DNA from: Escherichia phage LF82-9
Reading direction: 5' to 3' (one strand)
Sequence record: PV660452
Length of the DNA stretch: 64,000 bases
The number at the start of each line of letters is the position of its first letter. The stretch's first letter is position 1. The position numbers were made by a program, and so were the translations under genes. The notes below the pieces were generated by a model that was given only the letters and a program-made list of their open reading frames with translations, ran no database searches and had not been told where the DNA came from. Below are positions 1 to 64,000 of this stretch, piece after piece.

Positions 1-498
1 AGAATACTTAGGACGAGTTAGACCAGAATCTTCAACTTTATTATAGCCATTGATAACAATTTTACCATCTTTATTTGTAATAGCAATTGTATCAATCTGA
101 AGACCACGTGAAACTCGAAGCAATTGTTGAAGGTCTTCAGCTTTAATTTCAGTAATCACAGAAGCCACTGGGAATTGAATTGGCTTATTAGGAAAAACAA
201 TGGTGCTCTTGTCGGCAGCAGGCCAATAAACTGTGGAACGTGTGTCCGCAATTTTAATATTGCCATCAGTGTGCATTGAAATTTCAGCATCGTCAGACAC
301 TAGACTCAAAATGCTTAAGAAGCTATTCAAATCATAAAGTGCTACGTCAAAATCAATTTCATCAGAGATATTTGCTTCCGCATAAGTGGTGCCATTAACT
401 GCACGAGTCATAATAAATTTACCTTGACTCAGCAGAATGCCGGAGTTAATAGAGGCAAAGTTTTTCAGAATAGCGATAGTATCTTTAGACAGTTTCAT
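1..498 (-). CDS. 45: Sliding clamp gp45, N-terminal portion; gene continues beyond window start
   Basis: Minus-strand translation from ATG at 498 reads MKLSKDTIAILKNFASINSG..., matching the T4 gp45 N-terminus from memory; SD AAGGAAA upstream. Confidence 0.85.
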   Translation of the reverse strand, partial: MKLSKDTIAILKNFASINSGILLSQGKFIMTRAVNGTTYAEANISDEIDFDVALYDLNSFLSILSLVSDDAEISMHTDGNIKIADTRSTVYWPAADKSTIVFPNKPIQFPVASVITEIKAEDLQQLLRVSRGLQIDTIAITNKDGKIVINGYNKVEDSGLTRPKYS

Positions 499-540
499 TT
501 TATTTCCTTTCAAGACAATTCAAAGTTTATAACAAATTTA

Positions 541-957
541 TTATGCAGCAACCATCTGCTTTTTAATAGCTTCAGGCAGTGATTCAATATATTCTGGAAT
601 TTTAGAAGCAACAATTTCGCCAGCTGCAATTAATTGTTCATCGGCATCAACGCAGTAGAAATCTTCCAGGCGCTCAGAACCATCTTTATCAAGAACGATT
701 TTTCCACCTGCTTCAATAGAATCTTTAAAGTGCTTACGCATCAGATGAATCCACATATCAGATACATCGTTATCAATAAAACCATAAATCATAAAACGAG
801 TTTCTTGTGGCAAAGATTGAAGCTTTTTAGCACTTGCGTCATCACAATGCAGGACCCATGCTTTACGAACACGATTATGGTTATGCGGGTTAGCGTCAGT
901 ACGGATAGAAGTAACTTTCAGATCAGCAGCAGTGAAACCTTTAGCAGTAGTAAACAT
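541..957 (-). CDS. Hypothetical 138 aa protein at the position of T4 rpbA (RNA polymerase-binding protein); identity not verified
   Basis: ORF track; ATG at 957 with upstream GAGAGAAA; sits between genes 46 and 45 as rpbA does in T4. Confidence 0.5.
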   Translation of the reverse strand: MFTTAKGFTAADLKVTSIRTDANPHNHNRVRKAWVLHCDDASAKKLQSLPQETRFMIYGFIDNDVSDMWIHLMRKHFKDSIEAGGKIVLDKDGSERLEDFYCVDADEQLIAAGEIVASKIPEYIESLPEAIKKQMVAA

Positions 958-969
958 ATTATTTCTCTC

Positions 970-1158
970 TTATTCGTAGAAGTCAGTAACTGTCCATGCG
1001 GAATTGCGATTAGACATTATTTTATTATACTCATCTTTAAAAGCAGATTTGAGCATTTGTTCAGTAACAATATGTTCTTCACCTGAAAACGTATTGGTCA
1101 AAACATATTTTTTAATTTCAGGGACAACAAGAAGATGTTGTCCGGTTGAATACTCCAT
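970..1158 (-). CDS. Hypothetical small protein (62 aa from second ATG)
   Basis: ORF track 970..1170; start moved to ATG at 1158, which has SD GGAG 6-7 nt upstream. Confidence 0.45.
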   Translation of the reverse strand: MEYSTGQHLLVVPEIKKYVLTNTFSGEEHIVTEQMLKSAFKDEYNKIMSNRNSAWTVTDFYE

Positions 1159-1212
1159 GTTGTTCTCCATTTAATTTGATGTGGTCATTATAACCACATC
1201 GTGTTAAAGCGT

Positions 1213-2901
1213 TTATGAAACAGTCATTACAGTAAATCGTCCAACTTTACTCATCTGAAGATGTTGTCCATAACGTTGAGGGTCATGGTCTCGATGAGAG
1301 ATAATGAACACGTTAGTATTTTGTAAACTTCCAAGAATGGTATCTATAGCCTTAACAGCTTCAGAATCTACAGCGCCGTCAAAAACCTCATCAAGAATCA
1401 ACGTGTTGATTTTAACACCAGAAACTTTTTCAGCAATATCTCGCCATGTAAACAACAATGCGATATCGATACGTGCCTTTTCACCTTGACTAAATGAAGC
1501 ATAACTAAAATCTTCACGACCACGTGATTTTATAGATTCATTGAATTCTTCGTCAATAGAAAACACATAATCAGCTTCCATGATTTTAAGGTAATGGTTA
1601 ATCTGCTTGTTGAACAGAGGCACATATTTTTTAATGATAGCACCTTTAATACCAGAATCTTTTAACATATCTGTTATAATACCACGATGGTATTTTTCAA
1701 GAACGTTATCCGATTTTGTTTTAATGATTTTATCAAGTTCTTTTTGAAGCAAAGCTATCTCATCGGCATGGTCGATAAATTCCGCCGAGGCTTGTTCTAT
1801 TGCAGCTTTAACTTTCTTAGCTTTATCAATAGTGGCAATCATTGCTTGTTTCTTGGTACGAATATCAGATGCAAGGTCCTGTTTAGTCTTAACATTAGCT
1901 CTATATTCGTCCACTAGGACACTCAGATTATCTCTGTGACAGGTAAGTTGCTCGAATGAGTGATTACATTCATGAAGCTTATCGGTAATCTTAGAGACAA
2001 TAGGATCACCCTGGTGCAACTGTGATGCACAAGTAGGACATGTGCCACCGTCATGATACATCTTAATAACTTTGTTGTATGAGTCGATTTTAGATTTAAT
2101 CAAGAATGCTTCTTGTCCTATCTTGTTGAATGCCTCAGTAGGGTCTTCATCAAGAACGATATTAAGTAGTCGCTCATTAGCTTCTTCGATTTCCGCTTTT
2201 AATGAACGAGCTTCTTTGGCTAGGTCGTCATACATATTCTGTAGACGCGCTACATTATCACCAGATAATTTCTTTTGACGTTCGATATTCTCGTTATAAA
2301 TCTTAATTTGTTGGATAACACCATCTTTCTTAGCATCGAGAACTTGTCCCTGGGAATTAAGTTCTCGAACTTGAGACTTATTGATTTTATCCATTTCAGC
2401 GAGTGTGCCGACTTCTAAAAGGTCTTCGACAAGTTTTCTACGAGCAGGGGTGCTAAGAGCCATGAAAGGGGTATACCCTGCCGTCCCAAGCACAACGATC
2501 TGTTTAAAAGACGCGTATGACATTCCGATGCTACGTTCAAATTCTTCTTGGAAGTCACGACTGCTGGCAGATTCATCGAGACGAACACCGTCAACGGAGA
2601 TTTCGAAAATATTGGGCTTTTGGCCTCGTTTAATGAAGTATTTTTTATCATCGAATTCCATCCAAAGCTCAACTAAGAGCTCTTTCTTGTTCGTGCTATT
2701 AATGATTTGTCCTTTCTTAACATCACGAAATGGTTTACCGAAAAGTCCGAAAGTAATGGCTTCTAACATCGTAGATTTACCACCGCCATTTTTACCAGTG
2801 ATTAATGTCTTTTGGACTTTATCTAATTGGATATCAATAGGATTCCCACCTACCGACATGATGTTTTGATAACGAACACGATTTAATTTAAATGATTTCA
2901 T
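1213..2901 (-). CDS. 46: Recombination endonuclease subunit gp46 (Rad50/SbcC-like ATPase)
   Basis: 562 aa; N-terminus MKSFKLNRVRYQNIMSVG and Walker A GKNGGGKST match T4 gp46; coiled-coil middle; C-terminal FIISH motif. Confidence 0.92.
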   Translation of the reverse strand: MKSFKLNRVRYQNIMSVGGNPIDIQLDKVQKTLITGKNGGGKSTMLEAITFGLFGKPFRDVKKGQIINSTNKKELLVELWMEFDDKKYFIKRGQKPNIFEISVDGVRLDESASSRDFQEEFERSIGMSYASFKQIVVLGTAGYTPFMALSTPARRKLVEDLLEVGTLAEMDKINKSQVRELNSQGQVLDAKKDGVIQQIKIYNENIERQKKLSGDNVARLQNMYDDLAKEARSLKAEIEEANERLLNIVLDEDPTEAFNKIGQEAFLIKSKIDSYNKVIKMYHDGGTCPTCASQLHQGDPIVSKITDKLHECNHSFEQLTCHRDNLSVLVDEYRANVKTKQDLASDIRTKKQAMIATIDKAKKVKAAIEQASAEFIDHADEIALLQKELDKIIKTKSDNVLEKYHRGIITDMLKDSGIKGAIIKKYVPLFNKQINHYLKIMEADYVFSIDEEFNESIKSRGREDFSYASFSQGEKARIDIALLFTWRDIAEKVSGVKINTLILDEVFDGAVDSEAVKAIDTILGSLQNTNVFIISHRDHDPQRYGQHLQMSKVGRFTVMTVS

Positions 2902-3152
2902 ATGTATTCTCTTCGAATGAAGTCCTCTACATATTTTAACATGTCATCCCTATCAGCAAAATATTCATCTAGTTCTGCATACATAACAACACCTGGTGCG
3001 TACTCACAGGTAACATACATTGTTCCAAAGAAACGAGGAGTTGATTCCTCGTAATTCTCAGTCCATTCAACGATACCAATATAACCGTCACCAATACTAA
3101 ATTCATGACGATGGATTTCATAATCAGTCTTCGTCATTATACGCATCCTCAA
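2898..3152 (-). CDS. Hypothetical acidic protein (84 aa), translationally coupled between 47 and 46
   Basis: ORF track; 4-nt overlaps with both neighbours. Confidence 0.5.
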   Translation of the reverse strand: MRMRIMTKTDYEIHRHEFSIGDGYIGIVEWTENYEESTPRFFGTMYVTCEYAPGVVMYAELDEYFADRDDMLKYVEDFIRREYI

Positions 3153-3381
3153 TACACGCTTCAGCCATTTTAAGAATAGAGCCAGGAGTATCGTTGTCCA
3201 TTATATTAAAGCTAAATTCAACAGCCCAGTCGGTGCAGACATGAACTGCTTTAACTTCATTGCCTTCAACACGTAATGGCTCAATCCAATACTTGATAGT
3301 GTTCTCGAATCCATCATCATCTTTAACGTCTATTTCAACTTCAAGCCCGAGCCCAGCATTGTTAAATTCATCTAAAGTCAT
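3124..3381 (-). CDS. Hypothetical acidic protein (85 aa) between 47 and 46
   Basis: ORF track; start overlaps the gp47 stop. Confidence 0.5.
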   Translation of the reverse strand: MTLDEFNNAGLGLEVEIDVKDDDGFENTIKYWIEPLRVEGNEVKAVHVCTDWAVEFSFNIMDNDTPGSILKMAEACIEDAYNDED

Positions 3382-4397
3382 TGTGTTGCCTCAATATAAA
3401 GTTCGTTGGAATATTTAACCAGCGCTTCTCTGTCTTCGTTTGAGATATCTGGAATCGCGTCAATATATTCTTTAATGATATCTTGAAGTGATTTAATCTC
3501 GATTTCCTGGTCGTCATCAGATTCAACACTGTTATCAACTTTAGAAACCATACGAAGAGAGTGAACTACTTTTTCAAGTTCAGATTCAAATTTAGTCAAC
3601 TCTGAATCAATTTCTGATACTATAACACGTACGGCTAGATTAGTATAATCAGAATAATTGATTTTGCCTTTAAATGGATAAGTGATTCGTCGATGCCATG
3701 TTGTTTCATTAGGAATAAATTCCATACGTTCAACATCAGTGTCAAATACCCAGAATCCGCGAGGGTCGTTCTCGTCACCTGCAGTAAGGGTCCATGGTGT
3801 CCCAATATATTTGACGTTAGCAGCTTCAGAGATTGTGTGGAAGTGGCCAGACCAGACTTGTTTATAGGTCTTTAAGAAATCAGGTTCAAGCCCATGAGAC
3901 TTCATTCCTTTATAGAAATAAAAGCCGTTCAGTTCCCAGTGGCCAACACAATACGCGGCAGAAGAAGTCTTGATGTGCTCTAAGATTTCACCTGTATTTT
4001 CTTCACACATCCATGGAACGATATCAATCAGACATCCGTCAAAATCTACAGTAGTTGGATGCTCGTAAATAGTAAAGTTTTCAAATTGAGTCAACAATTC
4101 AGAAACAGTGTTAGGTGTTATTGTATTCTTAAACGCCATGTCATGGTTTCCTATCGTGACATGAACGTGAATGCCTGCTTTAGAAATCATATCAACGATT
4201 TCACGATTGAATTCCATTGTACGATGTGTTATTGCTTTACGGACGTCAAACCAATCACCGTACTGAATCCAAGTTTTAATCCCGTGTTTCTTAGAGTATT
4301 CAATTGCTTGACGAATACCATCACGTTGAATATCTTGGACCCATGGGTCGTCTTGTTTGACTCCGATATGGAAGTCGCCTAAGTGCAAAATTTTCAT
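3378..4397 (-). CDS. 47: Recombination endonuclease subunit gp47 (Mre11/SbcD-like nuclease)
   Basis: 339 aa, same length as T4 gp47; phosphoesterase motifs GDFH, GDWFD, GNHD, GHWE, GHFH. Confidence 0.92.
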   Translation of the reverse strand: MKILHLGDFHIGVKQDDPWVQDIQRDGIRQAIEYSKKHGIKTWIQYGDWFDVRKAITHRTMEFNREIVDMISKAGIHVHVTIGNHDMAFKNTITPNTVSELLTQFENFTIYEHPTTVDFDGCLIDIVPWMCEENTGEILEHIKTSSAAYCVGHWELNGFYFYKGMKSHGLEPDFLKTYKQVWSGHFHTISEAANVKYIGTPWTLTAGDENDPRGFWVFDTDVERMEFIPNETTWHRRITYPFKGKINYSDYTNLAVRVIVSEIDSELTKFESELEKVVHSLRMVSKVDNSVESDDDQEIEIKSLQDIIKEYIDAIPDISNEDREALVKYSNELYIEATQ

Positions 4398-4443
4398 ATT
4401 ATTTCCTCATTAGTTAATTCATTCTATCATCCGTTTATAAAGC

Positions 4444-4467
4444 AAAAAAGGAACTCCGAAGAGTTCC
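4444..4467 (-). terminator. Intrinsic terminator hairpin (GGAACTC-ttcg-GAGTTCC) plus U-run on the minus-strand transcript
   Basis: Perfect 7-bp inverted repeat at 4450-4467 followed on the minus strand by TTTTTT (plus-strand AAAAAA 4444-4449). Confidence 0.6.
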
Positions 4468-4640
4468 TATCCACATAGTACACCGTACAGAGGCTCATTT
4501 GAACTTTTAAATCGAATGGGCTTGTACGTAATAGTTCCTTCGGCTTTAGCTTTATCATAAGACTCTTTAAAACGTCTCATTCTTTCTGCTTTGCCTTTAC
4601 GGATTTTATCGAAATTTTCAGAAGTCGGGATGTTCGTCAT
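4467..4640 (-). CDS. Hypothetical small basic protein (57 aa); below the ORF-track size cutoff
   Basis: Manual translation MTNIPTSENFDKIRKGKAERMRRFKESYDKAKAEG...; SD GAGGTG upstream; terminator directly after the stop. Confidence 0.45.
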   Translation of the reverse strand: MTNIPTSENFDKIRKGKAERMRRFKESYDKAKAEGTITYKPIRFKSSNEPLYGVLCG

Positions 4641-4679
4641 GCATAAGCACCTCTCAGAAAATGCCTAAATCGATTTCTC

Positions 4680-4901
4680 TCATCGTTTCCACCATTTCTT
4701 AACTTGAAATGAATCAACCCACACGAGTTGTTTTGGGTCTGCCTTTACAATAGGCGGACAAATTTCTGTAATAGAACCGTCGTGATATTCCTTTTCGGAA
4801 ATTTTAACACAAAGAGGACCTCCCAATTTAAGGGAGAACCCTGCGTTCAGCTTCAGACGTTTAAACTTTGTTTGAACTAGCGCCATTAATGATGTCCTCA
4901 A
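4680..4901 (-). CDS. Hypothetical protein (73 aa)
   Basis: ORF track only; start uncertain. Confidence 0.35.
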   Translation of the reverse strand: MRTSLMALVQTKFKRLKLNAGFSLKLGGPLCVKISEKEYHDGSITEICPPIVKADPKQLVWVDSFQVKKWWKR

Positions 4902-5184
4902 TAGCCTGACGAGTAGTAATCCACTGGATTTTAATTAACTTGTCATTGTATGGTTGTCGTAGAATATCCCGAGATTTCTTAATAGCATATTCGTAAGCTT
5001 CGAAGTTGTTTTGAATTGCTGCTTCTTGAGCATGTGCATAAAGACGGTTTAGTTCAAAACGATTCTTTTTAAGAATCTTTTCGGATTTTTTACGTGCTTC
5101 AGCTTCATTTTTCTTTTGGATTTCTTGTAGCATTTTAGCTACTGCATCTTCTGCTTCTTTATTTTCAATAATCTCGGTAGTCAT
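4861..5184 (-). CDS. Hypothetical protein (107 aa), K/E-rich helical
   Basis: ORF track; lies where alpha-glucosyltransferase sits in T4. Confidence 0.45.
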   Translation of the reverse strand: MTTEIIENKEAEDAVAKMLQEIQKKNEAEARKKSEKILKKNRFELNRLYAHAQEAAIQNNFEAYEYAIKKSRDILRQPYNDKLIKIQWITTRQAIEDIINGASSNKV

Positions 5185-5185
5185 A

Positions 5186-5401
5186 TTATCTCATTAAATT
5201 AAAATAAAAACGTCCATCCTCTTCAATACAGAACTCGTACTCAACTGGAGTCCCATTTATTGAAAATGACACGTCATGTGGGTTCAAAGGGTCGATGTCA
5301 AAATTAATTTTAAATTCACGACCCAACAGTTTTACCAAATAAGGGATTGCTTCGTCAAAAGGTTCTTCTAAGTAGTTAGAGATGTCAATTGTCATCCTCA
5401 T
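5186..5401 (-). CDS. Hypothetical protein (71 aa)
   Basis: ORF track 5186..5479 trimmed to the internal ATG (MRMTIDIS...) so it no longer overlaps gene 55. Confidence 0.4.
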
Positions 5402-5942
5402 ATAAAAAATCCAAACTAGGCGAATCGCTAACAACTTCCTTCTTTTCAGCCCCAGGAGCTTTATAAGCGGATTCTTCATAATGCGTCATTTTATCGTAGA
5501 TGTCTTGAATAAACGTTTCATCTACCAACGCTACCATATCATCGTCATGACTGTCGTAGACATTATGAACGAAGTAACTATATTTCTTTGCAACTTCCTT
5601 ACGTTCTTTTTTGATACGTTGGACAAAAGCATTAAAACAAGCTCGAGTTATGTATGCATGTGGGTTATTGTACTTAGTTTCGTCGAAATTATGAAGTCCC
5701 TTAATAGAGGCTTCAATCCCATCTGCAATCATCTCCTGCTTCCAAGACTGGGTATATCCTGAAAAGTTGAAACGTTTGGACAGGCCTTCGGCGATAAGCA
5801 TAATTGCTAAACCGATGGTATCATTCTGACGAATAATTTTGTTTGGGTCTTTATTATTTAAGAGCTCCTTTTTCCACTCGATTATAGCGGCGAGAAGCTC
5901 TTTATTATTCACATAGTTATTTTTAGGTTTTTGTTCAGTCAT
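5385..5942 (-). CDS. 55: Late-transcription sigma factor gp55
   Basis: 185 aa from ATG at 5942 (SD AGAGG); sequence ...[23 protein letters not shown]...[39 protein letters not shown] matches T4 gp55 from memory. Confidence 0.9.
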
Positions 5943-5963
5943 AAGTACCTCTTGGCTCAATTC

Positions 5964-5996
5964 ATAGGTCTATTATATCATAATATTTAGAGACCT
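5964..5996 (-). promoter_or_regulatory. Stem-loop-embedded TATAAT element upstream of gene 55 (promoter-stem-loop cassette; -35 weak)
   Basis: 8-bp inverted repeat ATAGGTCT/AGACCTAT enclosing minus-strand TATAAT. Confidence 0.35.
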
Positions 5997-6014
5997 ATCT
6001 TAAAGCACGAGATA

Positions 6015-6284
6015 CTATCGGAGCAAACAATAAGCCTGGAATACTTTTTCCATTAAACGTTTGAACTCATGGATATCGATATAAAGCTCGGTTAATCCAG
6101 CTCCATAAAGAAAATCTAAAAAGTTCTCATGTGTTTCGTTATAGTCGCCTTCGTTTAATTGAGATACATGAGTTTCCCAAAAACCGACACCTTTAACAAA
6201 TGGAAAATACGTAACTTTCATAAAGTTGTCGACGTAAAATTCGCCCAGCTTTTCTTCAGTTATACTGATTCGAGTTAATTTCAT
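6015..6284 (-). CDS. Hypothetical protein (89 aa)
   Basis: ORF track; coupled 4-nt overlap with the upstream gene. Confidence 0.45.
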   Translation of the reverse strand: MKLTRISITEEKLGEFYVDNFMKVTYFPFVKGVGFWETHVSQLNEGDYNETHENFLDFLYGAGLTELYIDIHEFKRLMEKVFQAYCLLR

Positions 6285-6508
6285 TCTAGTTCCTTTGCTG
6301 CAAATAAGGCAGCATCCAATGAATCAAATTGGTCAACGAAATCAATATTCAACGCATCGTCAACCGTAGCATATAACCACCATTGTTTGAATTCGTATTC
6401 TAGAATAAATCCAGGACCTTCAATCTGAGGAAGACCTAGGCTATTTGTACCAACTTCGTAACCAGCTAGACGCAGGTCATTAATCAAAGTTTCTGTTAAT
6501 ACGCTCAT
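6281..6508 (-). CDS. Hypothetical acidic protein (75 aa)
   Basis: ORF track. Confidence 0.45.
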   Translation of the reverse strand: MSVLTETLINDLRLAGYEVGTNSLGLPQIEGPGFILEYEFKQWWLYATVDDALNIDFVDQFDSLDAALFAAKELE

Positions 6509-6837
6509 TTTGCCGCCTTAACAATTTTCAGGTCAACGAATTTTTTCTTACGTTGATTTTTCATACGACGGATAGTCTTTTCAGAGATTTCATGTTTCTG
6601 ATAAGCTTTAGATTCAACACCAAATGCAGCAACGTCAAATTCAGAAAGAATATATTGTACTAGAATTTCACGAATAGAATTACGTCCAATTTTCTGGTCG
6701 TGTTTTTGCATGATTTCATAAAGACGGAATTCCCACGCGTCAAGAACTTGAGGAGTAACAATACCACCTTTTTCTAGAAGACTAACAACTTTATCGAAAG
6801 CGAAAGAGTTCACTACGTTTTTGATTTTAGTAGACAT
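6505..6837 (-). CDS. Hypothetical protein (110 aa from ATG MSTKIKN)
   Basis: ORF track 6505..6876 begins at a TTG; ATG at 6837 is preceded by GAGGAAAATAAT. Confidence 0.5.
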   Translation of the reverse strand: MSTKIKNVVNSFAFDKVVSLLEKGGIVTPQVLDAWEFRLYEIMQKHDQKIGRNSIREILVQYILSEFDVAAFGVESKAYQKHEISEKTIRRMKNQRKKKFVDLKIVKAAK

Positions 6838-6868
6838 ATTATTTTCCTCTGTTATTTTATTATCCAAC

Positions 6869-6905
6869 GAGAGCATTATACTCTGCTCTCAAGAGTTTGT
6901 GCGTT
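6869..6905 (-). promoter_or_regulatory. Promoter-stem-loop cassette (TATAAT inside 7-bp stem GAGAGCA/TGCTCTC); near-identical copy at 36955-36998
   Basis: Minus-strand TATAAT; 44-nt segment repeated with one mismatch 30 kb away. Confidence 0.45.
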
Positions 6906-7143
6906 ATTTCGTGATAAGATAATGTAAATAGTTTGCTTGACGAACACTGATATCAACACCCATATCAAAGATACCTTTATAGAACGGGTATTTGTTTTCA
7001 GTAGAATCTAGACTAAAAGCCTTTCCGCCACAACTAACGGTAATAGCATCAGTTAAAGTGTCATATACAAACTTAATAGTTGAGCCGTTCACTACAACTT
7101 CAAGACGTTTTTTCGATGTAATAATGTCTAATTCTTGTTCCAT
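6904..7143 (-). CDS. Hypothetical protein (79 aa)
   Basis: ORF track. Confidence 0.45.
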   Translation of the reverse strand: MEQELDIITSKKRLEVVVNGSTIKFVYDTLTDAITVSCGGKAFSLDSTENKYPFYKGIFDMGVDISVRQANYLHYLITK

Positions 7144-7198
7144 GATATTCTCCTCAAATTGGTAGGAAGAAGTGTTATCTTCCTACCATCATAAACTA

Positions 7199-7411
7199 TT
7201 AACCGAACTTTTTAGCGCCTTTCCAGCCTTCGTACATAATTGCGCAAGTCAATAGCACAGCATGTTGGCATTCTTTGTATTTGTAAATCCAGAACCAGCG
7301 TAAAAAGTCTTCATCCTCAACACCGTTGAGTTTCATATTGGCAAAGAATTCGGCACGTTCTTCACGAAGCTTTTGCGATAACATAGATTCAGGATTCATT
7401 TTGTATTCCAC
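7199..7411 (-). CDS. Hypothetical protein (70 aa)
   Basis: ORF track. Confidence 0.45.
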   Translation of the reverse strand: MEYKMNPESMLSQKLREERAEFFANMKLNGVEDEDFLRWFWIYKYKECQHAVLLTCAIMYEGWKGAKKFG

Positions 7412-7530
7412 GCCCCATTTTCATCGATGAACTTAATCCAGTCATTTACAGACCATTTAGTTGTATCACCCTTTGGATTAACATTTAAAGTATATAATCC
7501 TTGCTTAAAAAGCATTCGTTTGATATTCAT
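7396..7530 (-). CDS. Hypothetical small protein (44 aa)
   Basis: ORF track 7396..7623 trimmed to the internal ATG after the stop of the upstream gene. Confidence 0.25.
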   Translation of the reverse strand: MNIKRMLFKQGLYTLNVNPKGDTTKWSVNDWIKFIDENGAWNTK

Positions 7531-7537
7531 AATTTCC

Positions 7538-7831
7538 TCAACTGTAACGATAACATTCGTTAGCTTTACGTTTGGCTTCAGTATGAGAAGTATTATAATC
7601 ATACTCTTCTTTACTGTAAACATCTTTTTTCAACTTACGAACTTCTTTGCGGAGTTGTCGATTCATTTCATTCTTGACTTCAGAATCAACACCTTTCATA
7701 CGTTTCCATTTATCTGAGCGGAAGATGTTTTCAACCATGTCTTTGTGGCTAACACCGTCAGGAGCTTTACGCTTACCAAAATAGTCGTAATCGCGAACTT
7801 TCAAATCTTTACGACGATATGTTTTACCCAT
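7538..7831 (-). CDS. Hypothetical basic protein (97 aa)
   Basis: ATG at 7831 with SD GAGG; the ORF-track start at 7858 is non-ATG. Confidence 0.45.
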   Translation of the reverse strand: MGKTYRRKDLKVRDYDYFGKRKAPDGVSHKDMVENIFRSDKWKRMKGVDSEVKNEMNRQLRKEVRKLKKDVYSKEEYDYNTSHTEAKRKANECYRYS

Positions 7832-7838
7832 AAGTACC

Positions 7839-8087
7839 TCAGAGGTTGATTGATACAATGCGTTTGATAAAATTCACTTCACTTACTGAAAGGTCTTTAA
7901 GTCCGATTGATTCTAAACGCTGAGTAAGCGTCAACATCGGGATATAGTCCCAATGAGTTTTATTTGCTTGATAAGTACGGACGCCATTAGCAATTTCAAC
8001 ATGTAAATCGGAAATGGTAATGAATACCGGATGCTCGTCATTAACTTTAAGGGTTAGAACAACCTTCTTTGAATCTAAACTAATCAT
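7839..8087 (-). CDS. Hypothetical protein (82 aa)
   Basis: ORF track. Confidence 0.45.
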   Translation of the reverse strand: MISLDSKKVVLTLKVNDEHPVFITISDLHVEIANGVRTYQANKTHWDYIPMLTLTQRLESIGLKDLSVSEVNFIKRIVSINL

Positions 8088-8266
8088 GGCTTAATTTCCT
8101 TCGCAATTGAACAGAAGATACTACGGTCACAAAGCATTTCACCAATTTCTGGGTATTTGATTGAACGGTACCAAACATCCAGGCTTGAAACTCTGGTTAT
8201 CTGTACTGCATTACCGTTGACAGAATAGTACTGGTCAACCTTAATTTCTTTATCTTCAATTGTCAT
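8084..8266 (-). CDS. Hypothetical small protein (60 aa)
   Basis: ATG at 8266 with SD GAGGAAAA; ORF track gives a longer upstream extension. Confidence 0.4.
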   Translation of the reverse strand: MTIEDKEIKVDQYYSVNGNAVQITRVSSLDVWYRSIKYPEIGEMLCDRSIFCSIAKEIKP

Positions 8267-8294
8267 TTTGTTTTCCTCTATAGCAGATGGTTTA

Positions 8295-8323
8295 ATCTTA
8301 ACATATCTATCGAGGATGTAAAC
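8295..8323 (-). promoter_or_regulatory. Candidate early promoter (GTTTAC-N17-TAAGAT)
   Basis: Minus-strand GTTTAC -35 motif with a weak -10. Confidence 0.3.
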
Positions 8324-8416
8324 TGTTTTATGAAAATATTTTTGATTTGAGAGGGGCACAAGGAGATAGTGAAGTGAAGATTCCAATGGATTATATTAGA
8401 AATGAGATAAAGAAGA

Positions 8417-8431
8417 CCAGGCGGCACCTGG
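8417..8431 (-). terminator. Hairpin CCAGG-cggca-CCTGG directly after the redoxin gene stop, followed by a U-rich tract
   Basis: 5-bp perfect inverted repeat; minus-strand downstream sequence is U-rich. Confidence 0.4.
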
Positions 8432-8755
8432 TCAATCTTCTATGATATCAGAGTCGTATCCTAATGAAATCAAGGACTTTTTAAACTCTGCAATATTCTT
8501 TTGTTTCTTATCATTTAAAAATATGACAGGATAACGAATATTAAGTGAAGTGAATCCTGCACGTTTAGCAAGAGATACGATTAAAGGACGGTCATATTCA
8601 ATCTTACCATTATTAGTGAGGACTTTATAAAATGTATAAGGAGCATTGAGCTCCTTTAAAAGTTTTGTAACAGTATAACATCCTGGACAACGTCCAACTT
8701 CTTCAGGGATGCCATAAATTTCAATCTTGTTCTTTAAGTTCGAGTTTTGTTCCAC
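8432..8755 (-). CDS. Glutaredoxin/NrdH-like redoxin (107 aa, GTG start inferred)
   Basis: CPGC dithiol motif in a thioredoxin-fold-sized protein near nrdG/nrdD; GTG at 8755 with AAGGA upstream; ATG-only reading would overlap the upstream ORF. Confidence 0.5.
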   Translation of the reverse strand: MEQNSNLKNKIEIYGIPEEVGRCPGCYTVTKLLKELNAPYTFYKVLTNNGKIEYDRPLIVSLAKRAGFTSLNIRYPVIFLNDKKQKNIAEFKKSLISLGYDSDIIED

Positions 8756-9038
8756 GAGAAATAATTCCTTGGTAAGCCCAATAAGGAGGATTAACCGAAT
8801 CCTCACCCGAGTTTTCTTCAGGAAAATAAACCTGGATAACGAAGCCGGATTCATCAAATGTAAAATAAACTGTAGGCAGTTCACCTAACAATTCGGCACG
8901 AGCATTAATTTCTTCGAGGTCTTGTTCACGTCCAGCCCAAAAACTAGGATTTAGATTACATTCGTAAAAATAATAGTCATTACCGAACATATCAAACCCC
9001 TTCCAACTCTCTACCACGTACCGCTCAAAACTAATCAT
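8721..9038 (-). CDS. Hypothetical protein (105 aa)
   Basis: ORF track. Confidence 0.45.
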   Translation of the reverse strand: MISFERYVVESWKGFDMFGNDYYFYECNLNPSFWAGREQDLEEINARAELLGELPTVYFTFDESGFVIQVYFPEENSGEDSVNPPYWAYQGIISRGTKLELKEQD

Positions 9039-9040
9039 AA

Positions 9041-9256
9041 TTAAGCCTTTTTATCAAGAACAGAATTCAGTTTGTTAGTAATTTTATCCAGACGCTCATT
9101 GAACTCATTAGAAGATAAGCCCTTTTCTGGAGAAATTAAACTAATCACGAAAAATACACCAGTAAAAGGAATAAGAAAAATAGCTCCAACTGCCATAAAC
9201 AGAAAGAATGTTACAGTTGTAAGAAAATCAGCTAAACCTTTACGAAATTTATACAT
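9041..9256 (-). CDS. Hypothetical small membrane protein (71 aa)
   Basis: ORF track; central hydrophobic stretch FFLFMAVGAIFLIPFTGVFFVISLI. Confidence 0.5.
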   Translation of the reverse strand: MYKFRKGLADFLTTVTFFLFMAVGAIFLIPFTGVFFVISLISPEKGLSSNEFNERLDKITNKLNSVLDKKA

Positions 9257-9367
9257 ATTTACCCTTAATTAATTAACCAAGCGTTGATAAGCAAACCATA
9301 TTGCGAATAAAATTCTGGGCCAAAATGAAAAATCATATCATTTATAGTATCCATAATATAATTCAAT

Positions 9368-9838
9368 TTAATCATGTTTCCACACCCCATCGGTATTTGA
9401 CCAAAGTCGCTGATTATCTGATCCTCGCCACAGCTTTTTGGTCGGAAGATTTTTCTCATACTTCCCATCAATAATAACATCAACATATTTAAGCATTTTT
9501 AGTTGTTTAATATCTTCAAACTTATATCCTGTCCACAACCAAATGCTTTTATTGGGATAAAGATTTTTAATAGTTTGAACCACAGAGTGAATCACATCTC
9601 GGTTATCAGGATAGAGAGGGTCACCTCCGGTTATAGTCAATCCTTCTATATAATCATTATTCAAACATTCAATTAATTGTTCTAGTGTTTCACCAGTGAA
9701 TGGAATACCATTTCTAGCATTCCATGTTGATTTATTATAACACCCTTCGCATTTATGCAAACAACCTGTGACGAAAAGAACGACCCTACAACCAGGGCCA
9801 TTCACAAAATCGCAAGGATAAAATCTATCATAATTCAT
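9368..9838 (-). CDS. nrdG: Anaerobic ribonucleotide reductase activating protein NrdG (radical SAM)
   Basis: 156 aa; cysteine cluster CRVVLFVTGCLHKCEGC typical of glycyl-radical activases; adjacent to nrdD. Confidence 0.88.
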   Translation of the reverse strand: MNYDRFYPCDFVNGPGCRVVLFVTGCLHKCEGCYNKSTWNARNGIPFTGETLEQLIECLNNDYIEGLTITGGDPLYPDNRDVIHSVVQTIKNLYPNKSIWLWTGYKFEDIKQLKMLKYVDVIIDGKYEKNLPTKKLWRGSDNQRLWSNTDGVWKHD

Positions 9839-11652
9839 TGGTGTTTAACCCTATGCATGATTTCTTTATTTTTGCCGAGATTAAATCCACGTTCGTTCGG
9901 GTTCCCCAAATAACCGCACGTTCTTCTTATGGTGTTCATCTTTTTAGGATCAGTTTCTCCACAAACTGAACAAACAAATCCATTTTCAGTAGGAGTCATC
10001 TCATGGGTACTTCCACACGTAAAACATTTATCTACTGGCATGTTAACACCAAAATAATCTAAATGTTGTGCAGCATAATCCCACACGGCCTCAAGACCTT
10101 TTAAGTTATTTTTCATATCAGGAAGTTCAACATAAGAAATGTGACCACCTGTCGCAATGAAATGATATGGCGCTTCACGAGAAATCTTTTCAAACGGAGT
10201 AATATTTTCTTCTACTGAAACATGGAAACTATTAGTGTACCAGCCTTTATCAGTAACATCCTTTACACTTCCATATTTTTCTGTATCAAGTTTACAGAAG
10301 CGATAACAAAGGTTTTCAGCAGGAGTAGAATACAAGCTAAAAGCAAATCCGGTTCTTTCAGTCCACTGTTTAAGACGAGCATTCATTTTAGTTAAAATTT
10401 CTTGCCCAATATCACGACCGACAAGAATATTCAATTCGTGAATACCAATGTATCCTAAAGACACTGAACTTCTACCGTTTTTAAATAACTCAATTATGTC
10501 GTCATCAGGTTTAAGACGAACCCCGAATGCACCTTCTTGGTAAAGAATAGGAGCAACAGTCGCTTTAACACCCTTTAAAGAACTAATTCTACACATCAAG
10601 GCTTCAAAACACAGATCCATTCGTTCATTAAATAATTCGATAAATTTCTGTTCATTGAACTGTGTTCCAATATAAGAATCTAATGCGATACGAGGAAGAT
10701 TCAGTGTTACAACACCAAGATTATTACGTCCATCAAGAATTTCATTACCAGTCGAATCTTTCCATACGCTCAAGAAACTACGGCAGCCCATTGGAGAAAC
10801 TGGAACTGAAGAACCGGTAATAGCTTTATTATTCTTAACAGAAATAATGTCAGGATACATTCTTTTGCTTGCACATTCTAACGCAAGTTGTTTAATATCA
10901 TAGTTCGGATCATCTTTATAAAGATTAACACCTTCTTCAACAAACATAACAAGTTTAGGAAAAATAGGAGTTATTCCATCACGACCAAGACCTTTAATCC
11001 GATTTTTCAGAATTGCCTTCTGAATCATTCGTTCAGTCCAATCGGTTCCCGTACCAAATGTAATTGTTACAAAAGGCGTTTGTCCGTTTGAACTAAAGAG
11101 AGTATTTACTTCATATTCATAAGCTTGGAACGCATCGTATACGTCTTTTTCTGTTTTAGATTGGGCATAATTCAACGCATCAGCGATTTGCCATTTTTCT
11201 GCATCCTCAATATGTTTTGCATAGGTGCGTTTAACATAAGGAGAAAGAACTTTATCGACATTCGCAAATGTAGTTCCGCCATACTGATGTGAAGCAACTT
11301 GTGCAGTAATTTGTGCCATAATTGCAGTAGCAACACCAATCGATTTAGGCGTTTCAATTTGAGCATTGCCTAATTTAAATCCATTCTCAAGCATCCCCTT
11401 TAAATCGACTAAACAGCAATTAGTAAATGGAAGAGCAGGAGAATAATCAATATCATGCATATGAATGATTCCGCTTTCATGCGCATTCATAATAAAAGAC
11501 GGGACCATATTTTTGGCAATGTGCTTAGACACAATACCAGCCATAAGGTCCCGTTGAGTTGGAAAAACACGAGAATCTTTATTAGCATTCTCGTTCAAAA
11601 GATCTTTATTAGTTTTATAAATTAATCCTTCAATTTCTTTTTCAATTTTCAT
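9835..11652 (-). CDS. nrdD: Anaerobic ribonucleotide reductase NrdD (class III, glycyl radical), uninterrupted
   Basis: 605 aa continuous ORF; C-terminal glycyl-radical motif RRTCGYLG and zinc-ribbon cysteines CFTCGS...CSVCG. Confidence 0.92.
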   Translation of the reverse strand: MKIEKEIEGLIYKTNKDLLNENANKDSRVFPTQRDLMAGIVSKHIAKNMVPSFIMNAHESGIIHMHDIDYSPALPFTNCCLVDLKGMLENGFKLGNAQIETPKSIGVATAIMAQITAQVASHQYGGTTFANVDKVLSPYVKRTYAKHIEDAEKWQIADALNYAQSKTEKDVYDAFQAYEYEVNTLFSSNGQTPFVTITFGTGTDWTERMIQKAILKNRIKGLGRDGITPIFPKLVMFVEEGVNLYKDDPNYDIKQLALECASKRMYPDIISVKNNKAITGSSVPVSPMGCRSFLSVWKDSTGNEILDGRNNLGVVTLNLPRIALDSYIGTQFNEQKFIELFNERMDLCFEALMCRISSLKGVKATVAPILYQEGAFGVRLKPDDDIIELFKNGRSSVSLGYIGIHELNILVGRDIGQEILTKMNARLKQWTERTGFAFSLYSTPAENLCYRFCKLDTEKYGSVKDVTDKGWYTNSFHVSVEENITPFEKISREAPYHFIATGGHISYVELPDMKNNLKGLEAVWDYAAQHLDYFGVNMPVDKCFTCGSTHEMTPTENGFVCSVCGETDPKKMNTIRRTCGYLGNPNERGFNLGKNKEIMHRVKHQ

Positions 11653-12122
11653 TTTAAACTCTTTCTAAGCTGCTTTTTGAATGAAGCTATTAATTGTGTT
11701 TTAGTATCAGATTCATTATATTCAAATCCTCTTTGAAGCATCTCGGTCATCATTTCCTCTTTACCTAGTCTTGAGAACTCTTTAGTTTTGTCTGGAACAA
11801 AATTAGGATGGATATTATTATCAGAATAATCTTGTTTCAAATAAGCAAGAAGAGCTTCAAGCCATTCGAGGTAGTCGACATCACGTCCTTTAAGACCGGA
11901 ACGGTTGAACTTATGCTTCATTTGACCTTCTGCTGCGTTGCACAGATTACAGAGTAATCCACGAACTCTACCGGCTTTTGGCCCGTTTAATTCATGGTCG
12001 TGGTCAAGATGGTTACCTTGAACATCAGGGTCTAATTCACGGTGGCAAATAGGACACTTACCATTCTGTGCATCATAAAATTTTTGTTTTTCTTCTTTAT
12101 ATTTTGCGCCTGATAATAACAT
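11649..12122 (-). CDS. 49: Endonuclease VII (Holliday junction resolvase) gp49
   Basis: 157 aa; ...GKCPICHRELDPDVQGNHLDHDHELNGPKAGRVRGLLCNLCNAAEG... matches T4 EndoVII. Confidence 0.92.
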   Translation of the reverse strand: MLLSGAKYKEEKQKFYDAQNGKCPICHRELDPDVQGNHLDHDHELNGPKAGRVRGLLCNLCNAAEGQMKHKFNRSGLKGRDVDYLEWLEALLAYLKQDYSDNNIHPNFVPDKTKEFSRLGKEEMMTEMLQRGFEYNESDTKTQLIASFKKQLRKSLK

Positions 12123-12157
12123 GATAAACCCTTACCTTAAATAGATAAGGGTATTTA

Positions 12158-12583
12158 TTAACTTAAACGTCTTTCTAAATATTCAATGTATTCTGCGGCT
12201 GCTTGCATCAGGTTACCTTCATAGCCGTCGTTATTTTCTTGTCCAGCTAATTTAGCTAATGCATAAGAAATTCGTTCACCTTCGAATTCACCAAGTTTAC
12301 TACCTAGCACATCAGCAATATCAGCCGAATCAATTTCTTCGAGTTCATCTATTGAATGGGATTCCCAGAAGCACCAAAGAGAAGTATCACGGTCATAGAT
12401 GCAAAGTTTCTCACCTGTGTTCAACATCACTTCGATAATGCCATGGTCGCCATAACCATCTTCGGTAGTAGTACCAATTACCTTGAGGATTGTTCCTTTC
12501 TTTAATTCAGGAAACTTGACTTGTAGTTCTTCGTCTTCTTTAACAATCTTGAACCATTTACCGCGAGTTTCAGAAATATTCAT
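12158..12583 (-). CDS. Hypothetical protein (141 aa); positional candidate for pin (Lon protease inhibitor), not verified
   Basis: ORF track 12158..12721 trimmed to ATG MNISETRGKWF...; lies between 49 and nrdC as pin does in T4. Confidence 0.45.
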   Translation of the reverse strand: MNISETRGKWFKIVKEDEELQVKFPELKKGTILKVIGTTTEDGYGDHGIIEVMLNTGEKLCIYDRDTSLWCFWESHSIDELEEIDSADIADVLGSKLGEFEGERISYALAKLAGQENNDGYEGNLMQAAAEYIEYLERRLS

Positions 12584-12584
12584 A

Positions 12585-12755
12585 TCAATATTCTCTATAA
12601 AAGTTACGATGAGAACGTTTAGCTTTGCGAAGCTGACGTTTAGTAGGACGAACTGTAAATAGTTGTCCAGAGAAAAAATTCGAATCGGTTTTAATAAGCA
12701 AATACCAATCATGCTTGCCATTTTTTAATAAACGGTACAATAATTTAACTTGCAT
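12585..12755 (-). CDS. Hypothetical small basic protein (56 aa)
   Basis: ORF track 12585..12782 trimmed to ATG at 12755. Confidence 0.3.
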   Translation of the reverse strand: MQVKLLYRLLKNGKHDWYLLIKTDSNFFSGQLFTVRPTKRQLRKAKRSHRNFYREY

Positions 12756-12903
12756 AATAATCTCTTCCCATTTCCATATCAATTAATTCATTTATTGAAG
12801 GTTCATCATAACATGGTTCTTCGTCGTTGTAAACCGTTTCGACGTCTGGCTCGACAGTCTCCCATCGAGCAGAATACCACGGTTTAACCCCGGAGTTTAT
12901 TGA
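12745..12903 (-). CDS. Hypothetical small acidic protein (52 aa); below ORF-track cutoff
   Basis: Manual translation MKSSINSGVKPWYSARWETVEPDVETVYNDEEP... Confidence 0.3.
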   Translation of the reverse strand, partial: SINSGVKPWYSARWETVEPDVETVYNDEEPCYDEPSINELIDMEMGRDYYAS

Positions 12904-13219
12904 GCTCTTCATAATCAATCCAGGATTCTAGCCCTGACGGCAGGTCACATTCAATGTTCCACAGAAGCTCTTCAATGGCTTGCAGGCGATTATATTCTTC
13001 AACAGTAATAGTAACCATTGTTTCAGGCTTTTTAACCATCATGTCATTCATCAGAATGTACAGATCTTCACAAACAGCCGGGTCGTCCCATGTCCATATT
13101 TCAGCATCTCGAACCAATGAAGTCGGAATAGAATTTAAAACTTCAAGCTTAGTAGGAGCGTCAGGACCGAGAAGAGTTGCTACAAATTTATATGCTTTGG
13201 CGAAATCAATATCGTTCAT
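12884..13219 (-). CDS. Hypothetical acidic protein (111 aa)
   Basis: ORF track; start region duplicates the nrdC-end/next-gene junction sequence. Confidence 0.5.
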   Translation of the reverse strand: MNDIDFAKAYKFVATLLGPDAPTKLEVLNSIPTSLVRDAEIWTWDDPAVCEDLYILMNDMMVKKPETMVTITVEEYNRLQAIEELLWNIECDLPSGLESWIDYEELNKLRG

Positions 13220-13238
13220 TTAAAATATTCTCGCAGTT
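13216..13238. repeat. 23-bp direct repeat, copy 1 (TCATTTAAAATATTCTCGCAGTT)
   Basis: Exact match to 13530-13552; each copy spans a start codon and its leader. Confidence 0.8.
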
Positions 13239-13534
13239 TATTGTTCTACCCAGGCACAGGAAACTTCGAAATCAGGACCACCGTATTCCCAGTGATATTC
13301 ACCAACAGGAATCCAGTCACCGTGCTCGTTTTCTTCGTAGTCTTCAGGTTCAAGACCAACGAATCGCCATTGAACACCTATGATTCGATTACCCATTAAT
13401 ATACGAAATTCACCCCATGGATTATCGATAGCATATTGGATATCGTTCTTAGCACGAGAACACATTTCTTGATATAACAAAGCTTCTAATTCGCCCTGAT
13501 CATAAGGGCCCGGGAAAGTTAAATCAATACTCAT
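13238..13534 (-). CDS. Hypothetical protein (98 aa) bounded by 23-bp direct repeats
   Basis: ORF track; ATG overlaps the nrdC stop (ATGA); W/E/Y-rich. Confidence 0.5.
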   Translation of the reverse strand: MSIDLTFPGPYDQGELEALLYQEMCSRAKNDIQYAIDNPWGEFRILMGNRIIGVQWRFVGLEPEDYEENEHGDWIPVGEYHWEYGGPDFEVSCAWVEQ

Positions 13535-13552
13535 TTAAAATATTCTCGCAGT
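13530..13552. repeat. 23-bp direct repeat, copy 2 (overlaps the nrdC 3-prime end)
   Basis: Exact match to 13216-13238. Confidence 0.8.
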
Positions 13553-13794
13553 TGGTCAAATCCACCAATATGACTTCCATCAGGAGCAAATACTTGAGGC
13601 ATAGTCAATCCAACTTGTGATTCACGTCCTAGTTTATTCAGAAGCTCGTCAATTTTTTCTTCATCAAATACACCTTTCTCTGGCATAACATTAATGAATT
13701 CGAATGGCTGTTTCTTAACAGTCAGCAATCGTTTCGCATTATCACAATAAATGCATTTATGAATAGTAGAGTCATACCCGTACACTTTAAACAT
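13531..13794 (-). CDS. nrdC: Thioredoxin/glutaredoxin NrdC
   Basis: MFKVYGYDSTIHKCIYCDNAKRLL...MPQVFAPDGSHIGGFDQLREYFK matches T4 NrdC from memory; start set at the ATG giving 87 aa. Confidence 0.9.
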   Translation of the reverse strand: MFKVYGYDSTIHKCIYCDNAKRLLTVKKQPFEFINVMPEKGVFDEEKIDELLNKLGRESQVGLTMPQVFAPDGSHIGGFDQLREYFK

Positions 13795-14200
13795 TATTTT
13801 TCCTTTCATCGATTAAATATGCAATGCCAAATACAATACATGTAATAAAACCTGTGATACAGATAGAAACCAACAACACTGTACCAAAGAACCAAATCAA
13901 GTTATCTTTAGTAGTTTGTTTGATATCCATCTCACGAATTTCTATAGCTATCGTATCACCTTTATTCAGAAGCGTATAAAACGACGGTGATACACGCCTG
14001 TCAAAAACTCGTCCTTGCTCATCTTTATAGACTGCAATAAATTCTAATTTAGAATATTTTCCTGTAGATTGGCCTGAGATTAATTCCACTACCTCCACAG
14101 GAATTACTTTAGTTTCCATGTAAGTATTCTGACTGTTCCAAATGAATGGAATAACGGCAAAAACTAAAGCTGCGATAAAACAACGAAGGCTATATCTCAT
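13787..14200 (-). CDS. Hypothetical membrane protein (137 aa; N- and C-terminal hydrophobic segments)
   Basis: ORF track; hydrophobic stretches at both ends. Confidence 0.5.
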   Translation of the reverse strand: MRYSLRCFIAALVFAVIPFIWNSQNTYMETKVIPVEVVELISGQSTGKYSKLEFIAVYKDEQGRVFDRRVSPSFYTLLNKGDTIAIEIREMDIKQTTKDNLIWFFGTVLLVSICITGFITCIVFGIAYLIDERKNNV

Positions 14201-14505
14201 TATAATATTCTCTCAAATTTGTGGAAGCATTTACGGCATTTCAATTTCAAGTTATCAGTGGTCCAGTTAACCAGTTGGACTTGGATAGTTCCACATTCCG
14301 GGCATGGATGTTTTGCTGCTGATTTGGCAGCATTTTCACGTCGTTCAACCATTTTCATTATTTCGTTCCATGCTGGAGGAACGAACTCTTCTTCACCGTG
14401 GATTTTATCTCGCTGAACAAATTCAATCTTTGAACTATCGTCAATAAACTTAACCAAGCCATGATTAGTGCTCATATCAATATCCTCTAAAAGACGTAGT
14501 TTCAT
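14200..14505 (-). CDS. Hypothetical zinc-ribbon protein (101 aa)
   Basis: CPECG...CRKCFHKF four-cysteine motif at the C-terminus. Confidence 0.5.
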   Translation of the reverse strand: MKLRLLEDIDMSTNHGLVKFIDDSSKIEFVQRDKIHGEEEFVPPAWNEIMKMVERRENAAKSAAKHPCPECGTIQVQLVNWTTDNLKLKCRKCFHKFERIL

Positions 14506-15455
14506 TATAACACCTCAATGGCATTTCGTAAACCGTCCGCTTTCGCATTCAGAGCTTTTAACGATTTAGTCTGTTCTTTAATCTGGGCTTCGACTTCTTT
14601 CAGACGAGATTTGAGATATTCACGTTCTTCGCTCAAGTTGTCAACTTTTTCTACTTTAGGTTCTTTAATAGTCTTAAGTTTATACTCGTTAGGGTTCTTC
14701 AGCTTAATTCGGGTGCGAGAACTGTATAACATTGAACCGTTATCTTCGGATTCGTCGAACGTTTCAACAACATCCATAGTCTCTAACAATGTAATAAGTT
14801 TATAAGACAATGAACGAACGGTTTTGTTATGCTTATTAATTTCTTCAGCTTTCATGGTACCGAGATTACGTGAGTAGTAATAAGGAACCTGGATATCAAT
14901 TGATAATGATGCGTTACCATTACCGGTCGGTTTGAATACTGCAGTAACCCAATCTTTAACATGAACTTTATTTGTACGACCATCACCGCCCGTGAATAAT
15001 TTACGAGAATGTTTAAAAAGCATATTCACTTGGTTATTGAATTCACAAGCAAATTTATCAGCGAATTTAGTTTCAGGAATGGTAGATAACCAATCAGCCA
15101 AATGAGTCTTTTTAACATCATTAATAATAGTGAATTCAACCAAATCAGTTTTAGATGTCACAGATTTAATAAAGCTCGGTTTCATAAAGTTTTTAATGTT
15201 ATCGCGAGCTACAGTAGAAGATAATAAACGAGAACGTTTGAACCATTGAAGCAGTGTCCCTAATGAATGAGAATACGCATTCTGAGTATCTTTACAGATA
15301 TGATTTTCTTGACCTGTGTATGTACCAAAATCGCGAAGAATACCACTTACTACATCTCGGTGTGGAACATCAAATCCTAGTGCACCAACAGCGCGCTGGG
15401 CACGAACGTTAGCGATAAGACCGGCAAAGTATTCAATGTAATGTGAACGTGTCAT
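14505..15455 (-). CDS. Hypothetical protein with C-terminal coiled coil (316 aa); first of three similar-sized genes
   Basis: ORF track; C-terminal ~60 aa K/E/L heptad-like; own upstream promoter cassette. Confidence 0.6.
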   Translation of the reverse strand: MTRSHYIEYFAGLIANVRAQRAVGALGFDVPHRDVVSGILRDFGTYTGQENHICKDTQNAYSHSLGTLLQWFKRSRLLSSTVARDNIKNFMKPSFIKSVTSKTDLVEFTIINDVKKTHLADWLSTIPETKFADKFACEFNNQVNMLFKHSRKLFTGGDGRTNKVHVKDWVTAVFKPTGNGNASLSIDIQVPYYYSRNLGTMKAEEINKHNKTVRSLSYKLITLLETMDVVETFDESEDNGSMLYSSRTRIKLKNPNEYKLKTIKEPKVEKVDNLSEEREYLKSRLKEVEAQIKEQTKSLKALNAKADGLRNAIEVL

Positions 15456-15480
15456 AATATTTTCCTCTCGTTAAGATAGA

Positions 15481-15513
15481 TTTATTATACTCCAACCATC
15501 CTTGGTTGTAAAC
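15481..15513 (-). promoter_or_regulatory. Early-promoter cassette (TTTACA-N17-TATAAT with spacer hairpin); 30-bp exact repeat of 16501-16530
   Basis: Minus strand reads GTTTACAACCAAGGATGGTTGGAGTATAAT; CAACCA/TGGTTG inverted repeat. Confidence 0.6.
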
Positions 15514-15517
15514 CGTT

Positions 15518-16477
15518 TTATGATTTTAATGCATTCATTGCATTAAAAAGTTTAGAGTACTGCAACTGGAGATTCGTTACAACACTTTGAGCATCACGAA
15601 GCTTAGCTTGTGCTTTGTCAAGTTCAACGGACAGTTGGTCTGCAGTAGCCTTGATTTGGTTGTAATGATAATCTTCGGCCGGAAGAAGGTCATTAGAAAC
15701 ATTTAGTTTTACTGCCGACAGTTTGCACACATTTGGCAAACCTTTAAACATACCGGGTTGTGTCGGAGAATATGCGCTTAGAACCTCTGCATTACCGACT
15801 GGTGTTGCTGTAATATTGCCTTCAAACAATGCATTTTCCTTTTTAAGATTTTGATAGTATTCAGAGTCTTTGTGCCACCATGGCGCAGGAACCTTTTTAC
15901 CAATAGATACACGAGCCTGGATAGCGATATGGCCCTTATTCTTGATAGGGTCGATAATATTAAGCTCACGAGAATAAATTGCTTTAATTTGGTGAATATT
16001 ATCACCTAACACTTCCAACGCTTGGTGGAATACACGAGCAACGTTATCGTTCTTAGGTTTATATGTAAGAGTGAACTCGTTCTCACTGATAACCATGATT
16101 TCTAACTTATCGTAAGTATATTTCAAATGTTTCATGTTAATTGCTTGAGGACGAATACGAGAAGCAATGGCCATCAGATTGTTAAGGTTATTTCGGAACT
16201 GTTTAGCGAAATATTGTCCTTCACCGCCGATACAAAAATTACGAAGTTTCTGTTTGGCTAATAAACGGCTGAACTCACCATTTTTAATGAACTCTTTAAC
16301 GGGTGTGTTAGTAATGCATTCAAATTGAGTAAACATACGAGAATTAATCCCATAATATGAACAGATTTCCTCAATCTCTTCAGGAGTCTTTACAGGCATA
16401 CGGATAGGATTAGGTCCTGGAGTATATGCGTTCGAGGTAAATTCTTTGATAAGTTCTCTACGTGTAATAAAAGCCAT
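15518..16477 (-). CDS. Hypothetical protein with C-terminal coiled coil (319 aa); second of three
   Basis: ORF track; flanked by 30-bp direct repeats. Confidence 0.6.
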   Translation of the reverse strand: MAFITRRELIKEFTSNAYTPGPNPIRMPVKTPEEIEEICSYYGINSRMFTQFECITNTPVKEFIKNGEFSRLLAKQKLRNFCIGGEGQYFAKQFRNNLNNLMAIASRIRPQAINMKHLKYTYDKLEIMVISENEFTLTYKPKNDNVARVFHQALEVLGDNIHQIKAIYSRELNIIDPIKNKGHIAIQARVSIGKKVPAPWWHKDSEYYQNLKKENALFEGNITATPVGNAEVLSAYSPTQPGMFKGLPNVCKLSAVKLNVSNDLLPAEDYHYNQIKATADQLSVELDKAQAKLRDAQSVVTNLQLQYSKLFNAMNALKS

Positions 16478-16500
16478 TTTATATTCCTCATGTTGAAAAA

Positions 16501-16532
16501 TTTATTATACTCCAACCATCCTTGGTTGTACA
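16501..16532 (-). promoter_or_regulatory. Early-promoter cassette (TGTACA-N17-TATAAT); 30-bp exact repeat of 15481-15510
   Basis: Sequence identity with 15481-15510; sigma70-like spacing. Confidence 0.5.
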
Positions 16533-17528
16533 TCATTCCTTAAGAAGTTTTACTACTTGAATAAGATTAGCTCGTTCTGTTTTATTTTTACCGTTTAAGC
16601 CTGCTAATCGTGAGATTTCATCGTCAGTCTGTTGAATAGTTACATTAAGTTCGTTAATCAAAGCTTCAAAGTATTTGATTTGCTCAGCATGTTTTGATTC
16701 AAATTTCTGAACCGGAATAACGTCTTGGTTCAGTCCATCAATAAGGTCTTTAAGAGCATCTTCTTGGTTGATATCATATTCAACTTCCTTTATTTCTTCA
16801 ACGAGCTCGTCTTTATATCTAACGTCTTTTAGTCCTGGTGCTGGTCCTGAAATCTCTTCTTTAAGAGTACAAACATACCCAATACGGTATCCAATGCCGT
16901 CTCGCTTGATATCAACTTCGTCGATAAATCCACAATGTTTAAGTCCAGAGCCGATTATGTCAAAATATCCTTGACGACGTCCTTCAAACGTTACACGAAC
17001 TACTAAGACAGTTTTGCCACCGACCTTTTGAAGCTCACATTTATAAAAGTCCGTTGAACCTGAATAACGTGGATGAGTTTTAAAGTTCATCTGACGATCT
17101 AGGCCCATTTGTAAACGTGCTGTTACGGCCATAAAACGTGTTTGGTTCTCGTTAAGATGAGCAACAATCCATTTCAAAGGCATTTTACACTGTTCACGAC
17201 CGAACAAATCAGTACGTCCTAGATTACGCAGGATGTTGTTAGAGTTAATCATCGACAGAACGTTAAGTTTATTCAACGCGCTGAAGATTCCGTCAGCCAT
17301 TGATTTTCCATAACCTTTACACGCTTTAATAAGTGCTCGCGGCAGATTAGTATAGATTTCAGACGGCATATGAAAATCAAATTTACTAGTCAGTAATTGA
17401 TGAACTTGGATAGCAATTTGCTCATAATTAAGTGCTCTGCGATCGTTATGGTCTTTAAACCACACTTTAATCTGTGAAGCACATAAACCGTTAATTTCAT
17501 GTTTTACCGCATCAGATGTAATGCTCAT
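16533..17528 (-). CDS. Hypothetical protein with C-terminal coiled coil (331 aa); third of three
   Basis: ORF track; C-terminal heptad-like region. Confidence 0.6.
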   Translation of the reverse strand: MSITSDAVKHEINGLCASQIKVWFKDHNDRRALNYEQIAIQVHQLLTSKFDFHMPSEIYTNLPRALIKACKGYGKSMADGIFSALNKLNVLSMINSNNILRNLGRTDLFGREQCKMPLKWIVAHLNENQTRFMAVTARLQMGLDRQMNFKTHPRYSGSTDFYKCELQKVGGKTVLVVRVTFEGRRQGYFDIIGSGLKHCGFIDEVDIKRDGIGYRIGYVCTLKEEISGPAPGLKDVRYKDELVEEIKEVEYDINQEDALKDLIDGLNQDVIPVQKFESKHAEQIKYFEALINELNVTIQQTDDEISRLAGLNGKNKTERANLIQVVKLLKE

Positions 17529-17563
17529 AACTATTTCCTCAGATTGAATTGGAACTCAAAACC

Positions 17564-17590
17564 ATTATAACCCGTCCTTGGGTAAAGCGT
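17564..17590 (-). promoter_or_regulatory. Candidate middle-type promoter (MotA-box-like GCTTTA ~13 nt upstream of TATAAT)
   Basis: Minus strand AAACGCTTTACCCAAGGACGGGTTATAAT; spacing matches T4 middle promoters, box has one mismatch to TGCTT. Confidence 0.3.
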
Positions 17591-18118
17591 TTATGCGTGA
17601 ACCGTCTTTAAACGTTCTTCAAATTTCCGAAGAGTACTAATACGTTCTGCTTTCTGTTTTGTATAGTTTGCAATACGTTCTGAAGTGAGAGCGTATCGTT
17701 CGTTTACTGTTTCTTTCATGAAGTCAGGGATTTCACGAGAAGCTTTAATTTCATCAAACTTGTCGAGTACTGCCTGGTCTTCAGCGATTAAATTTTCGTA
17801 CATCTCGATATCTTTCTTGATAAACTCGATATCTTCCTGGGTTACTTTGGATAAACGAGACGCTTTATCCTTTTTGTACTGCTCGTTAGTTTCACGAGAC
17901 CAGAATAATGTACGTTTTTTGTTAGTGTTTTTGTAGACTTCCACAATTCCAACTGAATCGATGATAACAATCCAATTCCAGCGAGATTTGAAAATCTGAC
18001 CTCCGTCCACGGTAATCTCGTTATCATAAGCAACGTCATTAAAGAACTTGCTCTGTGCTTCAGATTTAAATTTACCGTCGTTATAATTTACCAGGTTGAA
18101 AATATCTTTAGCGTTCAT
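17591..18118 (-). CDS. Hypothetical protein (175 aa)
   Basis: ORF track; promoter cassette upstream. Confidence 0.5.
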   Translation of the reverse strand: MNAKDIFNLVNYNDGKFKSEAQSKFFNDVAYDNEITVDGGQIFKSRWNWIVIIDSVGIVEVYKNTNKKRTLFWSRETNEQYKKDKASRLSKVTQEDIEFIKKDIEMYENLIAEDQAVLDKFDEIKASREIPDFMKETVNERYALTSERIANYTKQKAERISTLRKFEERLKTVHA

Positions 18119-18145
18119 GTTTTACCTCCAGTAGTTGATAGGTCT

Positions 18146-18174
18146 ATAATAACACAACCATAGACCTTGTAAAC
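18146..18174 (-). promoter_or_regulatory. Early promoter with stem-loop (GTTTAC-N17-TATTAT; AGGTCTAT/ATAGACCT stem)
   Basis: Minus strand GTTTACAAGGTCTATGGTTGTGTTATTATAGACCTATCAAC. Confidence 0.6.
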
Positions 18175-18176
18175 AA

Positions 18177-18464
18177 CTAAAAGAAACTTTTTTCAGTATT
18201 TTTTCCACTGAACCAAACCGACTTCGGGGTTTTCTGTAACTTTTCAGATTTAAGTTTCTCTTCCTGTTCTTTCTTATATACACTCTTGTCGTACTGGAGC
18301 ATCTCTATGGCATTCTTTTGCAAACGATCTAAGGTAATTAAGGCTTTAGTTTTTCCTTTCAAGGAAGAGTCCTGGCGAACCTCCTCGCTATATTGCATTG
18401 TAGAACTAACCATACGATGAGCATAGAGTTCGACTGCGGCTTTAATTTTTTGCATAAAATCCAT
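18177..18464 (-). CDS. Hypothetical protein (95 aa), K/E-rich
   Basis: ATG at 18464 with SD AGAGGA. Confidence 0.5.
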   Translation of the reverse strand: MDFMQKIKAAVELYAHRMVSSTMQYSEEVRQDSSLKGKTKALITLDRLQKNAIEMLQYDKSVYKKEQEEKLKSEKLQKTPKSVWFSGKNTEKSFF

Positions 18465-18565
18465 AACATATCCTCTTTGATTTGTACATCATTATTTTTA
18501 AATATTTCTATGCCCTCAGTAGGTTCCTGGTGTCCTTCTTTGAGGTAAGCCATATGATTATTCAT
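18359..18565 (-). CDS. Questionable small ORF (68 aa) overlapping the previous gene
   Basis: ORF track only; 106-nt out-of-frame overlap and weak RBS. Confidence 0.2.
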   Translation of the reverse strand: MNNHMAYLKEGHQEPTEGIEIFKNNDVQIKEDMLWILCKKLKPQSNSMLIVWLVLQCNIARRFARTLP

Positions 18566-18602
18566 CTTTATGGCTTTTGTTACCTCAGGACTTCCTGTAA
18601 GC

Positions 18603-19583
18603 TTATTTCAGTAAAGTTACTTCAGAGATTTCCTCCCAACCATCTTTATCAGTTGAAATAAAATCTGCCACATAAAGAGCCGTACGTAATGATACATTGC
18701 GAAGACGAGACACGTTAGCCTTCATCCAGGACAATGCTTTGTACGTTTCAGCATTAGTCAAGCCACGTTTCTGCATCATGTCAGTAGATAATATTACATC
18801 TTCAACTCGAACCATAATCTCTTCATTAGAGTGTACTCCAAGGTCGAGATACACTGAACGAGATACTAAAGCTTGAAGGTGCGGAGCAAGTTTCGAACCG
18901 CGTTCTAACTCTTTATCGATATCAACGTTTGTAATGAAAACAATAGTACCTTCAAACTCAAATTCTTTATCGATACCCTTATCATCAAGATAAGATGATG
19001 CAGTGCTCCAGCAAACTTTGCGTTTATCATCAGTATCTAATGCTGCTTTAAGAAGGTTCAAGATATCTATATCCGAGAATACATCAACATCGTCGATTAA
19101 GAGAACGCTGTCTGCATCACGGTTGAGCCAAAGTTGTTCGTAAAGGCCAATACCAGAGATTTTACCATTAATGCTTTTGTATTTGATGAAACCATTATCA
19201 TTAGCATTATTAAGCGCTTTATCCAGAGAATACGTCTTACCAATACCAGCTGCACCTGAAATAATGAGTGAACGAATTTTGCCATCGATAATGCCATTCG
19301 TCATCATGTTCATTACTTTAAAGCGTTTGTTGATACGAGTTTTCATATCTTCAGTGCTTTCAACAACTGCAACTGGTGTCGTCTCAACTCCTTCCATTAC
19401 GATGTCTGATTTGAAGACCCATACTCCACGTTCAGAACCATCAATCATAACGAAAATTTTACCGTCACCTAAGTGGGAACATTCAGGATTAAGCTTTGCT
19501 GGGAACCATGTCTTTGTGGCAACATAAGAACCGGAGATTTCATTATTACGATAGATACCTTTTTTGATTTGAACGTTGAACAT
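18603..19583 (-). CDS. AAA+-type P-loop ATPase (326 aa) with a ~110 aa N-terminal domain
   Basis: Walker A GAAGIGKT, Walker B VLLIDDVD, sensor-1-like VFITN; ATG at 19583 with SD GGAG. Confidence 0.7.
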   Translation of the reverse strand: MFNVQIKKGIYRNNEISGSYVATKTWFPAKLNPECSHLGDGKIFVMIDGSERGVWVFKSDIVMEGVETTPVAVVESTEDMKTRINKRFKVMNMMTNGIIDGKIRSLIISGAAGIGKTYSLDKALNNANDNGFIKYKSINGKISGIGLYEQLWLNRDADSVLLIDDVDVFSDIDILNLLKAALDTDDKRKVCWSTASSYLDDKGIDKEFEFEGTIVFITNVDIDKELERGSKLAPHLQALVSRSVYLDLGVHSNEEIMVRVEDVILSTDMMQKRGLTNAETYKALSWMKANVSRLRNVSLRTALYVADFISTDKDGWEEISEVTLLK

Positions 19584-19622
19584 TTTATTCTCCAAATTTA
19601 CTCATTTCGTTTTGATAGGTCT

Positions 19623-19651
19623 ATAATAACATATCCTAAAAACATGTACAC
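19623..19651 (-). promoter_or_regulatory. Candidate early promoter (GTGTAC-N17-TATTAT)
   Basis: Sigma70-like spacing upstream of the ATPase gene; degenerate -35. Confidence 0.4.
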
Positions 19652-19679
19652 TACTTTTTAAAAATATTTTGACCCCCTA

Positions 19680-19697
19680 AAGGGCCCGAAGGCCCTT
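19680..19697 (-). terminator. Hairpin AAGGGCC-ttcg-GGCCCTT after the nucleotidyltransferase gene; U-run not immediately adjacent
   Basis: 7-bp perfect inverted repeat with TTCG loop just past the stop at 19699. Confidence 0.45.
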
Positions 19698-19698
19698 A

Positions 19699-20688
19699 TC
19701 ATTTATAGTATGAATTGTGGTTTTCTAAGTAGACTTGCTCAAGGAAGTCATCCCAGAAACTCATATCTACTTTTTGCTGCATACCATTCTTGGCAGCTTG
19801 TTCTGACGCATGTTCAACTTGGTCAACGATATCTTCTAGGAATTCTTGTACAGTTTTAAACGTATGTTTACCAAGCTTAACATCGAGAATAAATGGAGCA
19901 TCCTGAAGCGGGTAAACCAGGTCGCCGGTTTTGTAAATTTCTAAGAGCTGAAGTCCACCACGGCATGCGTGACTCAATGCTTTCCAATCAATGCCTTCAT
20001 TGGCTTCTGCCTTACGAGCACGTTCACCGTAGTTCTCTTCAAGTTTAACCAGGATGGCATTGAACTCTTTGTTAGTTAACGTATCTTGGAATTTACGGTC
20101 TAACAGACTATAGAATGTTTGCTTACCTGTTTTCTCGTTTTCAGTTTCAACCCATGAAGCAAATTCACCTATAGGCAAAACATTCTTCATATGTGATAAA
20201 CGAATTACTGCACCGTTATCAAAGTATTGTCCCCATTCATTAGAACGTTTAAGGGCTTGACGAAGAACAGCCAGCCGAGAACCCTTGACACCGTATTTAG
20301 AAGCTTGCTTACGGACATACCCTAAATAAGATTTCATGTTAGTGGTATAGAAACGAGACCTGTTATCTTGAATATACTTCCATACATCAGGCAAATCAGA
20401 TTTAACTACTAGACTTTGTGGAGTGTGAAGCATATCTAATGCGACGGTTTCACCATCCGCAGCTAGTTTAAAGAAATATTTGAGACTATATAACTCATGG
20501 TCTACGTCGTCTTTTGTGTTCTTAGAAGATGTGTTATTCGTGTTCTTGCTCATATGTTCTTTAACGTTACCGGTCAAGATATCACGAGCATGAGGGACAT
20601 AAATTTCTTTAAAATCGACGTCAGACTCAGGAGTAGACGTTCCATAAAGGTGGCTACCAAAGTAGCCTTTCATAATTGTTTTCATCAT
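19699..20688 (-). CDS. Pol-beta-superfamily nucleotidyltransferase-fold protein (329 aa)
   Basis: N-terminal motif YFGSHLYGTSTPESDVDF (GS-x10-DxD); ATG overlaps the upstream stop (ATGA). Confidence 0.65.
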   Translation of the reverse strand: MMKTIMKGYFGSHLYGTSTPESDVDFKEIYVPHARDILTGNVKEHMSKNTNNTSSKNTKDDVDHELYSLKYFFKLAADGETVALDMLHTPQSLVVKSDLPDVWKYIQDNRSRFYTTNMKSYLGYVRKQASKYGVKGSRLAVLRQALKRSNEWGQYFDNGAVIRLSHMKNVLPIGEFASWVETENEKTGKQTFYSLLDRKFQDTLTNKEFNAILVKLEENYGERARKAEANEGIDWKALSHACRGGLQLLEIYKTGDLVYPLQDAPFILDVKLGKHTFKTVQEFLEDIVDQVEHASEQAAKNGMQQKVDMSFWDDFLEQVYLENHNSYYK

Positions 20689-21158
20689 TTAGCCTTATAT
20701 TCAAGAGTAGGACAGACTTTTTCTTTATGAGCTTTAAGGTATTCACCTATTAATGATTTCTTACGTTCAATAGGCTCAAGTCCATTTTTAATTCGTTCTT
20801 GGTTTTGTGCAATGAGCTCAATTTCTTTATAATATTTTCTGTCGTTATATTTGTCTAACAACCAAGACGGACCAATTACCAACCCGGTAGCAATAAAAGC
20901 CATGACTGCTACAATTAAAATGCCTACACCAATTGAGGCTGGAACTAATGTCCATAGACTGCTAAAAACAAAGAATTTAGTTAAAATTTCCTGGCCAATG
21001 ATTGTGACTGCTGCTAAAATCGCAAATCCAATAATTGAAGCAGCCAATACCGGGATTAACGTTTTCCAAAAATAAGCACACAACGTTTTAGGACGATTCC
21101 ATGTACTATTGAATGCAGCATAAATTTTATAGTGCCAAGAGTTTTCATTGATAATCAT
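20685..21158 (-). CDS. Hypothetical integral membrane protein (157 aa)
   Basis: Multiple hydrophobic helices (IPVLAASIIGFAILAAVTIIG; LVPASIGVGILIVAVMAFIATGLVIG). Confidence 0.55.
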   Translation of the reverse strand: MIINENSWHYKIYAAFNSTWNRPKTLCAYFWKTLIPVLAASIIGFAILAAVTIIGQEILTKFFVFSSLWTLVPASIGVGILIVAVMAFIATGLVIGPSWLLDKYNDRKYYKEIELIAQNQERIKNGLEPIERKKSLIGEYLKAHKEKVCPTLEYKAK

Positions 21159-21167
21159 AATAATTCC

Positions 21168-21704
21168 TTATTTCAAAGTCGGGATAATAGAATCAAGATA
21201 AGCTTTAAGAGCAACTGCTTCGTCTTTGGTAAACGTAGTAATATGTGAACGTAAATCATCAATTTGACGAATAGTTACGACATCACCATCTTCATAAGAA
21301 TTCCGTACATCCAACGTCGTGGTATAGTTTAGAGCTACCGGATTAATAATAAAAGCACCACGTCCTTTACCCCATTGAAGTTTAGCCTTTTCGGGTGTTT
21401 CAGGTGTTTCAGAATTCAAGAATTCTTTAACCTTATCAACGAATGTTTTCCAATTATCAATAGAAAGACACATATCTTCAGTTTCGATATTAGCACCACG
21501 TTCCCCACGATAAAAACGAACTTGTAGCTCATTGCCAATACTAGTTACGCTATTAAATCCTGAAGGAGCATAAGATAAAATCTCTTCCAATTCCATAGGA
21601 AGAATAGTAATACTATCATCTTCTTGAGTGAAAAGATAGGTATTACCGAGTTTTTCGATAGTCAAGTCACCGAACATTTCAGTTGTTTCAATTACAGTTT
21701 TCAT
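21168..21704 (-). CDS. Hypothetical protein (178 aa)
   Basis: ORF track 21168..21716 trimmed to the ATG at 21704. Confidence 0.5.
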   Translation of the reverse strand: MKTVIETTEMFGDLTIEKLGNTYLFTQEDDSITILPMELEEILSYAPSGFNSVTSIGNELQVRFYRGERGANIETEDMCLSIDNWKTFVDKVKEFLNSETPETPEKAKLQWGKGRGAFIINPVALNYTTTLDVRNSYEDGDVVTIRQIDDLRSHITTFTKDEAVALKAYLDSIIPTLK

Positions 21705-21705
21705 A

Positions 21706-21885
21706 TTATTCACCAATTAAAGTTTCAACAAAATTCACCAAATCATTCTGACGAGCATCAACTTGCTTTTCATAGAAGTCTCCGCTATCATTTACTGCGT
21801 GATAAGCTACATCATTTAAATCAGTATCGGCTTCACGCAAGTCATGGATAAGGTCCATCAATTTATTAGCTTGTTCACGGGTCAT
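21706..21885 (-). CDS. Hypothetical small protein (59 aa); below ORF-track cutoff
   Basis: Manual translation MTREQANKLMDLIHDLREADTDLNDVAYHAV... Confidence 0.4.
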   Translation of the reverse strand: MTREQANKLMDLIHDLREADTDLNDVAYHAVNDSGDFYEKQVDARQNDLVNFVETLIGE

Positions 21886-22021
21886 TTTACCATACTCGTT
21901 TCAATAAGATTCACTATGCCGTTTACCATGTTATAAGTAAACATCGGATAATTGTATTGTACTACAACATAAGCGATAAGCAAAAGTTTCATTTTGTTCT
22001 CCGTTCGTTTTGGTAGGACTA

Positions 22022-22050
22022 CTATAACATAGTCCTACCAAGATGTAAAC
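22022..22050 (-). promoter_or_regulatory. Early-promoter cassette with stem (GTTTAC; GGTAGGACTA/TAGTCCTACC)
   Basis: Minus-strand GTTTAC and 10-bp inverted repeat flanking the -10 region. Confidence 0.45.
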
Positions 22051-22283
22051 TACCGATTGTGTTTTAAATGTTGATAAAGTTCTTCAACTTGTTTAGGGTC
22101 CAAAACAATTAGGTCATTTTCTTGGCGAAGATAAAGCCATCCCTTATCCCCAGGACCATTTTTACAAAACATCGCCACCATATCATCATCTTCAGCGCTT
22201 TCAGGTAAAAGTTCAAGCACACCGTCTTCAGATTTTCCAGTATAATCGTAAAGCATAATATCCTCACATAATCTCGTTAACAT
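22050..22283 (-). CDS. Hypothetical acidic protein (77 aa)
   Basis: ORF track. Confidence 0.45.
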   Translation of the reverse strand: MLTRLCEDIMLYDYTGKSEDGVLELLPESAEDDDMVAMFCKNGPGDKGWLYLRQENDLIVLDPKQVEELYQHLKHNR

Positions 22284-22443
22284 ACATTTGCAATTCGGTG
22301 TGAGCGTCGGCCATCTTTTTCATAGCTCTGTTAATGTCGATGTCTCCATCTTCGCAACCATGAGCATTTTCCCAATCAGATACCGCATTAGCGTACTCTT
22401 CAATCAAAAACATCAACTTAGAAATCTTTTCTTTACGTGTCAT
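22264..22443 (-). CDS. Hypothetical protein (59 aa from ATG MTRKEKISK)
   Basis: ATG at 22443 with SD GAGGAGAA; ORF-track start lies inside the promoter. Confidence 0.45.
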   Translation of the reverse strand: MTRKEKISKLMFLIEEYANAVSDWENAHGCEDGDIDINRAMKKMADAHTELQMYVNEIM

Positions 22444-22470
22444 AACGTTCTCCTCTAGTAAGTAAGGTCT

Positions 22471-22499
22471 ACTATAACACAACCTGAGGAGAAGTAAAC
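22471..22499 (-). promoter_or_regulatory. Early promoter (GTTTAC-N17-TATAGT) with CTCCTC/GAGGAG stem pairing RBS to spacer
   Basis: Minus strand GTTTACTTCTCCTCAGGTTGTGTTATAGTAGACCT. Confidence 0.55.
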
Positions 22500-22515
22500 T
22501 GCTAAATGCAAAAAA

Positions 22516-22537
22516 GCCCCAACCTTTCGGAAGGGGC
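22516..22537 (-). terminator. Intrinsic terminator (GCCCC...GGGGC stem plus U6); member of a 4-copy family
   Basis: Plus-strand AAAAAGCCCCAACCTTTCGGAAGGGGCTTT. Confidence 0.7.
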
Positions 22538-22542
22538 TTTGA

Positions 22543-23100
22543 TTAGTTTTTGTAATATCGTAAAGGGTTGATATGGAATGAAAGCATTGCGCGTGGAATA
22601 GGACGTCTCAAAAGACTCTTAAGTTTCCAACCACAGTAAACACGCAGATAAAATGTAATACCACCAACCTTAAGATAAGGTATAGCAGCGAATAATCCCC
22701 ATGCAGACTCGTTCCAAACTAAAAGATATCCATGATGTGCTGGGTCAGGAGATCCTGATTTAGTTTCGGCGTTGCCTTTATAGTGCCATTTTGATGAAGC
22801 TTCGCGACCTAAAACATGATACGAAAAATTATATGCTTTGTTGCGCCATAACCAAGCTACGCGTTGAGCATATTTACCTATAACAGGAATTTTACGTATT
22901 TTAGACCAACGTTCAACATGGCCACGGTCACCATCGATAGGATTATCGTAAGTCATCATCCAGTCAAAGCCATAAGGTAGTTTACCGGTTTTTTCACTAT
23001 GGAATGGAACTACAAATGGTGCTAGAATAATTGCTAAAATCGCTGCGATCCAATCTATAGGAACAAGAACAACCCAACTTACATATTTTAAAAATTTCAT
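22543..23100 (-). CDS. Hypothetical membrane protein (185 aa) downstream of rI; late-promoter driven
   Basis: N-terminal transmembrane segment WVVLVPIDWIAAILAIILAPFVV; TATAAATA upstream. Confidence 0.55.
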   Translation of the reverse strand: MKFLKYVSWVVLVPIDWIAAILAIILAPFVVPFHSEKTGKLPYGFDWMMTYDNPIDGDRGHVERWSKIRKIPVIGKYAQRVAWLWRNKAYNFSYHVLGREASSKWHYKGNAETKSGSPDPAHHGYLLVWNESAWGLFAAIPYLKVGGITFYLRVYCGWKLKSLLRRPIPRAMLSFHINPLRYYKN

Positions 23101-23124
23101 ATATCCTCTCTTAGTTTACAAGGA

Positions 23125-23132
23125 TATTTATA
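23125..23132 (-). promoter_or_regulatory. T4-type late promoter TATAAATA
   Basis: Exact consensus on the minus strand ~25 nt upstream of the start at 23100. Confidence 0.5.
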
Positions 23133-23135
23133 CAA

Positions 23136-23160
23136 AAAGCCCCAACCTTTCGGAAGGGGC
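23136..23160 (-). terminator. Intrinsic terminator (same GCCCC/GGGGC family)
   Basis: AAAAAGCCCCAACCTTTCGGAAGGGGC; U-run on the minus-strand RNA. Confidence 0.7.
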
Positions 23161-23167
23161 TAGTAAA

Positions 23168-23470
23168 TTAGATAGATGTAGGCTCTAATTTTATTTTCAT
23201 GAACTCGGCAAATTGTCTGGCGGTTTTTATGCCTTGTTCATGACATTCAAATGCATCATCACAGGGGCTATTTTTGTAATGCTTTGCCATATACTTATAG
23301 AATTTTTCAGAGTTCTCGACATTTTGAATTTCAAACAAAGTATATACGTTTTTAATCCCTGATTCCATAAAGTTATCAAAGTATGGGTCAATATGTGCAG
23401 TACCAACGATAGGAGTTGTTGCTGCAAAAAACCCCAGCATCGCCATGACAGCTATCGCTCTTAAGGCCAT
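23168..23470 (-). CDS. rI: Lysis-inhibition regulator rI (antiholin)
   Basis: 100 aa; MALRAIAVMAMLGFFAA...DPYFDNFMESGIKNVYTLFE...KNSPCDDAFEC matches T4 RI. Confidence 0.85.
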   Translation of the reverse strand: MALRAIAVMAMLGFFAATTPIVGTAHIDPYFDNFMESGIKNVYTLFEIQNVENSEKFYKYMAKHYKNSPCDDAFECHEQGIKTARQFAEFMKIKLEPTSI

Positions 23471-23482
23471 ATAGGCCTCCTG

Positions 23483-23695
23483 TTAATTTTGGCCAGTATT
23501 TATTTTTCGCCTTTGGACGGCCTTAACATCTGTGAGGTATTTTTCCAGCTTGCGCTTGCGTGTATAATCAGCTTTAGAACCAGTTTGACGGATATCCTCG
23601 TTTAAATGAGAAATAGAATGTCCTAATTCTCTTCGGATTTCATCCAATTGGGTTACAGTAAGATTACGAAGTTGTCTTTCGTTTAATTGCTGCAT
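23483..23695 (-). CDS. Hypothetical protein (70 aa)
   Basis: ORF track. Confidence 0.45.
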
Positions 23696-23722
23696 ATATA
23701 CCTCTTGGTTAGATATTAGTAT

Positions 23723-24304
23723 TTATAACAACCCTGTCAAATCATTCCAATGCTTCCGGCATAATGACACATATCTATCGGTATCACCAATTTCAATTTG
23801 ACTGCCATCTGTAATTGGAAGTCCGTCTTCCGTGACTCTAGCTACCATTGTGGCCTTTTTACCACAATGACAGACACCTTTAAGTTCAACAAGCTTATCG
23901 GCAATAGCCATTAATGCTTGAGAACCTTCAAATAGATTACCTTTAAAATCTGTTCGTAGTCCATATGCCATTACCGGCACATTGTATACGTCAACAATAC
24001 GACTAAGTTGATACACCTTTTCAGTAGTTAAGAACTGAGCTTCGTCAACAAATACGCAGTGAATATCCTTTTGTGCTGCAGCCCATTTATAGAATTCAAA
24101 GATATCCATGTCTTTTGTAATTATATTGGCATCCTGACGAATACCAATACGAGAGACTATTTCACCTTTTGAATTACGAGTATCAATAGCCGGTTTAAGA
24201 ACTAATACACCCATGCCACGTTCTTTATAGTTATGTGCGGCAGTAAGTAATGAAGCAGACTTACCAGCGTTCATAGCGGCATAGGTAAAAATTAAACTAG
24301 CCAT
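23723..24304 (-). CDS. tk: Thymidine kinase
   Basis: 193 aa; P-loop AAMNAGKS, VFVDEAQF, zinc-ribbon cysteines CHCG...CRKH; same length as T4 Tk. Confidence 0.92.
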   Translation of the reverse strand: MASLIFTYAAMNAGKSASLLTAAHNYKERGMGVLVLKPAIDTRNSKGEIVSRIGIRQDANIITKDMDIFEFYKWAAAQKDIHCVFVDEAQFLTTEKVYQLSRIVDVYNVPVMAYGLRTDFKGNLFEGSQALMAIADKLVELKGVCHCGKKATMVARVTEDGLPITDGSQIEIGDTDRYVSLCRKHWNDLTGLL

Positions 24305-24494
24305 AAGAGTCCTTAGTTAAATTTTCTAAATATGTTTCTAAATCATTTTCAGCTTTATTGATAGATTTTACTAATTCGTAGTATGTTTCGGCATCTCCAT
24401 ATTCAGAAGATATTTCAAAAGACAAATCCTTTTCTAAACTAATAATTTCACCAACTAAAAATAATATTTCGTTCTTTTGTTCGCGAGTAATCAT
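24297..24494 (-). CDS. Hypothetical small acidic protein (65 aa)
   Basis: ORF track; coupled overlap. Confidence 0.45.
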   Translation of the reverse strand: MITREQKNEILFLVGEIISLEKDLSFEISSEYGDAETYYELVKSINKAENDLETYLENLTKDSYG

Positions 24495-24682
24495 AATGAA
24501 TTTATATAATCAATAAGTTCTTGCTCTTTATCGTCAAAATCTTTACACAGTTCTTCGTATTCGTCAGTATTAAAAGGACCGCATTCATTACAAACTTTTT
24601 CCAATTCGCTATTTTTATCCATAACTTCGTGGATAAGAGAAAAGAGTTTGTCTTTTTGTTCTTTACTTAAACTCATAACCAT
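24491..24682 (-). CDS. Hypothetical small acidic protein (63 aa)
   Basis: ORF track. Confidence 0.45.
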   Translation of the reverse strand: MVMSLSKEQKDKLFSLIHEVMDKNSELEKVCNECGPFNTDEYEELCKDFDDKEQELIDYINSL

Positions 24683-24900
24683 GTCACCTTTAAACAGTAT
24701 TCTTCTACATGCTGTTTACGACCTTTCTTATCAATAAAGGTATATTCAACGAATGTTCCAATGTAGTCTTTATCGACATCATGTGGACTATTAATTGGAC
24801 ATTTAGTACGACAAATGCGTTCCCATTGACGAATAATTACTGCTTTATTTTTAGGATCAAACGGATGTGGGTAATGCACATTCATAATAATGGTTCCCAA
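24673..24900 (-). CDS. Hypothetical protein (75 aa)
   Basis: ORF track. Confidence 0.45.
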   Translation of the reverse strand: MGTIIMNVHYPHPFDPKNKAVIIRQWERICRTKCPINSPHDVDKDYIGTFVEYTFIDKKGRKQHVEEYCLKVTWL

Positions 24901-25379
24901 TCAACAATCACAATTTCTAGTTTAGTGGAATATGTATCAAGAATTTCTTCAATGATATCCCAGTTTCCACCACCTATACCTGCACCAATTCTTGGCATGT
25001 AAATCACAGGCTTTGCTATCTTATTCTTTCCGAATTTATTTAATTCTATTATACAATTCATTAAAGCAGAGTACTCAAAATTAGGTCCGGGCTCAAACTG
25101 TGTATAAAGATTAAAGCAATAAGCTTTATGGGTCTTAAAATATTTTTCATAAACCGAATAGGAACCGAGTTTAGACTCGTCTCCGAATTCGGTTTGAAGT
25201 TTATCGGCTTCTAAAATTTTTGGATAAGCCTTTGCTAATTGTCCTGCTACACCAGCGCCCATTGTATGAAAACAATTGCACCCATGAGCAATATTATTAC
25301 CTTTAGAAAACAGGGCGACAATATCGCCCTTGATATAGTTTTTAATCACTTGCTGCAAGTCCTCTAGTATAAGAGTCAA
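24882..25379 (-). CDS. Macro-domain protein (ADP-ribose binding/processing), 165 aa
   Basis: Macro signature motifs HGCNCFHTMGAGVAGQ and PRIGAGIGGG. Confidence 0.65.
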   Translation of the reverse strand: MTLILEDLQQVIKNYIKGDIVALFSKGNNIAHGCNCFHTMGAGVAGQLAKAYPKILEADKLQTEFGDESKLGSYSVYEKYFKTHKAYCFNLYTQFEPGPNFEYSALMNCIIELNKFGKNKIAKPVIYMPRIGAGIGGGNWDIIEEILDTYSTKLEIVIVDWEPLL

Positions 25380-25689
25380 CTAGACGGTCCACCATAGAAT
25401 TGCATGCTGCCTTATCTTTAGGTTCCGCCACCGAGCATTCTAATATTTGCCATTTTTTATAGTATCTTTTAATTAAGGTAGACGCCTTGAACCTACTAGA
25501 CGCCCCATCTTTTTCTCCGTCTTTATATGCATATAACAATTTTTGTGAAAAATCTACTTTACACTCTTGACTTTTACCACAATAATCAGACGCCGTTCTG
25601 TTTGTATACTCCGTTACATCAGTATATGTAGTATTAGCAAGAGCGTTAAATGAAACCAAGCCAACTATTAAAGCCAACATTTTGGTCAT
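25342..25689 (-). CDS. Hypothetical secreted protein (115 aa) at the T4 vs position
   Basis: N-terminal signal-peptide-like MTKMLALIVGLVSFNALA; four cysteines. Confidence 0.5.
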   Translation of the reverse strand: MTKMLALIVGLVSFNALANTTYTDVTEYTNRTASDYCGKSQECKVDFSQKLLYAYKDGEKDGASSRFKASTLIKRYYKKWQILECSVAEPKDKAACNSMVDRLVDSYTRGLAASD

Positions 25690-26228
25690 TCTTTTATTTC
25701 CAGTAGTTTATTTGATTTAAGGTAATTAGCCTTTTCTAGGACTTCAGAAGCATATTTACTTCCAGCACTTGTCTTCCATCCAGCATTATATGAGGATATG
25801 GCTTTCCTTATATCCCCGTTATGTATATTTAACCAATAAGAAAATTCGATATAAGCCCATCTTGCTGAATTAGACCGCTTAGATAGCATTTTCTTAATTT
25901 GGGCATCAGTCATATTATAACCAAGCTGGTTAATTCTTGCCCTCATTGTTGGTAGATAATTTTGGAACATTCCATACGCATGGTGACCTTTCTTATCTTT
26001 AAGATTAATACCGGCAGATGATTCCTGCCATAGTATTGCGGCCATTATGTATCCAAGTCCTTTCTTATGCATATTTTCATGCGTTTTAAATTTTCCATCC
26101 TTAGAAAACTGTTCCCCAAACTGATAAGCATAATTCAAGTTATCGAGTTGGACATTACTAAAAGTATGCTCGGAGCTATGTGCTGATAACGAAAGAGCAA
26201 ATAGACCAGCGAGTAGTGCTTTTCTCAT
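25686..26228 (-). CDS. Secreted lytic-transglycosylase-like protein (SLT-domain motifs), 180 aa
   Basis: Signal peptide MRKALLAGLFALSLSAHS; motifs WQESSAG, GMFQ, SYNAG resemble family-1 lytic transglycosylases. Confidence 0.5.
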   Translation of the reverse strand: MRKALLAGLFALSLSAHSSEHTFSNVQLDNLNYAYQFGEQFSKDGKFKTHENMHKKGLGYIMAAILWQESSAGINLKDKKGHHAYGMFQNYLPTMRARINQLGYNMTDAQIKKMLSKRSNSARWAYIEFSYWLNIHNGDIRKAISSYNAGWKTSAGSKYASEVLEKANYLKSNKLLEIKE

Positions 26229-26236
26229 GTTTACCT

Positions 26237-26695
26237 CTAGATTTTAATCACTGCTTTAGAAGCTTTTCCTGGTAGTCGTTTACTGTTAATAATAGCCATT
26301 CTGCATTGAAGAGTCTTCATTTTGAATGCTGGATTTTCGCGACAAACTGTAAGTCCTAACCAAAGATTTCCATCAGTTATTTCTAAACGGCCTGGGCGAT
26401 ATTCGACACCTTCGACAAAATCTTCATCAACATCTGGACGTGCCGGCATTGATAAAAATTCTGCAACTTCTTTAGCATGATTTTTTACTTTATGAAATAA
26501 TTCAAAAACGTAATTCTCATCTATTTCTCTCTGGATGGCACGATCTAAGAGATGTTGAGAATACTTGATATGAAAGCCTGGTAGTCCAAGAGACTTTGCA
26601 GCATCTTTTATACCGGCATTTATTTTGCGGAACTCCGTTTCAAAGATTCGACGGAGTTTATTACGGCGGATAAAAACTTCCGAATTGATAGTCAT
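26237..26695 (-). CDS. regB: RegB sequence-specific endoribonuclease
   Basis: MTINSEVFIRRNKLRR...HLLDRAIQREIDENYVFELFHK...GRLEITDGNLWLG...QCRMAIINSKRLPGKASKAVIK matches T4 RegB; 152 aa. Confidence 0.9.
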   Translation of the reverse strand: MTINSEVFIRRNKLRRIFETEFRKINAGIKDAAKSLGLPGFHIKYSQHLLDRAIQREIDENYVFELFHKVKNHAKEVAEFLSMPARPDVDEDFVEGVEYRPGRLEITDGNLWLGLTVCRENPAFKMKTLQCRMAIINSKRLPGKASKAVIKI

Positions 26696-26723
26696 TTTGA
26701 TTTCTCCTCTAGTTGACAAGTCT

Positions 26724-26752
26724 ATAGTAACACAACTAGAGGAGAAGTAAAC
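26724..26752 (-). promoter_or_regulatory. Early promoter (GTTTAC-N17-TACTAT) inside a 13-bp stem that pairs the regB RBS with the spacer
   Basis: Inverted repeat TCTCCTCTAGTTG / CAACTAGAGGAGA flanking the -10. Confidence 0.6.
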
Positions 26753-27051
26753 TACTCTTTGAAAGGAATTAACTTTTTAACTGCTTTAGATACTTCGTCA
26801 CGAACCTGATGGAAGTTCTTGAGCTGTTCAAGGCGTTGTTCGTAATACGCAATCTCATCTTCTTCAAGACAATCGTCAGCGTCTTCTTTCAGATATGCCT
26901 TGTACTCATTAAAGAGGGCCCATAGGCGGTTCTCAAAGTCATCAAGGCTTTGAATTTTCTTGTGCTTCGGAACAAGGCCAAAAGGATTGCTTTCAGTTAT
27001 GCGTCTAGATGCTTCATAATGAGTTCCAAAGCCTGATAGGATTTGAGCCAT
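26752..27051 (-). CDS. Hypothetical protein (99 aa)
   Basis: ORF track. Confidence 0.5.
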
Positions 27052-27317
27052 TAGTATTTTTCCTCAGGTCGAAATACTGCACGACAGGCCCACATGCTGG
27101 CTTCTTTTAGATGTTGCTTAGCATACTTAAGAGCCTGTACTGCATCCATATCTTCTTTGGTTTGTTGCTCTGTTTCATTTTCTTTCAAGATATATGCTTC
27201 TTCAATCAGAGCATCAAACAACAATCCAAGACGGACTTCTGCATCTTTAATAGCGTTCACTTTACCGATTTTATCGTCGGTATGCGGCTTGTAGCCTTTG
27301 ATGTCTTCAATCGACAT
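27051..27317 (-). CDS. Hypothetical protein (88 aa) at the T4 vs.4 position; possible Acb2-type cyclic-nucleotide sponge, not verified
   Basis: ATG at 27317 with SD GAGGAA; synteny only (regB, vs.3, vs.4 ... glycyl-radical ORF). Confidence 0.4.
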
Positions 27318-27531
27318 AAGGAATTTCCTCATCGGTGACAAGGTCATATTCGACCAATTGGATAGGCTCGTTAATACCATATCCACGTACAGTGATATCG
27401 GTTGTCGGATATTTTCCAGTAATATCACCCATTCTAAATGCTTCAGTGAATGATTGCTCACCTGAGCAACTAAACCAGGCGGCAAAACATTTTAAAACAT
27501 CTTCAGACCCTTCTATAATCAATTTAGCCAT
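27307..27531 (-). CDS. Hypothetical protein (74 aa)
   Basis: ORF track. Confidence 0.45.
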   Translation of the reverse strand: MAKLIIEGSEDVLKCFAAWFSCSGEQSFTEAFRMGDITGKYPTTDITVRGYGINEPIQLVEYDLVTDEEIPYVD

Positions 27532-27893
27532 TATAGACTCTCAGTAAAGGTACGAGCGATAACGTCGCGCTGCTGTTCCGGAGTCAGAGAGTTAAAGCGA
27601 ACTGCATAACCGGATACACGAATGGTCAGCTGAGGATATTTTTCCGGATGCTTAACTGCATCTTCCAGAGTTTCACGACGCAGAACGTTAACGTTCAGGT
27701 GTTGACCACCTTCAATTTTAACTTTAGGTTGATGTTCAATTTCAATTTCACGGGCATGTAAACCGTAGAAAATTTCCGGGTCTACAATAGCGTCTTCTTT
27801 AAAAGTCTTAGAGACGATAATCCGGGCTTGAGTACCATCTTCAAAATAAATAGTGCCTTTATGTACACCTTCAAGAATTTGATATGCTTTCAT
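27531..27893 (-). CDS. Autonomous glycyl-radical cofactor (GrcA/YfiD-like; T4 Y06I-type)
   Basis: C-terminal ~65 aa ...[60 protein letters not shown] carry the RVSGY glycyl-radical motif and match E. coli YfiD/PflB C-termini from memory; N-terminal half unrelated. Confidence 0.8.
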
Positions 27894-27899
27894 ATAACC

Positions 27900-28208
27900 T
27901 CAATTAGAAAATAAATTTATCCAAGTTTTTTCTTTAATCAAAAATGGGTCGGAATTAAACGCCATTAAACTTTGAGTGATTAATCCCTTAAACGGCCCAT
28001 CAATAAATTCCATTTTGAAATGCGGAATACTAGTCATCAACCGTGCATTAGGAGCAGTACAAAGAACCTGCTGCCCCGCGAAAGGACCTTTAGTCAAACT
28101 GTATCGTTTAGGTTTAAAATGGTAAATCTCATAATTTTCTACAAGAGCCCTTTTATTGCATACTGGGCTGTTATAACAATATTCAAAAACTTCAATAGTG
28201 GTCATCAT
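27900..28208 (-). CDS. Hypothetical protein (102 aa)
   Basis: ORF track. Confidence 0.45.
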   Translation of the reverse strand: MMTTIEVFEYCYNSPVCNKRALVENYEIYHFKPKRYSLTKGPFAGQQVLCTAPNARLMTSIPHFKMEFIDGPFKGLITQSLMAFNSDPFLIKEKTWINLFSN

Positions 28209-28745
28209 TGCATTCCAATCACAAAAAATTGAGGACGAGCATTACCGCCGATGCAATATTTGCTTTTGCAACAGTGTTGGACTGTTTTAATATGGACATT
28301 GTAAATCTTATCCATATCAGGAGCTTTAATAGGCTCGTCAATTATGTACAGAATACGAGAAAGCGTTAATCCACGGAATTTAGAACCTTCATTGCCAATA
28401 AAACTACGGACAGAATCGGTAAATAAACGGAATCGAATATCATCGCTAGAATAACGAGAAAATTCTTTTTTTAATGTTGCCAGCAGAAATTTTAGCATAG
28501 GCTGAAGTATTAGAAAGAACAATAACTGTTCCACCATCATACAGCCAATTAGCAGCAAAGTTAGTCACAGCAATTGATTTACCTGATTGTCGGCCGCCGT
28601 CTAAACGAAGTGTACAGTACTGCTTGAGTACGTCTTCAAACGGTGGGATATAACCGTTCTTACAAATTTCTTCTACTCTAGCATCAGAATGGTGTGTAAA
28701 AGCATTCATCAGGGATAGATAAGGTCCAGTTAAAAATGTTCTCAT
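28205..28745 (-). pseudogene. P-loop NTPase gene split by a frameshift at an A7 run (Walker A and Walker B in different frames)
   Basis: Frame 1 (28446..28745) ends ...GGRQSGKSIAV...GNIKKRIFSLF*; frame 2 continues ...EFSRYSSDD...ILYIIDEP...; switch at the T7/A7 homopolymer 28476-28482. Confidence 0.5.
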
Positions 28746-28826
28746 TTAGTTTCTCTTTTAGGTTGGGCCATTCCGTGGCGCATGAATTGTCCATTTCTGT
28801 ATTTACCCCTCTAAGTAATTATGAAT

Positions 28827-28856
28827 ATACTATCACAATTCTAGGAGAAAGTAAAC
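28827..28856 (-). promoter_or_regulatory. Early promoter (GTTTAC-N18-TAGTAT)
   Basis: Minus strand GTTTACTTTCTCCTAGAATTGTGATAGTAT. Confidence 0.5.
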
Positions 28857-28858
28857 TG

Positions 28859-29161
28859 TTATTTACCTTTAATTACTTTAGCTGCTTCGATAGCCGCTTG
28901 CTGAAGGTCATCCATAGACATACCGAATTTAGAAGCAAAGTTATCAATTTTCTTTTCGACAGCATTCAAAGGCTTGGCCTGTTTACCTTCATTAGCGCCA
29001 GGAAGAGCGAGAATACGCTCTTTGTCAATATAAAGGCTTACAAGTTTCTTACGGTCTTTATCGGACAAATCATGAAATGAATGGGCCTTTTTATTTATAG
29101 CGGCTTCTAATTTACCTGCACTCACTCGCGCTTCAGTAATAAATTCTTGATATGTTTTCAT
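28859..29161 (-). CDS. Internal-protein-like (IPII/IPIII-type) with N-terminal capsid-targeting leader, 100 aa
   Basis: N-terminus MKTYQEFITEARVSAGKLEAA resembles the T4 internal-protein leader cleaved by the prohead protease. Confidence 0.65.
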   Translation of the reverse strand: MKTYQEFITEARVSAGKLEAAINKKAHSFHDLSDKDRKKLVSLYIDKERILALPGANEGKQAKPLNAVEKKIDNFASKFGMSMDDLQQAAIEAAKVIKGK

Positions 29162-29192
29162 TTTTTGTTTCCTTGTTTGTTTTGATAGAGTA

Positions 29193-29222
29193 ATTATACC
29201 ATATTAATACTTAAGCGTAAAC
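29193..29222 (-). promoter_or_regulatory. Early promoter (GTTTAC-N18-TATAAT)
   Basis: Minus strand GTTTACGCTTAAGTATTAATATGGTATAATTACTCTATCAAAAC. Confidence 0.6.
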
Positions 29223-29225
29223 AAT

Positions 29226-29486
29226 TTAAGCTTTACCGCCAGAAATAATTCCGAAGTTGTTAAAATCGTATCCAATATCGTCAACATCTACTTTAGGATT
29301 TACTACAACATAAGCAATTTCACTACGTTTTGCATAGGTGTTGATTTCTTTACCATCGCCACCTAAGAAAGAATACCCATTACGTTTTAATGAGCCAAAG
29401 TCTTCGGCATCACCAATGAAAGCTTTAACTTTAAATTTAGGACCTTTGGCATCTGCTTCAATGATAAATTCTTGATACATTTTCAT
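29226..29486 (-). CDS. Internal-protein-like with capsid-targeting leader (MKMYQEFIIEA), 86 aa
   Basis: Leader similarity to T4 internal proteins; body unrelated. Confidence 0.55.
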   Translation of the reverse strand: MKMYQEFIIEADAKGPKFKVKAFIGDAEDFGSLKRNGYSFLGGDGKEINTYAKRSEIAYVVVNPKVDVDDIGYDFNNFGIISGGKA

Positions 29487-29492
29487 TTTTCC

Positions 29493-29906
29493 TTAGTAAA
29501 TTGATTTACCATAGTATTTGTACCAAGTAGGACGTTGAGCAATTTTTTCATCTAAGCGTGCTTGACTTATCGCAACGGACGCTTCGGACGGGACATAATT
29601 ATTACGAAATTCGGCAGGGATGTCGGAAATATCCTGGACTGTCGTGTCCTTGATTTTGAAACCACGTTTCAAGCATTCAGCGATTAGCTCGATTTGTCGT
29701 AAACGTAAAAATTCAAGTTTGTCGTAAAAGAATGTTACGTGACCTGTGCCTAAGATAAATGTTGGAGAGATTTTAAAATCCTTTACACGTTTACCGTTTT
29801 GGACATGTTTACGGACTGCACTAAATACGCGTGGTAATTCACGATACTCAGCCATAAGATGTTGATCGGTCAGTTCAGAAACAAGTGTTAAATTGATACG
29901 AGTCAT
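29493..29906 (-). CDS. denV: Endonuclease V (pyrimidine-dimer DNA glycosylase) DenV
   Basis: [28 protein letters not shown]...[22 protein letters not shown] matches T4 DenV; 137 aa from ATG at 29906. Confidence 0.92.
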
Positions 29907-29933
29907 AATTTCCTCCAAGTAGTTGATGAATGT

Positions 29934-29963
29934 ATAGTATCAAAACCCTTGGAGGAAGTAAAC
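29934..29963 (-). promoter_or_regulatory. Early promoter (GTTTAC-N18-TACTAT) with CCTCCAAG/CTTGGAGG stem
   Basis: Inverted repeat pairs the denV RBS region with the promoter spacer. Confidence 0.6.
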
Positions 29964-29964
29964 A

Positions 29965-30246
29965 CTATTTTTCTGAAGCGCCTGAAATATATTTTTCAAG
30001 ACGTTGTTTCATCAGCGAGCCGTTCTTAGCGATTTCTTCCGGTTTATCGCACATACGTAACAAGGCTTCAAGCTTAGCGATATCGCTGGTACGTTCAAAT
30101 TTGCGAGTATCTATCTTACTAGCAAGTTCAGAAATACGTGCTAATAGACTTTCGGCTTCAACCAAAGCTGCACCTAGCTTAGTTGCAAATGTGTCAGTAG
30201 CTTCGTTAAGAATAGATTCTGATAAAAATTCACTATATGTTTTCAT
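29965..30246 (-). CDS. Internal-protein-like with capsid-targeting leader ([11 protein letters not shown]), 93 aa
   Basis: ATG at 30246 overlaps the lysozyme stop (ATGA); leader similarity. Confidence 0.55.
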
Positions 30247-30731
30247 ATATACGCTTTCCAAGTTCCTGTTTTAAATGTTGAGATTACGCGTTTCGCGCGA
30301 TTAGGTGTCTGACGATACCATTTAGATTGGGCGAGATTTACTGCCGCTTCATCCCAACGTTTCTGTTGAAGCATACGAAGAGAATTAGTAAAACCAGCAA
30401 CGCCTGCTACACCCATTTGGAAGACCATATTGACCAATGCACACCGACGAACTGCATCTAAAGAATCATATACCGGTTTAAGTTTAGCATTACCCAAGAT
30501 TCCGCGAACGGCTTTATCGACGTCTTCATTAAATAGCTTTTCAGCCTCATCAAGGGTAATTGTACCGTTGCATTTACGACCGATCATTCTGTCAAGTTCA
30601 GCTTTAGCTACGGCTAAAGACGGGTTCTTTGTTACCAAGTGGCCTATGCCAATCGTCCAAAAGCCTTCAGTGTCTTTGTATAAAGTCAGTCTAAGACCTT
30701 CGTCATTACGAAGCATTTCAAATATATTCAT
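30243..30731 (-). CDS. e: Lysozyme (endolysin) e
   Basis: [32 protein letters not shown]...[22 protein letters not shown] matches T4 lysozyme; SD GGGAGG. Confidence 0.93.
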
Positions 30732-30763
30732 AATACCTCCCACGTTTATAGGAGGTATTTATT
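30732..30763 (-). promoter_or_regulatory. RBS-sequestering hairpin of the lysozyme gene with an embedded late-promoter-like TATAAACG
   Basis: 9-bp inverted repeat AATACCTCC/GGAGGTATT covers the e Shine-Dalgarno; TATAAACG lies in the loop. Confidence 0.55.
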
Positions 30764-30765
30764 AC

Positions 30766-31224
30766 TTATAGGATGGTAGTGAGCACCTTATATAATGATT
30801 TGCCCATTACATATTCCCATTGAGAAGGTTTAATTAAAGCGAATGCATCAAATTCAGGAATCTGTCGTCCGTCCTGGAATGTATGATATGAATTACAAAC
30901 ACTGTTTCTGAATTGCTCGTGCTCTACAGGGATGGTATATAGGAACAGATGAATATTCTTATTGTCTGAGTAATGATGTTCACCTAGGTCTTTCAGGAAG
31001 GCAGGGTCATATTGTGTAAACCCAGTTTCTTCTTCGCATTCACGAATAGCGGCTTCGATAGGAGATTCGCCAGGTTCGACACGGCCTTTAGGAATATCCC
31101 ACCGATGAGCTAATGCACCTTTAGGACGAGAACCAGTTACACGACCCATGAATAATTCTTTATCTTTTGTCATGAAGATAATACCGGCTGATAGTTCTTT
31201 CACTTTATTTTTCTTACTCATCAT
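30766..31224 (-). CDS. Nudix hydrolase (T4 e.1/NudE-like)
   Basis: Nudix box GRVEPGESPIEAAIRECEEETG. Confidence 0.8.
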   Translation of the reverse strand: MMSKKNKVKELSAGIIFMTKDKELFMGRVTGSRPKGALAHRWDIPKGRVEPGESPIEAAIRECEEETGFTQYDPAFLKDLGEHHYSDNKNIHLFLYTIPVEHEQFRNSVCNSYHTFQDGRQIPEFDAFALIKPSQWEYVMGKSLYKVLTTIL

Positions 31225-31465
31225 CTCGGTCCCATGATTTGGCCATTAATTCGGACATAAATTCTTCAATACGCGTTTCTTTAGATGGACTTTCACTATT
31301 AGAGACCGCAAGTTTGTAATCTGCAATAGGACTGAACAAATCAAGGTCCGTATTAAGGTCGTCTTTGATTTTTTCTTCTGACACATCTTTATCATATGTG
31401 TACAGATAACTATCACATGATTCTGATTTAATGTAAATTGCTATACTCATCTCAAATTCCTGCAT
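31214..31465 (-). CDS. Hypothetical acidic protein (83 aa or shorter)
   Basis: ORF track; internal ATG MSIAIY has the better RBS. Confidence 0.45.
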   Translation of the reverse strand: MQEFEMSIAIYIKSESCDSYLYTYDKDVSEEKIKDDLNTDLDLFSPIADYKLAVSNSESPSKETRIEEFMSELMAKSWDRDDE

Positions 31466-31830
31466 TCGGTAATAAAACGTTCAACTTCGTTATTCTTGGC
31501 CTTTATCTTGTCTTTACGTTCCTGTAAACTACTTTTAACAAGATTAATAATGATGCCTATAGTACCTCCACCAATTATACCACCAATTATACTTACGATA
31601 GTAGATGCCAATAAGATAGCGATAATATCTGGTATGGCAAAGGCACTTACTTTAGTACTAAAAAACCATACCGACGGTACAAATATAATCCATCCTGTTA
31701 TCCATTGGCACTTATTGAAAAACTTTTCAAGATCAGCTTGAGTTGTTCGTATTACTTCATCGATAGGTTGATATCCATTAATGTATCTGTTCACGATAAT
31801 ACCTTCGTTGCCATCGTCTATATTAACCAA
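31447..31830 (-). CDS. Hypothetical membrane protein (127 aa) ending in the FITECR junction motif
   Basis: Two hydrophobic helices; C-terminus ...ERFITECRNLR. Confidence 0.5.
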   Translation of the reverse strand: MVNIDDGNEGIIVNRYINGYQPIDEVIRTTQADLEKFFNKCQWITGWIIFVPSVWFFSTKVSAFAIPDIIAILLASTIVSIIGGIIGGGTIGIIINLVKSSLQERKDKIKAKNNEVERFITECRNLR

Positions 31831-31846
31831 TATGTTTTGTTAATCA

Positions 31847-32533
31847 TTACCAGCCTTCCATAGGGAATTCCAGATAAACTTGGGCATTGACGCGAATTTC
31901 ATTGGTAATCTTTTTAACTCGGTCTGTATTACGAGATACACGTCCGAACCAACGCCATCCATTACTAATTGCACGAGAACCAGTGTGCCATGTTTGCCAA
32001 TCAAACTGAAGAAGAGTACGGTCTGGAGCTTCCCATTTCTCTAGTTCACCTTTTTCAATTTTTTCGAGGACTTCTTTGTGCCATTGGCGATAGATAAGTT
32101 CGCCATCAGGAATCTGACTGAACTCTGCAGTTCCTGTTGCAAAATGAGTAGGACACACGTCAGCGTTAACAAGACCAAGAATATGTTCAGACAAATAGCG
32201 AGGATTGTCATAGTCAGGTTGTCCTGCAGTAATAAAATGTTGACCAACCGGAATATCCGGGCGTGGTACATCATCATGGTGATAACCTGGGATAGCAGGG
32301 TACCAACCAGGCATCAGCATGTGGACTCGTGAATCAAATACAACCTGGTCGGTGTTCCAATCATCCGGCAAGTTCATGATGAAGCTGCGAGTAATAGGAC
32401 CGCCGTTATTATAAGCAAATTCTAAACTACAGTTGAAGAACATAGGCTCGTTCTTGATTTTATCATTAGAAATACCGCCGGCAAAACCACCTACTGCACG
32501 AGCTTGACTATTAAACACTTTAGAACTATTCAT
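31847..32533 (-). CDS. Hypothetical protein (228 aa), H/W-rich
   Basis: ORF track; SD GAGGAAAATAAT upstream. Confidence 0.55.
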   Translation of the reverse strand: MNSSKVFNSQARAVGGFAGGISNDKIKNEPMFFNCSLEFAYNNGGPITRSFIMNLPDDWNTDQVVFDSRVHMLMPGWYPAIPGYHHDDVPRPDIPVGQHFITAGQPDYDNPRYLSEHILGLVNADVCPTHFATGTAEFSQIPDGELIYRQWHKEVLEKIEKGELEKWEAPDRTLLQFDWQTWHTGSRAISNGWRWFGRVSRNTDRVKKITNEIRVNAQVYLEFPMEGW

Positions 32534-32534
32534 A

Positions 32535-32840
32535 TTATTTTCCTCGACATTCTTTAATGAAATTTTCTAGATTGGTAGATTCAATAGCTTTTTTACGAGC
32601 TTCTGCATGTTCTTCTTCAGACAATTTACATTTATAATTAACCCAGACGTTATGGTCAAAACTAGTCGTGGCATATAATAACAAAGCCCCGACGAATAAT
32701 AAAAATGGCGATAAGAATACAAAACCAGGAACACCATCCATATCGTAAGCCTTTTGTAATACTGCAACAGAAAGAGCTGCGTAAAAAAGTGATACAAATA
32801 TTGTTAAAAGACCAATTCGGTTGGTTTCTGTTAATTTCAT
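32535..32840 (-). CDS. Hypothetical membrane protein (101 aa) ending in ENFIKECRGK
   Basis: Two hydrophobic helices; shared C-terminal motif. Confidence 0.5.
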   Translation of the reverse strand: MKLTETNRIGLLTIFVSLFYAALSVAVLQKAYDMDGVPGFVFLSPFLLFVGALLLYATTSFDHNVWVNYKCKLSEEEHAEARKKAIESTNLENFIKECRGK

Positions 32841-32868
32841 AATATTCTCCTCATGTTTTAATAGGACT

Positions 32869-32898
32869 ACTATAACATAGTCCTATAATTGTGTAAAC
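32869..32898 (-). promoter_or_regulatory. Early-promoter cassette (GTTTAC; ATAGGACTA/TAGTCCTAT stem)
   Basis: Minus strand GTTTACACAATTATAGGACTATGTTATAGTAGTCCTATT. Confidence 0.5.
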
Positions 32899-32910
32899 AG
32901 TTTTGTGAAA

Positions 32911-33867
32911 TTATTTGAAAGGTTTTACCATATGAAAGTTTTGTTTGAAACGCTTGACGTAATCGTCGTGTCCTAAGCTTTGGTACATACTTACTACTTT
33001 GCTATAATTTTCCCAAGCGAACTCACGGAACCATCCTGATGTGATTGATGTACAGACCTTTTCAAGGGCCATCATAAAACTATCACGTGGATGGATTTCA
33101 AAGTTATTAGGAATCTGAGAACGTTCTAACGCTAGTACACATGATTCTTCGTATACGCCGGCCAATTTGACCATTTCTGGTAATGATTCGAACTTCTCGC
33201 GTGAGGTCATGACTTCAGAACCATCTTTCATATAAAATGTATACGCTGGACGGTCCGTTAGTGCAATGGCTTCGTGAATAGTATCATGGTCATACGTATA
33301 GATGTCATCTTTAAAGAATGCGCTTTTAGAAGTGTCAAGAACTGGGTGAGCATAGTTCAAGGTTTCTTTCTGGCGTTTCAGCATAATTTCATTAAGTTCA
33401 TCGTTCAGTGTAACACCTTTACCACGAAGATACTGAATATGGTTCATAGTCTTTAAAAAGAATGGATTATTTTTCTTGAAACGATGGGACATCTTAATTG
33501 CAAGGCACATCTCAGGAGTTGCCCAGTAAAACCCGTTCAAACGGTCTTTAGTCAAATTTTTCTTGGCGTATTTTAAAAGGTCATAAGAAGACGTGAAATC
33601 TTCAGGAGTGAGTTCACCGACTAATTCACGGACATTAGTGATTGCCGGAACAATATATGCTTCAAAATGAGTTTCGCGCCCATTATGGAAGCATTTGAAA
33701 ACTTGGACATCAGGGTTATCTTGGTGAACATATACACCCATCATTTGATTTTTGAATGCATTCCAAGAACCTTGGTCCGCAATAAAGTCCCAATCACTAT
33801 TTTTAATAGCGCTAGAATCAATAAGACCGTGATAGTGAAGTGCACGAGAACCAATAACTAACATCAT
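32911..33867 (-). CDS. Hypothetical protein (318 aa) with nucleotidyltransferase-like N-terminal motif
   Basis: N-terminus MMLVIGSRALHYHGLIDSSAIKNSDWDFIAD (GS ... SDWDF); spacing longer than canonical, assignment tentative. Confidence 0.5.
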   Translation of the reverse strand: MMLVIGSRALHYHGLIDSSAIKNSDWDFIADQGSWNAFKNQMMGVYVHQDNPDVQVFKCFHNGRETHFEAYIVPAITNVRELVGELTPEDFTSSYDLLKYAKKNLTKDRLNGFYWATPEMCLAIKMSHRFKKNNPFFLKTMNHIQYLRGKGVTLNDELNEIMLKRQKETLNYAHPVLDTSKSAFFKDDIYTYDHDTIHEAIALTDRPAYTFYMKDGSEVMTSREKFESLPEMVKLAGVYEESCVLALERSQIPNNFEIHPRDSFMMALEKVCTSITSGWFREFAWENYSKVVSMYQSLGHDDYVKRFKQNFHMVKPFK

Positions 33868-33895
33868 AATATTTTCCTCGGATTAATTCATTAAC

Positions 33896-34147
33896 TTAAA
33901 TTTCACGACATGCGATATTATATTCATCCCAGAGGTCATCATGTGAAGCCTCTACCAATGGAACGATTGTACCGTTTATGTCTTCATTATAAGGGCAAAT
34001 TGTACAGTGCGCATCTTCGAATCGGATGCCTTTGTGTTCAGATTTTTTATAACGCATATCGAATATCTTTGCAAACTTTTCACGAGTAATGGTTTTACCA
34101 ACCACTTTGGTTCCGATACTTTCGTAATAAATCATTGTGGACTCCAT
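33896..34147 (-). CDS. Hypothetical protein (83 aa)
   Basis: ORF track. Confidence 0.45.
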   Translation of the reverse strand: MESTMIYYESIGTKVVGKTITREKFAKIFDMRYKKSEHKGIRFEDAHCTICPYNEDINGTIVPLVEASHDDLWDEYNIACREI

Positions 34148-34163
34148 TTGTTTTGATAGGACT

Positions 34164-34193
34164 ACTATAACATAGCCCTATCTTGTTGTAAAC
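34164..34193 (-). promoter_or_regulatory. Early-promoter cassette (GTTTAC; ATAGGACTA / TAGCCCTAT stem)
   Basis: Near-duplicate of the cassette at 32869-32898. Confidence 0.5.
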
Positions 34194-34197
34194 TGTT

Positions 34198-34395
34198 TTA
34201 GCAAGAATAACTAGATGATACCCAGCCTTGAACAGTGATACTATTGTGGGATAATGAGATCGCGTCCTGGAGATTCAGACCTGCGTTATCTTCAATCCAT
34301 AATGTAACTTCTTCGCGTTCTTCTGTTGCAATTTGGAACAGGTTTTCCAGAGCAGCTACTGCCGTACGTACAGCACAATCTAATTCACGAGACAT
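34198..34395 (-). CDS. Hypothetical protein (65 aa)
   Basis: ORF track. Confidence 0.4.
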   Translation of the reverse strand: MSRELDCAVRTAVAALENLFQIATEEREEVTLWIEDNAGLNLQDAISLSHNSITVQGWVSSSYSC

Positions 34396-34404
34396 ATGAT
34401 TTCC

Positions 34405-34677
34405 TTAGCATTCCATAGAAGATGCAACCCAACCACCTGATTCGAGGCTGGTGTAATATGAGTGTTGGTTGACAGTGGCCCAATTCGGATTGCCTTGTTC
34501 GGTATAATGCTCAAGTTCTTTTTTCAAGAATCCAGGAGAATAATACGTTCCACCCATACCATAAGCTGGATACAAGTCGAATGTTGTGTTTTGTTTATCA
34601 GCAATTTCTTTGGCAGCCTCAATAGCTGCATAGATTTTTGCTACAGCTTCAGCCAGTTCGGTTTGTTCTTTAGACAT
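34405..34677 (-). CDS. Hypothetical protein (90 aa); paralog of the next gene (shared C-terminus GGWVASSMEC)
   Basis: Both start MSK..., share YYSPG/YYPKG and end WVASS-x-x-C. Confidence 0.5.
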   Translation of the reverse strand: MSKEQTELAEAVAKIYAAIEAAKEIADKQNTTFDLYPAYGMGGTYYSPGFLKKELEHYTEQGNPNWATVNQHSYYTSLESGGWVASSMEC

Positions 34678-34686
34678 AATGATTCC

Positions 34687-34992
34687 TTAGCACAACGCAG
34701 AAGACGAAACCCAAGCACCTTCAGTAATAACGTAACCATTACCTTCACGCTTAACATCGCCACCATTATTTTCAATTTCATCTTTCATCCACTGGGATAC
34801 GATTTCACCCTTAGGATAATAAGTACGACCGCTACCATAATCACCTACAGAAAACGATACAGCGTATTGGTCTGCAATCTTTGTAGCTTCTTCTTCGATA
34901 CGTTCAGCTTGATTCAGAAGTTTATAAATTGCATCTGAAGCGGATTTGGCATCATTAAACTCTGGTACTTTAATTTCAATAATCTTACTCAT
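34687..34992 (-). CDS. Hypothetical protein (101 aa); paralog of the previous gene (C-terminus GAWVASSALC)
   Basis: Shared N- and C-terminal motifs with 34405..34677. Confidence 0.5.
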   Translation of the reverse strand: MSKIIEIKVPEFNDAKSASDAIYKLLNQAERIEEEATKIADQYAVSFSVGDYGSGRTYYPKGEIVSQWMKDEIENNGGDVKREGNGYVITEGAWVSSSALC

Positions 34993-35348
34993 TTTCTACA
35001 TTCCTTAATAAAGTTTTCTATTGTTTCATTTTCACGTCTAGCTAGGAGTTCATTATAACTAATCATTTGAGAAGCGTAAACCTTTTTATTTTTCTTGTTA
35101 TGGTTTATAAAATCGTAGTAAAAATAGACTACAGTACAAAATGATGCGATGGATGCAAAGGCTTGAGTATATCGTAAGTCCTGCCATTGGTCTGTGAATC
35201 CACCGGTGTTCCCTATAAATCCTAACACAACTCCGTCAATAAGAAATCCAACTAATCCAAAGGCAAATCCCATGCCAATACTCATAATAAAAATTAGAAT
35301 GTTCTCACCGAGAGAAGGCCGTACGGTTAAGAGTTGAGGCTTTTGCAT
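34989..35348 (-). CDS. Hypothetical membrane protein (119 aa) ending in ENFIKECRK
   Basis: Two hydrophobic helices; shared C-terminal motif. Confidence 0.5.
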   Translation of the reverse strand: MQKPQLLTVRPSLGENILIFIMSIGMGFAFGLVGFLIDGVVLGFIGNTGGFTDQWQDLRYTQAFASIASFCTVVYFYYDFINHNKKNKKVYASQMISYNELLARRENETIENFIKECRK

Positions 35349-35722
35349 CTTATTTCCTTAACGAATTCCATAGCTTCTTCATATTCATACTTTTTAACAG
35401 CTTCAACATACTGAGCTTGGGCTTTTGCGCACTGAACTTTCCACTCGCGAACTCGAGCTCTGTGATGACGGCCTTGGTGCCAATATCCTGCCCAATTAAT
35501 AGGCATTAATAAAAACGGTACAATAAGTGGTGCGACGAACATTAATGAAAACGCTGCATCAGACGTTATAACTTTATTGGAATCTAAAATAGCTCCTATA
35601 ATCATAAAGATTAAAAATGCTAAAGCTAAAATAGGGCCAAATAGTACTTCGTTTGGGATTAATTTACGTTTGTATTCGTATGCCCAGGGCTTAATTGGCA
35701 TGTACAGGGTTGGCTTTGACAT
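35327..35722 (-). CDS. Hypothetical membrane protein (131 aa) ending in MEFVKEIRC...
   Basis: ORF track 35327..35752 trimmed to ATG at 35722; hydrophobic helices. Confidence 0.45.
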   Translation of the reverse strand: MSKPTLYMPIKPWAYEYKRKLIPNEVLFGPILALAFLIFMIIGAILDSNKVITSDAAFSLMFVAPLIVPFLLMPINWAGYWHQGRHHRARVREWKVQCAKAQAQYVEAVKKYEYEEAMEFVKEIRCKSLNS

Positions 35723-36308
35723 ATTCTCTACATTCCATAATAAATTGCTCAAGGATTAAATTGTTAGTGAAATTAGGACTAACAACCATAGTTTCATAAA
35801 GCGCATCAATAGCACTTAAAGCATCAACTCTTTTAAGCAAAGGCTTGCCTTCATACATAGTTTCAGAATCGATGATTAACGTAAAGTAATATTTTTTATT
35901 ATCGACTAGAACTTCTGTATCGATATAAAACATATTAGACCTCAGAAGCTTATCTCTAAAACCATAATAATCTTCTGAACGTTCGCTGATATATTCCCAT
36001 TCAGTGTTTAAACAACAAACAGACCATGTAGGAGCAACGAAATCAGTGAATCTAATATCATGGTCTGCAACTAGTTTAGCAATAGCTCCGATATCATGAA
36101 TCATAATACCTGGGGCTAATAAAGATTTTCGGCGATTTGCGTATTCAGTTGTCTCATAAGAAGCTGACCAGTACCATTTACGTCCAGTTGCAACATATCG
36201 TAATGAATCAACTAAAGACGTAGGTGGATTTACCTTATCTCGGAACTCTTCGAACATTGAGTCAATATCATTATTTTGGTTTCGCATGTTAACTCCTTTA
36301 TTATCCAA
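35691..36308 (-). CDS. Hypothetical protein (205 aa) ending in EQFIMECREY...
   Basis: ORF track. Confidence 0.55.
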   Translation of the reverse strand: MDNKGVNMRNQNNDIDSMFEEFRDKVNPPTSLVDSLRYVATGRKWYWSASYETTEYANRRKSLLAPGIMIHDIGAIAKLVADHDIRFTDFVAPTWSVCCLNTEWEYISERSEDYYGFRDKLLRSNMFYIDTEVLVDNKKYYFTLIIDSETMYEGKPLLKRVDALSAIDALYETMVVSPNFTNNLILEQFIMECREYVKANPVHAN

Positions 36309-36336
36309 AAGGAGGACCGGAGTCCTCCGTATTATT

Positions 36337-36930
36337 TTATTTCAAAGAGTTAATATATTCTTGTACATCAGCAGAAGTGGTTTCGACACCGGCTGGAGTA
36401 CCATTGAACGTTTCAACACGAGTCAGAGTGTCTTCGATATCAACCTTAGTCAGTGCAGCGATTTCAATTACATCATCGGCCGTAGAGATACCAAGGGCAT
36501 TGGCTGCTCGAGTTTCACGAATGTATTCGAGTTTGATTGCCAGGTTCTGACGAGCATCGTCAAGTTCAACCACCTTACGAGCAATTTCAATTCGCATAGC
36601 GGCATACCCGTCAGCTTTTGTATTAAGTTGTTCGGCAGTTCGACGATACAGAAGACCAAGCTTAGCATGCATGGTAACATCTTGTCCTTCAGCCAGGAGC
36701 TTACGAATTTCACGTTCCTTAGAAGCGGCTTGCTTGTTCTTTTCATTAACAAGTTCGCGAATACGTTTTTCTTCATTAATAGATTTAACAGAAGCCGTTT
36801 TTAGTTCTTTGATCTGGGTAATCAACTTATCTGCAGCTGCGTTATACTGTTCTTCGACAGTCAGATTTTTAGCCATAGCAGTACCCAGTTTAGTGCGGAT
36901 AAATTCAACAAGTTTCTTCAGTGTGTTCAT
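36337..36930 (-). CDS. PspA/IM30-like all-helical coiled-coil protein (197 aa); assignment tentative
   Basis: Length and continuous heptad-rich composition resemble the PspA/Vipp1 family; ATG at 36930 with SD AAAGGTAA. Confidence 0.4.
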
Positions 36931-36971
36931 ATTATTACCTTTCAATTGGTGGTTTATTATCCAATGAGAGC

Positions 36972-37000
36972 ATTATACTCTGCTCTCAAGAGTTTGTAAA
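36972..37000 (-). promoter_or_regulatory. Early promoter (TTTACA-N17-TATAAT inside GAGAGCA/TGCTCTC stem); near-identical to 6869-6905
   Basis: Minus strand TTTACAAACTCTTGAGAGCAGAGTATAATGCTCTC. Confidence 0.55.
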
Positions 37001-37228
37001 TTATTTTTTAATCAAATTGACATAAAACTTGGCGTCTTCGGGGTGCATGCCTTCGCAGTATTCTTCAACCATGAAATTCTTAACAGCTTCATAAGGACCA
37101 CTCAGATTAAGCTCAGTTGTCCAAAACTTGGAATCTTGGACTGAATCGATACGAACTTCAGGATGACGATTGCGAATAACTTCTTCGGTGTATTCATAAT
37201 CAACGACATCAATACTAACTTTAGCCAT
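37001..37228 (-). CDS. Hypothetical protein (75 aa)
   Basis: ORF track. Confidence 0.45.
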   Translation of the reverse strand: MAKVSIDVVDYEYTEEVIRNRHPEVRIDSVQDSKFWTTELNLSGPYEAVKNFMVEEYCEGMHPEDAKFYVNLIKK

Positions 37229-37258
37229 TTTGTTTCTCCTCTTGATTTGATGTGATTA

Positions 37259-37287
37259 CTATAACATAAACGTACTTAGATGTAAAT
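37259..37287 (-). promoter_or_regulatory. Early promoter (TTTACA-N17-TATAGT)
   Basis: Minus strand TTTACATCTAAGTACGTTTATGTTATAGT. Confidence 0.5.
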
Positions 37288-37441
37288 TATTTCAACGTCA
37301 CCTTTAGCGGCTTTATAACCTTCAGCCCAAGATACAACAGAGTTTTTATCTGAGGATTCAAATTCAGGCATTGGACTTTCACCAATATTCACACAGTATG
37401 TTTCTTCATTTTCATCGAACCAAATAATTAAAGTAGTCATT
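37277..37441 (-). CDS. Hypothetical small protein (54 aa); below ORF-track cutoff
   Basis: Manual translation MTTLIIWFDENEETYCVNIGESPMPEFESSDKNSVVSW... Confidence 0.35.
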
Positions 37442-37470
37442 TTGTTTACTCCTTTGTAGTTGATAAGTCT

Positions 37471-37499
37471 ATAGTATCACCATCCTTGGTGCTTGTACA
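37471..37499 (-). promoter_or_regulatory. Early promoter (TGTACA-N17-TACTAT)
   Basis: Minus strand TGTACAAGCACCAAGGATGGTGATACTATAGACTTATC. Confidence 0.45.
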
Positions 37500-37502
37500 C
37501 AA

Positions 37503-37766
37503 TTATTTCATATTATTGAAATATTCTTCTGCGATTTCGTCGTTATCATGGTAAACTTTAGAAGACAGTTTAACATAACCTTCTGCCGTGAACATGTTAA
37601 TCACAACCTTTACAGTATACCACTGACCGTCTTCATTACCCATTACTGCGTAAGTTTCAAACATCGGATGATCAGGACCAATAACTTTAATATCATTCAC
37701 TGTACGACCGAAATCTTCTGAAACACATTTCATAAAGAAGTTGAACAGTTCGCCGTAATTATCCAT
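37503..37766 (-). CDS. Hypothetical protein (87 aa)
   Basis: ATG at 37766 with SD GGAG. Confidence 0.45.
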   Translation of the reverse strand: MDNYGELFNFFMKCVSEDFGRTVNDIKVIGPDHPMFETYAVMGNEDGQWYTVKVVINMFTAEGYVKLSSKVYHDNDEIAEEYFNNMK

Positions 37767-37809
37767 TTCATTCTCCAAATTGTTTTCTGTATCAGTAGTT
37801 GATAGTTGT

Positions 37810-37839
37810 ATAGTACCATGGAAGAACAGGGATGTAAAC
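37810..37839 (-). promoter_or_regulatory. Early promoter (GTTTAC-N18-TACTAT)
   Basis: Minus strand GTTTACATCCCTGTTCTTCCATGGTACTATACAACTATC. Confidence 0.5.
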
Positions 37840-37975
37840 AGTTTTGTGAAAAAATTTTTTAAAAAGTTTTAGGGAATTCTAGGGTCAGGAGGGACAATTA
37901 AAAGGTAGGATAATATATTATAAAGGGTATAAACTAAATGATGCCCAGAGAGGCCCGGAAAGGCCTAGATACCAA

Positions 37976-38000
37976 AAAGCCCCAACCTTTCGGCTGGGGC
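37976..38000 (-). terminator. Intrinsic terminator (GCCCC/GGGGC family) after the internal-protein gene
   Basis: AAAAGCCCCAACCTTTCGGCTGGGGC; U-run on the minus-strand RNA. Confidence 0.7.
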
Positions 38001-38008
38001 TAAGAATG

Positions 38009-38482
38009 TTATATGATTTGTTTAGCAGACCAAATGCGGTCTTTAATAATTTTTTGGATGTCTTCAACATATTCAAGAGAGTGAACATGTGGGTTATCTT
38101 TGAAACTATAAGCACGAGCTAGCTTTTGGCCTTCAGTTTTGATTATCAAAAGTTCTTTAAGAATTGCTTCATACCTAGAGATAATTCCTTTAGCAATATT
38201 TTTTTCTTGTGCTGCTTTAGGGTCAGCCTTAGGAGCAGGTTTACCTGAAGCCTTTGCAAAAGCAGCTCCAGTAGCAACTAAACTTTTCCAAGCCATACTA
38301 ACTGCATTCCCTGTAAATCCTTCGGCTTTCATATCACGAGCAAATTGGAATCGTGATTCATCGGAAGCATCTTTATAGGAATATTTACCCGCGGCAATGG
38401 CAGCTTTTGCAACAGCTTGAATTTCAGTGCTAGATGCTTCATTTAACACCGCTTCATTTAAAAATTGAGCATATGATTTCAT
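38009..38482 (-). CDS. Internal-protein-like with capsid-targeting leader (MKSYAQFLNEA), 157 aa; late-promoter driven
   Basis: Leader similarity; A/K-rich body; TATAAATA upstream. Confidence 0.6.
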   Translation of the reverse strand: MKSYAQFLNEAVLNEASSTEIQAVAKAAIAAGKYSYKDASDESRFQFARDMKAEGFTGNAVSMAWKSLVATGAAFAKASGKPAPKADPKAAQEKNIAKGIISRYEAILKELLIIKTEGQKLARAYSFKDNPHVHSLEYVEDIQKIIKDRIWSAKQII

Positions 38483-38518
38483 CTTATTTCCTGTTTTAAT
38501 TCGTGGTTTTAATATACT

Positions 38519-38526
38519 TATTTATA
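38519..38526 (-). promoter_or_regulatory. T4-type late promoter TATAAATA
   Basis: Exact consensus on the minus strand ~37 nt upstream of the ATG at 38482. Confidence 0.5.
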
Positions 38527-38529
38527 CTA

Positions 38530-38556
38530 AAAAGCCCCAACCTTTCGGTCGGGGCT
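38530..38556 (-). terminator. Intrinsic terminator (GCCCC/GGGGC family)
   Basis: AAAAAGCCCCAACCTTTCGGTCGGGGC; U-run on the minus-strand RNA. Confidence 0.7.
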
Positions 38557-38560
38557 AAGC

Positions 38561-38760
38561 CTTGCGGCAACCTTGTCGGGGTTCCACCTGCTAAGGCAAG
38601 TGTTTGTACGAAACGCCGGGATTCGAACCCGGTTATTAAGCAGTTGACGCTACTCAATATTTTTAAAAGGCCATATCTCGACCATATCCGAACGTTCCGT
38701 CAAAAACGCTACTCGGCTTACGGCAAAGATATTTCCTCGAATCGATAATTCGGTGCGCCG
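38561..38760 (-). ncRNA. Candidate small stable RNA / tRNA-like remnant (T4 species-1/2 RNA region analogue)
   Basis: No plausible ORF; canonical tRNA T-arm CCGGGTTCGAATCCCGG at 38616-38632 (minus) without a full cloverleaf; ends at a terminator. Confidence 0.3.
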
Positions 38761-38843
38761 TTTCTGCTGTGATGTAAGAGGGCATCAATAAACGCAAAGA
38801 TTATTAACGCAATTCCTTACTCAGGGAACATCAGTCCGACGAC

Positions 38844-39398
38844 TTACCGGTAGCGACCCGGTTTCTCATTTGGTATTTCAAATTGTGTAGATTTAGTATC
38901 TAATTTTTTAACTATGGAACTTATGTCATGAAAGAAAAACCATTCACCATTTATATGGTCCTGATTATAAATGCTGTGCATATATTTTTCAAGTTCTACT
39001 GCATCCTGGGAATATCTAAATGATACTATTTTAAAACTTTTAAACGGTGAAAATGTATTTGCTGTTATAACTCTAACATCAGGTTCTATACTTCTTCCTA
39101 TTTTATAATAATTAGGATTTGTAGTATCTACCATTATGTATACGAAAGCCTGTCGATAGCTTTTTTCTATATCAAATTCATCTTTAAATTTCAAAAGATT
39201 TAGGGCGGCAGTCCTACAAAATACTTTCCATTTTGACAAGCGTTTGGCTTCAGTCATAGAAAAGAATTTTTTCTTATCTGTTATTTTAAGAAAAGCAACA
39301 TTTTCAATTAGTTCTTGTGTTATTTCAAAATTACCATGGTATATTAATCCAGCTTTTATAGCCAAATTAATTTGGTCCCAGTCTACATCACTTCTCAT
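38844..39398 (-). CDS. T5orf172/GIY-YIG-like domain protein (184 aa) adjacent to the tRNA cluster; possible seg-type endonuclease relative
   Basis: Motif FVYIMVDTTNPNYYKIGRS resembles the GIY...YIG/T5orf172 core, but in the middle of the protein. Confidence 0.4.
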   Translation of the reverse strand: MRSDVDWDQINLAIKAGLIYHGNFEITQELIENVAFLKITDKKKFFSMTEAKRLSKWKVFCRTAALNLLKFKDEFDIEKSYRQAFVYIMVDTTNPNYYKIGRSIEPDVRVITANTFSPFKSFKIVSFRYSQDAVELEKYMHSIYNQDHINGEWFFFHDISSIVKKLDTKSTQFEIPNEKPGRYR

Positions 39399-39419
39399 AA
39401 TATTATTCTCTCAATAATT

Positions 39420-39496
39420 TGGTCAGGGTGAAAGGATTCTAACCTTTAACCTGCGGTTTAGAGGACCGCTACTCTATACAATTGAGTTACACCCCG
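39420..39496 (-). tRNA. tRNA-Arg (anticodon UCU)
   Basis: Manual cloverleaf: anticodon stem GCGGT/ACCGC, loop CCUCUAA, T-arm AAAGG-TTAGAAT-CCTTT, encoded CCA. Confidence 0.7.
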
Positions 39497-39622
39497 TAAT
39501 TAGTTCACAGCAATACCTACTCCAACAATCAAGATGTCTTCACACGAAATTAAGAGAAGTGTGATCAGTTCAACCCCTATAATCGCGTCAAGTAGATATT
39601 AATGTGACAGTTGTCACAAGTT

Positions 39623-39697
39623 TGGCGGACATGCATGGATTCGAACCATGGACCAATTGATTAACAGTCAACTGCTCTACCACTGAGCTACACATCC
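39623..39697 (-). tRNA. tRNA-Asn (anticodon GUU)
   Basis: Manual fold: D-arm GCTCAGTGGTAGAGC, anticodon loop CUGUUAA, T-arm CATGG-TTCGAAT-CCATG, encoded CCA. Confidence 0.65.
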
Positions 39698-39701
39698 AAA
39701 T

Positions 39702-39788
39702 TGGTGGGGAGTGGTGGAGTCGAACCACCCGAGTCGCAATGACAATGAATTTACAGTCCACACCGCTACCTCTACGGGATAACTCCCC
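39702..39788 (-). tRNA. tRNA-Tyr (anticodon GUA), long variable arm
   Basis: 87 nt; acceptor GGGGAGT/ACTCCCC, anticodon loop CUGUAAA, T-arm GGTGG-TTCGACT-CCACC. Confidence 0.55.
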
Positions 39789-39794
39789 TTAATT

Positions 39795-39869
39795 TGGTGG
39801 CCCTGGGTGGAATTGAACCACCATCTGGCGATTATGAGTCGCTTGCTTGAACCTTCCAGCTACAGGGCC
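39795..39869 (-). tRNA. tRNA with CAU anticodon (Met or lysidine-modified Ile)
   Basis: Acceptor GGCCCTG/CAGGGCC, anticodon loop CUCAUAA, T-arm GGTGG-TTCAATT-CCACC, CCA encoded. Confidence 0.65.
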
Positions 39870-39870
39870 T

Positions 39871-39946
39871 TGGTGCTGATTAACGGAATCGAACCGCCGA
39901 CCTTCTCATTACAAGTGAGTTGCTCTACCTACTGAGCTAAATCAGC
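39871..39946 (-). tRNA. tRNA-Thr (anticodon UGU)
   Basis: GCTGATTTAGCTCAGTAGGTAGAGC...CUUGUAA...GGCGG-TTCGATT-CCGTT; matches T4 tRNA-Thr architecture. Confidence 0.8.
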
Positions 39947-39951
39947 AAAAC

Positions 39952-40041
39952 TGGCGGAGGCGATAGGATTTGAACCTATGAGTCGCCGGAGCGACTGCCG
40001 GTTTTCAAGACCGGTGCATTAAACCACTCTGCCACGCCTCC
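39952..40041 (-). tRNA. tRNA-Ser (anticodon UGA), long variable arm
   Basis: GGAGGCGTGGCAGAGTGGTTTAATGCACCGGTCTTGAAAACCGG... matches T4 tRNA-Ser. Confidence 0.85.
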
Positions 40042-40043
40042 AG

Positions 40044-40117
40044 TCTCCATACAAGGATTTGAACCTTGGACCTCCTGATCCCAAATCAGGCGCTCTACCA
40101 AACTGAGCTACACGGAG
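40044..40117 (-). tRNA. tRNA-Pro (anticodon UGG); 3-prime CCA not encoded
   Basis: Anticodon stem-loop CCTGA-TTTGGGA-TCAGG; T-arm CAAGG-TTCAAAT-CCTTG. Confidence 0.75.
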
Positions 40118-40127
40118 TAAATTAAAT

Positions 40128-40201
<74 letters not shown>

Positions 40202-40206
40202 AAATT

Positions 40207-40293
40207 TGGTGCGAGAAGTGGGACTCGAACCCACAAGGAAATCATTCCGCAGCATTTTAAGTGCTGTGCCTTTACCAATTTGACCATTCTCGC
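40207..40293 (-). tRNA. tRNA-Leu (anticodon UAA)
   Basis: GCGAGAATGGTCAAATTGGTAAAGGCACAGCACTTAAAATGCTGCGG...GGGTTCGAGTCCCACTTCTCGCACCA matches T4 tRNA-Leu. Confidence 0.88.
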
Positions 40294-40294
40294 G

Positions 40295-40367
40295 CTGGGA
40301 ATAAAGGACTCGAACCTTTGCATCCTGGAATCAAAATCCAGTGCCTTACCAACTTGGCTAATTCCCA
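40295..40367 (-). tRNA. tRNA-Gln (anticodon UUG); CCA not fully encoded
   Basis: TGGGAATTAGCCAAGTTGGTAAGGC...CTGGA-TTTTGAT-TCCAG...GGTTCGAGTCC resembles T4 tRNA-Gln. Confidence 0.8.
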
Positions 40368-40453
40368 ATTATTAACAAAGGCTCTCAAACAAGAACCCTT
40401 GATGATAGAGGGTATTAATCAGTGCGGTATAAGTTAATAATAACAAATAATTC

Positions 40454-40969
40454 TTAAAGCAAATTAAACATCTTAACGGTCGGCAAAACAATTTCTTCTT
40501 CTATATAAGAGTATTTAACACTCTCAACTACACGCAAAAAATCATAATCATAATACTCAGAAGCATTACCTAAAATATTAATAAGTCCTTCAAGCACTTT
40601 ATTACCATTCACAAAGAATAAGTCAAATACACGTTCTTCATCTTCTTCAGATTTATTACCAAGGTCAACTTCTATATCAAAGACCTTTTTAATGAATTCT
40701 GGATAAAGTTGGTCTGAGAACAGTCCTTCAACCAAGTATTCATAGATAAAAAGCGATTGCTCACTGAACGAAGCATTACCACAATAGTGATCAACTTTTG
40801 TGCTAGAATGACGGCTTTTAAACTTCTTTAAAAGATATTGGAATTGTAAGATTTCATGCTCTTCTACACCAAACAATGTTTTGGTTTTATAGTTGTCACC
40901 GTCATTTTCCCATGTAGTTACATCAATCACATAACCCTGCGGAATTGTAGTACCTAAACAAATATTCAT
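40454..40969 (-). CDS. Hypothetical acidic protein (171 aa)
   Basis: ORF track. Confidence 0.5.
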   Translation of the reverse strand: MNICLGTTIPQGYVIDVTTWENDGDNYKTKTLFGVEEHEILQFQYLLKKFKSRHSSTKVDHYCGNASFSEQSLFIYEYLVEGLFSDQLYPEFIKKVFDIEVDLGNKSEEDEERVFDLFFVNGNKVLEGLINILGNASEYYDYDFLRVVESVKYSYIEEEIVLPTVKMFNLL

Positions 40970-41259
40970 TTGCTCACCATATTAATGTAAGTATATTCAA
41001 TACATTCAAGACCCAAAGGATTCTTGAAAATATCATATTCAAGAGGACCTTTTTCCGTTTCAATAAAGAAATCAAAATTTACTGTATTAAATTTACGGTC
41101 TTCCTTCACTAATTTAACTTGAGAAGATGAACGGTCAACATAAACCTTTTCAACTTCAAAACACGTTAAAACGCCATAATCATCAATCAAGGCTTTAGCT
41201 GCTTCTTGATCATATTTATATCCATTTTCAATGGATGATACTTTTGCATAAAGAATCAT
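40966..41259 (-). CDS. Hypothetical protein (97 aa)
   Basis: ORF track; coupled overlap. Confidence 0.45.
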   Translation of the reverse strand: MILYAKVSSIENGYKYDQEAAKALIDDYGVLTCFEVEKVYVDRSSSQVKLVKEDRKFNTVNFDFFIETEKGPLEYDIFKNPLGLECIEYTYINMVSK

Positions 41260-41261
41260 TG

Positions 41262-41672
41262 TCAGCCTCTATCAACGATAGCATGAGTATGGGCATTTAC
41301 GATTTGCCACCAGTCGAAACGATTGGAACCATAATCTGGTTTATTTTCATTTTCTTTAATGATATCACGCAGCTTATCTTCTGTTTCAGCATACGCAATT
41401 AAATCATCATATCCACCGCAAGGATAATAATTATCACCTGCGAATAAAAGAAAATTTACCTTAGATGGATTTACGTAATAATGGTCTTTAGGATATTTAG
41501 TTCCTCTCCAATCAGTTACTTCAACATAACGGTAAGAAAATCCATTTTTACTTTCAATCCAACTCCACGCTTCAAAAGGAGTATTAAAAACTTTATCAGG
41601 TATTAAATTACCTTCAAAATGAGAAGGATTTGCATAATCCCCAGCATAAACATAATATTCGTTAATACTCAT
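41262..41672 (-). CDS. Hypothetical protein (136 aa), Y/W-rich
   Basis: ORF track. Confidence 0.5.
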   Translation of the reverse strand: MSINEYYVYAGDYANPSHFEGNLIPDKVFNTPFEAWSWIESKNGFSYRYVEVTDWRGTKYPKDHYYVNPSKVNFLLFAGDNYYPCGGYDDLIAYAETEDKLRDIIKENENKPDYGSNRFDWWQIVNAHTHAIVDRG

Positions 41673-41858
41673 TTATTCACCTTTAGAAATTTTATCCATA
41701 ACGATAGTGATTAAACCAATTAAAAATGCTACTACAAGTGAAAAAACATTTTCTGCTGTAGTTAATAATCCGCATATAAATCCAACAAACATTGAAAAAC
41801 TAAAAGCAGAAGCAGAAATTGCAATAGCAACATTTCGAATTAATTCACAGCGTTTCAT
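41673..41858 (-). CDS. Hypothetical small membrane protein (61 aa)
   Basis: Two hydrophobic helices. Confidence 0.45.
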   Translation of the reverse strand: MKRCELIRNVAIAISASAFSFSMFVGFICGLLTTAENVFSLVVAFLIGLITIVMDKISKGE

Positions 41859-41886
41859 TTTATTCTCCTCAGTAGTTGATAGGGTA

Positions 41887-41916
41887 ATAGTATCACAACT
41901 AAAACCCTATGTAAAC
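41887..41916 (-). promoter_or_regulatory. Early promoter (GTTTAC-N18-TACTAT) with TAGGGT/ACCCTA stem
   Basis: Minus strand GTTTACATAGGGTTTTAGTTGTGATACTATTACCCTATCAAC. Confidence 0.55.
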
Positions 41917-41934
41917 AACTTTGTGAAAAATTTA

Positions 41935-42222
41935 TTACAAAAGATTTTTAGCAATAATTTTAAGCTGAGCTACTGAAATATGCTTGGCTTTAAACAAAGC
42001 AGTTTCTTCAGCAGGGGAGATAACGATTGTAGCACCATCTTTCTTAGCGGACCATCCATCACCAAGGTAAACAGTACCTTTGACTTCTTCTCCATCAACC
42101 AGGCTAATCATCGGTTTACCTTCACGTCCTTTGTTTGCTTTAATAACTTCGGAAGTAAGGGTCGCTTCGGTCAGAGTAGAAACGTTAGCATCAGGTGATA
42201 TAAATTCTTTATAGGTTTTCAT
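41935..42222 (-). CDS. Internal-protein-like (IPI-position) with capsid-targeting leader (MKTYKEFISP), 95 aa
   Basis: Leader similarity; sits just upstream of 57B as ipI does in T4. Confidence 0.6.
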   Translation of the reverse strand: MKTYKEFISPDANVSTLTEATLTSEVIKANKGREGKPMISLVDGEEVKGTVYLGDGWSAKKDGATIVISPAEETALFKAKHISVAQLKIIAKNLL

Positions 42223-42256
42223 TTTATTTCCTTGAGGTTGTTTATTTTATAGGATG

Positions 42257-42286
42257 ATAGTAACACACCATCATCCTTATGTAAAC
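42257..42286 (-). promoter_or_regulatory. Early promoter (GTTTAC-N18-TACTAT) with AGGATGATG/CATCATCCT stem
   Basis: Minus strand GTTTACATAAGGATGATGGTGTGTTACTATCATCCTAT. Confidence 0.6.
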
Positions 42287-42299
42287 TGTTTTGTGAAAA

Positions 42300-42985
<686 letters not shown>

Positions 42986-42989
42986 TTTA

Positions 42990-43724
42990 TTACCTTAAGA
43001 TTTTTTCAATTTTAGAATAAAGCTCTTCTAACGAGCCGTCGTTTGTAATAACTAAGTCGCCTTCTTCAATAGGCAACCCAGCTTCTGTAATATGTTTATC
43101 AGTGGATTCCGTACCAGAGCGAACCACATGAATAACTGTAGCACCCATCGCTCTAGCGGTTTCCATTTCATGGACTTGTCGTGTATCGGTCACAACGTAG
43201 TAATCGAAATCACTTCCAATATAATCCATATAGTTTAATGCAAAAAGCTTAACCCAATACATACGGTCAAATAAATTAACGACAACATCCGTACCGAGGG
43301 CTTGCATAAGACGGCGGATCGACCATGTGTCGTTGATATTATTTATAGCTTCACGCAGGGCTTCATATGGTTTAATATCTAGATATGAATATCCACCTTC
43401 TAACGATGATAATACTTTAACATTATTAATTGGTAAATATTGACTTTGCAAATAAATTAGCGCTTCTTCCAATAATTCAATAACATCCAACTTATTGAGA
43501 TTTAATGGTGTTTCACGGTCGTATCCAATGCCTTCAAAGTATTCGTATTTCAACTCTGTGAATACATCAGGATTTTCAGCATGTCTACGTCCCCAGGCTA
43601 TTGCTAGAGCGTCTTTAATTGGATATGCTAATTGGTATTTTACGGATTTAAAGTTTGAATTGATGTAATCAGCAGTAGTGTCTTTACCACTACGTTTGAT
43701 GCCACTTAAAAAGATTAGCTCCAT
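42990..43724 (-). CDS. 1: Deoxynucleoside monophosphate kinase gp1
   Basis: 244 aa; MELIFLSGIKRSGKDTTADYI...RMYWVKLFALNYMDYIGSDFDYYVVTDTRQVHEMETARAMGATVIHVVR matches T4 gp1. Confidence 0.92.
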   Translation of the reverse strand: MELIFLSGIKRSGKDTTADYINSNFKSVKYQLAYPIKDALAIAWGRRHAENPDVFTELKYEYFEGIGYDRETPLNLNKLDVIELLEEALIYLQSQYLPINNVKVLSSLEGGYSYLDIKPYEALREAINNINDTWSIRRLMQALGTDVVVNLFDRMYWVKLFALNYMDYIGSDFDYYVVTDTRQVHEMETARAMGATVIHVVRSGTESTDKHITEAGLPIEEGDLVITNDGSLEELYSKIEKILR

Positions 43725-43777
43725 AGGTTTTCCTCATATAATTTATAAGTGATTATAACATACGGAGCTAGAAGCGA

Positions 43778-44362
43778 TTAACGCAAGGAAGGGTGTCTAG
43801 AAATGGATTTAGATTCGGCTGCTTGACGAGGCTGTTGAGATACAATGACTTCGCCGTCTTTTTCTATCGTCATATACGCGTAGTGAATAGTTGCTACGCA
43901 CGTAACGGCAGGATCAGAATCTTCAGTGTAACTAAATTCAATTTCGCTCAAATCAGAAATCCATGGTTTATAGAAATTTGCCGTCAAAACGACTTCAGTC
44001 TTATTGTTGTTTAAAATGTGCAAAGTAACAAACTCAGGACCATCGGCATGGGCTGTATTATGACCGGTTATATAGTTATTAGTGCTGAGCATCCATTTAT
44101 ACATGTTCATCCAGGACGTCATGTCTTCATCAACTATAAATCGTACAATAAAAGGGTCATATTCAAATGTAGTGCCTGCGCGCATTGCACGTCCTAACCC
44201 CATTGTGCCTGTCACAGTTTCAACAACAGGAATTCTCACACCTGGCAATGGTGCCGTTTGGGCATTGAGCACAAAACCTGAAGTTCGTGTACTATCTGGG
44301 ATATCCACAACAAAGTTTGTTATATTTGTTTGGTTAAAAATCTGTCTCGTTGGACGAGTCAT
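43778..44362 (-). CDS. 3: Tail completion / tail-tube terminator protein gp3
   Basis: Position between genes 1 and 2; start placed at ATG 44362 (ORF-track start is GTG); N-terminal extent uncertain. Confidence 0.7.
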   Translation of the reverse strand: MTRPTRQIFNQTNITNFVVDIPDSTRTSGFVLNAQTAPLPGVRIPVVETVTGTMGLGRAMRAGTTFEYDPFIVRFIVDEDMTSWMNMYKWMLSTNNYITGHNTAHADGPEFVTLHILNNNKTEVVLTANFYKPWISDLSEIEFSYTEDSDPAVTCVATIHYAYMTIEKDGEVIVSQQPRQAAESKSISRHPSLR

Positions 44363-44464
44363 AAGCACCTCAAAAACGCTTTAATAAAAATACAGTATAA
44401 TGGTTTTAGGTCTCTTCCATTAATCCGGTTCAACAGAATATCAGAAGAACGGAAGAGAATAGAA

Positions 44465-45286
44465 TTAAGATTTCCAAACAGTATTCGCAGAGAAACGTTT
44501 TCCTTTTGACATAAATTGCTGAGTAGGTAACATGATTATGTTAGCCCAGTCTTTAGGAGCGATTTCTGTTATTGTTCCTCTAATGTGGCCTGGCAGGTAT
44601 GCTTTAATCATTTTGTCAGCACCTTGAAATCCTTTCACCTTGCTCCAGTCTATCTTCAACTTTGTGTTATTAGTAATAGTAGTTGTGCTAGCATATTGCT
44701 TCAGCAATTCTTCAAGAAACTGTTGACGTGCTTTAGGTGGGATATAGTGCAAGTTTAACCCGTACATCAAATTATGTTTACCTAATCCTAAATAAATAAT
44801 CAAAGGATATCGGTCCCAGTATGGCAGAGTATCTTTATGTTTAGCATCATACACGTAAGTATAAATTTTGCCTGGTGTAGGCTTGACTACTTTGTGACCT
44901 TTTACACTTTTCTTAATTGTTTCAACAAACCACTTAGATGATTTGTTGTTTACTGCTGCGCCTTCATTTCTAATCTTTTCTCGTATTGAACTGCGAAACG
45001 AGTTTATCATCAGAAGTTGTCGTTCTTGCTTATTGAGTTTATTTTTAGGTTTGGATTCAAGCGTTTCAATTTTCTGTGCAGTCTTAATAGATGATGCATA
45101 TCTAGACATTGCAGATGTAAACGACGAGTATTTTATTCCTTTTGATTCTGCAAATGCTTTTGCAGTGATTCCTTTCTCTTTAGCTTTCTTGTATTCTAAT
45201 CCTATCTCAATCCATTTTCTTTCATTCATAGACTGAGCAATCTTAGGGGCTTGTACGCCTTCAGATATAATTTGGAATATGCTCAT
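44465..45286 (-). CDS. 2: DNA-end protector protein gp2
   Basis: 273 aa (T4 gp2 is 274 aa); basic; synteny 3-2-4. Confidence 0.8.
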
Positions 45287-45288
45287 AA

Positions 45289-45738
45289 TTACCCCTTGTA
45301 TCCGAGTTTCCTAAGTCCGTCTTCGGTTAGAACTCGAAATTTTATATTTCTCTTTTCTGCGACAGCAGAAGCAGCTTTCCATTTGTCGCAGTTCACAGAC
45401 CAGGTGTATATTTCATTCATATAACGTTTCTTTGCTGCGGTCGTAAGATTTGCAGGCTTAATAGGTGGTTGAGTTTCTTTCTTTGGTTTTATTTCTACAA
45501 AGAACTCTTGACCTGATGCATCTTTCATCCATATGTCCATATAGTATCGACGTTTCTTACCTTCAGCATTACAAAAATATGGAATTACGGCTGTTTCACT
45601 ACCCCATGCAATAATTTCCGGATTTTTATCCAACCATTCGAAAAAGAATTTTTCCCAGTTTGAACGATACGTTATTTTGGTATGGTCTCCACGGTATTTT
45701 TTTAAATTTTTTGGGACCCATTTACCAGAGTAGGCCAT
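45289..45738 (-). CDS. 4: Head completion protein gp4
   Basis: 149 aa; synteny; late promoter TATAAATA 27 nt upstream. Confidence 0.8.
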
Positions 45739-45749
45739 GTTGTCCTCCT

Positions 45750-45757
45750 TATAAATA
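45750..45757 (+). promoter_or_regulatory. T4-type late promoter TATAAATA for gene 53 and downstream baseplate genes
   Basis: Exact consensus in the divergent intergenic region. Confidence 0.5.
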
Positions 45758-45764
45758 GTATTAT

Positions 45765-45772
45765 TATTTATA
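45765..45772 (-). promoter_or_regulatory. T4-type late promoter TATAAATA (minus strand) for gene 4
   Basis: Exact consensus on the minus strand. Confidence 0.5.
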
Positions 45773-45799
45773 CCAATTTAATATTGGAAGGAGACTATT

Positions 45800-46375
45800 T
45801 TGTTATTTACATTCTTCGACCCAATAGGATATAGTGCTAAAACAGTTGATAAGAATGCACCTACTATTCCTATGACAGACATATTTCGTAACTATAAAGA
45901 GTACTTTAAACGTGTTGCTGCCAATTATAGATTACGTTCTTATTACATTAAAGGCTCTCCACGTCCTGAAGAACTAGCAAACATAATTTATGGCAACCCT
46001 CAATTATACTGGGTCCTTTTGATGTGTAATGATAACTATGATCCGTATTATGGTTGGATTACATCTCAGGAAGCAGCGTATCAAGCGTCTATTCAGAAAT
46101 ATGCAAATGCTGGCGGAGACCAAATTCTTTACCATATTAACGAGAATCGTGAGAAATTTTACAATTTAGTTTCATACCCAGACGAGCCTTTAGTGTGGTA
46201 TGATAAAGGTGATGAAGCTCGTAAGTATCCGCAATATAAAGGACCTTTAGCTGCAGTAGATACTTATGAAGCGGCAATATTAGATAATGAAAAACTTCGT
46301 AAAATAAAAATTGTTGCAAAAGAAGATATAAACTCGTTTATTACTGATTTGATTCGTGAGATGGAGATTGCATAA
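45800..46375 (+). CDS. 53: Baseplate wedge protein gp53 (apparent TTG start)
   Basis: MLFTFFDPIGYSAKTVDKNAPTIPMTDIFRNYKEYFKR... matches T4 gp53; first codon TTG with SD AAGGAG 7 nt upstream; no in-frame ATG. Confidence 0.88.
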   Translation: MLFTFFDPIGYSAKTVDKNAPTIPMTDIFRNYKEYFKRVAANYRLRSYYIKGSPRPEELANIIYGNPQLYWVLLMCNDNYDPYYGWITSQEAAYQASIQKYANAGGDQILYHINENREKFYNLVSYPDEPLVWYDKGDEARKYPQYKGPLAAVDTYEAAILDNEKLRKIKIVAKEDINSFITDLIREMEIA

Positions 46376-48108
46376 TGGAAATGATTAGCAGTAGCCTTAA
46401 TTGGTTCGTGGGTGTTGTTGAGGACAGAATGGACCCATTAAAACAAGGGCGAGTTCGAGTTCGAGTCGTTGGTCTTCATCCAGCACAGAGAGCACAAGGT
46501 GATGTACAAGGTATTCCTACAGAAAAACTTCCGTGGATGACTGTTATTCAACCTATTACGTCTGCATCAATTTCAGGTATTGGTGGTTCTGTTACAGGTC
46601 CTGTTGAAGGAACTCGAGTATATGGTCATTTCTTAGACAAATGGAAAACAAACGGGATTGTACTTGGTACATACGGCGGAATCGTACGTGAAAAGCCTAA
46701 TAGACTTGAAGGTTTTTCAGACCCGACTGGCCAATATCCGCGACGTTTAGGTAATGATACGAACGTATTAAACCAAGGTGGTGAAGCTGGTTATTATTCA
46801 AACTCTAACGTAATTCAAGATAACAACTTGGATTATGGTATAAACCCAGATGATACAGATTTGGCAAATATTCCAGAAGATGATGACCCTAATTTTACAA
46901 TAACAGAAATGTTACGTCGTGACGAAGGACTTCGTGATAAAGTGTATTGGGACCATCTAGGGTATCCTACAGTAGGTATTGGACACCTTATCGTAATGGA
47001 AAAGACCCGAGATATGTCTCGAATTAATAAATTGTTATCTGACCAAGTAGGGCGTGAAGTAACAGGAAATCCAGGGACTATTACATTAGAAGAAGCAACA
47101 GCGTTATTTGAGAAAGACCTTGCTAAGATGCAGAAAGATATTCGTTCTAATTCTAAAGTAGGTCCTGTTTATGCCAAAATGAATAGGTCTCGCCAAATGG
47201 CATTAGAAAACATGTGCTTCCAAATGGGTGTTGGCGGTGTAGCAAAATTCAATACTATGCTTAAAGCAATGGCCGCAGGCGATTGGAAAACTGCATACAA
47301 ATCTGGGCGTGATTCGTTATGGTTCCAACAGACTAAAGGACGTGCTTCACGCGTAACAACAATTATTTTAACTGGTAACATGGAATCATACGGTGTTCCT
47401 GTTAAAACACCACCTTCGCCTGGTGTTGGTGCCGATTTAGTTACTAGAAATACAGATCCAGAAGATCCGGCTAGTCCTCCTGTTCCATTAGATTCACGTA
47501 TCCTTTTTAAAGAACCGGAATCAAGTTATCGTGGTGAATACCCGTATGTTCATGCTATGGAAACAGAAAGCGGACATATCCAAGAGTTTGACGACACTCC
47601 AGGTAATGAACGTTATCGCTTAGTTCATCCGACAGGGTCATATGAGGAAGTTTCTCCATCCGGTCGTCGTACTCGTAAAACTGTAGAAGACCTTTTTGAC
47701 ATCACTAATGGCGATGGGAACTTCTTGATTTCTGGTGATAAACTTGTTAACGTTGGTGCTAATGAAATATATTATAACATGGCAGACCGCCTCCATCAAA
47801 TAGATGGCAGCGACACAATCTTTATTCGTGGTAACCAAACTAAAACTGTTGAAGGCGATGGAACTCTTTACGTTAAGGGCAATATCAAAATAGTTGTTGA
47901 CGGAAATGCAGATATTCTTGTTAAAGGTGATGCTAAGACTCAAGTTGAAGGGAATCATGACTATACTGTCAATGGTAATGTTAAATGGACTGTCAATGGT
48001 AATGTTGATATGACTGTTGCTGGCAATTGGTCTGAGACAATGACTACAATGAGCTCAATAGCTTCAGGACAATATACTGTTGACGGATCTCGTATTGATA
48101 TTGGGTAA
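46375..48108 (+). CDS. 5: Baseplate hub / tail-associated lysozyme gp5 (cell-puncturing device)
   Basis: 577 aa; MEMISSSLNWFVGVVEDRMDPLKQGRVRVRVVGLHP... plus lysozyme domain (RRDEGLRDKVYWD..GYPTVGIGHL) and C-terminal beta-helix VxGxxxxx repeats. Confidence 0.95.
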   Translation: MEMISSSLNWFVGVVEDRMDPLKQGRVRVRVVGLHPAQRAQGDVQGIPTEKLPWMTVIQPITSASISGIGGSVTGPVEGTRVYGHFLDKWKTNGIVLGTYGGIVREKPNRLEGFSDPTGQYPRRLGNDTNVLNQGGEAGYYSNSNVIQDNNLDYGINPDDTDLANIPEDDDPNFTITEMLRRDEGLRDKVYWDHLGYPTVGIGHLIVMEKTRDMSRINKLLSDQVGREVTGNPGTITLEEATALFEKDLAKMQKDIRSNSKVGPVYAKMNRSRQMALENMCFQMGVGGVAKFNTMLKAMAAGDWKTAYKSGRDSLWFQQTKGRASRVTTIILTGNMESYGVPVKTPPSPGVGADLVTRNTDPEDPASPPVPLDSRILFKEPESSYRGEYPYVHAMETESGHIQEFDDTPGNERYRLVHPTGSYEEVSPSGRRTRKTVEDLFDITNGDGNFLISGDKLVNVGANEIYYNMADRLHQIDGSDTIFIRGNQTKTVEGDGTLYVKGNIKIVVDGNADILVKGDAKTQVEGNHDYTVNGNVKWTVNGNVDMTVAGNWSETMTTMSSIASGQYTVDGSRIDIG

Positions 48109-48111
48109 TAT

Positions 48112-48627
48112 ATGGCACAAATACTTCCTTTAAATACCGACTTAGGAGAAGACATGGAAGTGGCGTCTATTGACGTCCTTTTTACTCCTCAGCTAGAAAC
48201 GTCCGAAACTTTAGTGTCAATAAATATAACAGATTATGAACCGACACAAGGCATTACGGTAGATGGTAATCGTTTATATGGAACATATGAAAGTGTGTTT
48301 AGCTTTTCTTCGGATGCATTGAAATATCGATTAAATGATGATTTTAAAACTGCATCTTCATGGGATGATTTACCGAAAGATGAATCCGCACAGTTATATT
48401 TGTGGAGAGCTCCTCAGAATCTTCGTAAAGTGTTTAGTTATACGGTTGAAATGATTTATAACTACCAAGAAGAAAGTTCATCAGGCGGCACAAGAAGTGA
48501 CTCTGGTGCAGAACCTCCACCGGCTCCAGTACAAAAAACTCTTACTAAGGTTTATACAAAAACTATAGTAGGAAATTGGAGCAAATGGGCACAACAATTA
48601 CGAAACTATGTTTATATGAGGCCATAA
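48112..48627 (+). CDS. 5.1: gp5.1-like hypothetical protein
   Basis: 171 aa ORF immediately after gene 5; synteny. Confidence 0.7.
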
Positions 48628-48629
48628 AA

Positions 48630-48923
48630 ATGTCTGGCTTAAGTTACGACCAGTGCGTTACAACAGGTCATGAAGCATGGCCTCCTACGGTAATTAACGC
48701 TTCTCAATCTAAAGTATTCACCGGTGGTATTCCTGTTCTTGTAGCAGGAGACCAAATAACACCTCATACAGAAATTAAAAAACCATACGAGACTCATGGT
48801 GGTGTTACTGAACCTCGTACATCTAAAGTATATGTCACCGGTAAAAAGGCCGTTCAAATGGCTGACCCAATTTCATGCGGGGATACTGTTTCTCAGGCCT
48901 CGTCAAAAGTCTTTATCAAATAG
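48630..48923 (+). CDS. 5.4: gp5.4 PAAR-repeat spike-tip protein
   Basis: 97 aa from ATG at 48630 (same length as T4 gp5.4); ORF-track start extends upstream in frame. Confidence 0.8.
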
Positions 48924-48931
48924 GAATTAAA

Positions 48932-50902
48932 ATGGCAAACACTCCTGTAAATTATCAATTAACCCGAACAGCGAATGCTATTCCCGAGATTTTTATCGGG
49001 GGCACATTTGCCGAAATCAAACAAAACATTATCGAATGGCTCAATGGACAGAACGAATTTCTTGATTATGATTTTGAAGGTTCGCGTTTAAACGTATTGT
49101 GCGACCTTTTAGCATATAATACTCTTTATATCCAACAGTTCAGTAATAGTGCGGTGTATGAAAGCTTTATGCGCACTGCAAACTTGCGTAGCTCTGTTGT
49201 ACAAGCGGCTCAAGATAACGGATACCTGCCTGCATCTAAATCGGCAGCACAAACAGAAATTATGCTCACATGTACGGATGCGTTAAATAGAAACTATATC
49301 ACTATTCCGCGTGGTACTCGTTTCCTGGCGTATGCTAAAGGTACTTCTGTTAACCCGTATAACTTTGTTTCCACCGAAGACGTCATTGTAGTTAAAGACA
49401 AAAATAATCAATATTTCCCACGTCTTAGGTTAGCTCAGGGACGTATTGTTCGTACTGAATTAACATTTGATAAATTAAAACCTATCATTATTCGTGATAA
49501 GAACATTGACCGTAATTTGGTTAAATTGTATGTTGACGGAGCAGAATGGATTAACTGGACTCGCAAATCGATGGTTCATGCTGGTTCTACTTCAACCATT
49601 TATTATATGCGAGAAACTGTTGACGGGAACACTGAATTTTATTTTGGTGAAGGTGAAATCTCTATTAACACATCAGAAGGTGCTTTAACATCTAACTACG
49701 TTGGCGGCCTTAAACCTGTCCAGGGTTCTAAAATCGTAATTGAATATATTTCTACTAATGGTGCTGAAGCAAATGGTGCAGTAGGATTCTCTTATGCTGA
49801 TACATTAGCTAATATCACAGTTATTGGAATTAATGAAAACCCAAGTAATAACCCTGACTTCGTTGGTGCGGATGGCGGTGGCGACCCTGAAGATATTGAA
49901 CGTATCCGTGAATTAGGTACAATTAAACGCGAAACTCAACAACGATGTGTGACTGCGACAGATTACGACACATTCGTCTCTGAACGATTTGGTTCTATTA
50001 TTCAAGCGGTTCAGACATTTACGGATTCATCTAAGCCTGGGTACGCATTTATTGCTGCTAAACCTAAGTCTGGGTTATATTTGACTTCCGTCCAACGAGA
50101 CGATATTAAAAATTATCTTAATGAGTATAACTTAGGGACGATAACTCCTGTTGTTATTTCTCCTGATTATTTGTTTATTAAAATGAATATTCGCGTTACG
50201 TATGCATTGAACAAATTACAGGAATCTGAACAATGGTTAGAAGGCCAAATTATTAATAAAATCGACCGGTATTATATTGAAGACGTGGAAATTTTTAACT
50301 CGTCATTCGCAAAATCTAAAATGCTAACGTATGTCGATGACGCAGATATTTCTATCATTGGTTCGTCTGCGACTATTCAAATGGTTCGCGAGGTACAGAA
50401 CTTCTACAAAACACCTGAAACAGGTATTAAATACAATAACCAGATTAAAGATAGAACATTAGAATCTAACGTGTTTTCATTTGATAGTTTACGCGTTGAC
50501 CCTGAAACGGAAGCTACTATTAAATACGACGTTCGCATTGTAGGTTCAGATAGAAATGACCGTGGCATTGGACAAGTTATCATTGGCCCGTTTGCAGATG
50601 GCGACGTTATAGAAAATGCTTATATTCAACCATATACTGGTGACGATTTTAATAAACTTCATGTTACGGACGGAAGAAACAAATATTACTCTATAGGTGA
50701 AGTAAATTATCCTGCTGATTCAATTTATTGGAATATAGCTAAAATTGATTTAACTTCTGATAGGTTTGAAGTTCAAACTATTGAACTCTATTCAGACCCA
50801 GCTGATGATGTTATCTTTACTAAAGACGGGTCATTAATTGTATTTGAAAATGACTTACGTCCGCAATATTTAACCATAGATTTGGAGCCTATTTCACAAT
50901 GA
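48932..50902 (+). CDS. 6: Baseplate wedge protein gp6
   Basis: MANTPVNYQLTRTANAIPEIFIGGTFAEIKQNIIEWLNGQ... matches T4 gp6; 656 aa. Confidence 0.93.
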   Translation: MANTPVNYQLTRTANAIPEIFIGGTFAEIKQNIIEWLNGQNEFLDYDFEGSRLNVLCDLLAYNTLYIQQFSNSAVYESFMRTANLRSSVVQAAQDNGYLPASKSAAQTEIMLTCTDALNRNYITIPRGTRFLAYAKGTSVNPYNFVSTEDVIVVKDKNNQYFPRLRLAQGRIVRTELTFDKLKPIIIRDKNIDRNLVKLYVDGAEWINWTRKSMVHAGSTSTIYYMRETVDGNTEFYFGEGEISINTSEGALTSNYVGGLKPVQGSKIVIEYISTNGAEANGAVGFSYADTLANITVIGINENPSNNPDFVGADGGGDPEDIERIRELGTIKRETQQRCVTATDYDTFVSERFGSIIQAVQTFTDSSKPGYAFIAAKPKSGLYLTSVQRDDIKNYLNEYNLGTITPVVISPDYLFIKMNIRVTYALNKLQESEQWLEGQIINKIDRYYIEDVEIFNSSFAKSKMLTYVDDADISIIGSSATIQMVREVQNFYKTPETGIKYNNQIKDRTLESNVFSFDSLRVDPETEATIKYDVRIVGSDRNDRGIGQVIIGPFADGDVIENAYIQPYTGDDFNKLHVTDGRNKYYSIGEVNYPADSIYWNIAKIDLTSDRFEVQTIELYSDPADDVIFTKDGSLIVFENDLRPQYLTIDLEPISQ

Positions 50903-53900
50903 CAGTAAAAGCGCCAGCAGTCACGAGTCTCAGATTATCTAAATTGTCCGCAAACCAAGTTCAAATTCGCTGGGATGAGGTTGGCGCTAATTTCTACTAT
51001 TTTGTGGAAATAGCTGAGACCAAAACAGCTAACGGGGAAGCAATTCCCCGTAATAGCTATAGATGGACTAATTTAGGATATACCGCTGATAACAATTTCT
51101 TTGAGTCTGGTTTAAATTCATTAACAACATATATGATGCGTGTGGCTACAGCAGCGGAGGGATTTGAGCAGTCTGATTGGAGATACACCGAAGAGTTTGA
51201 AACATTTGAAATAAACGCTTACACATTCCAACATATGATTGAAATGCAATTAGCTAACGAGTTTATTTCTGAAAAATTTACAAAAAATAATACAAACTAC
51301 GTTGATTTTAATAATGACACGATCATGGCAGCACTGATGAGCGAGTCGTTCCAATTTAGTCCTGCATACACCGATGTGTCATCGATTAGAAATTTTATAA
51401 TTGGTGAAAATCAGTATCATGAAATCCAGGGGCATATCCAGGATGTATGTAAAGATATAAATCGAGTATATCTAATGGAATCTGAAGGAATTCTTTACCT
51501 TTTTGAAAGATTCCAACCTATTGTAAAAGTGTCTAATGATAAAGGCCAAACATGGAAAGCGGTTAAATTGCTTAATGACCGTGTAGGATATCCACTTTCA
51601 CGAACCGTATATTACCAATCAGAATATACGACGTATTTGCTCGGCTATGATAAGATTTTTTACGGGCGTAAATCATCCGATATTCGTTGGTCTGCTGATG
51701 ATGTTCGTTTCAGTTCACAAGACGTAACATTTGCTAAAATCGGGGACCAATTAAATTTAGGTTTTGATGTAGAGATTTTCGGTACATACGCGTCATTGCC
51801 AGGAAACGTATCACGTATTGCAGAAGCTATTACTTGTAATGATGACTATGTTTATATTGCGGCCAGAGATAAAGTTCGCTTCGTTAAAACCAGTAACGCT
51901 CCTATTGATTCAGATCCATTATCTCCGACCTATTCCGAACGGTTGTTTGAACCTGAGATGTTTACAATAACAGGCAACCCTAAAGCAGTTTGTTATAAAA
52001 TGGATTCTGTTGGTGGAAGAATATTCGCTCTTATTATTGGTGAAGTCGAAAACGTTAATGACGACCCAAGAACAAAGCCTATTTTGGATTCTGTTGATAA
52101 AGGTGTATACGTTTTAGACCATGACGCTGGAACATTTAAAAGGATATTTGGTAATACTGAAGAAGAACGCCGTCGTATAGAACCGGCTTTCACCAATATG
52201 TCTACTGACGGTGTTGAGCTTTATATCTCTTCTAGTAATTTTAAATTTTTAGAATCTGATATTGTTGACGACCCGGAAACGCAATCTAAGTATGGACTTT
52301 TAGGAGCGGTTAAGTATGAATATCCTAGAGAATGGCTCGCAGATAAACATTACCATATGATGATTTTCGCATCAAACGAAGAAAGTAATTGGGAAACTTT
52401 TTCACCAACTCCTATGCAGTATTATGCAGAACCTTTCTTTAGTTATTCTAGAAAATCAGGCACACGTTCTTGGATTAATAACTCTGATAGAGCGGTAGTG
52501 ATTTATTCTGATTTGCTTTACACAAAGGTAGTGGAAAGCTACCCTAGCACTTCACCTGATCGTAAAGTTCACGAATACTGGAATGATGGCGATTGTAAGA
52601 TTGTTATGCCGAATATAGAATTCACTGGATTTAAAAAATACGCGTCTGGTATGTTGTTTTATAAATCATCAGGTGAAATAATTTCATATTATGATTTTAG
52701 TTATCGTGTTAGAGATAACGTTTCTATAATTTGGAAGCCCACTAACGTATTTTTGACCGCCTCATTACAAAACCAAGAAAAAGAAACTTCTTGGGTTCCT
52801 GTTGAAGAGACAGGTCTAGCTGACCCGGATTTACGCCCATTACTCACTACAATGATGCCAGAGTCTTATCTGTTGGATAATACAAACTTTGAAGCATTTT
52901 GTGAAGCGTATATTCAATATCTTTCTGATGGATATGGGACTCATTATAATAACTTATTGAATTTGATTAAAAATAAATACCCGCGAGAAGAACACGCATG
53001 GGAATATCTTTGGTCTGAAATTTATAAACGGAACATTTATTTGAATGCTGAGAAACGTGATTTAGTTTCTAGGTTCTTTGAGTCCAGAAGTTATGATTTT
53101 TATTCTACTAAAGGAACTGAAGCATCGTATAAGTTTTTGTTTAAAGTTCTTTATAACGAAGACGTTGAAGTAGAAATCGAGTCATCTGCTGGAACAGAGT
53201 ATGATATCATAATTCAATCTGATTCTATAAGTGAAGATTTGGTTGGACAAACTATATACACCGCTACAGGTAGATGTAATGTTACATATTTAGAAAGAAG
53301 CTATTCTAAAGGTAAATTACAATGGACTGTGACTATTCATAACCTTTTAGGTAGGCTTTTAGTCGGTCAAGAAGTAAAAGCCGAAAGACTAGCAGATTTT
53401 GAAGGTGAAATAGTTCGCGGTATTAAAGGTAAAGAACTTGCCCAAAACACTATCGATTATTTTAATCGTGGTAGAGCTTATTACGTCATGAAAATAAAGT
53501 CAAATCTTCCATCCTCTCGTTGGAAATCTGACGTACTACGTTTTGTACATCCGGTAGGATTTGGATTTATTGCAATAACCTTATTAACAATGTTTATTAA
53601 TACAGGATTAACGCTTAAACATGTTGAAACTATTATTAATAAATATAAAAATTATAAGTGGGATTCCGGACTGCCTACGGAATATGCAGACCGCGTCGCT
53701 CGTTTAGACCCTCAAGGTAATGTAGAATTCAATCCTGTTACAGGTGAAGTAATTTATGATGCTGGTCCTTATGCCGGTATCGAATACCCTTTACCTGCAA
53801 ATTATAATGAAGAAAATGATAACTCTATTTTCCAAGGACAATTACCGTCCGAACGACGCAAGCCGATGAGCCCATTATTTGATGCATCAGGTACAACGTT

Positions 53901-53997
53901 CTCTAGATTTAGAGAGCTTGTTAATGAAAGATTGTTAGATAACGTGGGAAATCCTAGAGACCCGATTAATCCACCACAGGTTAAATTAGATGAATGA
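50899..53997 (+). CDS. 7: Baseplate wedge initiator gp7
   Basis: 1032 aa, identical in length to T4 gp7; synteny 6-7-8. Confidence 0.93.
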   Translation: MTVKAPAVTSLRLSKLSANQVQIRWDEVGANFYYFVEIAETKTANGEAIPRNSYRWTNLGYTADNNFFESGLNSLTTYMMRVATAAEGFEQSDWRYTEEFETFEINAYTFQHMIEMQLANEFISEKFTKNNTNYVDFNNDTIMAALMSESFQFSPAYTDVSSIRNFIIGENQYHEIQGHIQDVCKDINRVYLMESEGILYLFERFQPIVKVSNDKGQTWKAVKLLNDRVGYPLSRTVYYQSEYTTYLLGYDKIFYGRKSSDIRWSADDVRFSSQDVTFAKIGDQLNLGFDVEIFGTYASLPGNVSRIAEAITCNDDYVYIAARDKVRFVKTSNAPIDSDPLSPTYSERLFEPEMFTITGNPKAVCYKMDSVGGRIFALIIGEVENVNDDPRTKPILDSVDKGVYVLDHDAGTFKRIFGNTEEERRRIEPAFTNMSTDGVELYISSSNFKFLESDIVDDPETQSKYGLLGAVKYEYPREWLADKHYHMMIFASNEESNWETFSPTPMQYYAEPFFSYSRKSGTRSWINNSDRAVVIYSDLLYTKVVESYPSTSPDRKVHEYWNDGDCKIVMPNIEFTGFKKYASGMLFYKSSGEIISYYDFSYRVRDNVSIIWKPTNVFLTASLQNQEKETSWVPVEETGLADPDLRPLLTTMMPESYLLDNTNFEAFCEAYIQYLSDGYGTHYNNLLNLIKNKYPREEHAWEYLWSEIYKRNIYLNAEKRDLVSRFFESRSYDFYSTKGTEASYKFLFKVLYNEDVEVEIESSAGTEYDIIIQSDSISEDLVGQTIYTATGRCNVTYLERSYSKGKLQWTVTIHNLLGRLLVGQEVKAERLADFEGEIVRGIKGKELAQNTIDYFNRGRAYYVMKIKSNLPSSRWKSDVLRFVHPVGFGFIAITLLTMFINTGLTLKHVETIINKYKNYKWDSGLPTEYADRVARLDPQGNVEFNPVTGEVIYDAGPYAGIEYPLPANYNEENDNSIFQGQLPSERRKPMSPLFDASGTTFSRFRELVNERLLDNVGNPRDPINPPQVKLDE

Positions 53998-54994
53998 TTC
54001 AAGTGTTGTCTATCGTGCGATAGTTACTTCAAAATTTAGAACTGAAAAAATGTTGAATTTCTACAATTCAATAGGTGATGGTGATAATAAAAACACCATC
54101 TTTATAACGTTTGGTCGGTCTGAACCATGGGCTGCTAATGAAAATGAGGTGGGCTTCGCCCCACCGTATCCAACAGACTCGGTTTTAGGTGTAACAGATA
54201 TGTGGACTAACATGATGGGTTTAGTTAAAGTTATCCCATCTATGTTAGACTCGGTTATTCCTAGACGTGACTGGGGAGATATTCGTTATCCGGACCCTTA
54301 TACATTCAAAATAAATGATATAGTCGTATGTAATACAGCCCCATATAATGCCACTGAAGTCGGAGCTGGATGGTTAGTATACCGTTGCGTAGATGTTCCT
54401 GATGTTGGGATATGTTCTATTGAGTCTCTCGACAACAAAGAAGAATGTCTTAAATTAGGCGGTAAATGGACTCCATCTGTTAGGTCTTTAACCCCTCCTG
54501 AAGGCCGTGGAGATGCTGAAGGGATTATCGAAGTTGGTGATGGATATATATGGGAGTATCTTTATGAGATTCCACCTGATGTGTCTATAAACCGATGTAC
54601 TAATGAATATATAGTCGTTCCATGGCCGGAAGAAGTTAAAGAAGACCCTGCTCGTTGGGGATATGAAAACAATCTAACCTGGCAACAAGATGATTTTGGC
54701 CTTGTGTATAGAGTTAAAGCAAACATAATTCGTTTTAAAGCCTATTTAGACTCAGTTTATTTCCCTAATGCAGCACTGCCTGGTAATAAAGGATTTAGAC
54801 AAATTTCTATTATCACAAACCCGTTGGAAGCTAAACTCCGTCCTAATGACCCTAATATAAAAGCTGAAAAGGATTATTATGACCCCAGAGATTTACAGCG
54901 TCATTCCGGTGAAATGATTTATATGGAAAACCGTCCACCTATTATTATGGCAATGGACCAAACCGAAGAGATCAATATTTTGTTTATGTTCTAA
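53990..54994 (+). CDS. 8: Baseplate wedge protein gp8
   Basis: 334 aa, same length as T4 gp8; synteny. Confidence 0.92.
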   Translation: MNDSSVVYRAIVTSKFRTEKMLNFYNSIGDGDNKNTIFITFGRSEPWAANENEVGFAPPYPTDSVLGVTDMWTNMMGLVKVIPSMLDSVIPRRDWGDIRYPDPYTFKINDIVVCNTAPYNATEVGAGWLVYRCVDVPDVGICSIESLDNKEECLKLGGKWTPSVRSLTPPEGRGDAEGIIEVGDGYIWEYLYEIPPDVSINRCTNEYIVVPWPEEVKEDPARWGYENNLTWQQDDFGLVYRVKANIIRFKAYLDSVYFPNAALPGNKGFRQISIITNPLEAKLRPNDPNIKAEKDYYDPRDLQRHSGEMIYMENRPPIIMAMDQTEEINILFMF

Positions 54995-54997
54995 TTT

Positions 54998-55016
54998 AGG
55001 GAGACTTCGGTCTCCC
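54998..55016 (+). terminator. Hairpin GGGAGAC-ttcg-GTCTCCC followed by UUUCGU, after gene 8
   Basis: Perfect 7-bp stem with UUCG tetraloop just past the gp8 stop. Confidence 0.6.
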
Positions 55017-55023
55017 TTTCGTG

Positions 55024-55031
55024 TATAAATA
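55024..55031 (+). promoter_or_regulatory. T4-type late promoter TATAAATA for gene 9
   Basis: Exact consensus 26 nt upstream of the gene 9 ATG. Confidence 0.55.
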
Positions 55032-55056
55032 GTATAAACTATTAAGGATTAGCCAC

Positions 55057-55920
55057 ATGTATATTCAAACTCCAAAACAATTGATTGACGTTGGCGAAAT
55101 TGGTAACGCTTCTACAGGCGATATCCTTTTTGACGGCGGTGTTAAAATAAACAATGATATAAATGCTATTTACAATGCGTTTGGCGACCAACGAAAAATG
55201 GCAACTGCTAATGGGACAGGACCAAATGGACAAATAATCCATGCTACTGGATACTACCAAAAAGGAGGTCCTACTGATTATTTCACCCCTGTTCCAGTAG
55301 GAAGTAGACACGACATAGATGCTTCCACCGGTGGTGTTATTGTTACTGTTGCTAGAGGTGAACTCGGTGATTCCGTGGAATTTATAAATTCAAACGGGTC
55401 AATTTCGGTAAACAACCCATTAAGTATCCAAGCATTAGATTCTATTAAAGGTGTTGCAGGTAATTTAGTTATAACCACACCTTATACTAAAGTTACTCTT
55501 CGTTGTATTTCTTCTGGTACAGGCGGCTCAATATGGGATTATTCTACAGAAAGTATGTTTAGTCATACCGAAATTCCTGTAGACGGGACATGGAATATTA
55601 TTTCAGACTATGTCAATATTCCTCTATTTTATAAAACTGAATATAATGCTGCTAAACTTTTGGTTACATGCCAATCTGCCAACGGCAGAAAAATTAAATC
55701 ATGCGAAATAAATATTCTAATAGATACAATTAATTCAAGAGTTATTTCAACCGAATACGCAGTGATGCGCGTTGGTAATGATAACGAAGAAGATGAAATT
55801 GCGAATATTAGTTTTTCGATAATTAACAATTTTGCCACTATGACAGTTTCTTCACATATAAATGGTCTTCGAGTGGCAGCTAAAGTTATTTCAACTCAGA
55901 AAATTAGGGTCGCTCAATAA
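55057..55920 (+). CDS. 9: Baseplate protein gp9 (long-tail-fibre socket)
   Basis: 287 aa; MYIQTPKQLIDVGEIGNASTGDILFDGGVKINNDINAIYNAFGDQRKMA... matches T4 gp9. Confidence 0.93.
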   Translation: MYIQTPKQLIDVGEIGNASTGDILFDGGVKINNDINAIYNAFGDQRKMATANGTGPNGQIIHATGYYQKGGPTDYFTPVPVGSRHDIDASTGGVIVTVARGELGDSVEFINSNGSISVNNPLSIQALDSIKGVAGNLVITTPYTKVTLRCISSGTGGSIWDYSTESMFSHTEIPVDGTWNIISDYVNIPLFYKTEYNAAKLLVTCQSANGRKIKSCEINILIDTINSRVISTEYAVMRVGNDNEEDEIANISFSIINNFATMTVSSHINGLRVAAKVISTQKIRVAQ

Positions 55921-57734
55921 TGAAACAAAATATTAAAATTGGGAACGTCGTTGATGACGGACAAGGCGATTACCTTCGTCGTGGTGGTGCAAAAATTAAT
56001 GAAAACTTTGATGAGTTGTATTATGAATTAGGCGATGGCGAAGTTCCATATTCCGCTGGTGCCTGGAAAACATACCATTCTTCAGATGGACTTAATTTAG
56101 CTGTTGAATGGGGTAAATCATACGCAATTGATACTTCAACAGGGCGTGTTTCTATAAATTTACCTAAAGGAACAGTGGAAGATTATAATAAAGTAATTAG
56201 AGCCCGTGATGTATTCGCCACGTGGAATATTAACCCTGTAACATTAATTGCTGCCAGCGGTGATACTATTAAAGGTTCTTCCAGCCCAGTAGAAATCAAT
56301 GTGCAGTTTTCAGACTTAGAATTAGTTTACTGTTCTCCTGGGCGCTGGGAATACGTTAAAAATAAACAAATAGACAAAATTACTAGTTCTGATATTAGTA
56401 GTGTAGCTCGTAAAGAATTTTTAGTCGAAGTTCAAGGTCAAACTGATTTTCTTGATGTATTTGGGTCTGTTTCTTATAATGTGAATAATATCCGTGTAAA
56501 ACATCGTGGTAACGAATTATACTACGGTGATGCGTTCAGTGACAATAGCGACTTTGGTTCTCCAGGAGCTAATCCCGGAGAAATCGTTGCATTAGATGGT
56601 AAAAACATCCGTTTAAGACAACCATGTAATATTGGCGACACCGTACAAATTGAAACCTTTTTGGATGGGATTACACAATTACGCAGTTCTTATTCTCGCC
56701 GCCAAATACGTATTTTAGATTCAAAATTAACAACCCGTCCTTCCTTAGAAGGAAGTGTATATGTCGCTGATTTGTCAACTTTGAAATCTATTCCTTTTTC
56801 CGCATTTGGAGTTAATCCTTCAGAACCGGTCAATACCAATTCTTTAGAAGTTCGTTTTAACGGTATTCTTCAAGAATTAGCTGGTACTGTTGGTTTACCT
56901 ATGTTCAGATGTGAAGGAGCTGACGCAGAAACTTCTACTGAGTGTTCAGCTTTAGGTGGGACTTGGGTTACATCTAACACAGATTATTCTATTGAATATG
57001 ATGATAACGATGCAACTATCGCACGTGCTTTAGTCTTTGACCGTAAGTTTGAAGACCAAGACATTATTGATATTACATGGTTTAATAACGATTTAGGCAC
57101 TTTATTAAGTATCGATGACATTTTAGATACAACTGATGAAAGGTATGTCGCACAAGGTGCAACCGTAAATGTGACAGGCGATGTGGCTTTGACCGATTTC
57201 AATAATATCGGATGGCCTAATGTAGAACCTGTTCCGACATATAGCAGGGAATTCTCGTCTATTGCAAATATTTTTAACACTATTTACCCTGTCGGTACTA
57301 TTTACGAAAATGCGGTGAACCCTAATAACCCAGCCACATATTTAGGATTTGGCTCTTGGAAATTATGGGGACAAGGAAAAGTATTAGTTGGATGGAATGA
57401 CGATATTAGCGATCCTAATTTTGCATTAAATAATAACGACCTTGATTCTAGCGGGAATCCTACACATACCGCCGGTGGAACAGTCGGAACAACGTCTAAC
57501 ACACTAACTAATTCTGATTTACCTCCTACTCAAACTGACGAGAAAGTTCTTATTTCCGATGAGAACGGTACAATTATTATTGGTGGTTGTCAATACGACC
57601 CTGATGCAGAAGGTCCTATATACACCAAATACCGTGAAGGCCACGCCACAACGAATAGTACACACATACCGCCTCAAGCTGTAAATAATATTCAACCGTC
57701 AATTACCGTATACCGTTGGGTAAGGATTGCATAA
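55920..57734 (+). CDS. 10: Baseplate wedge / short-tail-fibre attachment protein gp10
   Basis: 604 aa (T4 gp10 602 aa); synteny 9-10-11. Confidence 0.92.
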
Positions 57735-58393
57735 TGACCATACTTAGTACTAAAGCGGGAGTAATATCCCGCGAAGCAGATTTTTTAGGATTTAGAAAAA
57801 ATCCTACTCAAATTGATATTTTAAACAACCAAGGCGTAGGTTCTGTAACTATTTCTCAATTGGCAAAAGGATTCTATGATGATAACGTAGAATCTGCAAT
57901 AAACGATGTTCATAATATTGCTAGAGCAGATGTAGGAACAGTTACAATTAACACCTCAGGTGTATCTCCTGAAGGAACTTCACAGGTAGATTATTGGTCC
58001 TTTAGTGGAAGTGTAACTGACCCTAGTTTGCCCGATGGAAGCCCTGTTATTGTAAAAGTTTATGGACTTCCTGTTAATGCTACTGTAGGTATGACCGCCG
58101 ACGAATTTGTTGTACAATTACGTACTACTCTCCGGAATGCGATTTCCGACCAATTGGCTATTGCAGAGTATAAAGATGACCCCACTGTTGGGACTAAATT
58201 ACAAATAACATATTTAGATAACCAAAGACACGTACTCCCAACGTATTCCTCTTATGGTATCACGGTTTCTCAAGAAATAGTGTCTCAGGCTAAGTCCGGG
58301 TACGGCACTTGGAATTTACTAGGTGCGCAAACCATTACTCTTGACAACCATATTTCACCTACAACCTTTTATTATTTTGTGAGAACCGCATGA
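57734..58393 (+). CDS. 11: Baseplate wedge protein gp11
   Basis: 219 aa from ATG at 57734 (same length as T4 gp11); ...[42 protein letters not shown]... matches; ORF-track start is TTG. Confidence 0.92.
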
Positions 58394-59940
58394 GTAATAA
58401 TACATATCAACACGTTTCGAACGAATCTGTATATGTTGAATTTGACCCGGTAGGGTCAAATTTTGATAGTTCAATAACCAATGTCCAGGCAGCCTTAGCC
58501 TCAATTAGCGCGTATGGTGTTAAAGGTGTTCCGGACGCAAGTGAAGCAGAAAAAGGTGTAATTCAATTAGCGACAGAACAAGAAGTTCTTGATGGATTTA
58601 ATAGTACTAAAGCCGTTACACCCGCCACATTAAATGCAAGACTTCAGTATCCGAACGCGTCAGAAACACAATACGGTGTAACTAAATATGCAACACAAGA
58701 GGAAGCCATTGCCGGCACTTTAGACACTGTTTCTATTACTCCGCTTAAATTAGACAAAACTATTGATAACACGTTCTCTACTCGTTATTCCACCGAAACA
58801 ACTAATGGTGTTATTAAAATTGCAACTCAAACCGCTGCACTTGCCGGGTCTGATGATACCACGGCAATGACACCGCTTAAAACTCAGCAATTAGCAATAA
58901 AATTAATTTCTCAAATAGCTCCTAATAACGACCCGGCTTCAGAATCTATTACCGGTGTTGTGCGTTTAGCTACGGTGGCTCAAACACGTCAAGGAACTCT
59001 TCGCGAAGGATATGCAATTTCCCCATACACCTTTATGAATTCTGTTGCAACACAAGAATATAAAGGTGTTATACGTCTAGGAACACAAGCGGAAATTAAT
59101 AGTAATTTAGGAGATGTTGCTGTAACAGGTGAAACGCTAAATGGTAGAGGAGCTACCGGTTCTATGCGTGGAGTCGTAAAATTAACGACGCAGGCCGGTG
59201 TTGCACCCGAAGGCGATAGCTCTGGAGCATTAGCATGGAACGCAGATGTAATTAATACACGCGGTGGGCAAACTATTAATGGTTCTTTAAATTTAGACCA
59301 TCTAACAGCAAATGGAATTTGGTCACGTGGCGGAATGTGGAAAAACGGTGACCAGCCGGTTGCAACAGAGCGATATGCATCTGAACGTGTTCCTGTTGGA
59401 ACAATTCAAATGTTCGCAGGTGATAGCGCTCCTCCAGGTTGGGTTTTATGTCATGGCGGGACCGTTTCTGGGAACCAATTTCCAGACTATCGAAATGTGG
59501 TTGGAACGAGATTTGGCGGTGATTGGAATAATCCTGGAATTCCAGACATGCGCGGTCTTTTTGTTAGAGGAGCTGGTACAGGCAGCCATATTTTAAATAA
59601 TCGCGGTCAAGATGGCTATGGAAAGGATAGATTAGGTGTAGGATGTGACGGTATGCATGTTGGTGGTGTCCAAGCACAGCAAATGTCATATCATAAACAC
59701 GCTGGTGGATGGGGCGAATATCAACGTCATGAGGCACCATTCGGAGCATCCGTATATCAAGGTTATTTGGGTACTAGAAAATACGCTGATTGGGATAACG
59801 CGTCATATTTCACAAATGACGGCTTCGAATTAGGTGGTCACCGCGACGCAACAGGCACTCTTAACCGTGAAGGACTTATCGGATATGAGACTCGTCCATG
59901 GAATATATCTTTAAATTATATTATTAAAGTCCATTACTAA
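58390..59940 (+). CDS. 12: Short tail fibre protein gp12
   Basis: 516 aa; repetitive GV(I/V)(K/R)L(A/G)T(Q/V) units and C-terminal receptor-binding domain; synteny 11-12-wac. Confidence 0.9.
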
Positions 59941-59949
59941 GGGTAAAAA

Positions 59950-61392
59950 ATGATCGAATTAAAAAGTCTACCATACGTTGATGGCCCTCCTGATGTGGGT
60001 CAAAAACGCTTAAACTGGATTAAAAATTCAGAAGAAATAACTGGCGCTGATACGTTATACGGTTCTGAAGGAGTAATGAACCGTCCAATAACAGAAGTTC
60101 AACGAAATGTAGAAACAATTAACGATAACGTTAAGACTATCGCAGAATCTTTAGATACCGCTAATGCTGATATTGTCACAATTAAAAGTATCTTGGATGT
60201 TTCTGGTGATGTAGATGCTTTAGCACAAATTGGACATAACACTGATGATATTGAAGTATTAAAACACACTGTAAATTCACACGGTGTTGATATTTTAAAC
60301 ACTGAAGAAAAACTAGATGATACTATTGCTAATATCGGAGTAGTTAATCCAGAAACAGATTCGGTGTATCGTACGGTGCGTAACGACCTTCTTTGGATTA
60401 AAACCGAATTAGGGCAATATACTGGACAAGATATTAATGGTGTCCCAACCGAAGGTAATGAAAGCACCGGTATGAAACGACGTATTATTACTAACAGTTC
60501 AGTGTTGGTTGACCAAGGCGTTCGTTTAACCGAGTTAGAAAATAAATTTGCCGATTCTGATGTTGGGGCTCTGACAACCGAAGTTGAAAACCTCCGTCAA
60601 GAAATAGGTCCTAGACCATCGTTAACAGTACCGGTTTACACTCGTTTATCCGGTATTGATTCATCCATTTCTATCCAAACTAGAGATATTGCGGCATTAA
60701 AAGATTTTGTTGGATATCCTAATTCAACCGCTATTAAAACTCAAGTCGAGGCCAATCGTCTTTCTATATCAACAATAAATTCAGACATTAACTCGCCTGG
60801 CGGTATTAAACCACGTTTGACAACGTTAGAAACTACTATAGGCTCTCCAGATTTACCAACTACTCTTCAGGGTAAGATCAAATTAAATACCGATTCCATT
60901 TCAGGTATTAACACAGTTTTAGGTGTTGATTCTTCTAGTGGTTTACGTTTTAACGTAGAATGGCTTAATCAGGTGGTTGGCGTTGATTCAAACGGTGGAC
61001 AACCTGAACCGGCCGATTCACTTTTATATAGGACTCGTATTCTTGAAACTGGTGTTACCGACCTAGGCAATAACATTCAAAACGTTCAAACTGAATTGGG
61101 AACTAATTCGTCTGGTATTAAAGGACAAGTAACTAGTTTAAATAAACTTATAAGCGGCACCAACCCAAACGGTCAAACCATAGAAGAACGTGGTATATTG
61201 CCAACAGTTAAAAACCACGACACGACAATTACGGATTTAACTACGCGTGTTACCACTTTAGAAACAGACCTTGCTGCAGCAGAAGCAGAAATTCAAGCCC
61301 TTAAAGAGGCTGGATATATCGAAGATGCTCCTTCAGACGGTAAATTCTATGTTCGTAAAGATGGTGCTTGGGTTGAACTTCCTACAGCTTAA
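59950..61392 (+). CDS. wac: Fibritin (whisker antigen control) with C-terminal foldon
   Basis: 480 aa coiled-coil protein ending GYIEDAPSDGKFYVRKDGAWVELPTA, a foldon-like beta-hairpin motif. Confidence 0.9.
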   Translation: MIELKSLPYVDGPPDVGQKRLNWIKNSEEITGADTLYGSEGVMNRPITEVQRNVETINDNVKTIAESLDTANADIVTIKSILDVSGDVDALAQIGHNTDDIEVLKHTVNSHGVDILNTEEKLDDTIANIGVVNPETDSVYRTVRNDLLWIKTELGQYTGQDINGVPTEGNESTGMKRRIITNSSVLVDQGVRLTELENKFADSDVGALTTEVENLRQEIGPRPSLTVPVYTRLSGIDSSISIQTRDIAALKDFVGYPNSTAIKTQVEANRLSISTINSDINSPGGIKPRLTTLETTIGSPDLPTTLQGKIKLNTDSISGINTVLGVDSSSGLRFNVEWLNQVVGVDSNGGQPEPADSLLYRTRILETGVTDLGNNIQNVQTELGTNSSGIKGQVTSLNKLISGTNPNGQTIEERGILPTVKNHDTTITDLTTRVTTLETDLAAAEAEIQALKEAGYIEDAPSDGKFYVRKDGAWVELPTA

Positions 61393-61398
61393 TGAAAA

Positions 61399-61412
61399 GG
61401 GCCTTCGGGCCC
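61399..61412 (+). terminator. Hairpin GGGCC-ttcg-GGCCC after wac (no strong U-run; may be an RNA stability element)
   Basis: Perfect 5-bp GC stem with UUCG loop between wac and gene 13. Confidence 0.4.
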
Positions 61413-61424
61413 TAAAGGATTTAT

Positions 61425-62351
61425 ATGTCAGGTTATAATGCACAAAACCCTAAAGAATTAAAGGATGTAATATTACGTCGTTTAGGCGCTCCTATTGTAA
61501 ATGTTGAATTAACTACAGACCAAATTTATGATTGTATTTCACGAGCGTTAGAACTTTACGGCGAATACCATTTTGACGGGTTGAATAAAGGTTTCCATGT
61601 ATTTTTTGTTGATGACGAAGAAAAATACCGTCATGGCGTATTTGATATGCGTGGTTCTAATGTATTTGCTGTAACAAGAATTATAAGAACAAACGTTGGC
61701 TCTATTACTTCAATGGATGGTAACGCAACTTATCCATGGTTCACCGATTTCCTTTTAGGAATGGCTGGTGTTTCAGGTGGTATGGGCAGTAATTGTGGTA
61801 AATTCTACGGCCCGAACGCTTTTGGCGCTGACCTCGGATATTATTCTCAATTAGTATCTTATATGGGTATGCTTCAAGATATGATTGCTCCTCTTCCGGA
61901 TTTTTGGTTTAACTCTGCAAACGAGCAATTAAAAGTAATGGGTAACTTTAGACAGAAAGATGTCATTATCGTTGAATCGTATGTTCGCTCTTATATCGAG
62001 ACCCATAAGATGGTAGGAAATACAGTAGGGTACGGTCAGGACGGTCCTCGTGATTCATGGTCTATTTCTGAACGTTATGATAATCCAGACCATAATTTGG
62101 TAGGACGTCGAGTTGGTGAAGATCCTGCAACTAAACAAGGCGCATATAACAACCGCTGGGTTAAAGATTATGCAACTGCATTAGCTAAAGAGCTTAACGG
62201 ACAAATTCTTGCTAAACATCAAGGTATGATGTTACCAGGCGGTGTCACTGTTGATGGTGTTCGATTAATTGAAGAAGCCCGTTTAGAGAAAGAAGCTTTA
62301 CGAGAAGAGTTATATTTACTAGACCCTCCTGCAGGTATTTTGGTAGGTTAA
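61425..62351 (+). CDS. 13: Neck protein gp13
   Basis: 308 aa (T4 309 aa); synteny wac-13-14. Confidence 0.9.
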
Positions 62352-62352
62352 T

Positions 62353-63117
62353 ATGGCAACTTATGATAAAAATCTTTTCGCCAAACTAGAAAATCGTGGT
62401 GGGTATTCTAAGACAAATGAGACTGAAATCCTCAATCCATTTGTCAATTTTAATAACTACGAGAATAGTCAGACATTAGCTGATGTTCTAGTGGCAGAAA
62501 GCATACAAATGCGCGGTATTGAATGTTTTTATGTTCCACGTGAATATGTTGCTGTGGATCTTATCTTTGGTGAGGACCTTAAAAATAAATTTACTAAAGC
62601 ATGGAAATTTGCTGCGTATCTGAACTCTTTTGAAGGTTATGAAGGAGCGAAATCGTTCTTCAGCAACTTCGGAATGCAAGTTCAAGATGAAGTTACATTA
62701 TCTATTAACCCGGGTCTTTTCAAACACCAGGTCAACAATCAGGAGCCTAAGGAAGGTGATTTAATATACTTCCCAATGGACAACAGTTTGTTTGAGATTA
62801 ACTGGGTTGAACCATATGACCCGTTCTATCAAGTAGGTAAAAATGCGATTCGTAAAATTACTGCAGGCAAGTTTATTTACTCTGGCGAAGAAATCAATCC
62901 GGTGCTTCAGAAAAATGAAGGTATCAATATACCTGAATTTAGTGACTTGGAACTTAACCCTGTTAGAAATCTTGACGGTATCCATGACATTAATATCGAT
63001 GAATATTCTGAAGTTGAGCAAATCAATTCAGAGGCAAGTGAATACGTTGAACCATATGTAGTAGTTAACAACCGTGGTAGACAAAATTCACCATTTGACG
63101 ATGGGTTTATGAATTAA
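62353..63117 (+). CDS. 14: Neck protein gp14
   Basis: 254 aa (T4 256 aa); synteny. Confidence 0.9.
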
Positions 63118-63138
63118 TAAATAGATAAGATAAAGCAA

Positions 63139-63156
63139 ACACCGGTCGAAAGGCCG
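63139..63156 (+). promoter_or_regulatory. Stable hairpin CCGGTC-gaaa-GGCCGG upstream of gene 15
   Basis: 6-bp stem with GAAA tetraloop between genes 14 and 15. Confidence 0.35.
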
Positions 63157-63169
63157 GTTAGGAGAAATG

Positions 63170-63991
63170 ATGTTTGGTTATTTTTACAACTCGTCGTTCA
63201 GGCGATATATCACAATGATGGGCGATTTGTTTTCAAATATCCAAGTTAACCGTCAATTGACTACAGGCAATAAATTAATTAGAGTTCCTATTACGTATGC
63301 ATCTAAAGAGCACTTTATGATGAAACTTAATAAATGGACCTCTATAAACTCACAAGAAGATGTGGCTAAAGTCGAAACTATTCTACCACGTATAAATCTC
63401 CAAATGGTAGATTTCGTTTATAACCCGACTTTTAAAACGAATATATTGAATAACTCTCTTTTGAGTAAATCGACTAAGGATATTGTAGACCAATACAACC
63501 CATCACCAATTAAAATGATTTTTGAACTGAGCATCTTTACTCGTTACGAAGATGATATGTTCCAAATCGTTGAGCAAATTATTCCATATTTTCAGCCGCA
63601 TTTTAATACGACTATGATTGAGCAATATGGGCAGGATATTCCATTTGAAAGGGATATTAAAGTCGTATGGATGGCAGCAGCAATGGATGAACAAATAGAC
63701 GGTGATAATTTATCCCGTCGACGTTTAGAGTGGTCATTAACATTTGAAGTAAATGGATGGATGTATCCTCCGGTAGGCGCAGCTGAAGGCCTTATTAAAA
63801 CGACTTATCTTGATTTTCATGCTAATGAACGAGACCTTCAAACAGCCGCCAGCGTTTTTGAATCAGTTGATACAGAAATTAAACCGAGAGACGTTGAAGC
63901 ACAAGATTGGAATGGTGAAGTTGAACAAACTTATACTCATGATATTCCAATCCCGACTCCACCAACCCCTCCTGGTCCTAGAAAACAATAA
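63170..63991 (+). CDS. 15: Tail sheath stabiliser / tail terminator gp15
   Basis: MFGYFYNSSFRRYITMMGDLFSNIQVNRQL...VPITYASKEHFMMKLNKWTSINSQEDVAKVETILPRINL matches T4 gp15; start at the second ATG. Confidence 0.92.
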   Translation: MFGYFYNSSFRRYITMMGDLFSNIQVNRQLTTGNKLIRVPITYASKEHFMMKLNKWTSINSQEDVAKVETILPRINLQMVDFVYNPTFKTNILNNSLLSKSTKDIVDQYNPSPIKMIFELSIFTRYEDDMFQIVEQIIPYFQPHFNTTMIEQYGQDIPFERDIKVVWMAAAMDEQIDGDNLSRRRLEWSLTFEVNGWMYPPVGAAEGLIKTTYLDFHANERDLQTAASVFESVDTEIKPRDVEAQDWNGEVEQTYTHDIPIPTPPTPPGPRKQ

Positions 63992-64000
63992 GAGGTAAAT

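Follow-up and report, generated by a model that had tools for sequence, protein, structure and literature searches.

What does the window, a 64,000-nucleotide stretch of DNA from Escherichia phage LF82-9 (sequence record PV660452), encode between a terminator and the gene at 38844, in an interval of some 280 bp where an earlier note, made from the letters alone, had seen a tRNA T arm on the minus strand and no cloverleaf to go with it? Alignment to the genome of phage T4 (NC_000866) gives a first answer. The minus strand carries a counterpart of T4 rnaD (71053-71171; 118 of 119 positions match, with one 1-nt deletion), followed by a counterpart of T4 rnaC (70908-71046; 137 of 139 positions identical, two substitutions). 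In the T4 record both genes follow immediately on tRNA-Arg, on the minus strand, under the label 'small, stable RNA; species 1/2 RNA', and the window keeps their order, their strand and their place behind the tRNA genes and ahead of a terminator. Judged by this alignment, it is practically certain that the interval holds the orthologues of T4 rnaD and rnaC, small stable non-tRNA RNAs encoded last in the tRNA operon. The earlier note had suggested, as one possibility, an analogue of the two stable non-tRNA RNAs of T4, and this is literally true. Several Tequatrovirus genomes, among them Shigella phages Sf21 and Sf22 and phage Aplg8, match bases 38483-38843 (361 bases) with 100% identity, and near matches occur in 719 phage records; over its identical stretch, the annotation of Aplg8 names rnaD ('species 2 RNA') and rnaC ('species 1 RNA'). 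As to which genes are present, there is therefore no novelty, the two being already known. The earlier note had treated the interval as a single element, but it comprises two RNA genes, and its upstream edge had been set 26 nt too far downstream, rnaD starting at 38869.

The locus differs from that of T4 at two junctions (Table 1). Whereas tRNA-Arg abuts rnaD in T4, the window has an ORF for a 184-aa protein with a MUG113/T5orf172 domain between the two genes, and the last 26 nt of this ORF are the first 26 nt of rnaD, its 5' end. The 12 nt at the junction, ATACCAAATGAG, equal the 3' end of T4 tRNA-Arg joined to the start of rnaD. From its sequence context, the ORF looks like a mobile-gene insertion at a T4-type tRNA-Arg/rnaD junction; phage VR7 shares this arrangement. 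At the other end of rnaD, the T4 spacer AAAUUA makes for an encoded CACCA, whereas the window encodes CACCG. After rnaD, T4 reads GCGCACCA, with its CCA end, and the window (at 38751) and most relatives read CACCG or CACAG, so that encoding a CCA here is not a conserved trait of rnaD.

Table 1. Features of the locus, with related elements located in other phages. Coordinates are those of the window unless a stretch of another phage is given; RNA position p of rnaC is window coordinate 38746-p.
Feature	Coordinates	Strand	Description or basis
Ten tRNA genes: Gln, Leu, Gly, Pro, Ser, Thr, Met(CAU), Tyr, Asn, Arg	39420..40367	minus	ARAGORN, Rfam
184-aa ORF, MUG113/T5orf172 domain	38844-39398	minus	Pfam E = 2.6e-9 and 3.4e-6
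rnaD (species 2 RNA)	38869..38752	minus	118 nt; aligned full-length to T4 rnaD
Spacer between rnaD and rnaC, GAAUUA	38746..38751	minus	6 nt; alignment; T4 has AAAUUA
rnaC (species 1 RNA)	38745..38607	minus	139 nt by T4 annotation
rnaC acceptor-type stem, 5' strand, positions 2-8, CGAUUCG	38738..38744	minus	pairs with 131-137
rnaC arm I, positions 14-73	38673..38732	minus	long irregular hairpin; D-arm position of a tRNA
rnaC arm I apical loop, positions 43-48, UUGACG	38698-38703	minus	6 nt
rnaC arm II, positions 87-112	38634..38659	minus	10-bp hairpin; anticodon-arm position of a tRNA
rnaC arm II loop, positions 97-102, CGUCAA	38644-38649	minus	exact complement of arm I loop
rnaC T arm, positions 114-130, CCGGG-UUCGAAU-CCCGG	38616..38632	minus	the 'orphan T-arm' of the earlier note
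rnaC acceptor-type stem, 3' strand, positions 131-137, CGUUUCG	38609..38615	minus	followed by U138, discriminator position
3' trailer with 7-bp hairpin, CACUUGC/GCAGGUG	38557..38606	minus	conserved; outside the mature RNAs
Intrinsic terminator	38533..38556	minus	10-bp stem, GAAA loop, UUUUU; ends the tRNA/stable-RNA operon
Marfavirus-type 77-nt rnaD-like element	three stretches: 67-143; 2281-2357; 12773-12849		nhmmer
rnaC homologues, unannotated or overlapped by a CDS call	Klebsiella phage UTI-K4 stretch 4652-4797; Moonvirus KM16 stretch 2473-2616		

The surroundings are those of a tRNA operon. In T4, the tRNAs and the species I and II RNAs derive from a common primary transcript of ~1.75 kb, which stops behind the gene for species I (PMC2330249). 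In the window, the terminator that the earlier note had placed beside the interval is indeed there, as a 10-bp hairpin followed by a T-run. The hairpin in the 50-nt trailer between rnaC and this terminator shows one compensatory change and is retained by the Dhakavirus phages JS98 and MX01, from which rnaC is absent. Inside the 184-aa ORF, ~95 nt upstream of rnaD, lies a sigma-70-like promoter motif (TTGAAA-17-TATAAT, 11 of 12 matches; 38964-38992, minus strand), which could provide rnaD and rnaC with a transcript of their own. Further upstream, a gap of 126 nt without a tRNA call separates tRNA-Asn from tRNA-Arg (39497-39622, minus strand); in the close relative Aplg8, a tRNA-His is found just upstream of tRNA-Arg. 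Directly after the terminator, a T4 late-promoter motif, TATAAATA, is found at 38526-38519 on the minus strand, and behind it an ORF for a protein of 157 aa (MKSYAQFLNEA...; 38009-38482, minus strand), for which a Pfam search gave no match and whose N-terminus we take to resemble the leaders of T4 internal proteins.

The individual sequence observations of the earlier note were borne out by inspection of the minus strand. The T arm, CCGGGTTCGAATCCCGG, is found at exactly 38616-38632, and the two copies of GAGTAGCGT at 38706-38714 and 38647-38655; as this 9-nt repeat is not conserved in the Kanagawavirus, Marfavirus and Jiaodavirus homologues, it is probably incidental. The interval is free of ATG-started ORFs, with TTG- or GTG-started ones of 44, 53 and 81 aa as its only frames, in line with the absence of an ORF with a credible start noted before. 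The T-loop core GGTTCRANTCC occurs in nine copies in the window, where chance would give 0.14; eight lie within annotated tRNA genes and the ninth in the T arm of rnaC (38619-38629, minus strand), which reads GGTTCGAATCC. For the T4 homing endonuclease SegB, the same core is reported to be indispensable within the recognition site (PMC2330249); since the T arm of rnaC fits it, the rnaC DNA may be a SegB-type target.

Into what structure, then, is this T arm built? The minimum-energy fold of rnaC has -50.2 kcal/mol (z = -4.55), and 0 of 200 shuffles fold as well. From homologues gathered from a phage collection, IMG/VR and metagenomes, a covariance model of the family was built, against which window bases 38604-38745 score 157 bits. 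In an alignment of 24 distinct sequences, representing eight Tevenvirinae genera, pairing holds in 90.3% of cells and 36 of the 54 pairs change on both sides, a value reached by 0 of 500 shuffles, with slid controls pairing at 38-44%. Judged by this covariation, rnaC is a conserved variant of the tRNA-like cloverleaf. The earlier note had made its RNA reading depend on structural conservation in related phages, and this is what the 24 homologues exhibit; its orphan T arm is no leftover of a tRNA or tRNA pseudogene, as the surrounding fold is maintained by compensatory changes across the eight genera.

The ends of rnaC are joined by an acceptor-type stem of 7 bp (2-8/131-137), which abuts and stacks on the T arm. 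Its pair 4-135 is intact throughout, as A-U in ten sequences and as G-C in 14, and two tandem, invariant U.U mismatches are present in most genera and in the window. In Jiaodavirus these mismatches, 5-134 and 6-133, are replaced by U-A and A-U, and 7-132 changes from C-G to U-A, giving seven Watson-Crick pairs. Folded by itself, the Jiaodavirus RNA adopts this architecture too; its fully Watson-Crick acceptor stem is followed by an encoded U-CCA, which is also found in Marfavirus, whereas the window encodes U-ACAA after the stem (...CGU-ACAA). In the T arm, pair 116-128 is G-C in ten sequences and U-A in 12. The CIP9-type Kanagawavirus sequences have a non-canonical T loop, UGCAUGC, so that recognition specific to the T loop would not be universal. 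The two arms between these elements have such changes as well: arm I, which stands on a 3-bp stem (9-11/76-78), has changes on both sides in 16 of 20 basal and middle pairs and in five of six apical pairs, and arm II, preceded by an A/U-rich linker, has them in ten of ten stem pairs.

The loops of these two arms are complementary to each other. The resulting helix, 43-48/97-102, was outside the model used for the alignment, and is paired in 24 of 24 sequences. Three variants exist, UUGACG/CGUCAA, UUGGCG/CGCCAA in Marfavirus and UUGCAG/CUGCAA in Jiaodavirus; otherwise, neither loop varies, although the stems that carry them drift. As the covariation comes from two independent clades only, it constitutes modest, if coherent, evidence for a kissing-loop interaction. 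Geometrically, the basal part of arm I (~20 bp) and a coaxial stack of its apical stem, the kissing helix and arm II (~22 bp) are of similar length, making a closure within one molecule plausible in such a model; alternatively, the loops may pair between molecules and form a dimer. A further candidate helix was rejected. An 8-bp stem between ACGGAACG (46-53) and CGUUUCGU (131-138), taken from a weak alignment to tRNA-Sec, has no pair that changes on both sides; position 49 fails to pair with 135 in ten of 20 sequences, positions 49-53 covary with 38-42 instead, and forcing the stem costs 13 kcal/mol (-36.9 vs -50.0).

The companion RNA is built differently. In rnaD, a sequence-invariant 5' domain of 46 nt and an invariant 3' domain enclose a hypervariable, covarying central hairpin, in which all but one of the seven pairs that change on both sides in the consensus fold are located. 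The 5' hairpin has a CCGG/CCGG stem and the loop GUCGCUA, and a basal stem pairs GUCGUCG with the 3' sequence CGGCG.AC. Such invariance of the 5' and 3' domains would point to sequence-specific recognition.

How does rnaC relate to known classes of RNA? ARAGORN calls neither a tRNA nor a tmRNA here, and Rfam at gathering level reports no family, in agreement with the failed attempt at a cloverleaf in the earlier note, and the covariance-model search against Rfam that it had proposed as a check thus returned no family for the interval. A permissive search of Rfam 15 gave only matches with E > 0.7 there, the sole one from the tRNA clan being tRNA-Sec (16.6 bits against a threshold of 47, E = 3.6); conversely, real tRNAs match the rnaC model weakly, at 14-25 bits. 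With canonical tRNAs (RF00005), rnaC has in common a T arm with a 5-bp stem, a UUCGAAU loop and the GGTTCRANTCC core, a terminal stem of 7 bp, formed by the two ends and adjoining the T arm, a layout of four arms, a location inside tRNA arrays with tRNA-like spacers, and, in some genera, an encoded U-CCA. It differs from them in failing the tRNA models of ARAGORN and Rfam, in its length of 139 nt, in a hairpin of ~60 nt that replaces the D arm, in the tandem U.U mismatches of its acceptor-type stem, and in an 'anticodon' arm of 10 bp with a 6-nt loop, as opposed to a 5-bp stem with a free 7-nt loop. Since this 6-nt loop pairs with the loop of arm I, there is no anticodon.

Mimicry of the acceptor and T arm on a non-tRNA body, handled by tRNA enzymes without decoding, is familiar from the tRNA-like domain of tmRNA, from bacterial YrlA and other Y-RNA-like RNAs and from the 3' tRNA-like structures of plant viruses. 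By analogy, rnaC would share with these the acceptor/T-arm mimic joined to a non-tRNA body; membership in any of these groups, however, is not supported, as it has no match to an Rfam family even at permissive thresholds, no tag reading frame and no Ro-binding stem. For the release of a phage non-tRNA RNA by RNase P, the C4 antisense RNA of phages P1 and P7 appears to offer a precedent, being a phage small RNA matured by RNase P, as far as the references given in PMC11143913 indicate. C4, however, acts by antisense pairing, and rnaC and rnaD have no sequence relationship to it and no known target.

The family spans eight genera. The rnaC model recovers homologues in Tequatrovirus, Mosigvirus, Gaprivervirus (VR7), Karamvirus, Kanagawavirus, Moonvirus, Marfavirus and Jiaodavirus, and none in the searched stretches of Dhakavirus JS98 and MX01, Gelderlandvirus STML-198, Aeromonas phage 31 and Gaprivervirus MN01. 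On this evidence, rnaC is dispensable in many relatives. The two RNAs do not always travel together: rnaD occurs without rnaC in Dhakavirus (JS98, MX01) and in the 6-kb stretch of Gaprivervirus MN01, rnaC occurs without a full rnaD in the stretches examined of Karamvirus, Kanagawavirus, Moonvirus and Jiaodavirus, and in Marfavirus a 77-nt rnaD-like core is located ~400 nt upstream of rnaC. This Marfavirus-type element consists of the 5' and 3' core of rnaD without the long central hairpin (nhmmer 24.8 bits, E = 2e-5). By their distribution, rnaC and rnaD are separable modules, insofar as the compared sequences represent these genera. In Karamvirus, Moonvirus and Jiaodavirus, 2-8 nt separate rnaC from the neighbouring tRNA genes, as if it were a further member of the array, and in Karamvirus and Moonvirus it is found in the middle of the array among tRNAs, away from the 3' end. 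In 138 Jiaodavirus records, Marfavirus and Moonvirus KM16, it is unannotated or hidden under CDS calls for a 'hypothetical protein'. BLAST searches with rnaD and rnaC against 5,426 E. coli genomes gave no match, and a pattern scan of metagenomes yielded, among the matches listed, mostly chance hits and five true ones, which added no diversity.

How might these RNAs come about? Transcription of the minus strand would run from the ten tRNA genes through the 184-aa ORF, rnaD and rnaC and stop at the terminator (38556-38533). As RNase P and the enzymes that mature tRNA 3' ends recognize the acceptor/T-arm unit, the host tRNA-maturation machinery would then cut rnaC out like a tRNA and would thereby also release rnaD. 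This route, operon transcription followed by excision of the tRNA type, is in part one that we infer, and we consider it likely.

Their function has been described as open for years: a 2010 review states of the species 1 and 2 RNAs that 'their biological roles are unknown' (PMC3014915); the 2022 T4 transcriptome study, in which RNAC and RNAD were detected during infection and classed as late RNAs with a check by a Northern blot that used an RNAC probe and a stable RNA of ~140 nt reported for T4, gives their functions as 'yet unknown' (PMC9697503); and a 2025 evolution study still calls the function of rnaC and rnaD unknown (PMC12685909). In this last study, adaptation of the T4-like phage BW1 to E. 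coli ECOR34 produced a convergent SNP in rnaD, the only mutation common to all three evolved lines, and the virulence of the adapted lines on this host rose from 0.17 to 0.98 (PMC12685909). There are hints, then, that rnaC and rnaD matter on natural hosts. On laboratory strains, T4 deletions removing the tRNA region are viable. Lacking an anticodon loop, rnaC cannot decode; it may instead mimic a tRNA without decoding and thereby occupy or titrate a tRNA-recognizing factor of the host or the phage, with effects that depend on the strain. We put forward this role of a mimic or titrator with host-dependent benefit tentatively, as the first in a ranking in which a cis-acting role comes next and base-pairing regulation last; by itself, it is possible rather than probable. 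Taken together as one explanation, our readings of identity, biogenesis and function merit good confidence.

Could the locus be explained without any such role? The decayed tRNA gene considered in the earlier note, its T arm left by chance, would be in keeping with the adjoining tRNA cluster and with a perfect T arm that draws no tRNA call from ARAGORN or Rfam. Its product, however, is nearly identical (137 of 139 positions) to an RNA annotated as stable in T4, and has been kept in eight genera with non-tRNA arms that show no decay, which makes this origin very improbable. Small protein-coding genes, as annotated in many GenBank records under names such as 'hypothetical protein' or 'putative transmembrane protein', deserve even less credence. 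CDS calls do cover this place in several phage records, and the short TTG/GTG frames overlap the interval, but all three are without an ATG start, T4, VR7 and four further homologues have stops in each of the six frames across rnaC, no frame stays open throughout the homologues, and the homologues differ by indels of 1-2 nt and by paired substitutions. With compensatory changes in 36 of 54 pairs, both the pseudogene and the coding reading are effectively excluded.

More serious is the possibility that rnaC and rnaD have no function in trans and are stable by-products or cis modules, such as processing scaffolds or a 3' protection of the upstream tRNAs, which accumulate by virtue of their compactness. 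Cotranscription with the tRNAs, the placement as the last genes of the operon, ahead of the terminator, the lack of a known phenotype, the absence from several related genera and the retention of the trailer hairpin where rnaC is absent would all be expected of them. A by-product, however, has no need for mutually covarying loops in rnaC or for an invariant 46-nt domain amid drifting stems across genera in rnaD, rnaC is located mid-array in Karamvirus and Moonvirus and away from the 3' end, and the adaptive rnaD SNP alters host-specific virulence (PMC12685909); on balance, we find such an origin rather unlikely. Less likely still, and indeed improbable, are base-pairing regulatory small RNAs, whose single-stranded segments would pair with host or phage mRNAs and control their translation or decay. 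The label 'small regulatory RNAs' in recent papers (PMC12685909, PMC9697503), the classification of both as late RNAs (PMC9697503) and the long sequence-invariant segments of rnaD speak for them; but no target is known, the invariant loops of rnaC are not free but each other's complements, its fold is closed and tRNA-like, and at the sensitivity of BLAST neither similarity nor an antisense match to E. coli genomes is found.

What can be gained from the tRNA-mimic reading, which we prefer? For an RNA known by name, our analysis adds a concrete, testable fold, in which a tRNA-like acceptor/T-arm module is combined with two arms and a covarying loop-loop helix, and it extends the rnaC family to genera in which it carries no annotation, some of its members having been miscalled as protein-coding. 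In its strongest form, which we regard as doubtful, rnaC would represent a widespread, mostly unannotated family of compact tRNA mimics, acting as decoys or titrators against a host factor that targets or binds tRNA, the acceptor/T-arm module being locked onto a closed body by the kissing loops. If so, its target could be, for example, a defence toxin that modifies acceptor ends or cleaves tRNAs, and the 50-year-old 'species 1 RNA' would gain a function in counter-defence.

Follow-up and report, generated by a model that had tools for sequence, protein, structure and literature searches.

Genes of the T5orf172 type have been described as homing endonuclease genes (HEGs) in ICP1, T5-like and other phages, and for one member of the ICP1-type group activity has been shown to depend on the catalytic glutamate (PMC10448857). 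The same study states that T4 has no T5orf172 gene (PMC10448857). SegB, the product of another HEG, targets tRNA genes and drives replacement in the tRNA region of T2L (PMC2330249). T4-like phages are a classical homing-endonuclease system, yet the family considered here is annotated in them only as "hypothetical protein". That T5orf172 genes serve as homing endonucleases is already known, and the gene described below, ORF184, adds a member. A T5orf172 gene in a T-even tRNA cluster, with a novel N-terminal module and a strict linkage to tRNA-Arg, has gone unreported. In our judgement, ORF184 is probably a free-standing T5orf172 homing endonuclease gene with its home at the 3' boundary of tRNA-Arg(UCU).

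The window analysed is the whole 64,000-nt stretch of Escherichia phage LF82-9 (record PV660452), a T4-like phage of the genus Tequatrovirus, parts of which are matched by ~1000 T-even-type records. ORF184 is intact on the minus strand, with an ATG start, a TAA stop and 184 aa in the ORF listing. The surrounding 2.1 kb has 99% identity with Escherichia phage REP2. The GC content of the gene is 29.9%, compared with 37.3% for the window. The features of the locus are collected in Table 1.

Table 1. Features at and around ORF184, in window positions
Feature	Position	Strand	Basis
ORF184, T5orf172/MUG113-type (GIY-YIG superfamily) nuclease gene	38844..39398	-	ORF listing, Pfam, PHROG
C-terminal nuclease domain, aa 84-170	38889..39149	-	AF2 model, PDB fold search, 29-member alignment
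N-terminal four-helix domain, aa 1-80	39159..39398	-	AF2 secondary structure, charge analysis
21-nt leader with Shine-Dalgarno-like GAGAG	39399..39419	-	Junction sequences compared
tRNA-Arg(UCU) allele linked to ORF184	39420-39496	-	ARAGORN, Rfam 60.7 bits
rnaD (species 2 stable RNA)	~38752..38870	-	Annotation transfer, Aplg8 and T4 alignment
rnaC (species 1 stable RNA)	~38607..38745	-	Annotation transfer, Aplg8 and T4 alignment
Intrinsic terminator closing the tRNA transcription unit, after rnaC	38533-38556		Terminator scan
Replacement cassette, 638 bp: tRNA-Arg allele and ORF184	38868..39505	-	Pairwise alignment with Aplg8
Tract 93.9% identical to Gaprivervirus VR7: terminator, rnaC, rnaD, ORF184, tRNA-Arg	38529..39497	-	Local blastn

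The preliminary description, made from the letters and their reading frames, had likened a motif in the middle of the protein to the GIY...YIG/T5orf172 core. The peptide in question, FVYIMVDTTNPNYYKIGRS, makes up residues 85-103 of ORF184, from the middle of the protein towards its C-terminus. Two Pfam models of the GIY-YIG superfamily match residues 85-155 above their curated gathering scores, which were the criterion used: MUG113 (PF13455; E 2.6e-9, 38 bits, cut-off 22.3) and T5orf172 (PF10544; E 3.4e-6, 27.9 bits, cut-off 20). These matches bear out the likeness, and at the level of sequence the motif is not due to chance. The classical GIY-YIG model PF01541 stays below threshold (E 0.13, 13.1 bits against a cut-off of 22.6), and an NCBIfam scan gave no match. 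PHROG 5032, of function unknown, matches ORF184 from end to end (E 3e-59).

Searching 1.8 billion representative proteins with a profile yielded 2875 relatives, and all 29 of the full-length relatives that were aligned match both Pfam models. Eight residues are invariant in these 29, at identities down to 21%: Y87, K99, G101, R109, P118, E137, E152 and W153. ORF184 has the core set of T5orf172/MUG113 proteins, namely the first-motif Tyr, K-I-G, the catalytic Arg, the catalytic Glu and G-E-W. The spacings G101-R109 and E137-E152 equal those of I-TevI, which we take to be G19-R27 and E75-N90; R109 and E137 are therefore the expected catalytic pair, on the assumption that these I-TevI positions are right. 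The catalytic Arg and Glu for which the preliminary description suggested looking downstream of the motif are thus present, and invariant across the 29 relatives. By its profile matches, ORF184 falls in the T5orf172 branch, and its full-length relatives are ORFs from the tRNA regions of T5 and BF23. The VR7 ortholog had been labelled "similar to BF23 ORF172c" by the authors of the VR7 genome.

Other searches added little to this assignment. Sequence searches of the PDB, run once with ORF184 by itself and once with the 29-sequence profile, returned only chance matches, such as protein G, and no solved structure of the family is detectable by sequence in the PDB. An IMG/VR scan with an alignment of close orthologs gave only three isolates, all already known. 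PADLOC produced only weak, domain-level matches, to the T5orf172-containing defence candidates PD-Lambda-1 and PDC-S57; since ORF184 is located in the tRNA operon of a lytic phage, we do not read it as a defence gene.

The AlphaFold2 model of the full-length protein has high confidence (pLDDT 91.6, pTM 0.86) and two domains. The C-terminal domain has the topology beta-beta-alpha-beta-alpha-(beta-beta)-alpha over residues 84-169. In a fold search of the PDB with the whole model, the best matches were EF2693, Slx1 and BH0048, all of them GIY-YIG proteins, at E 0.4-2. A model of the domain by itself (pLDDT 71) gave GIY-YIG nucleases as all of its top 11 PDB matches (Slx1, EF2693 and At-HIGLE among them), at E-values that are weak throughout, from 0.03 to 0.6. 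Slx1 was matched by Foldseek with a probability of 0.97-0.99 and E 0.03-0.06. Among the predicted viral structures of BFVD, the best full-length matches (TM ~0.7, E 1e-10 to 1e-8) were "T5 Orf172" proteins of T5-like phages and of the Aeromonas T4-like phage 44RR2.8t, followed by GIY-YIG nucleases at E ~1e-7. In the models, the C-terminal domain thus weakly resembles GIY-YIG nucleases such as Slx1. A fold of the GIY-YIG type, the absence of which would have spoken against the preliminary description, is therefore predicted, and the nuclease domain lies at aa 84-170 and not at the N-terminus, in keeping with the contrast to Seg proteins drawn there.

The N-terminal domain has four helices in the AlphaFold2 model (residues 7-15, 28-36, 42-47 and 50-74), and its second half is basic, with a pI of 9.8. 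It is conserved along its full length in the T5-like relatives. Searches of Pfam, the PDB and NCBIfam gave no match of this domain to a known domain or DNA-binding fold; a Castor1_N hit in the Pfam scan of aa 1-79 was a chance match. ORF184 has a single Cys and no Zn finger. From the model, the N-terminal domain is presumed to be a nucleic-acid recognition module. The C-terminal tail is variable and modelled with low confidence, because the ORF runs on into differing downstream sequence until it meets a stop.

Pairwise dN/dS for ORF184 is 0.12 against VR7, 0.12 against AV110 and 0.10 against Muldoon, and low values (~0.1) hold for both domains. Homologues are intact from 100% down to 54% identity, and the databases hold two truncated versions of the family (P0016 and P0019). 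Judged by its substitution pattern, ORF184 is under purifying selection and encodes a functional protein, not a decaying relic.

The locus is a tRNA cluster, as the preliminary description had noted in placing a nuclease-like gene beside the tRNA genes. ORF184 starts 21 nt after the end of tRNA-Arg(UCU), and nine more tRNA genes follow on the same strand at 39623-40367, tRNA-Asn among them, which makes ten in all. The leader between the tRNA and the gene begins at the CCA end of tRNA-Arg and reads AATT.TGAGA.ATAA.A.TATG across five junctions (window, VR7, AV110, KpV477 and Muldoon). A sigma-70-like promoter match within ORF184 did not rise above chance expectation. On the other side lie the stable RNA genes rnaD and rnaC; Rfam has no model for either, which is why their coordinates were taken over by annotation transfer. 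The first 26-27 nt of rnaD are at the same time the last nine codons and the stop codon of ORF184. The C-terminal codons shared with Aplg8 looked at first sight like a protein tail in common, a reading that we rejected because the sequence shared is the 5' end of rnaD.

The order in T4 is tRNA-Ile, segB, tRNA-Arg, rnaD, rnaC, with 1 nt separating tRNA-Arg and rnaD, and it is the slot of this single nucleotide that ORF184 occupies in the window. The intact junction of T4 reads GGGATACCA-A-ATGAGAAACCGGG, and the 3' junction of ORF184 in the window reads GAAATACCAAATGAGAAACCGGG. There, the stretch ATACCAAATGAGAAACC is kept, identical to the intact T4 tRNA-Arg/rnaD junction at 17 of 18 positions, and the end of ORF184 retains 6 nt that resemble the 3' end of a T4-type tRNA-Arg. 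This suggests that ORF184 was inserted at or just inside the 3' end of such a tRNA gene. The 6 nt do not amount to proof, since the same bases encode the conserved Ile-Pro of the protein.

The association with tRNA-Arg extends well beyond the window. At 13 of 13 T4-like loci, with protein identities to ORF184 down to 54%, a tRNA-Arg(UCU) gene or its remnant ends 15-23 nt before the ATG. Eight of these loci are in GenBank phages (the window, REP2, VR7, VR26, AV110, KpV477, Muldoon and PS2) and the others are on metagenome contigs of P0003, P0005, P0009 and P0010 (two). In the P0010 lineage, the upstream tRNA-Arg(UCU) is a 5'-truncated remnant and the ORF is intact. What follows the gene downstream varies, being rnaD, ORF116 (described below), tRNA-Thr or another ORF. 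In the T5-like phages, the closest ortholog (~40% identity; RN29) lies upstream of tRNA-Arg(UCU) and stops at a TAA in the anticodon loop of that tRNA, and the BF23 paralogs run into tRNA-Lys and tRNA-Asn. Many tblastn matches of ORF184 overlap annotated tRNA-Arg, -Lys, -Asn or -Thr genes. On one T4-like metagenome contig, a further member of the family lies 15 nt downstream of tRNA-Lys(UUU).

Presence/absence polymorphism in related phages, which had been proposed as a check, is clear. The ORF184 locus is covered in only 10 of the 1016 related records, and in most of the others there is the unrelated ORF116, along with different tRNA alleles. With an identity threshold of at least 90%, orthologs were counted in 15 phage records, at 92-100% identity; the carriers are about ten Tequatroviruses and the Gapriverviruses VR7, VR26 and ESCO10. 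Carriage thus comes to ~10-15 of roughly 1000 related records, or ~1% of Tequatroviruses. Non-carriers with flanks of 97-98% identity have ORF116 in place of ORF184. For example, in the alignment with Aplg8 the flanks are identical, and the 638-bp interior cannot be aligned with the 529 bp of Aplg8, which hold tRNA-His, a different tRNA-Arg and an ORF of 116 aa that is unannotated in the Aplg8 record. This ORF116 belongs to PHROG 3355, is without a nuclease signature and occurs in 424 phage records. The tRNA-Arg allele of the window, at 98.8% identity or above, is found in exactly the 15 records that carry ORF184; it can therefore be deduced that the ORF and the tRNA form one cassette.

Other genomes show further arrangements of the same slot. 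The Mosigvirus AV110 has the order tRNA-Arg, ORF184 homolog (78% identical), ORF116. VR20, a Gaprivervirus related to VR7 at 96-97%, has an unrelated ORF of 79 aa (ORF79) between tRNA-Arg and rnaD. Taken together, the genomes show at least four states of this hot spot directly behind tRNA-Arg: empty (T4), ORF116, ORF184 and ORF79 (VR20).

The cassette also appears to have crossed genera. When the whole window was compared with 50 kb of VR7 by local blastn, the tract given in Table 1 is 93.9% identical over 971 bp, whereas the other syntenic segments are 66-79% identical. In the alignment, the homology with VR7 begins at the 5' end of the tRNA-Arg gene. We regard this as sequence evidence that the ORF184 tract was exchanged between genera, with the flanking tRNA-Arg co-converted. 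The proposal that the gene is a relative of mobile elements, tied to exchange in the tRNA region, gains support from the VR7 tract, with homing itself presumed.

The tRNA-Arg that travels with ORF184 is unusual. Its anticodon loop reads CCUCUAA, with C33 for U33, its T-loop is UUAGAAU and its D-loop is without GG. U33 is near-universal in tRNAs. C33 is found in the tRNA-Arg of the window, VR7 and AV110. The stem changes relative to AV110 are compensatory; because the stem differences among the window, VR7 and AV110 are of this kind, selection appears to act on the linked tRNA. U33 is present in the related alleles of VR20 and SHFML-11, which are without ORF184. The odd T-loop and D-loop could at first be taken as specific to carriers, and both are present in these two alleles, so that only C33 is carrier-specific. 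A bolder reading of the linkage, to which we give little credence, is that ORF184 and tRNA-Arg are a two-gene mobile cassette in which a homing endonuclease with specificity for the tRNA-Arg(UCU) locus spreads a variant tRNA-Arg that resists host tRNA-targeting defence. If this were true, a selfish nuclease would be the vehicle for an anti-defence tRNA, and the T5-family paralogs beside tRNA-Lys and tRNA-Asn would serve other tRNAs likewise.

For ORF184 as a homing endonuclease gene, the course of events would be as follows. The gene would be transcribed as a piece of the tRNA/rnaD/rnaC precursor, and a Shine-Dalgarno site of its own, in the 21-nt leader, would serve its translation. When a carrier and a related phage without the gene infect the same cell, the enzyme would cut the tRNA-Arg/rnaD region of the latter, and double-strand-break repair would copy ORF184, together with the tRNA-Arg allele beside it, from the genome of the carrier. 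The resident cassette, which in most Tequatroviruses is tRNA-His, tRNA-Arg and ORF116, would be replaced. Once the precursor is cut at the start of rnaD, the ORF184 message would be left without its last codons and its stop codon, and this loss of the stop probably keeps expression low. The same kind of negative control by RNA processing has been put forward for segB and the T5 F-Tfl enzymes (PMC2330249). DNA cleavage, a target site and homing are for ORF184 what we infer only. The compact model (pTM 0.86) differs from the tethered two-module form that is typical of GIY-YIG homing enzymes, and this counts against the homing reading, as do the weak E-values of the PDB fold matches and an N-terminal domain that resembles no known DNA-binding fold and has no Zn finger.

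Purifying selection and strict adjacency to tRNA-Arg across genera would equally fit a conserved, useful function. The gene could then be a domesticated nuclease from which the phage benefits, either by excluding the markers of co-infecting phages or by triggering both recombination and amplification of the adjoining tRNA genes under host attack on tRNAs. There is a precedent for the latter in SegB, with amplification of tRNA-Tyr to escape Septu (PMC13096335). A dN/dS of ~0.1 held over deep divergence, a gene that stays intact from 100% to 54% identity, a tRNA-Arg that adjoins it at 13 of 13 loci and the unusual C33 anticodon loop of that tRNA all argue for such a role. However, the gene is rare (~1%) in Tequatroviruses and readily replaced by ORF116, and is thus dispensable, and truncated copies exist (P0016 and P0019). 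As the same nuclease activity is required, this explanation overlaps with homing, and taken as a separate account we consider it unlikely, though still worth weighing.

Another potential explanation is that the protein has a role unrelated to its own mobility and the cassette is shuffled passively, whether through general recombination or through the cutting of tRNA genes by other endonucleases. SegB would be one such enzyme; tRNA-Arg and tRNA-Asn are among the many T-even tRNA genes that it cuts (PMC2330249), and that tRNA-Asn gene is present in the window. ORF116 and ORF79, which are not nucleases, share the slot after tRNA-Arg and vary likewise. Passive shuffling would, however, leave the conserved catalytic residues and the nuclease fold in need of another explanation, and in the unrelated T5-like phages each paralog has its own tRNA, which fits site-specific elements better; we hold it to be improbable. 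The location of the gene, always within tRNA transcription units and overlapping structured RNA genes, would also suit an RNA-directed protein or a non-catalytic binder whose targets are the precursors of tRNAs or stable RNAs, such as one involved in processing or regulating tRNA-Arg or rnaD. The UniProt names of ORF184 relatives include "DNA-binding domain", a label that would agree with a binder, and T5orf172 was originally described as a DNA-binding domain. This is the account that we find hardest to believe: no residue of the full GIY-YIG catalytic set varies, the closest neighbours in structure are DNA nucleases, and glutamate-dependent DNA nuclease activity has been reported for a T5orf172 protein (PMC10448857). 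In addition, the ORF is intact beside a 5'-truncated tRNA-Arg in one lineage, and is thus independent of that tRNA.

If ORF184 is a homing endonuclease gene, it would occupy a mobile slot, the second one in the T-even tRNA cluster, and bring a putative new recognition domain. Its fidelity to tRNA-Arg(UCU) spans several genera, its T5-like relatives are likewise at tRNA genes of their own, and it travels with its own tRNA allele. ORF184 is therefore a concrete candidate for a homing enzyme directed at tRNA genes, and a possible route of exchange for phage tRNA repertoires, which are now known to counter tRNA-cleaving defences. If it is site-specific, it would be a very small (~175 aa) nuclease of the GIY-YIG type with a novel targeting module.

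Among known systems, the ORFs in the tRNA regions of T5 and BF23 (BF23 ORF trn 2.12.1 and trn 2.8, and the RN29 gp078 type) are the closest, with a two-domain architecture in common with ORF184 over the full length, 28-40% identity, a BFVD TM of ~0.7 and membership of PHROG 5032. Like ORF184, they lie inside tRNA clusters, and the 3' end of the ORF runs into the next RNA gene. The two groups differ in orientation to the tRNA: the T5-like ortholog is upstream of tRNA-Arg(UCU) and ends inside it, whereas ORF184 of the T4-like phages is immediately downstream of tRNA-Arg. The ICP1-type T5orf172 HEGs (Barth et al. 2023, PMC10448857) have the catalytic domain family in common with ORF184, as well as a patchy distribution and a location at boundaries of genetic exchange (PMC10448857). 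They carry CapR/DUF723/DUF4397 Zn-finger repeats in 87% of cases and lie near essential protein-coding genes (PMC10448857), whereas in ORF184 there is one Cys, the N-terminal domain is helical and novel, and the home is a tRNA gene; no CapR/DUF723/DUF4397 Zn-finger domain was found in it with Pfam.

Slx1/URI-type GIY-YIG nucleases (PDB 6SEH, 6SEI and 4XLG) are the best structural matches, at an identity of only 14-16%. Slx1, a eukaryotic nuclease that is structure-specific, has a RING domain and Slx4 as a partner, and its likeness to ORF184 is at the level of the fold only. SegB is closer in setting. Both are free-standing nuclease genes in the tRNA/rnaD/rnaC unit, with an ORF end that abuts or overlaps the 5' end of a processed RNA. 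They are in different slots of the cluster, ORF184 being between tRNA-Arg(UCU) and rnaD, and no sequence similarity was detectable between ORF184 and SegB with an hhalign family profile (probability 0.1%, E 0.66). SegB has its nuclease domain at the N-terminus, a match to PF01541 and proven activity, whereas the nuclease domain of ORF184 is at aa 84-170 and its activity is presumed. By analogy, the cassette pattern at ORF184 suggests a replacement of neighbouring tRNA genes such as that driven by SegB.

The interval between tRNA-Arg and the stable RNA gene rnaD, where the window carries the T5orf172-type nuclease gene ORF184, is a place where small accessory genes without assigned function turn up repeatedly, a hot spot for them. 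In 424 phage records this slot holds a 116-aa ORF without a Pfam domain, exemplified by Aplg8, a phage with a common allele type; the Aplg8 record has no annotation for it. The Gaprivervirus VR20 has the slot filled by yet another ORF, of 79 aa. Within the 3' part of ORF184 lies a sigma-70-like promoter match oriented toward rnaD and the neighboring stable RNA gene rnaC. It is probably an effect of AT-richness, since shuffled sequence would be expected to give at least as many matches of this kind as the region contains.

Features at and around the tRNA-Arg/rnaD slot and its counterparts
Feature	Sequence	Position	Strand	Remarks
sigma-70-like promoter match	window	38964-38992	-	TTGAAA-17-TATAAT, 11/12
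tRNA-Arg(UCU)	window	39420-39496	-	linked to ORF184
126-nt spacer	window	39497-39622	-	tRNA-Asn to tRNA-Arg
tRNA-Met(CAT)	window	39795-39869	-	ARAGORN
116-aa ORF, PHROG 3355	Aplg8 KT184308	1967-2317	-	slot equivalent to window 38868-39419
Second T5orf172 gene	metagenome contig SRR13308523_3652	2467-2949		15 nt after tRNA-Lys(UUU)
"Stable RNA X", 784 nt (annotation)	BF23 AJ604530	13651-14434		directly upstream of tRNA-Arg(UCU)
5'-truncated tRNA-Arg	metagenome contig ERZ14207130 NODE_4	1121-1182		upstream of ORF184 homolog

In the tRNA-Arg(UCU) that accompanies ORF184, the anticodon loop reads CCUCUAA, with C33 in place of U33. This C33 is common to the alleles of the window, VR7 (Gaprivervirus) and AV110 (Mosigvirus), with compensatory changes in the stems, and is absent from the related alleles of VR20 and SHFML-11, phages without ORF184. 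The C33 form may be an anticodon-nuclease-resistant variant. The T-loop of the linked tRNA reads UUAGAAU, and its D-loop is without GG.

In ERZ14207130 NODE_4, the end of an upstream ORF stands in for the acceptor 5' strand of tRNA-Arg, which was missed by both ARAGORN and Rfam, and the nuclease ORF is intact. Truncated ORF184 and KP1079-type proteins are also found in databases (P0016, 68 aa; P0019, 55 aa), the causes being a shift of reading frame past residue 60 and a stop codon that comes too early. Either these copies are decaying or the sequences contain errors. UniProt assigns a 68-aa fragment to phage UFV-AREG1.

The 126-nt spacer has a near base-for-base copy in Aplg8, there separating tRNA-Asn and tRNA-His. 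Its predicted fold is a long hairpin (-31.6 kcal/mol), and neither ARAGORN nor Rfam matched any part of it to a tRNA or a known RNA family. The spacer may be a further small stable RNA, or else a processing signal.

Family members also occur at other tRNA genes. The T4-like contig SRR13308523_3652 has one T5orf172 gene after tRNA-Lys(UUU) and an ORF184 homolog after tRNA-Arg; particular tRNA genes seem each to be matched with their own T5orf172-family paralogs. In the T5-like phage BF23, "stable RNA X" occupies the exact position of the ORF184 ortholog in RN29, also T5-like. A profile search there gave no ORF at E<=1e-3, and the annotated RNA may represent a degenerate copy of the ortholog or else the transcript (mRNA) of a copy that has diverged. 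As for T4 itself, the counterpart of the window's tRNA-Met(CAT) is annotated as tRNA-Ile, as it is in phage REP2, a label that reflects decoding as Ile by a CAU anticodon once it carries the lysidine modification.
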